This document shows, one piece after another, positions 1-24,534 of a stretch of DNA of 24,534 nt. Source of the DNA: a virus (Duplodnaviria; Caudoviricetes); IMG/VR virus record IMGVR_UViG_3300038679_000199, positions 1-24,534 of that record; one strand, 5' to 3'. The notes beneath the pieces are model-generated. The model worked only from the letters and a program-made list of their open reading frames with translations, was not told the origin of the DNA and did not search any database. Numbering within the stretch: the first letter of the stretch is position 1; each line of letters starts with the position of its first letter. Both the position numbers and the translations under genes were made by a program.

Positions 1-1
1 A

Positions 2-1129
2 AGCCCGCACGAACTCAACTGACTCCCGGTCCTGAATATTGGTTAACGTCAATGCGGGACCGGAAACATTGAAGCCGTCAACCAACACGTTATGACAACC
101 GTCCAGCCGGAATATAGCTCCGTAATGAGCCGTGAAGGTGTTGGCCGGGTCGATTGCCAAAGTCGCCCCATCCGAGACAATCTGCAACCCGGTGAACCCG
201 GTAAACGTGCCCAGGTTGGTGTATGCGGTGCCTGCTTCGAAGATAAAATATGAGCCGTTACTAAATACAATGCGCTTGCAGCCGGTGGCGGATAGAGCAT
301 TACAGGCAGCGGTGATAGCCACACCGTCATCAGTCGCCCCGTCCTTGACCGCTCCGAACCACTCGGGATAGCATTCTTTGACTTTGGCCCCCAAGGACAC
401 GGCCCCGGTGCCAGTCAAAGAAAATATTTGATAGAGCCCAGCGTCCAAAGAGCTGATGGTGAGAGATTTGGTGGTAGCAACGACAAATAGCGCTCCCGGC
501 ACCGGATGACACGGGGCGGTAATATTCAGATTATCAGTTACCGGCCAGTTTCCCGGGGTGAGCAGTAACCGGCGGCCGGAGGCATTTGCCAGGGCCACCG
601 CGGCTTGCAGGTTTACCCAGGAGGGCGCCCCGAGCTCGGCCGCCACGATGTCCCCGGAGCCATAAGTGTTGAGGCCGTTGCGGGTGGCGTAGTAAGACAC
701 CGCCGCCAGGTTGGCGGTCAGATTGGCATTGGTAACCACCACCGTGGAGTTGGGGGCAGCGTAGGTGCAGGAAACCACCGTGTTGGGCAGCAGCCCGTCG
801 GCGCCGCAGTCCGCCACCAGGCGCTTGCCGGGGGTCAGGAGGGCGGAGTAATTCCCGGCCAGGAGAAAGGTGCTGGCGTCAGAATATGTGGGCACCGCCT
901 CGATGAGGGTGAGGGAATCGACCGTGTTCCCCCAGTTGGTGATCAGGTTACTAAGGACGGTTATATCGCTGCCGACTCGTTCGATGAAGGCGTTTAACAG
1001 CAGGTGCCACTTGCCAGTGTTCAATCCCTGCTTATAACTGTCGTACACCCCTCCGAAGGTCACCAGGCTGCCCAGCCCCAGGGTCACGGTCAGGGTAATA
1101 ATCACCATAATTTTTGTGAATTTGGCCAT
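2..1129 (-). CDS. Tailspike / beta-helix depolymerase-like receptor-binding protein (partial, runs off the left edge; absent from the ORF track)
   Basis: Manual translation from ATG at 1129 (GAGGAGG upstream): MAKFTKIMVIITLTVTLGLGSLVTFGG...YPEWFGAVKDGATDDGVAITAACNA..., open to the window edge. The FGAxxDGxTDD motif typically opens pectate-lyase-like beta-helix tailspikes. Confidence 0.8.
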   Translation of the reverse strand, partial: MAKFTKIMVIITLTVTLGLGSLVTFGGVYDSYKQGLNTGKWHLLLNAFIERVGSDITVLSNLITNWGNTVDSLTLIEAVPTYSDASTFLLAGNYSALLTPGKRLVADCGADGLLPNTVVSCTYAAPNSTVVVTNANLTANLAAVSYYATRNGLNTYGSGDIVAAELGAPSWVNLQAAVALANASGRRLLLTPGNWPVTDNLNITAPCHPVPGALFVVATTKSLTISSLDAGLYQIFSLTGTGAVSLGAKVKECYPEWFGAVKDGATDDGVAITAACNALSATGCKRIVFSNGSYFIFEAGTAYTNLGTFTGFTGLQIVSDGATLAIDPANTFTAHYGAIFRLDGCHNVLVDGFNVSGPALTLTNIQDRESVEFVRA

Positions 1130-1131
1130 GG

Positions 1132-1980
1132 CTACAGATCCTCCTCGATGACGATGCTGGTTTCCGAGACGTTTAAATTTTTCTGGGTAATCTTGGGGTA
1201 GCTATCCAGGTGGGCATACATGCGGGCAAAATACGGCTCTGAGGCCTTGACCGAACTGTGCAGGGCATCAATGATAAAACTCTTTCCCAGCCCCACCTTG
1301 TTGGCCCATAAAATCAGTTGCCAATATTTATAGGCGTCGTCAAAGACCTCATAGGGAAATTCCAAAATCCGGCGGGCGGGAACGATATCGGTCCAGCGCA
1401 CCCCGCCGGGGCTGTAATTGTGTTCGGATTCGTCCCGGGCATCATGGCTGAACCCAAATTCCGGGTTGGGATAACCGTCATAGAGGCCGCAAAAGGGAAC
1501 GCCCACCTCAATATAGCCATCGGCATTGGTGGGATCCACGAAGGTGATCCGTTCGTACCGGGCATCCACCGGGTCCAGATACAGGTTTCGGATCGGGTTG
1601 GGGGTATAAAACAGCCGGTCAACCTCCAGGGGCAGGCCGCCATAGCCGTACAGCCCGTAACCGCCCTCGCCGTAGCCGATCATGGGCTCCCAGGCGTCAA
1701 AGGTGACCTCCTCCCGTTCCAAAATACTAAAATCGGCGCGATTGGAGGATTTAATCTTGATCTGACCCTTATAGGTAAGGTTGTGGTTGATCAGGGCGAT
1801 GACGGTGCAATAACGCGCCTCCCCTTTATCGATGGTCAGATATTGGTTGTGGATACCCTGACTGCGCCAGCAAATCGACCGCAGCGGGTCTTTTAAATTA
1901 CCCACAGGGAAGTTTACCGCCTCTGAGGAGGCCGTTATCAAACCATTTTCAATGTCCCGATTGTCCCAGCAGATGCGCAC
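1132..1980 (-). CDS. Phage minor tail / tail-tip protein (282 aa)
   Basis: Long ORF between the 926-aa tail protein and the tailspike. N-terminus resembles a discoidin-like beta-sandwich (ASSEAVNFPVGNLKDP..WRS). GTG start 3 nt after the upstream stop. Confidence 0.65.
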   Translation of the reverse strand: MRICWDNRDIENGLITASSEAVNFPVGNLKDPLRSICWRSQGIHNQYLTIDKGEARYCTVIALINHNLTYKGQIKIKSSNRADFSILEREEVTFDAWEPMIGYGEGGYGLYGYGGLPLEVDRLFYTPNPIRNLYLDPVDARYERITFVDPTNADGYIEVGVPFCGLYDGYPNPEFGFSHDARDESEHNYSPGGVRWTDIVPARRILEFPYEVFDDAYKYWQLILWANKVGLGKSFIIDALHSSVKASEPYFARMYAHLDSYPKITQKNLNVSETSIVIEEDL

Positions 1981-1983
1981 CGC

Positions 1984-4764
1984 TTAACCCCACAATTCCA
2001 AGGTTGATTTGTTGGCGGTGAAATCCAGATCAAGGCCGTGAATATTCAGTAATTTGCCTGCATCCAGTCCAAAATTACCCCGCCGCAGTTCGACCGGCTC
2101 GCTGATTTCTCTGGTATAGGGCTGGGTTTTCATATCCACGCTGACCGAATCCCATTCAACCTTGAACAGGGCTAGATCCTTATCGGCCACGGCCTTGGCG
2201 TCGTCCCGCTTGATTAGGCAGGTGTCCAGGGGCCCCAGGTCGGTGGCCAGAGAAAACACCTGTTTTACGTTGTCGTCCCGGGCGGAGATTTGCCTGGTCT
2301 CGTTTTTCACCCATTCCAGCCGCTCCTGGGTGATGCCGCTGGCCTGGGAGGTGGAACTGTAATTGCGGTCGTAGGTCAAGTAGACCCGGCGGTAAATTTG
2401 CTTATCCTTCTCCGAATTGCCGTGCTGCGGCCGCCCCAGAATGTTGGTGTCGTTGATGACCAAGGCCGGCGTCCCGGACGGCGGGGTCAATTCCGCCAGG
2501 CGGAACTTGCCGTCCAACGTCAGGCTATAAATGGCCGGGATACCTCCCAAGAGAGTTTTAACGATCTCCCCAAACTCGGTGGGGGAATCCACTCCCAATC
2601 CCGCCTGAAAGGGGAAAACCGCATTAAAAGCCGTGATCGCGTCCGCATCAAAATCCTCGGCCGTCCACTCGAGTAATACCATGGCCCCGGCCCGGATCAT
2701 TTCCCCGATCAGATCGGTGTAGGCGCCGGTAGCCGGGGACTCAAACCCTTCGCCATCAACCGTCACCTCCGTGGTGTCCTCCACGGCCCGCAGGTTCAAA
2801 AGGGACATAAGGATAAAGCTCCATTTGTCGCTCACATAAAAGTCCTGGCCAGTCTGGGTAAAAAACTGAATTGACACCCCATCTTCAAGCGGAATAGGGA
2901 TTTCCTTGAAGGTGAAAGTCCAGAGGTCATCTTTCACGAAGGCCGGAATATAATAGGGAATATTTTTCCAAATATCTCCAACATCATATTCGTTAGCAGG
3001 CCCCCCGGGTGAAGTAAATTGCACGCTTAAGCCGCTGAACAGTTCTATCGGATTGGTATCTGGAATTTGTAAGCCTGAGGTATAACCTCCACCGTCATAA
3101 TTCCACCTGAACCGCACATTGCCGCCCACGTTTCCTTCTAAAATTATTTCCACTAGAAGTTTGGCAGCATCCAGCCCCGGGTCGATAGAAGCGATGCCCA
3201 TAACGCCAAGGGCCGCGGCCGCGGGAACCCACTGCGGGTCGTCATACCAGACGCCGATGCCGGAAAAGGCGATGCTCAAGCCTCGGTTCAAGACTACGGG
3301 CGTATTTTCAATGGCAGGAATGTCAACCGCCGAGGTGCTGCCCCCGGTATCCCCGGCGTCGTAATCGTCGGTGCCACCAATGCCTGGGGCGGTGAACTGG
3401 ATGGAATATCCAGAAAATAACTCAATGGGGGAGGTGTTGGGAATCTGGTTATCCGTGTTCCAGGTGGCGCCGCCATCACGGGACCACTTGAAACGGACGG
3501 CCCCGCCGACGTTGCCGCCGGTGGTAATTTCCACCAGGACTGTGTCGCCCGGATTATGGGCGGCCACGGACATAACCCCAGGGGCGGCGGCGGCGGGCGT
3601 CCAGGTGCAAACGTCATCCGGTTTCCAGGTAACTCCGCCGTCATCCGACCAGATAAACTGCGGCGGGATTGCGTCCCCAATGTCACCCTGCCGGGTGATT
3701 TTTACTTTGTAGAAAAGCTTGCAGTCGCCGGTATAATCCCCGCTCACGGTCAAGGTGGCAGTGCCCACCGCCGGGGATTTGGCCAGGGTGGTGGCATCAT
3801 AAGCCAGCTTCCAGGTAAGCAGGTCCTCGCCCAGCCAGGTGGCGCCGCCGTCCATTGACCACCGGAATCTGGCCAGCCCCACCTCAGACCCGGAATTGCC
3901 CTGGCTGTTGGGCGCGGTAATGGACTCGATATCAATCAGCCACTTACCGCGCCGCAGCCCCCCGGTATAGGGGCCGAAGGCCTCCATAGTGGCCGAGCCC
4001 TCAACAATATCTTCCGTCACCGGCGAGACGCCTTTCTGGACAAACTCCCAGTTGCCCGGGGCGGCGGTGGGCGCATTATTGAGATACACCGCCGGCAAGG
4101 CATTTAATACGTGGCAGGCCAGGCCATATTGGTAGGGGAACGAGCCGCCCCCTGAGTTGCTGATCAACACCGGTTTATAATTTTGGACATACCCCATGAT
4201 AAGCCAGACGGCCTTATTCCAGTTGGATTCCACCACCGCGGCACTGGCCGGCAGTTCGTAATCCGGGTATTTTTGGGTGAAGTCGGCGCTTTTATCCACC
4301 ACGGTCAGGGTGGAAAGCAGGTCGTCATGGAACAGGTTGGAACAGCGGCCGGAGAAAATCACCCTGAAATCCGCATAATCCCAGGCCGGATCACCCAGGC
4401 GGATCGTCACCGGCTGCCCCCAGGCGGTGTAGGCGCCGGACAGCAGGGTGCTCCAGCTTAAGGACCTGGCCAGGTCGGGTTTGTAATCAGGCTTGGTGTA
4501 AAGCTCCAGTTCCCCCCAGGAAGGCATCCGGTCGGGCTGCAGGATGCTGCCGGCTGTCCGGGCGAGGCGGGGGATGCCCTTGACGCAGGAGGCATAGGGC
4601 TTGTCCACCACGATGCCCCGGCGCCGGGCGGCGTCCGGGTAGGGGTGGGTGGACAGATACAGGGTAACCGTGGACAGGTCTGCCTTTTTGAGAAAGGTCA
4701 GCTCTACCAGGTAACACCGGGTAGCTCGCACCTGATTGGTCCAGGCCTCGAAATCCACGCTCAT
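1984..4764 (-). CDS. Tail tip / hub protein with nested repeated beta-domains (926 aa)
   Basis: Directly follows the tape measure gene (ATGA overlap). Four FxWxxDGG motifs in a central insertion. Confidence 0.7.
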   Translation of the reverse strand: MSVDFEAWTNQVRATRCYLVELTFLKKADLSTVTLYLSTHPYPDAARRRGIVVDKPYASCVKGIPRLARTAGSILQPDRMPSWGELELYTKPDYKPDLARSLSWSTLLSGAYTAWGQPVTIRLGDPAWDYADFRVIFSGRCSNLFHDDLLSTLTVVDKSADFTQKYPDYELPASAAVVESNWNKAVWLIMGYVQNYKPVLISNSGGGSFPYQYGLACHVLNALPAVYLNNAPTAAPGNWEFVQKGVSPVTEDIVEGSATMEAFGPYTGGLRRGKWLIDIESITAPNSQGNSGSEVGLARFRWSMDGGATWLGEDLLTWKLAYDATTLAKSPAVGTATLTVSGDYTGDCKLFYKVKITRQGDIGDAIPPQFIWSDDGGVTWKPDDVCTWTPAAAAPGVMSVAAHNPGDTVLVEITTGGNVGGAVRFKWSRDGGATWNTDNQIPNTSPIELFSGYSIQFTAPGIGGTDDYDAGDTGGSTSAVDIPAIENTPVVLNRGLSIAFSGIGVWYDDPQWVPAAAALGVMGIASIDPGLDAAKLLVEIILEGNVGGNVRFRWNYDGGGYTSGLQIPDTNPIELFSGLSVQFTSPGGPANEYDVGDIWKNIPYYIPAFVKDDLWTFTFKEIPIPLEDGVSIQFFTQTGQDFYVSDKWSFILMSLLNLRAVEDTTEVTVDGEGFESPATGAYTDLIGEMIRAGAMVLLEWTAEDFDADAITAFNAVFPFQAGLGVDSPTEFGEIVKTLLGGIPAIYSLTLDGKFRLAELTPPSGTPALVINDTNILGRPQHGNSEKDKQIYRRVYLTYDRNYSSTSQASGITQERLEWVKNETRQISARDDNVKQVFSLATDLGPLDTCLIKRDDAKAVADKDLALFKVEWDSVSVDMKTQPYTREISEPVELRRGNFGLDAGKLLNIHGLDLDFTANKSTLELWG

Positions 4765-7700
4765 CGTTTGCCGATCCTGATCTTGCCTTTGCTGATGCCC
4801 TTGTTGGTCATGCGCCAGATGTCGTCTTCCCGGTATATCTCCCCGGAGGGTAATTTGATAAAGAGATTGAGATGCGGCCGGGGAGCCGGGGCCGGGGGAG
4901 CCGGGGCATTGACGGAGGCGGGGGCGGCGGGGCCTCCGCGGCGGCGGATAAGGCTGGGCCCCACTACATCATAATTGCCCTGATTGAGGTCGTCGAACCA
5001 GCCCCGAGAGAGGCCGGCCATGCCCCGGCGGGAGAGCATGCCCTCGCCGGTCTGGCCGATGATCAGGCGCTCGTCGTCCTTGAGATTGATGCCGCTATGG
5101 GCGTAGACCGCCGGGAGCACGGGGCCGCCGCCGTGCATGATCTGGCCGCCAGTGTGGAAAAAACCCAAAACAGTATCTGCGATGCCCCCTACGATCCCTC
5201 CAATAGTGCCAAAAATGCCGCCGCCACCACCGCCGCTGACGGCACTAATCAACCCGCTAATAGCCTCTCCAAACATGCCTCCCCAAGTACCAGACGTGCT
5301 TTCTAAAGCCCCAACAGCAGAAGTAAACATTCCACCATAGGTGCCTGAGTTCATAAGAAGGTTAGCGTTGGAATTACCAAACATGCCTCCCCAATATGTT
5401 GAAGTATTCATAAGCTCATTTGAACCACTAGTAAAAACTGAATCGAAGCCGTTAATGATACCGTTCCACATACCAGTTATTTTATTGGCTTCCTCTCCTC
5501 CGGAACCGCCGCCGCCGAATAACCCGCCAAGAATGCCGCTTATGCCGCCTTGCCCCATAGTCCCCTTGCTGACATCCAGCACATACAGGGGCCTGGCTGG
5601 CGAAGTCCCGGGCTGACCAACTGCTGATGAACCTAAAACTAATTTTGCCCCCTCCGTAAACAGCTTGTGAATCCCCTGCTTACCTAAATTCAATATTGCG
5701 GATAAGGCGAAGGTCTTTCCCAGTTCGACAACGTCAATTTTTGTTTTACTCAAGGCCCCCTGGACGCCCTGGGTCCAGGCGTCGCTAACGAAGCCCTCCA
5801 GGCCCTCCATCGCATCGGCCCAGGTATTTTTCTGACTCTCAGATTTCACCCGGTTATAGGCCCAACCCGTCAGACCTTTGTTGTTCTCCAGCTCGAAGTT
5901 GAGGCGCTTTTGCTGGGCTAACAGGGCCTGATTGGCTAAATAGCGGTCCCGCTCTTCGCTGGTGATCTTTTTGGCAACGGTTAATTGCTCCAACTGCACG
6001 GCCAGTTGGTAACGCTGGATCTCGATTTCCCGGCTGAGGGCTTCCCGGCGCAGACCGACCTGGTCGGTGAGGTCGACCGCCAGCCCCGCCGCCTGGTCGT
6101 AAAAGGACTTTTCCAACTCCAGGCGTTCGGTATGATTCTTGACGTCCAGTTCCCAAATCTTCCGGGCCTTGATGGCGGCGAACTCCGTCTCGGCCCCGGC
6201 AATGCCCTGGTATTTGGTCAGCCAGTTAGTGGCCTGGGCCTCAATGCCGGCATAGGCGTTGCCGCTCTCTTTGGCCACCAAGGTATAAAAATCCGTCTCG
6301 ATCTTGGTGCGCTTGGAGTTGTAGGCGGCTTCCTTGGCCTGGCGGGCCTCCAAACTGACCCCCACCTTGGCTTCGAGCCGGTCCAGGTCTATGGATTCCT
6401 TGGCGTACCACTCATTCAGGGCGGCCATGCCCTCGCCGCTGGCCTTGGCGGTCTCGAATCTCATCCGCTGGACAAAATTTTCTAAGGAGCGCTCGGCGGC
6501 CTCCAGCCCTTTGCCAGCTCCGCCGCCGCCGCCCCCGCCGGTGCCACCCGGAAGGCGGACTTTGGGGGTGTACGGGGATCCGGAAGTTCCATCGGCATAA
6601 GATTGGCGCAGGCCTTCTCCGGCCGTTTCATAGCCTTCAAACTCATTTTGTGCCCTGGCAAGTCCTCGGGCGACTTCCCCTTCATTGCCGCGTTGACCAG
6701 CCGCAGCAAATCCCGTAGCTCCCCCCACCACGGCGCCCCACGGCCCTAAACGACTGCCGGCGGCTGCACCCCATAGCATCCCGACAAGGGGATTTTCCGA
6801 AGCCGCTTTAAGCTGTCTAACAAATTCCGCCATGCCCTTGGCGGCAGAAAACGCCCCGCCGGCGATGGCCCCTACCCCTGAAGCGATGGAACCAACGTCT
6901 TTAATAATCTGGTCAGAGTTAGATAGAACATAGTCATACGCCTCATAAATTTTATCCCTGACGCCTGACCAGGCCCGACTTAAGGCAGCCGCCGCAGCTT
7001 CACCGTCCCGGGTCAATTTGCCATTATCTACCAGCCTATTCCCCAGTTCCGTCGCCATGCCTACTACATCTTTGTGGGCGTCGCCGAAGGCCTTTATCTG
7101 GACTATGTCCCAAGCCGACCTCAGGGAAGCCCCCACCGCGTCCCAGGTGCCCATAATATCTTTGGTGTATTGGTCAATCTGCGGCAGGATGCGGCCTAAA
7201 TATTCCCAGGCCCTGCCGGTTTCCCGCGCACTGGCAATGTTTTTCTTAAATTCCGGGTCAATCTGAGTCAGGATTTTGGACGTCTGTGCCCCAAGCCGGT
7301 TAACGCCTTCCATCATGGCTTCAATTTCACCGCGCACCTGCTCTTGCAGCGAGGCATGGGTAGGAATTACCCCTTTCATCAAATCCGTCAGCCGCCCAAC
7401 GACCTCCATTTCTTCCCGGGTTTTGGCCACCACGCCCTTTTTTTCCATTTCCAGGGCCACGGCGAAGATTTCACCCGAGGAGGCCGCCGACTGCTTGTCG
7501 ACCCGGATGGACTCCGCATACAGCCACTTATGAAAATCCTTCCATTGGGAATAGGATTTGGACAGGTCCGGGGCCGGGACGTCCGACATGGTGGCCATGA
7601 TATACGAGGTGCCGACGATCTTCTTTTGAAACTCATCCACCGCGGCGATGCCCCCGGAGATCAGGGAAAACCAGGCGCCGTAAGCCCGCTGCGCCGCGTA

Positions 7701-7937
7701 AGCCGCACCCGCCACCGACAGGGTGACCCCCACCACGGACAGCAACTGCGTGGCATAACTACCCGCCTTCTCCGTGGCGCTCGTCCATCCTGCAGCATGC
7801 TGTTTGGCGGCTTTTTCCCCCGCGCCCCCCAGCCCCTCCACGGCCTGGCGGGTCTGCGCCAGGCTGGCGTTGACCTTGGCCATGCCGGAGGAGATTTCGT
7901 CCCGGAGAGCGAGTATAAGTTCGGCGCGGTTATTCAT
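4761..7937 (-). CDS. Tail tape measure protein (1058 aa)
   Basis: Largest ORF, Ala/Gly-rich and helical, N-terminal ELILALRDEISSG motif, C-terminal FHTGG motif, located after the tail chaperones. Confidence 0.88.
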   Translation of the reverse strand: MNNRAELILALRDEISSGMAKVNASLAQTRQAVEGLGGAGEKAAKQHAAGWTSATEKAGSYATQLLSVVGVTLSVAGAAYAAQRAYGAWFSLISGGIAAVDEFQKKIVGTSYIMATMSDVPAPDLSKSYSQWKDFHKWLYAESIRVDKQSAASSGEIFAVALEMEKKGVVAKTREEMEVVGRLTDLMKGVIPTHASLQEQVRGEIEAMMEGVNRLGAQTSKILTQIDPEFKKNIASARETGRAWEYLGRILPQIDQYTKDIMGTWDAVGASLRSAWDIVQIKAFGDAHKDVVGMATELGNRLVDNGKLTRDGEAAAAALSRAWSGVRDKIYEAYDYVLSNSDQIIKDVGSIASGVGAIAGGAFSAAKGMAEFVRQLKAASENPLVGMLWGAAAGSRLGPWGAVVGGATGFAAAGQRGNEGEVARGLARAQNEFEGYETAGEGLRQSYADGTSGSPYTPKVRLPGGTGGGGGGGAGKGLEAAERSLENFVQRMRFETAKASGEGMAALNEWYAKESIDLDRLEAKVGVSLEARQAKEAAYNSKRTKIETDFYTLVAKESGNAYAGIEAQATNWLTKYQGIAGAETEFAAIKARKIWELDVKNHTERLELEKSFYDQAAGLAVDLTDQVGLRREALSREIEIQRYQLAVQLEQLTVAKKITSEERDRYLANQALLAQQKRLNFELENNKGLTGWAYNRVKSESQKNTWADAMEGLEGFVSDAWTQGVQGALSKTKIDVVELGKTFALSAILNLGKQGIHKLFTEGAKLVLGSSAVGQPGTSPARPLYVLDVSKGTMGQGGISGILGGLFGGGGSGGEEANKITGMWNGIINGFDSVFTSGSNELMNTSTYWGGMFGNSNANLLMNSGTYGGMFTSAVGALESTSGTWGGMFGEAISGLISAVSGGGGGGIFGTIGGIVGGIADTVLGFFHTGGQIMHGGGPVLPAVYAHSGINLKDDERLIIGQTGEGMLSRRGMAGLSRGWFDDLNQGNYDVVGPSLIRRRGGPAAPASVNAPAPPAPAPRPHLNLFIKLPSGEIYREDDIWRMTNKGISKGKIRIGKR

Positions 7938-8068
7938 GGGAACCGTTTTTCGTTTTTCGTTAAAAGTATAAAATCACCGCTATTTAGGGATGATGTCCCA
8001 CTTTCCGGGTCCGCGGAGGCCTCCGTTTAAGAACGATCGGAGCTGAGTCATCCCACTTTGCCTTTTTT

Positions 8069-8101
8069 ACTGACCACTGGCTACTGACTACTGACTACTG
8101 A
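8069..8101. repeat. Heptamer tandem repeat (ACTGACT-like x4.7)
   Basis: actgacc actggct actgact actgact actga. Confidence 0.85.
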
Positions 8102-8407
8102 TCTTTCGCCCTGGATAATGCTGAAGGCTCGCAGGTCGATTTCGTACTGGTTATTGAGGCCGCCCGCTTCCGGGAGAATACCGGCCTCGATGTAGTTGCA
8201 CTCCTCGATCCAGGTGAGGCTTTGGGATGTGACCCGGCCCACCAGACAATGCCGGATCACCTCGTCTCCCATCTCAAACAAAATGTGGGGGTGCTCCAAA
8301 CTCAATTCCGGGCACCCCCGGTTCTGCTGTAATCCGTCCTGGCGGCAGGCCCGGCAGTCATGGAAGCCGTCGTCTTCCAACAGCCCTACCGCTAACCGGA
8401 GTTTTTT
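8081..8407 (-). CDS. Tail assembly chaperone, frameshifted C-terminal part (gpGT-like)
   Basis: The -1 frame from the slippery site at 8401-8407 reads KKLRLAVGLLEDDGFHDCRAC..., continuous with ORF 8081..8380, which has only a TTG start. Confidence 0.75.
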   Translation of the reverse strand, partial: KKLRLAVGLLEDDGFHDCRACRQDGLQQNRGCPELSLEHPHILFEMGDEVIRHCLVGRVTSQSLTWIEECNYIEAGILPEAGGLNNQYEIDLRAFSIIQGERSVVSSQ

Positions 8408-8670
8408 GTTTGGTCCTCCGTGGGGTAGGTCATGGCCAAGACCTCCCGGTGCATCGTCAGGATCTCGCTCTCCTCAAGCTCGTCGAGCTTCTCCATGAAG
8501 GTCTCGGGCAGGATGACGGCCAGGACTGCGGCGGTATGATCCTCCAGATTTTCCAAAGGGATATTCCCGCCAACGTTGTATTTGGCGGCCCGCAACTTCT
8601 TGATCTCGCCCCGCTTCAGACCCCGCAGGGTAACCATGCCCTGCGAGGTTTCAAATTCTTTGGTGACCAT
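8392..8670 (-). CDS. Tail assembly chaperone (lambda gpG-like, 92 aa)
   Basis: Small acidic ORF between tail tube and tape measure, ending ...QTKNSG with a slippery heptamer. Confidence 0.8.
   Translation of the reverse strand: MVTKEFETSQGMVTLRGLKRGEIKKLRAAKYNVGGNIPLENLEDHTAAVLAVILPETFMEKLDELEESEILTMHREVLAMTYPTEDQTKNSG
8401..8407 (-). promoter_or_regulatory. -1 programmed ribosomal frameshift site A AAA AAC
   Basis: X XXY YYZ heptamer in the correct phase (ACA AAA AAC TCC GGT TAG). The -1 frame joins the downstream ORF. Confidence 0.8.
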
Positions 8671-8721
8671 ATATGTTTCCCCTTTCTGACGTTCCAGGCG
8701 TCCAGTGGCGCCTTATAAAAA

Positions 8722-9672
8722 TTACTCAAATTTCAGCAGCAGCTCGTCGTCGCCGTTGTCGCTGCTCTGGTAGAGGCCGATGTCCAGGTCATAGGTGGCG
8801 ATGCCGTCCCGGTTACCCTCTTCCACTTTCTTCTTGGCGCAGCGGGGGGCGGTGATGGTGCACTGATTGCCTGCCCCGGAGCCGATCACCAGTTCCAAGG
8901 CGGCCTCATTGACGGCCCATAAATTGGTCCAGACGTCCCGGGTGGCCAGGGTGTTGGCCTCGGGGTCGAGCTTGCCTTCCGGCTCCCGGTCGGAGACGAA
9001 AAAGCCGATGATACCGGTGTCTTCGTGGACGTCCGGGCGCTCGGTGATCTTGTTCTTCAGGTCCAGTTCAAGCTTCTTGAGGGGAGCCACCCAGCCGCCG
9101 TAGGAGGCGGTGGCCCCCAGCATCAGGGGCGGTTTCAGGTTCTGATAGGTAGGCACGGCCAGGGCCTGATCGGTGATGGATGCGAGCTTGCCCTTGAAGG
9201 TGAAGCTAAACTTGGCCGGCTTGCCCACTTCACCGGCCCATTTCCAGGAGCCGACGCAGCCGACGCATTTGTGGAGATGCGCATCCCGCCAGGCATAGAT
9301 GGTCACCGATTCCAGGTTTTCGCTCACCGGCCCGTAGGTGACATAGCCGCCGGGATCGGCCTCGATGGTCTCCAGCATGGCGCAGCCCCGGAACAGCGCC
9401 CCGAAGTCCGGGGGCGTGGCGCCGCTGCCGCTGGAGCCCCGCAGCTCCACGTCAAAGGTGATTTCAACCCAGCGCCGGCCGATGAGGTGGGGAATCTTGG
9501 AGAGGCTGGGCAGGGCCACGTCCTTGCGCTCGATGACCTCCTGGTCCGGTTTGATCTTGAGGTTGCTCACCAGGATGGCATTGGTTGCGGCGACGGGCAC
9601 GGCGTCTACGCCGTAGGTGCCCTCGACCTTGGCCAGGAGCAGATATTTGCGAGTCAAAAATGGTTGTGCCAT
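8722..9672 (-). CDS. Major tail tube protein (316 aa)
   Basis: N-terminal LLAKVEGTYGVD motif, beta-rich, positioned before the chaperones. No sheath gene is adjacent. Confidence 0.82.
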   Translation of the reverse strand: MAQPFLTRKYLLLAKVEGTYGVDAVPVAATNAILVSNLKIKPDQEVIERKDVALPSLSKIPHLIGRRWVEITFDVELRGSSGSGATPPDFGALFRGCAMLETIEADPGGYVTYGPVSENLESVTIYAWRDAHLHKCVGCVGSWKWAGEVGKPAKFSFTFKGKLASITDQALAVPTYQNLKPPLMLGATASYGGWVAPLKKLELDLKNKITERPDVHEDTGIIGFFVSDREPEGKLDPEANTLATRDVWTNLWAVNEAALELVIGSGAGNQCTITAPRCAKKKVEEGNRDGIATYDLDIGLYQSSDNGDDELLLKFE

Positions 9673-9694
9673 GACAAGCCTCCCATTTCCCCCC

Positions 9695-10270
9695 TTAGGA
9701 GGAAGTCCCCAGGATGACGATATTGTAAATGCAACTGGCGCCGGCGCTGTTGGCTACCTTAAAGAGGTCGCCGGTATCAGCGGTCACCGCGTAGCCGGCG
9801 GACGGAGCCGAAATGGCAAAAAAGCCGCCGGGCGGGATAATAACCTTGTCGGTGGCGTCGGCCACCCAGTTAACAAACTGATTGGCAGCCGCTCCCCCCA
9901 CGGTCAAGGTCTGGGTGGTGCTCAGGTTTTCAATAAGAATAACCTTGACCTTGGCGAAGGTGAGGACTGTTCCGAAGGGATCGGTGAGCACCCCGGCCAG
10001 GTCCAGGTCTTCCGTGGCGCCAGTCGTCAGGGTGCGCTGGTCCCGGAACACCAGGTTGCATTGCCCGGCGCTGGTGCCATTGGCGAACTCCTTCTGGATG
10101 GTCTTGGAGAGCACGTCCTTGGGGTTGGACAGGGCGTTGGACTTGGCGAACACGGACTGCACCGCCACCGAGGCCTTGCTGGTCAGGGTGTCGGCCCCGG
10201 CGCCGGTAACCAGGGACACCAGGAGCAGGAGCATCAAAGCCGCGTACATGAACTGCTTCAGGGTTTTCAT
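9695..10270 (-). CDS. Putative virion-associated beta-sandwich protein with signal-peptide-like N-terminus (191 aa)
   Basis: MKTLKQFMYAALMLLLLVSLVTGAGA-DT followed by a Thr/Ala/Val-rich beta region. ATGA overlap with the upstream gene. Confidence 0.7.
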   Translation of the reverse strand: MKTLKQFMYAALMLLLLVSLVTGAGADTLTSKASVAVQSVFAKSNALSNPKDVLSKTIQKEFANGTSAGQCNLVFRDQRTLTTGATEDLDLAGVLTDPFGTVLTFAKVKVILIENLSTTQTLTVGGAAANQFVNWVADATDKVIIPPGGFFAISAPSAGYAVTADTGDLFKVANSAGASCIYNIVILGTSS

Positions 10271-10737
10271 GGTAGATCCTCCAAAATGCGGTGGTTATGG
10301 ATTTGGTATTCCGCGGCATAGATTACCGTGGTTAAATCGCTGGCAAAAACTGACTCCGTCAACAGATAGCAGCCGCTGATCTCCAGGCCTAAAGTTTTGT
10401 TGAGCAGCCGGCTGCGGACATCCGCCAGGATCTGGTGCACCCCCACGGCGCCGCCCCGGGCTGCAGCCTGGCCCCGCCAGGAGTGAGCCCCGGCAAATAC
10501 CATGACCTTCACCTCTTGGAACCAATACGCATTGCTGCGGGCAGCATCCGGATAGGCCGCGCCAGGGACTCCCACAGTCACCGCCGGGAAGCGCCCCACC
10601 CAGTTTTTGAGGGCCGTCTCGGTATCCAACTGCCCGGCGTAGCCGTTGAGTTCGGCCAGATAGCCGCCGTTCTCCCGCCGCAGGTCGGCCAGGGCATTGA
10701 TTATGGCGTCCTCATAGTCGGTGAAACTGTAGTTCAT
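10267..10737 (-). CDS. Mu gp37-like (DUF1834) tail terminator / head-tail joining protein
   Basis: EDAII...YAGQLD...FPAV...G.HQIL.DVR..L pattern and synteny. Confidence 0.75.
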   Translation of the reverse strand: MNYSFTDYEDAIINALADLRRENGGYLAELNGYAGQLDTETALKNWVGRFPAVTVGVPGAAYPDAARSNAYWFQEVKVMVFAGAHSWRGQAAARGGAVGVHQILADVRSRLLNKTLGLEISGCYLLTESVFASDLTTVIYAAEYQIHNHRILEDLP

Positions 10738-10754
10738 AAACTTTGCCCGCTTTT

Positions 10755-10785
10755 CTGACTACTGACTACTGGCTACTGACCACTG
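10755..10785. repeat. Heptamer tandem repeat (ACTGACT-like x4.4), intergenic
   Basis: ctgact actgact actggct actgacc actg. Confidence 0.85.
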
Positions 10786-10790
10786 TTTTC

Positions 10791-11384
10791 TCACTTCCAC
10801 GCCCCTTCACCCAGGAGATAACCCAGGGCGCTCTGGCGCATATAGGCCCAGTCCTCATCCTGGATCACCAGGAAGGGCGCCGCCGGGATGGTAACGTCGT
10901 GGGCCTTGACCATTTTGACCGGGTGGGCGGCCCCCGGCCACATGAGGGCCTGTTTCACCTTGGCGTAGATATTGGGCAGGTGGATGGTGCCGCCGAAGTT
11001 CTGGATGGCGGCATAGATCTTATCCGAGCCCACCGCCAGGCCTTCAGGCACCATCCTCCAGTTGATGGAACCCAGCAGACCCCCGGGGTTGCCGGTGTGC
11101 AGCCGCGTCCGGTTGGCCGCCCGCTCCCGGCCGGCGGCGCTGAGCCCCCCGGCCTTGGTCCAGTAAGACCTCTTGGAAAACAGCCAGTTCCGGGCCGTGA
11201 CCGGTTTCAAAGGCAGGAATTTAATGGGCCGGCCGCCCTCCATGATGTTGCGGCGCACCGAGTTCTTCAAACGCTCGCCCCAGTCCGCCAGAATCGGCGG
11301 CCGGGGGTTGCGGGCCCGCTGTTCAATCTGGCTAAAGAGCCGGGTGACCTCGGCATCCTCAAATTTCGCCTGGATCGTCATCAA
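10791..11384 (-). CDS. Phage virion morphogenesis protein (Mu gpG / P2 gpS family)
   Basis: LLGSI...VGSDKIYAAIQNFGG...IPAAPFL motifs. Confidence 0.85.
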   Translation of the reverse strand: MMTIQAKFEDAEVTRLFSQIEQRARNPRPPILADWGERLKNSVRRNIMEGGRPIKFLPLKPVTARNWLFSKRSYWTKAGGLSAAGRERAANRTRLHTGNPGGLLGSINWRMVPEGLAVGSDKIYAAIQNFGGTIHLPNIYAKVKQALMWPGAAHPVKMVKAHDVTIPAAPFLVIQDEDWAYMRQSALGYLLGEGAWK

Positions 11385-11809
11385 AGCCCCTTCAGACCAT
11401 CGGCGCTGAAAATCCGGGTGGAACTGCCGATCTCCTCCACATCCGCGGCCACGGCCGCCGGCGCCGTTGCGGTGGCTCCGACGGTGGCGTTGCCGGCCAC
11501 CACGCCCTTGAGAAAACCGATCCGGTCGGCGTAGCTCTGCCGGCAGGTCTCCGGCATCGGCATCAGCGGCCGCCGCTTATGCAGGTTATAGATGGCCAGG
11601 TCCACCGAGATAGCCTTGACCAGGTCAGGCACCGGGCTCAAGGGCACCTGATACCGGATGCCCAGATAGCCGTCAATCTCGGCATCGGCCTTGGCAATAC
11701 AGTCGGCCACCACCGCGGCGTCTGGCTCGACCTCGTTTTCCGTAGTCAGTACCGCCAGATCCGCCGAGGGGATAAGTTTTACGATGTCGTCCTGGGTGCA
11801 GTAAGCCAT
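11381..11809 (-). CDS. Mu gp36-like (DUF1320) head-tail adaptor
   Basis: MAYCTQDD...ADAEIDGYLGIRYQVPL..VP.LVK.I..DLAIY.L motif. Confidence 0.88.
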   Translation of the reverse strand: MAYCTQDDIVKLIPSADLAVLTTENEVEPDAAVVADCIAKADAEIDGYLGIRYQVPLSPVPDLVKAISVDLAIYNLHKRRPLMPMPETCRQSYADRIGFLKGVVAGNATVGATATAPAAVAADVEEIGSSTRIFSADGLKGL

Positions 11810-11818
11810 CCTCTCCCC

Positions 11819-12127
11819 CTAACTCAGCGTGTAATACCGCTCGATCTTTCTGATGGTGGCCAGGAAGGGAATCTCCTTGCCGTACTTTTCCAGTTGATTG
11901 ATCAGCACCGCCGAGCCGGTAAAAATCACGTGTTGGGCTTCATCCTTCATAAATTGCACCGTCAGGCACCGGGGAGAATTGTTTTTAAATTTGCTCTCAT
12001 TCACCCGGTAGCCGGTGACCAGAATCTCCTGGTTGAGAATGCTGTCTATCTTGACTTTTTCGCCTGCCAGGGGCCGGTCGTCCTCGGCAAAATCGCTAAA
12101 CCGCCTGGCAGGTGTTCCAGAGCTCAT
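11819..12127 (-). CDS. Small beta-rich hypothetical protein, candidate DGR accessory factor (102 aa)
   Basis: ATG with GGGGA upstream, overlapping the RT 3' end by 32 nt. Alternating hydrophobic strands (EILVTGYRV, CLTVQF, HVIFTGS, PFLATI) rather than the Avd helical bundle. Confidence 0.7.
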   Translation of the reverse strand: MSSGTPARRFSDFAEDDRPLAGEKVKIDSILNQEILVTGYRVNESKFKNNSPRCLTVQFMKDEAQHVIFTGSAVLINQLEKYGKEIPFLATIRKIERYYTLS

Positions 12128-13106
12128 CGATCCCCAAGCTCCTCTTGAAGTTGTGGGCGTTGGCCCACTTGAGCCATCCCAGGGTGGAGGCCAGGGAAGA
12201 GCGGAACTGCTCCAGGGTGAGTTTCCCCCGGGCCAGCATATCCGGCAGCCTGGCCAGCCTTGCCTTTACCCGCTTGGCGGTGCTTTTCCGCAGCAGCAGA
12301 TATTTGGGAAAGTGCCGGTAGCCCAGGAAATCCACCCCCCGGCTCACCGGGAAGACGTCCTCTTTGCTCAACCGCAGCCGGAGCTGCTTGGCGAGAAAGC
12401 TCCGGATATGGTTCAAGGCGGCGTGCAGAAACTTTTTGTCGTCATGGAATAAGCAAAAATCATCGCAGTAGCGCACATAACCCCTGACCCTAAGGGTGTG
12501 TTTGACAAACCGGTCCAGTTCGTTCAGGTAGAGGTTGCCGAACCATTGGCTGGTGTAGTTACCGATGGGGGCGTTCTTGCCGCCGGGCAGGCTGTAAATG
12601 ATGTCGTTTAGCAGCCACAGCGTGTCCCGGCACTTGATCTTCCTCTGCACCAGGTCAAACAAAATGTCGTGGTCGATGGAGGGATAAAACTTGGAGATAT
12701 CGCCCTTCAGGCAATACCGGTATTTCCGGACCAGCTCCATTGTCCGGCGGCTGCCGGCATGGAGACCCTTGCCCTGGCGGCAGGCGTAGGAGTCCGGGAT
12801 GAACATGGCGTCCCAGATGGGCTCAATGACGTTCATCAAGGCGTGCTGGACGATCCGGTCGGGATAGAGGGGCAACCGGTAGATGGTCCTGGTCTTGGGC
12901 TCATGGATGGTCTTCAGCCGATAGGCCGATGTGCAAAAGGTTTTGTTGACCAGGGACTCTCGCAGTTTGCCCAAATGCTCCTCCAGATCCTGCTCCACCC
13001 GCTTCACGGCGCTCTGCCAGGATTTTCCCCGCCGGGCCTTGACAAAGGCCAGCCTCAGGTTGTCCTCGGTCACGATGCGGTCATAGAGGTTGCCGTGCCG
13101 TTTCAT
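12096..13106 (-). CDS. DGR reverse transcriptase (336 aa, bRT-like)
   Basis: MKRHGNLY N-terminus, DRIVQHA, LKGDISKFYPSIDH, PIGNYTSQ (DGR-type GxxxSQ), YVRYCDDF, GVDFLGY. No maturase or endonuclease domain. Confidence 0.96.
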   Translation of the reverse strand: MKRHGNLYDRIVTEDNLRLAFVKARRGKSWQSAVKRVEQDLEEHLGKLRESLVNKTFCTSAYRLKTIHEPKTRTIYRLPLYPDRIVQHALMNVIEPIWDAMFIPDSYACRQGKGLHAGSRRTMELVRKYRYCLKGDISKFYPSIDHDILFDLVQRKIKCRDTLWLLNDIIYSLPGGKNAPIGNYTSQWFGNLYLNELDRFVKHTLRVRGYVRYCDDFCLFHDDKKFLHAALNHIRSFLAKQLRLRLSKEDVFPVSRGVDFLGYRHFPKYLLLRKSTAKRVKARLARLPDMLARGKLTLEQFRSSLASTLGWLKWANAHNFKRSLGIDELWNTCQAV

Positions 13107-13113
13107 AGAAATC

Positions 13114-13154
13114 GCCTGGGGGAGCTTTCGCCGGGGATACTAACTCCCCCGGGC
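13114..13154 (-). other. Stem-loop in the TR-RT spacer (probable structured part of the DGR template RNA)
   Basis: Minus strand GGGGGAGUU...AGCUCCCCC, 9 bp with one G-U, just upstream of the RT start. Confidence 0.6.
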
Positions 13155-13232
13155 CTCCGCTTGGTATTTTGCTGTCCCGGCCCTCCGGGAACAACATGGC
13201 CAAAAGGTTCAGCCAGGAGTGTCGCACCCTGT

Positions 13233-13348
13233 CTCCGTGCACCTGCGAGTGCCGATATTCGCATTCGTATTCCAGCGATAGTTATTCGCATTCCGGCACC
13301 GGGACCTGCAATTCGTCCCATTATTCCAATTGCCGCCCGCCAGGAGCT
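13233..13348 (-). repeat. DGR template repeat (TR)
   Basis: 116 bp, non-coding (in-frame TAG immediately before). Conceptual translation LLAGGNWNNGTNCRSRCRNANNYRWNTNANIGTRRCTE with 10 AAY codons. Confidence 0.96.
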
Positions 13349-13374
13349 ACCCATTAACCTTCCAGCCAATTTGC

Positions 13375-13391
13375 CGCGCCCGCGAGGCGCG
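13375..13391. promoter_or_regulatory. GC-rich hairpin downstream of VR (probable DGR target-recognition hairpin)
   Basis: CGCGCC-cgcga-GGCGCG, 16 nt beyond the target stop codon. Confidence 0.65.
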
Positions 13392-13407
13392 TTGTCGTAT
13401 AGTCGTT

Positions 13408-15198
13408 TTACCTTGGCTCCGCGCACCCGCGAGCGCCGAGAGCCGCATTCGCAGACCAGCGAGAGCTACTCGCAATCCGGCACCGGGACCCGCAAATCGC
13501 CCCATCATTCCAATCGCCGCCCGCCAGGAGCTTAATGTCCCCATAACTGCCTTGCAGATAAAGCGAGCCCTTGTTGCCGCCCATATCAACATATCCCCAG
13601 GCCGGTTCGGTGTGGGTCATGGCCAGGTCCATCGTGGCGTTGGCAGCCCCGGGGCTGATGTACTCCAGTTTGTTGTCCGCCCCATCGTCGTAATTTACTG
13701 CCACGCCGTTGGTAGCAGCGTTGGCGTCGTGCTTGATCGGCAACAGATAGTTGGGGTCATTGCTCAGGGCGTAGCAATTTTTGCCCAGGATAGTGTTGTT
13801 GACCAGGAACCGGTACGGCAGTGTGGCGTCATAATCGAAATACAGCGGCAGCCCGCCCGTGGCCGCATCGGCGTCGTGTTTGACCACCAGCTTGTAATTG
13901 GTGCCAAAGGTGAGCACTACGTCCGCCGCCACCGTAGCCAGGTTGCAGCAAAGGTAGGGCGTTCCGTCCAGCCCAAACTTGACATAGATGGGGTTGCCGC
14001 CAGGAGCGGCAGCGTGGTAAAGGGTAGTAGTTTGCCCGCCCGCCACATAGGCCACCGTCCCCCGGTCGAACCGGTACGACTGATCCCGAAGCCACTGCCA
14101 TAAGAGTCCACAGGCCCCCTCCACGAAGATATAGGAGGTCATGCGCCGATTATTGCTGTCTACCAGGCCGTTCATCACCACAAACGTGGCGGTCTCGCCA
14201 GTTACCCACCCCACTGCCGCCGGGAACGTAATGAGTAACCCGTCCGCCAATGCCTGAGCCGCCCCGGTGATCTGGATCGGGTCCGAGGCCGCCCCCAGCA
14301 CCCCGGCTGGATTGCACTGCTGGTAGGTAAAAAAGTTGGGGTCGCTGCCGTGACCGATCGAAATGGTGATCTTATATTCCTGGGCCTCATTTACTGCCCC
14401 CACCGGAGGCACATAGGCGCTCCGGTTAATCCAGGCTGAGGCCGGTGCTCCCGCAGCCCAGGTCCCGGTCTTGGAAAGATAGATGACGCACTTGCCATTG
14501 GTTACCGGATCGAGAGAGCCGTAAATATTGGTCTTTTGATTGCTGCCCTCGGCCAGCGACGCAAACTCCTCATCCCCAGGGTGCCGCCAGCCCACCGCCG
14601 CCAGGTCATCCCCCATATCCATCCAGTTGCGGGTATCCGAGATCGTGGCCCCGTAGGCGCTCTCGGTGTTAGGCCCGGTGTTGGATATCATATAGATGGG
14701 GCTCCAAACCTTGGCCTTATCGTCCCAAACTGTCCCTTCCTGCTTGCCCCTGGTCCGATGATTTAAACACCAGACCGAGGTCGGGATAATGGCCCCAGCA
14801 GCAAACCCACTCCCAGGATGACTCGCTATCACCCCAATTGCGCAGCACAAACTATGAAACCCACCAATCTTCCGGGAATTGTCCGCCGAGTACCCCGCCG
14901 GGAAGGTGCTGTTGAGGCTGACCACAATCTCGCCATCCTCGCAGACGTAGACGTAATAGTTCTTCCCTGCCTCCATGACTCCAGTGTCCAGCTTATCGGC
15001 CACAGCAAAAGAGGTGTCGGCATCCCAGGAGAGCAGCGTGTGTACCCCGGCATTGATGACCTTGATATTTGTTTCGGCCTTGATGATGAGTTCCGTCTGG
15101 GAAGCCGCCACCAGGAAAGGGGTGTATAGAGCCGCCAGGTCCCCGACGAAAGAAATAGGAGCATACACTGCCGAATTGAGAATTCTACGGTTAAGCAT
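13408..15198 (-). CDS. DGR target protein, Mtd-like C-type-lectin-fold adhesin with two inserted domains (about 596 aa)
   Basis: Start reassigned to ATG 15198 (GGGAGG upstream). Motifs match Bordetella phage Mtd as recalled: AGKNYYVYVCEDG, PAGYSADNSRKIGGFH, EFASLAEG, ACGLLWQW, GGNKGSLY, GGDW...GSR...GARG. Confidence 0.9.
   Translation of the reverse strand: MLNRRILNSAVYAPISFVGDLAALYTPFLVAASQTELIIKAETNIKVINAGVHTLLSWDADTSFAVADKLDTGVMEAGKNYYVYVCEDGEIVVSLNSTFPAGYSADNSRKIGGFHSLCCAIGVIASHPGSGFAAGAIIPTSVWCLNHRTRGKQEGTVWDDKAKVWSPIYMISNTGPNTESAYGATISDTRNWMDMGDDLAAVGWRHPGDEEFASLAEGSNQKTNIYGSLDPVTNGKCVIYLSKTGTWAAGAPASAWINRSAYVPPVGAVNEAQEYKITISIGHGSDPNFFTYQQCNPAGVLGAASDPIQITGAAQALADGLLITFPAAVGWVTGETATFVVMNGLVDSNNRRMTSYIFVEGACGLLWQWLRDQSYRFDRGTVAYVAGGQTTTLYHAAAPGGNPIYVKFGLDGTPYLCCNLATVAADVVLTFGTNYKLVVKHDADAATGGLPLYFDYDATLPYRFLVNNTILGKNCYALSNDPNYLLPIKHDANAATNGVAVNYDDGADNKLEYISPGAANATMDLAMTHTEPAWGYVDMGGNKGSLYLQGSYGDIKLLAGGDWNDGAICGSRCRIASSSRWSANAALGARGCAEPR
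13417..13532 (-). repeat. DGR variable repeat (VR)
   Basis: Ungapped match to TR with 18 mismatches, all opposite TR adenines. Encodes LLAGGDWNDGAICGSRCRIASSSRWSANAALGARGCAE. Confidence 0.96.
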
Positions 15199-15526
15199 TA
15201 GCCCCTCCCGAAAAAATGACTGCCGCAACTGGCTCCGGTGCCGCGGTCAGCGTCTTCAACCTCAGGCGGATAAACAATGCCGTCTGGTCCTCCTGCAGTT
15301 CCATCTGGCGCCGCTCCAGCTTGCCGTCAACCTCCGCCTCCATCACCTTGTGGGTCTCATCCGTGATCCCGGGTTTGCCGTCCGTGATCACCTTGGTGGT
15401 CACCCACACCATGCCGGCCGCCTCCATCGCCGCCAGTTTTGCCCGGGCCTGGCCAGCGAACTCCGGCATGGCCAGAAGGTTATCCATGTCCTGTTTGCTG
15501 CCGATGGCTTTAGGAAATCCGCGCAT
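15191..15526 (-). CDS. Hypothetical protein translationally coupled to the DGR target (about 111 aa)
   Basis: Likely start MRGFPKAIGSKQD at 15526. Its stop overlaps the target ATG. Confidence 0.7.
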   Translation of the reverse strand: MRGFPKAIGSKQDMDNLLAMPEFAGQARAKLAAMEAAGMVWVTTKVITDGKPGITDETHKVMEAEVDGKLERRQMELQEDQTALFIRLRLKTLTAAPEPVAAVIFSGGANA

Positions 15527-15851
15527 GACCCGCCCCCGAAAAATACACATGGTAGCGAATGACCCCGGGGGTCACTGTTACCTGAAAGGCCCGGAACTGG
15601 TGAGCGACGAGACCGGGCACGAACCATTCATCCCCGTTTATCATCAGGTCACCGCTGGCGGCGGCGGCGATCTCCGGGTCCGTCCGGTAGCGGATGTCGC
15701 CGCCTTCCAGGGTGCAGCGCACCACCGTGGGCGTCTCTCCCTGATAAACCAGTTTGTCGGGGTCGAACTTTACCCCGCCGGAGGTGTTGTCCACCGTCAG
15801 TTTTCCGAAATGGCCCTCAACCAGATCCGCAAAAAACGCCTTCAGGTCCAT
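15510..15851 (-). CDS. Small beta-sandwich hypothetical protein, possible capsid vertex or spike-base protein (about 113 aa)
   Basis: Likely start MDLKAFF at 15851. All-beta pattern (VVRCTLEGGDIRYRTD, FRAFQV, VIRYHVYF), directly after the capsid gene. Function is inference. Confidence 0.6.
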   Translation of the reverse strand: MDLKAFFADLVEGHFGKLTVDNTSGGVKFDPDKLVYQGETPTVVRCTLEGGDIRYRTDPEIAAAASGDLMINGDEWFVPGLVAHQFRAFQVTVTPGVIRYHVYFSGAGHARIS

Positions 15852-15873
15852 AGCCGGCCCCAATGAAATGTCG

Positions 15874-15905
15874 CCCCGGAACCGGCGTCCAGCCCGGTTC
15901 CGGGG
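15874..15905. other. 12-bp stem-loop after the major capsid gene
   Basis: CCCCGGAACCGG-cgtccagc-CCGGTTCCGGGG, without a clear U-tract. Confidence 0.75.
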
Positions 15906-15914
15906 GTATGGTGT

Positions 15915-16919
15915 TTACGTGACGATGGTATCGTAGAACAGGCAGCCGCAGTCGGCGGCCACCACCTTGGCGTCCACCCGCTCGGAGGCCCGGATCATCC
16001 AGGACTCCCGGTCGTTATCCCACCACTTCTTGATAACGCGGTAGGCGTCCTGCTTCACCATCTGGCTCGTCCCCAACTCGGTGCTGGGCCAGTTAAAGTT
16101 GTAGCCGGCTGAGGGGGTCTTGAGAGAGGGCCGGGGCGGGACATAATACAGGAAGGCGCTGCCTTTAGTGGCATTGACTTCCCAGATATCCACGGCGTTG
16201 AAATCCGCGCCGCCCTTTTTCTCCTTGGCGCTGGAGTAGATAGCCGCCCCGATCAGCACCTCGTCCAGTTCCAGCAGGGCCGCCAAAGTCTGCAAGGTGA
16301 CGTCCGCCGGTTTGCCCTGGGTGCCGGTGTATTTGATCCGGTCCAGGATGGCCTCGACTTCCTTGAGCTTGCGGAAGGTCTTGGCGTCCATCACCAGCCG
16401 ATTGGGGTAGAAGCCGCAGAGTTTGCGCATGGTTTCCTTGGCGTCCAGGATGTCGGGCAGGAAGGTGTTGGTAGACCCCGGGGGCGCCCACAGGGCGTCG
16501 ACATCACCGGATGTCGTCCAGTTCCCGGCGGCGAGCACCTTCCCGGCCACCAAACGTTCCTTCTTCATCAGCACCTTTTCGGTGGAGAAATCGGCGCCCT
16601 CCTGGAGCGGGTCCAGGGGCAAATCGGCATTTTCTATGCTTTCTTTGGGCACCGGGGTGTCCCAGGCATATTCGTCGGCGAAATATGAGTCGGAACTAAG
16701 CTCATAGCCGCCTTTAGGGGCCGAGGCTCCGGGAGCCCTTAACCCGGCTTCATCCCGGAACCAGGCCCCTTTGGGGTAAATGAAATATTTGTCGGACTGC
16801 TTCTTGACCGTAACAGTGGGAAAAATACGGTCGCCAATATACAAGGCATTTTTGTAGGCGACACTGAGGTTGGTCAGGATCGCGTCTACATGCATGCTTT
16901 GCGGCGTTGGTTGTGACAT
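15915..16919 (-). CDS. Major capsid protein (334 aa)
   Basis: HVDAILTNLSVAYKN..YIGDRIFPTVTVKKQSDKY N-terminus, PNRLVM and PSAGYNF motifs, located after protease and decoration genes. Confidence 0.9.
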   Translation of the reverse strand: MSQPTPQSMHVDAILTNLSVAYKNALYIGDRIFPTVTVKKQSDKYFIYPKGAWFRDEAGLRAPGASAPKGGYELSSDSYFADEYAWDTPVPKESIENADLPLDPLQEGADFSTEKVLMKKERLVAGKVLAAGNWTTSGDVDALWAPPGSTNTFLPDILDAKETMRKLCGFYPNRLVMDAKTFRKLKEVEAILDRIKYTGTQGKPADVTLQTLAALLELDEVLIGAAIYSSAKEKKGGADFNAVDIWEVNATKGSAFLYYVPPRPSLKTPSAGYNFNWPSTELGTSQMVKQDAYRVIKKWWDNDRESWMIRASERVDAKVVAADCGCLFYDTIVT

Positions 16920-16943
16920 GGGTAAATCCCCCTAAAGAGTATT

Positions 16944-16969
16944 GATCGCCGGCGTTCCCGCCGGCGATC
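16944..16969. other. 11-bp stem-loop with GGAA tetraloop before the major capsid gene
   Basis: GATCGCCGGCG-ttcc-CGCCGGCGATC. The loop reads GGAA (GNRA) on the transcribed strand. Confidence 0.75.
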
Positions 16970-16971
16970 CC

Positions 16972-18447
16972 TTAATGCACCACAGTGCCCAGGCTGTAGA
17001 CGGTCACCGCCTCGGTGCCGGAACCGATATTGGTCACCACCGCCAGGAAGCGTTTGCTGTTGTTCTGGGCGATGGTCGCCGTACCAGACACGGTCGAATC
17101 GCCATTGGCGGTCAGGGTGATGGTTTCGTTTGCGTCGGCGGTATTCCGGATGGTGAATTCAAAACTTGAACCCACCACGCACCCGGGGATAGCCGCCACA
17201 ATGTCGGCGGGCGCGGGCAGCAGATCCGCCCGGGCGCCGCCGGCCGGGTCCCGGAGGATGAGGCCGCCCAGGATCTGGGCCGCAGTGAAGGTAACAGCAT
17301 CCGCGGTGGCCTCGGTAGTTACCGCAGTGCGCGGTTTTTCTATTGGGTTTAACGTGTAGATGGTCACCGCCGCTACCGTGACATTGGTAAGCACCACCCG
17401 GAAGGTCTTGCTCCGGTAGCGCTCGATGGCCATGTCGCCGGACAGAGTCAGCCCGGTGTTGGTGGTCATGTTGATGATTTCTTCCGCATCCGCGGTGTTG
17501 CGGATGGTGATATCAAAAGTCTGACCCACCACACACCCGGGCAGGGCTGCGATGATATTGGCCGCGGTGGGGAACAGGTCGGCCCGGTTGGCCCCGGCCG
17601 GGTCCCGCAGGATAAGGCCGCCCAGGATTTGGGCCGCAGTATGGGTTACCGCCCCGGCCGTGGCAGTGGTGGTTACCGCTGCCAGCACTGGAGGCTCCAG
17701 GGATTCGGCGTAGATGCTCACCGCCTCGGTGCCGGCCCCGACATTGGTCACCACCGCCAAAAAACGCTTGGCGCGGTTGCGGCCGATCACCATGTCGCCG
17801 GACAGGGTCAGCCCGGTGTTGGTGGTCATGGTGATGGGTTCATCGGCGTCGGCGGTGTTGCGGATGGTGAAGGGGAAGCCGGAGCCGACCACGGCCCCGG
17901 CGATGCCGGCGACGATTAGGGCCGCAGTGGGGAACAGATCCGCCCGGGCGGCGCCGTTGGGATCGCGCAGGATCAGGCCGCCGAGCAAATCCGCCACGGC
18001 ATGCGTCACCGCCCCGGCCGTGGCCTCGGTGGCCACCGCATATTGCTGCCAGGCCACCTGAGTAATGGCCGGCAGCGGCCCGATGAGCAGGACACTGCCC
18101 AAATCGTCTTCAGCCGCGGAGGCCTCCAGGACGATGGCCCGGGCATAGGCCAGGGCTGCGGCTGCGTCCTTGCCTTTGCCGGCGTCGGCGGCAGAAACAT
18201 ACTCAGCCTTGACAAAGGACCCGATGCCCAGGGCGTCGTTCAGTTGCAGCTTGGAGACGCCGAGAACCATCACCGCGGCCGCCTGGCCGGCGGCCGGGGC
18301 ATTCTGCAAAATCCCCGCCAATACTTCCGTTTCCGAGTCAGGGCGCCTGTAGCCGGTGGTGCCCAGCACCACCCAGCGGTACTGATCGTTGCTCAGATCC
18401 TCGGCCGCCGGCCCCGAAAGCACTAAAACCGGATTTTCACTTGACAT
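16972..18447 (-). CDS. DUF2190-like capsid cement/decoration protein fused to three tandem ~118-aa repeats (491 aa)
   Basis: The first ~120 aa carry AAEDLS..QYRWV...GILQNAPAAGQAAAVMVLGVSK. Three copies of LGGLILRDPxGxxRADLxP...F.IRNTADA.E.I follow. Confidence 0.78.
   Translation of the reverse strand: MSSENPVLVLSGPAAEDLSNDQYRWVVLGTTGYRRPDSETEVLAGILQNAPAAGQAAAVMVLGVSKLQLNDALGIGSFVKAEYVSAADAGKGKDAAAALAYARAIVLEASAAEDDLGSVLLIGPLPAITQVAWQQYAVATEATAGAVTHAVADLLGGLILRDPNGAARADLFPTAALIVAGIAGAVVGSGFPFTIRNTADADEPITMTTNTGLTLSGDMVIGRNRAKRFLAVVTNVGAGTEAVSIYAESLEPPVLAAVTTTATAGAVTHTAAQILGGLILRDPAGANRADLFPTAANIIAALPGCVVGQTFDITIRNTADAEEIINMTTNTGLTLSGDMAIERYRSKTFRVVLTNVTVAAVTIYTLNPIEKPRTAVTTEATADAVTFTAAQILGGLILRDPAGGARADLLPAPADIVAAIPGCVVGSSFEFTIRNTADANETITLTANGDSTVSGTATIAQNNSKRFLAVVTNIGSGTEAVTVYSLGTVVH
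16990..18040 (-). repeat. Three intragenic tandem repeats (about 355 bp each)
   Basis: Visible at DNA level, e.g. catgtcgccggacagRgtcagcccggtgttggtggtcatg at about 17431 and 17791. Confidence 0.9.
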
Positions 18448-18482
18448 AGCTAAAGTCTCCTCGGCCTAAAATATCTTAGGCG

Positions 18483-19109
18483 CTAACCCAGGAAGGACTG
18501 CTTATATTCCCGGGCCAGTTCGGGGTTGTGTTTGAGCACCTGTTCGGTGGCGGCGGCAAGGTCAATCTTCTTTTCGTCCGCCAGCTTCCGGGCCTTAAAG
18601 GCCACGCGCCGGTCAACCGGGGCCTCGGGGCCGGGGTCGCCGTCACTGCCATGGCCGCCGTCCTTCAACACCCCGAGCTTGTCACCGATGGGGACGATTT
18701 GGGGGCGCAGCGCCAGGCGGGCCTTAAAACCCTCCAGGTCGCGCTTGGCGTCGGTCACGGCCAGGTCCCGCTCCGCCGGGATCAGCTTACCGTCCTTCAA
18801 GGCCACTTCTACGATGGCCTCAGCGTCCCGGGTGGCTTCCCGGTCCTTCAGGGCCGCCACTTCGGTGGTCAGGGCCGTGAGCTTGCCCTGGTCGCCCTGG
18901 TGGGCGGCCTTGAGGGCGGTGATGGCCGCGGTGACCTCTCCGGGCTTGGCGTCCGCCTTCAGTCCCAGGGCCTGAAAAATCTCCGGCAGGGCGGCGGCCT
19001 GCGTTTTAAAGGCAACCGCCTCCTGCTCCCGGGTCTCCACCAGGGCCAGTACCTCAGCCTCGGTAGCCTCGGGCTGCAATCCAAACTTCGCAATCAGTTT
19101 CTTCAACAT
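18483..19109 (-). CDS. Internal in-frame scaffolding protein (Mu gpZ-like, 208 aa)
   Basis: GAGGAGG Shine-Dalgarno at 19118-19124 ahead of the in-frame ATG 19109 (MLKKLIAKFGL). Confidence 0.7.
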   Translation of the reverse strand: MLKKLIAKFGLQPEATEAEVLALVETREQEAVAFKTQAAALPEIFQALGLKADAKPGEVTAAITALKAAHQGDQGKLTALTTEVAALKDREATRDAEAIVEVALKDGKLIPAERDLAVTDAKRDLEGFKARLALRPQIVPIGDKLGVLKDGGHGSDGDPGPEAPVDRRVAFKARKLADEKKIDLAAATEQVLKHNPELAREYKQSFLG

Positions 19110-19646
19110 GGCTGTTGCCTCCTCTTGCTGTTGTGACGCCGGTTTTTCAACCGGCGGATTTTCCGCCATGACCTGAATGTCAAGCCCCGGAAGGAATTTT
19201 GCCGCCAACAGGGGGGATAAAACCTCACCTTTCAGGGCCGGGGTATTGGTCAAAGCGGCATGCTTCAGCTCCATTGGTTGACTGAGTTTGATCACCGGCG
19301 AATAATAGCGGAACTCGCCGTCCTGAATGGCTTTTAGGGCTCGGGGCGTCCAGGTCACTTTAGAATAAAGGCCATCGGCCCGGGCTTTCAGATCCGTGAT
19401 CCAACCGGCGGCAGGAGCATCTCCATCACCCAGACTCTGGTGCTGGTAATCCACCACCAAATCCACCCGGTCTGCCCGGAATTTTTTAATAATATCCTCC
19501 AGGTCGGAGGCTTTGACCTCGAAGGGTTTGCGGGAATCGCGCAATTCCACCCGCCCGAGGGGCATAATTCTAATCCATTCGGCCGGCTGGCCCCGGAGGT
19601 CACAGACATAGAGCAAATGTTCGATTGTCATGGTTTGCTCATCCAT
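18483..19646 (-). CDS. Mu-like prohead protease I / scaffold (387 aa)
   Basis: WIRIMPLG, VVDYQHQS, APAAGWI, VTWTPRA...GEFRYYSPV, AALTNTPAL, then a coiled-coil C-terminal half. Confidence 0.92.
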   Translation of the reverse strand: MDEQTMTIEHLLYVCDLRGQPAEWIRIMPLGRVELRDSRKPFEVKASDLEDIIKKFRADRVDLVVDYQHQSLGDGDAPAAGWITDLKARADGLYSKVTWTPRALKAIQDGEFRYYSPVIKLSQPMELKHAALTNTPALKGEVLSPLLAAKFLPGLDIQVMAENPPVEKPASQQQEEATAMLKKLIAKFGLQPEATEAEVLALVETREQEAVAFKTQAAALPEIFQALGLKADAKPGEVTAAITALKAAHQGDQGKLTALTTEVAALKDREATRDAEAIVEVALKDGKLIPAERDLAVTDAKRDLEGFKARLALRPQIVPIGDKLGVLKDGGHGSDGDPGPEAPVDRRVAFKARKLADEKKIDLAAATEQVLKHNPELAREYKQSFLG

Positions 19647-19854
19647 TCCGGGCGATGGCCGCGTTGGCCCACATCATCGCCTCTTCGAGTTTGGTCTGAG
19701 CCAGACTCTTTTCGCGACTATCAGGACAAAGATCAGCGATCAGATAGGCAAATTCCTTGGCTTTGGCTCGAAGAGATTCATATTTTTGGGGCTGATCCGC
19801 CTTTGGGGCATGATAGGTAAACCTGTTTTCCAAATCTTTGTTAACGAGGCTCAT
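19639..19854 (-). CDS. Acb2/Tad1-like helical-hairpin protein, candidate cyclic-nucleotide sponge (71 aa)
   Basis: FTYHAP...Y..LR...CPDSREKSLAQTKLEEAMMWANAAIAR motif, recognised from memory of the family. Confidence 0.72.
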   Translation of the reverse strand: MSLVNKDLENRFTYHAPKADQPQKYESLRAKAKEFAYLIADLCPDSREKSLAQTKLEEAMMWANAAIARNG

Positions 19855-20531
19855 GGTTGAACTCCTTCCACGTCCCGGCGCACCTGGTGGGCCAGCTCCG
19901 GGGCGTAACGATTATAGTCGGGCTGCCAGCCGCCGCCCTGGCCCGGCCCGGCAAACTTGGCGCTGGGGGGCACGTCCCGGGGCATGGTGTAGCTGATGCT
20001 CAGCCCCGCTGCTTCTATCTCCGCCGGAGATAGGGTTTCCACCAGGCAGTTTCAGTTGTAGTCCCAGGGCGGCCAGTGGGCCGCCCAGAACGGGTGATCC
20101 AGGGGGTAGACCAGGTCATTGAGGGCCCGATGCGTCGGCCGGGGATTGACCCCGGTGATGTAACGCCCAAAGGGCCGGAACTCCCTGGCCTGCTGCGCCT
20201 GGGCCAGATGTCCGGCCCCGTAGGCGCTGCTGACGTTCTGCTGAAAGACCAGGTTCAGGTGCCAGGGCTCGGTTAAGAGCGGCCGGGCCACGTCCTGAAA
20301 ATCCCGCTGGGTGCCGCCGGTGCTGATAATGCCTAAAAGCGAGTCGTACAGCGCCTGCAACTGATCCGCCGCCAGCACCCGGGCGGCGGTAAAGGCCCGG
20401 GCCTTCTCCACCGCCGCCAACTGGTCGAACTCCTCCCGGGTGAGCATCCGCCCCAGCTTGCCCCGAAAATAGGCGATGGCCTCCTCGAAGGGAGGCATAT
20501 CTTTGCCGAAGCGGCCCTGGAATTCAGCCAT
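19851..20531 (-). CDS. Mu gpF / SPP1 gp7-like head morphogenesis protein with in-frame TGA at 20052-20054 (226 aa if read through)
   Basis: PFEEAIAYF, RAFTAA, RPTHRAL..LVYPLDHPFW..HWPPWDYN-(TGA)-NCLV. ORFs 20052..20531 and 19851..20042 are in the same frame. Confidence 0.85.
20015..20033 (-). promoter_or_regulatory. Candidate bacterial SECIS hairpin
   Basis: CUAUCUCC-GGC-GGAGAUAG, perfect 8-bp stem. The G-initiated loop begins 26 nt after the UGA. Confidence 0.5.
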
Positions 20532-22134
20532 TGACGCGGCCTCTTAAATTCGCCATGATCCGCACCTGGCCCAACAATACCTCCAGGCTCCGGGTGTCGA
20601 TGCGGCTGTAAAGCGACAGAAGTTTGTCCTTGATGACCTCCAGGGACTCACCGCTTTCAATCAGGTCCGCCACCGGCGCCAGCATCTTGCCCAGATATTC
20701 CTGGGCCTCGACGTTGGCCGCCTGGGTGAGATTATCCAACTCCTGCTGAATCATCTCAGTTCCAGGGGCGGCGGGGAGGGATGCCACCGCCTTCATGGCC
20801 GCCGCGTCTCCCTTTTCCGCCTCTTCATCCTCTTCGCCCTCGGGCTTCTCTCCCCCCTTTGCAACCGGGGGGCCGGAGGGGATTTCCGGCGCTGCCGGCA
20901 CCGATAAAATTTCCTCATCACCCTCCGGGGCGGGGATGCCGTAACGCTGATAACAATGGCTCTTGGGCACTTCCAGGCCGATTTTGACGAAATTTCCCAG
21001 GGCCTCGGACTCCATCTTGAAATCAATGGCTTCCTGCCCCGCCAGGGTCACCTGGGGCAAGGGCGCATCCGGGCCGTAATTGAATAACACCAGAGGGCGG
21101 ATAAGCTGATCCCGGAGCACTGCGGCCAGGTCCTTGGCATCGGACTCCACCAGGTCCTGGCGCACGTTTTCATGCGCATTACCCGCCAGGGTGCCGCTGC
21201 CGGGGCTGCTTTCGGTGGTCAGGGTCTGCCCCAGCACCGCCTTGGACATCTCCCGGTTGCACACCTGGATGAGCACCTCATAGGGCAGCACCTTGCCGGT
21301 GCCCGCCTTGGCGGCCTCAACAAATTCGATGGAGGTATTCTCGCTGATCACCGCGTAGGCGTCGCTGCCGATGGACTTGAGGGCCTCCTTGATAGCCTTC
21401 CGGTCCTCAGAACTGGCCGTCTGGTTATATTTGCCCACCCGCAGAGGCATGCCGTGGACCTCATTGTAGACAGCCCAAAACTTCCAGTTGTAGCTCTTGA
21501 GCAGATACGGCAGGGTGCAGGAGCGCAGTACCCCGCCCCGGCAGACGTCGCCGGAGCGGCCCCGGTTGCGGAGGAAAATGATCTTCCAGGGCGGCGGCGC
21601 CAGGCCGGCGCCGTTGGCCTCGGTGATAATCAGGGGCGTGGGGCTGTTGACAAAGCTGACACACTTGGCCGGAATCCATTCCAGGCCGGCCACCACCGCC
21701 CGGTTATTCTGATATTCCCAATGGATCTCCGAGGCGGCATAGCCCTTGCCGATGGCGTCCAGCAGGTCCATGAGGTCGCCCTGGAGGTCGGGGATGGCCT
21801 GGATTTGCTCATCTACGAACTGGGCGATCTCCTGGTCCCGGGCGTCGTCGCTGGCCGGGGCAATCTGTAGGGGCCGGCCTAACACCGCCAGCTTCCGGGT
21901 CTGGAGGATGGCCGCCAGGTGGGCGTCCTTCTCCTCCATCTCCTCGTAGAGCTCCATCAGGTAGCGCATGTAGCCCTGATCGCCCTGCCACAGGATCGCC
22001 CGCAGCCGCTCCGGGGTCAGGTTGAAGCTGGGATAATCGGACCAGCGATTCATCACCGCGCCGATACCCAGCTCATTGGTGACCGCCTTGGCCGGCGGCT
22101 TGATTTTTTGGCCCAACCAGGAGATTAAATTCAT
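20524..22134 (-). CDS. Portal protein, Mu gp29 / DUF935 family (536 aa)
   Basis: LTPERL..IL...ELYEEMEEKDAHL...LQTRKLAV, LLDAIGKGY, E.HGMPLRVGKY, MSKAVLGQTLT motifs. Confidence 0.93.
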   Translation of the reverse strand: MNLISWLGQKIKPPAKAVTNELGIGAVMNRWSDYPSFNLTPERLRAILWQGDQGYMRYLMELYEEMEEKDAHLAAILQTRKLAVLGRPLQIAPASDDARDQEIAQFVDEQIQAIPDLQGDLMDLLDAIGKGYAASEIHWEYQNNRAVVAGLEWIPAKCVSFVNSPTPLIITEANGAGLAPPPWKIIFLRNRGRSGDVCRGGVLRSCTLPYLLKSYNWKFWAVYNEVHGMPLRVGKYNQTASSEDRKAIKEALKSIGSDAYAVISENTSIEFVEAAKAGTGKVLPYEVLIQVCNREMSKAVLGQTLTTESSPGSGTLAGNAHENVRQDLVESDAKDLAAVLRDQLIRPLVLFNYGPDAPLPQVTLAGQEAIDFKMESEALGNFVKIGLEVPKSHCYQRYGIPAPEGDEEILSVPAAPEIPSGPPVAKGGEKPEGEEDEEAEKGDAAAMKAVASLPAAPGTEMIQQELDNLTQAANVEAQEYLGKMLAPVADLIESGESLEVIKDKLLSLYSRIDTRSLEVLLGQVRIMANLRGRVNG

Positions 22135-22346
22135 GTTAATTCCGCCAACCTTTCGTTTAAGGCTTTGATGTAGACGGCCAGCTTGGTATGTTGAGTCACG
22201 GCGCTCTCCAGCAGATTTTTAATCTGCCCCGCATCCGGCATAATCGCAATCAGGCTTAGGCTCGGAATACAAATATTGATCAGCAGCGGATCACCTCCCC
22301 TAACTAACCCCTGACCCCTGACCCCTGGCCCCTGCTCCATCACCAC
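22131..22346 (-). CDS. Hypothetical protein (about 70 aa)
   Basis: Fills the gap between terminase and portal and overlaps both. Its N-terminus is encoded by a heptamer repeat, so the start is uncertain. Confidence 0.45.
   Translation of the reverse strand: MVMEQGPGVRGQGLVRGGDPLLINICIPSLSLIAIMPDAGQIKNLLESAVTQHTKLAVYIKALNERLAELT
22307..22334. repeat. Heptamer tandem repeat (ACCCCTG x4)
   Basis: acccctg acccctg acccctg gcccctg. Confidence 0.85.
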
Positions 22347-23899
22347 GCCCCCTCAATCCGCCCAAAAGCCGTCTTGCCCAGGGACTCATATTGAAATGCC
22401 AACGATTGTTTCTGAAGCAGGCTCACCGCAGCCTCCAAGGCGTCGGGGCCGTCATCGTTGACGGTTTTGCTGAGGATATAGACCATCTGCTCCCGGAGAA
22501 GATCCTGGTCGGAGTGGCCTGCCTCGAAAGTGATTTTGCCATGCTCCACCAGGTAGGAGAGGGTGTTGATAATTCGCGCCTCTTTATTGCCGCCCTGATG
22601 CACCGGCACCCACCCAATATAGCGGCCCGCCTTCCGGGCATAATTATGGATAGCCTCGTGGAGAAAATCCTCGTACATGTTGTCTTCGATGCCCATCGGG
22701 CCGCCGTAGCTGTCACTGATTCGATAGGCGGCGCCGAACATATCCCCCGGGGAGGCATGGCGAATCCAGGCGTGCAGGCAGCGGTACAGCCCCGCCTTGG
22801 CGTCCCAGCCCACGGAGACGATGGCCTTGAAATCGTTGGCCTCGCCTTGCTTGCCGCTGGGATCGCAGGAGGAGGCCGTGATTAATTGCTTCAAGTCGAG
22901 ATCGGCCTGGGTATGAAAACGGAACCAGACCTCCCGGAAAGGGCCTTCCTCGTCGGTGGGGGTGTTCATCTTCTGCAGGTTGAAGGCAACCGTGCCCATC
23001 GCCCTTTTTTGTTTCAGCAATTTGTCGACGCTGTAACGGGCCGGCCACAATGAGGTCTGCACCGGGCGCCCCTCGGCGTCGGGCACGTCATATAAGGCCT
23101 GATAAAACTTGCGCACCCAATGGCAATAGGGCTCGTCCTCCGACAAGACCGCGGTTTCCAGGGCGCTCTTCCGGGCCCAGATGGTACCGATCCAGAGCAG
23201 GCTGCCCTGGGCATCAAGCGACGCATACACCGCGTTTTTCACCCAATCCAGCAGCTTGCGCACCTGCTCCGGCGATCCGGCGCTCTGCGCGGTTTCCATG
23301 TCGTCCAGGATCGCCAGGTCGGGGCGAAACTGCTTATGCTTCCGCCCGACGATGCGCTGGCCCCGGCCCCGGGCCTTGAGGCGGATATCGTTCAGGGTCA
23401 CGAAATCATCCACCGGCCAGCCGTCCCGCACCATCTCCCCGTGATCACACCGGAGCCGCTCGTTGTAGAGCATTTCCAGGTAGAGGTAGCCGGTGAGGTC
23501 GGAGGCCAGGTCTTCGGTGTCGCTGCCGATGAGGATGAAATGGCGGCGCTTGTAGTAGATCTCAAAAAGCACATAACCGAAGGTGATCACCGTAGTCTTG
23601 GCAAATTCCCGGGGTGCGGCGATGGCGGTGGGGATCAGCACCTCGTCCGGCCCGGGCCGCCGGTCCACCAGGTCGATCAATTCATGGTGAAACGGGGCTT
23701 CCGGCTGGGGGAAATAGTGCGGCAGATAGGTGCGGAAAAACCAGAAAATGTCCCCGGCGCCTCGCTCCCGCCGGGCCTGCTTGGCGGCCTCGGAGGTATC
23801 GGAGAAGGCGGAAACCTCCCGGTGCATCCCGCCCAGGATCTGGTCGACCCGCTTCTGGTACTCGCTATTGGTCAGCTTCTTTTTGAGGGTTTTCGCCAT
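22340..23899 (-). CDS. terL: Terminase large subunit (519 aa)
   Basis: Walker A-like APREFAKTT, Walker B RPDLAILDD, IGT motif, and nuclease acidic motifs CDPS, NDF, DDGPDALE. Confidence 0.92.
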   Translation of the reverse strand: MAKTLKKKLTNSEYQKRVDQILGGMHREVSAFSDTSEAAKQARRERGAGDIFWFFRTYLPHYFPQPEAPFHHELIDLVDRRPGPDEVLIPTAIAAPREFAKTTVITFGYVLFEIYYKRRHFILIGSDTEDLASDLTGYLYLEMLYNERLRCDHGEMVRDGWPVDDFVTLNDIRLKARGRGQRIVGRKHKQFRPDLAILDDMETAQSAGSPEQVRKLLDWVKNAVYASLDAQGSLLWIGTIWARKSALETAVLSEDEPYCHWVRKFYQALYDVPDAEGRPVQTSLWPARYSVDKLLKQKRAMGTVAFNLQKMNTPTDEEGPFREVWFRFHTQADLDLKQLITASSCDPSGKQGEANDFKAIVSVGWDAKAGLYRCLHAWIRHASPGDMFGAAYRISDSYGGPMGIEDNMYEDFLHEAIHNYARKAGRYIGWVPVHQGGNKEARIINTLSYLVEHGKITFEAGHSDQDLLREQMVYILSKTVNDDGPDALEAAVSLLQKQSLAFQYESLGKTAFGRIEGAW

Positions 23900-23917
23900 T
23901 TTCTTTTTTTATTGGTG

Positions 23918-23938
23918 GCACAGGTTTGTAACCTGTGC
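23918..23938. repeat. REP-like palindrome
   Basis: GCACAGGTT-tgt-AACCTGTGC preceded by GTG on the plus strand. Confidence 0.55.
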
Positions 23939-23946
23939 GGCTCGCC

Positions 23947-24408
23947 CTACTCCATGCTTCGGAAAAATTCCCGCATCCGGCCGCTGTGCATCTGCAATTC
24001 GCCGGGGGCCAGGTCCAGCCCCTTGAGGAACTCGCCGTATTTGTCCAGCACCATGATGGCAGCGGCCCTCAGGTCCTGGCTCTTTTCCAGCTTCTCAATG
24101 GTGAGGACAGTCTTATAAATGGCATCATAGACGCCCGGATTGATAACCGTCGGGTTTCTCTGGGCCTCGGCCTGCAGGGCCTCCATCTGGCCGTTCAAAG
24201 TCTGCCGCAGCCACTCGGCGATATCCCGGGGATTGTTCAGGGCCGCGGCCCGCTCCTTACCCCATTCCCCTTTTTTGGCCCACTGGTAAACGCTGTTCTC
24301 GGAGACCTCGCCCTGGAGCAGCTCGGCGATCTGCTTGGCAGTCTTGTTCTCCCGGACGTAGAGCCGCCGGGCTTCGTCGTAATAGGCGCTCTCTTTGCGT
24401 CCGGCCAT
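23947..24408 (-). CDS. HTH protein, DUF1804 / small terminase-like (153 aa)
   Basis: ARRLYV...TAKQIAELL..VSENSVYQWAKKGEW helix-turn-helix, directly upstream of terL. Confidence 0.78.
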   Translation of the reverse strand: MAGRKESAYYDEARRLYVRENKTAKQIAELLQGEVSENSVYQWAKKGEWGKERAAALNNPRDIAEWLRQTLNGQMEALQAEAQRNPTVINPGVYDAIYKTVLTIEKLEKSQDLRAAAIMVLDKYGEFLKGLDLAPGELQMHSGRMREFFRSME

Positions 24409-24533
24409 TATTTCCCCAGAAAAGTTCTGATGGTGCCGATATGCGCCAGGGTCTTCTCCAGTTCCTGGTGAGCGGCGCTGAATTCCAGGCTCAGGGAAAA
24501 AATATCGTCCCGGTTTAGATCTTCCACCGGTTT
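24408..24533 (-). CDS. Hypothetical protein, 3' part only
   Basis: Open frame KPVEDLNRDDIFSLSLEFSAAHQELEKTLAHIGTIRTFLGK* with a TAATG overlap onto the next gene. Confidence 0.6.
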   Translation of the reverse strand, partial: KPVEDLNRDDIFSLSLEFSAAHQELEKTLAHIGTIRTFLGK

Positions 24534-24534
24534 G

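Follow-up and report, generated by a model that had tools for sequence, protein, structure and literature searches.

Bacterial selenoprotein genes, e.g., those of the formate dehydrogenases of E. coli, possess an in-frame UGA at the position of a conserved Cys, and in genes decoded through SelB this codon is followed by a hairpin (bSECIS). The published description of this element, in the part of its text available (PMC13188914), specifies a loop of 3-9 nt, a stem of 4-16 bp, G(G/U) as the two bases that open the loop, a spacing of 16-37 nt, and a minimum free energy (MFE) at or below -7.5 kcal/mol. The MuF family is not among the 119 prokaryotic selenoprotein families listed there (PMC13188914, Table 1).

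Concerning viruses, a review of 2019 regards, in its available text, two glutathione peroxidases of poxviruses as the only proven viral selenoproteins (PMC6769590). The poxvirus selenoproteins (MC066L of molluscum contagiosum virus, GPX4 of fowlpox) are viral genes that borrow the selenocysteine (Sec) machinery of the host; they are host-derived glutathione peroxidases with a eukaryotic SECIS.

The MuF1 family (PF04233), which includes gpF of phage Mu and gp7 of the Bacillus phage SPP1, is encoded after the portal gene and exhibits the motifs R-x-x-H and PP-x4-CxC. SPP1 gp7 is described, in the available text of three studies, to bind the portal and DNA and to be packed in the virion in few copies (PMC5576092, PMC6316719, PMC4493119). 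In the same portions of text it is dispensable for assembly and needed for efficient infection (PMC6316719), and of the virions lacking it, only about 25% are infectious (PMC6316719, PMC5576092, PMC4493119). MuF polymorphic toxins are extended at the C-terminus by at least 100 aa that include a toxin domain (PMC5576092, available text).

The gene studied here is located in a 24.5-kb virus record without host DNA, analysed over its whole length and hereafter called the window. Its product, gpF, is most similar in organization to the short MuF proteins, the toxin extension being absent, and differs from phage Mu gpF and SPP1 gp7 in a putative Sec codon in place of Cys and in a SECIS-like hairpin. 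With bacterial selenoprotein genes (those mentioned above as well as selD and fdh of G001, the genome that serves as proxy host) it shares the in-frame UGA at the site of a conserved Cys and, 16-37 nt downstream, a hairpin whose loop begins with G-G/U, and selABCD are present in the proxy host G001; unlike those genes, it is phage-encoded, belongs to a virion morphogenesis gene, and is connected with no known redox enzymology. In contrast to the poxvirus proteins, it represents a native structural family of phages with a SECIS of the bacterial type and apparently repeated switching between Cys and Sec. We consider it highly likely that UGA160 together with the SECIS-type hairpin is read as Sec, yielding a predicted virion selenoprotein of 226 residues with a U-N-C motif.

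While decoding by SelB and bSECIS is a known mechanism, a selenoprotein family of phage MuF proteins is very likely new. No phage selenoprotein is mentioned in the available text of PMC12013277, PMC13745706, PMC5029168, PMC9402790, PMC5512222, and bioRxiv 2022.07.06.499078, and in the literature searched, with supplements and most subscription papers outside its scope, no publication dealing with a selenoprotein of phages or of the MuF family was found. The statement of a previous sequence-only reading that no virion selenoprotein of the MuF family had been described thus holds within that literature. The 376 GenBank phage records matched by gpF all stay under 60% identity, and the 25 of them that were listed are below 34.5%.

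Organization of the head gene module

The minus strand of the window carries the gene modules for head and tail of a phage of the Mu type (terminase, portal, gpF, I protease, gp36, gp37, and tail tube), in which gpF directly follows the portal, its predicted binding partner (Table 1). The assignment to the gpF/gp7 family made in the sequence-only reading is borne out by this position and by the match to PF04233 (E 1.1e-9, 39.5 bits; curated cut-off 29.6). Concerning TIGR01641 (SPP1 gp7 domain), the sole model returned by an NCBIfam search on MuF, gpF stays below the cut-off (23.4 vs 39.65 bits), which is passed by the relative P0014 (59 bits). The Pfam match ends at residue 164 of 226, and the remaining 62 residues exhibit no further domain. 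tRNA genes were not found in the 24.5-kb window.

Table 1. Features of the gpF locus and its neighbours, with positions in the window
Feature	Position	Strand	Basis or remark
Portal gene	20524..22134	-	PF06074, E 1e-96; directly upstream, overlaps gpF start
MuF/gpF minor head protein gene	19851..20531	-	226 aa with UGA160 readthrough; 159 aa if stopped
His134 of R-P-x-H, probable further ligand at the CxC site	20130..20132	-	no variation in alignments A1 and A3
TGA within the frame at codon 160 (predicted Sec), first residue of U-N-C	20052..20054	-	homologues have Cys here (WPPWDYNCNC / CRC)
Cys162, second position of CxC motif	20046..20048	-	sequence; codon is TGA in CxU and UxU relatives
bSECIS-like hairpin, 8-bp stem, GGC loop (20025-20023)	20015..20033	-	folds and constraint test
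Acb2/Tad1-like anti-defence gene	19639..19854	-	PF24729, E 7e-26; ATG overlaps true gpF stop (TGA)
Mu-like I protein (head protease/scaffold)	18483..19646	-	PF10123, E 3e-61; downstream of gpF

The Acb2/Tad1-like gene, which is situated between gpF and the protease, is not conserved beside gpF in relatives: no match to it was found in L337 or L351-L353, and in a contig of a further sequencing run (X6) it is replaced. If translation is coupled, readthrough of UGA160 could govern how much of its product is made, in this phage alone. As a general model, coupling of Sec readthrough to Acb2/Tad1 was dropped on account of this lack of conservation.

The in-frame TGA codon

The gpF frame reads ...HPFWAAHWPPWDYN-TGA-N-C-L-V... 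and continues, as had been stated before, through 66 sense codons beyond the TGA until a second TGA overlaps the ATG of the next gene. TGA is the terminator in 8 of the 23 listed gene-sized frames, i.e., besides gpF, in those of the tape measure, gp36, gp37, gpG, Acb2, portal, and terminase. Because it terminates these seven other genes, the standard code with TGA as a normal stop applies here, in agreement with the initial view that TGA is not globally recoded, and a global reassignment of UGA (code 4 or 25) is rejected.

At the three positions of the codon, contigs from four sequencing runs (X1, X3, X4, X5) contain no variant. Those of X1 and X3, either of which may be the source of the window, exhibit 0 differences to it over 801 nt, whereas X4 and X5 represent variant strains that differ from the window elsewhere than in the TGA codon. 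A contig of X6 differs at 42 sites over 19867-20513, none of them between 19971 and 20075 among the rows listed. A read error as origin of the TGA is rejected, since the same letters are present in four runs including two variant strains. Two RNA runs (X8, X12) yielded no contig across gpF, a result that is neutral with regard to its expression.

Recurrence of TGA in MuF homologues

Among 46 database homologues of the protein, five of full length (P0002-P0006; 73-80% identity) possess Cys-Asn-Cys at the motif, and ten (58-91% identity) stop exactly one residue before its first Cys; MuF genes with TGA are thus represented as truncated proteins in databases (10/46 matches here). Another subfamily includes, among its best 120 homologues, four that end exactly before the second Cys.

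The DNA of IMG/VR was scanned with the motif P-F-W-x4-P-P-x4-[1]-x-[2], matches being kept as true MuF if the region upstream scored against the MuF profile. With T-R-R at the first Cys, 31 matches were obtained, 18 of them true MuF and all 18 with TGA (one being identical to the gene of the window); with T-R-R at the second Cys, the 25 matches included 11 true MuF, again all with TGA (9 CxU, 2 UxU). None of the four Trp-to-stop matches in IMG/VR is a MuF, and TAA, TAG, or TGG is found at neither Cys among the true MuF there. TGG is, like TGA, one change away from a Cys codon. Given about 5200 Cys-Cys stretches in IMG/VR (an estimate from 2 of 64 parts), the TGA forms amount to about half a percent. 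In GTDB, a wide pattern yielded 108 matches (9 true loci and 99 by chance), and JGI metagenomes contain 13 loci of the subfamily of the window, 3 with TGA and 10 with Cys.

After removal of duplicates, 35 distinct TGA loci remain (28 UxC, 6 CxU, and 1 UxU), in 29 of which the codon of the window (Cys1) is TGA, and their frames stay open for 44-323 codons beyond the motif. The TGA at this codon is therefore not private to the window; it recurs in many diverged homologues.

This restriction to TGA bears on the possibility that a TGY codon mutated to a nonsense TGA and was tolerated because the minor head gene can be dispensed with, which would leave a 159-aa product or a pseudogene. A single change suffices for it, SPP1 gp7 is described as non-essential in the text available, and decaying prophages carry stops in MuF (3/63 at non-Cys codons, see below); however, the equally near TGG, as well as TAA and TAG, never occurs at either Cys in true MuF.

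Profile searches without assumption of the motif revealed two more TGA loci, namely L367 (U-R-S) and L396 (of a distant subfamily). L367, from the genome G115, possesses a Cys in the column of His134, and L396, from G412, reads CxxC...H-T-F-U-R-C with TGA at the first Cys; both exhibit hairpins with G-G/U loops 18-25 nt downstream. In a sample of 401 genomes of one phylum, three of 63 MuF matches contain TGA at Cys1 (one of them being the centre of the search), and another three contain a stop at a non-Cys codon. The latter (L397 with TGA, L398 and L399 with TAG) were set aside as ordinary nonsense. Ordinary nonsense in MuF genes thus exists, but it is spread over the domain.

Seven TGA-MuF genes (L017, L026, L030, L038, L339, L341, and L342) run 215-323 codons past the motif, and a C-terminal effector domain in such long genes, if there is any, would need readthrough. 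Effector domains of the PBECR type occur in proteins from the search with L078.

The hairpin downstream of the TGA codon

The hairpin, CUAUCUCC-GGC-GGAGAUAG, was recovered as it had been described from the sequence, with its 8-bp stem and its GGC loop at a distance of 26 nt from the UGA. Its energy is -9.3 kcal/mol alone and -21.9 for 60 nt. Its stability is only moderately unusual, since 7/200 dinucleotide shuffles of the 50-nt stretch are as stable (z -1.79), and compared with resampling of synonymous codons it reaches p = 0.01; the additional lower pairing CUGC/GCAG is seen only in folds of 70 and 80 nt. The hairpin lies within all four bSECIS constraints as given in the available text cited above, and it resembles that of selD in G001, where a TGA precedes a stem of 8 bp that is closed by a GGU loop.

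Concerning the family as a whole, a bSECIS-like test (our own script version of the published criteria, not bSECISearch) is passed by 27/35 TGA loci vs 12/95 GC-matched Cys loci (p 6e-12; here and below, p values are optimistic, because the TGA loci are partly related and their independence is overstated). Eight of the 35 TGA loci fail, and 0/34 Cys loci of low GC pass. At p 0.05 or less, the best hairpin surpasses resampled synonymous codons in 16/35 TGA loci and 3/95 Cys loci, whereas a simpler score with G as first loop base separates the two less well (17/35 vs 18/95). In 12 pairs of TGA loci, the codons of the hairpin (+3 to +14) exhibit fewer synonymous changes than the remaining codons (28/115 vs 465/1070, p 6e-5), and in 20 pairs of Cys loci, hand-picked from the tree, the proportions are 69/163 at the same codons vs 791/1851 elsewhere (p 0.93). 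The hairpin is therefore both conserved and enriched at TGA loci, and the pairing of UGA and hairpin recurs in dozens of diverged phages.

Among individual relatives, L351 and L337 keep the hairpin with changes of the G-U type. In L004, a TGA locus of a 50%-identical CRC subfamily, a hairpin of 7 bp is present, whereas among the 11 Cys relatives listed for it, 10 are without a hairpin stronger than -3 kcal/mol. The full hairpin is also kept in L352, a close relative with Cys whose motif region is the same as that of P0003, so that within this clade the hairpin alone does not discriminate between the two states. The observation fits a reversion with a leftover (fossil) SECIS or a hairpin that existed beforehand; in canarypox, such a 'fossil' SECIS is described as kept after Cys reversion (PMC6769590, available text), and L352 may be a comparable case.

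The same data bear on a programmed leaky stop (ordinary readthrough stimulated by the hairpin, with insertion of Trp, Cys, or Arg and a long product made in smaller amount than the short one) and on a split gene restarting at the GTG at 20042. Neither a leaky stop nor a split gene gives a reason for the restriction to TGA and to the two Cys codons, and a generic leaky stop requires neither G-G/U loops at SECIS spacing nor an association with Sec hosts (see below). One to three copies of MuF are needed per capsid, according to the published text available, so that a low output would suffice, and from the GTG a frame of 63 codons is open; this GTG, however, lacks a purine-rich ribosome site, and a restart there would lose both motif residues. 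We therefore regard a leaky stop or a split gene as very highly unlikely, and reading of the UGA as Sec as the preferred explanation.

Selection and phylogenetic distribution

Among the window, L353, L351, and L337, dN/dS amounts to 0.17-0.32 after the UGA and to 0.11-0.32 upstream of it, and in other pairs of TGA loci it ranges, where computable, from 0.05 to 0.39 after the UGA. The frame downstream of the UGA is under purifying selection, dN/dS being below 0.4 wherever it could be computed in TGA-TGA pairs. The open and selected frame argues, like the hairpin and the synonymous constraint that track the TGA and the enrichment of hosts for selA (see below), against a tolerated nonsense mutation; that explanation is already largely refuted and, in our judgement, barely credible.

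In a rapidly built tree of 165 rows, for which both columns of the motif had been masked, the 35 TGA loci are scattered over the family; the TGA state needs 16 changes, 11 of which are forced by starred branches. As this tree is unrooted and samples the Cys rows sparsely, gains and losses are indistinguishable. Cys and Sec thus appear, judging from the sequences, to have been exchanged repeatedly in phages of Sec-rich hosts.

Hosts and their selenocysteine machinery

Eight of the nine GTDB genomes with a TGA-MuF contain selA, selB, and tRNA-Sec (66 bits or more), whereas selA is found in 21/50 genomes with chance matches (the first 50 of 99; p 0.012). Record titles among the eight include Desulfobacteraceae, Bilophila, two Nitrospirota, and a Pseudomonadales. 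The exception, G005, is without selA, selB, and selD over the cut-offs, and carries its TGA-MuF on a contig of 1.6 kb, which is possibly mis-binned. In G115, the host of L367, selB and a selD with TGA are present; selA and tRNA-Sec were looked for in this genome and not found.

The genome G001, a draft of unstated completeness titled uncultured deltaproteobacterium, contains a prophage syntenic with the window from terminase to tape measure (identity 78% for gpF, 82% for the capsid). The prophage shares a contig of 667 kb with selB and tRNA-Sec; the tRNA possesses a UCA anticodon and a G before CCA. selA is matched in two pieces, probably owing to a frameshift error, and selA is present in 76/83 genomes of the order of G001. 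Most MuF matches in this order keep Cys, TGA being found in 2/30. The Sec genes to which the sequence-only reading had pointed (selA, selB, tRNA-Sec, and selD) are present in hosts of related prophages, selD having been checked in three genomes only and G001 serving as a proxy for the host of the window.

These genomes also bear on the possibility that the UGA is read as Cys by a tRNA-Cys(UCA) of the selC* type, dependent on the SECIS or not, with little or no selenium involved. Such a tRNA, which is able to suppress UGA, is described together with a second selB, in the text available, for some deltaproteobacteria, namely in Syntrophobacterales and Desulfobacterales (PMC5389517), and several hosts found here belong to that phylum. 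The proxy host G001, however, possesses over the cut-offs one selB and one tRNA-Sec-like gene, with G before CCA vs U73 in selC*, and TGA-MuF genes are also present in genomes of Nitrospirota and Pseudomonadales with canonical selABC. Decoding as Cys thus seems highly unlikely to us, and insertion of Sec remains the preferred reading.

Motif chemistry and predicted function

His is found at column 134 in all motif classes, except for two single loci of 166. In L359 and L367, Ser is situated at position 162, Cys at column 134, and His three residues before position 160. Distant MuF subfamilies exhibit the pattern CxxC...H..CxC. Across the family, the Sec codon replaces either Cys (UxC, CxU, UxU, and one U-x-S), which argues for a role as metal ligand or bridge more than for a single catalytic Sec; the swaps among Cys, His, and Sec, together with Sec at either position, appear more in keeping with zinc ligands than with a single catalytic nucleophile.

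The AlphaFold model of gpF has a mean pLDDT of 76.7 and a pTM of 0.57. With Foldseek, no match to the PDB at E 0.001 or better was obtained, and structural matches of the model are generic helical ones only (Z up to 5.4). A sequence profile search for solved relatives returned none, only a designed helical repeat, and no solved structure was found for the MuF/gp7 family.

The U-x-C selenoprotein proposed from the sequence is supported by the conserved TGA, the selection downstream, the hairpin, and the Sec genes of related hosts, from which we infer the insertion of Sec. Very probably, SelB of the host would bind the hairpin with the GGC loop and deliver Sec-tRNA to UGA160. It is rather probable, judging from the motif residues, that U160, C162, and H134 with a fourth ligand would form a metal site of the zinc type on which the C-terminal part of MuF folds. 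By analogy with SPP1, the protein would, with a similar degree of probability, bind the portal, be packed in one to three copies, and help in genome ejection. In a selenium shortage, translation would end at residue 159, and virions would assemble and infect less well. Since SPP1 gp7 is, in the published text available, dispensable for assembly, selenium is more likely to affect infectivity than head assembly; the link between selenium and head morphogenesis drawn in the sequence-only reading is, by this analogy, probably wrong in detail.

Why Sec should be favoured in such a site can be suggested only tentatively, and we hold the following to be possible, though doubtful: Sec may be selected in the MuF metal site because it keeps a DNA-pilot protein working after exposure of the particle to oxygen outside the anaerobic host, or because it acts as a switch by which the infectivity of the progeny depends on the selenium status of the host cell, MuF, which ranks among the most widespread virion proteins in tailed phages, having become a selenoprotein many times in phages of Sec-rich anaerobes, each time with a SECIS of the host type being built.

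If Sec insertion is confirmed, MuF would constitute a new selenoprotein family, formed by a native structural protein of phages rather than by a captured host enzyme, and phages would use the 21st amino acid of their hosts, with repeated switching between Cys and Sec at two motif positions. The Sec swaps offer a handle on the old question of the role of the conserved H...CxC motif in MuF/gp7, and a possible influence of selenium supply on infectivity is predicted for phages whose anaerobic hosts use Sec.

Other features of the window

A diversity-generating retroelement is situated on the minus strand at 11819-15228 and consists of a small gene (11819-12127), a reverse transcriptase (12096-13106), and a target gene with an Mtd domain (13408-15228). 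The 3' end of the target gene (13410-13532) is 84% identical to 13226-13348 over 123 nt, resembling a variable and a template repeat. In the syntenic prophage of G001, the retroelement genes have no match within the 54 kb compared. Between the protease and the major capsid gene, a gene of 491 aa (16972-18447, minus strand) without a Pfam match contains three repeats of approximately 120 codons (about 71% DNA identity) and is shorter in relatives. Finally, an intergenic repeat of 46 nt is present in two copies (10740-10785 and 8055-8100) of 83% identity, which are made up of short units of the CAGTAG type.
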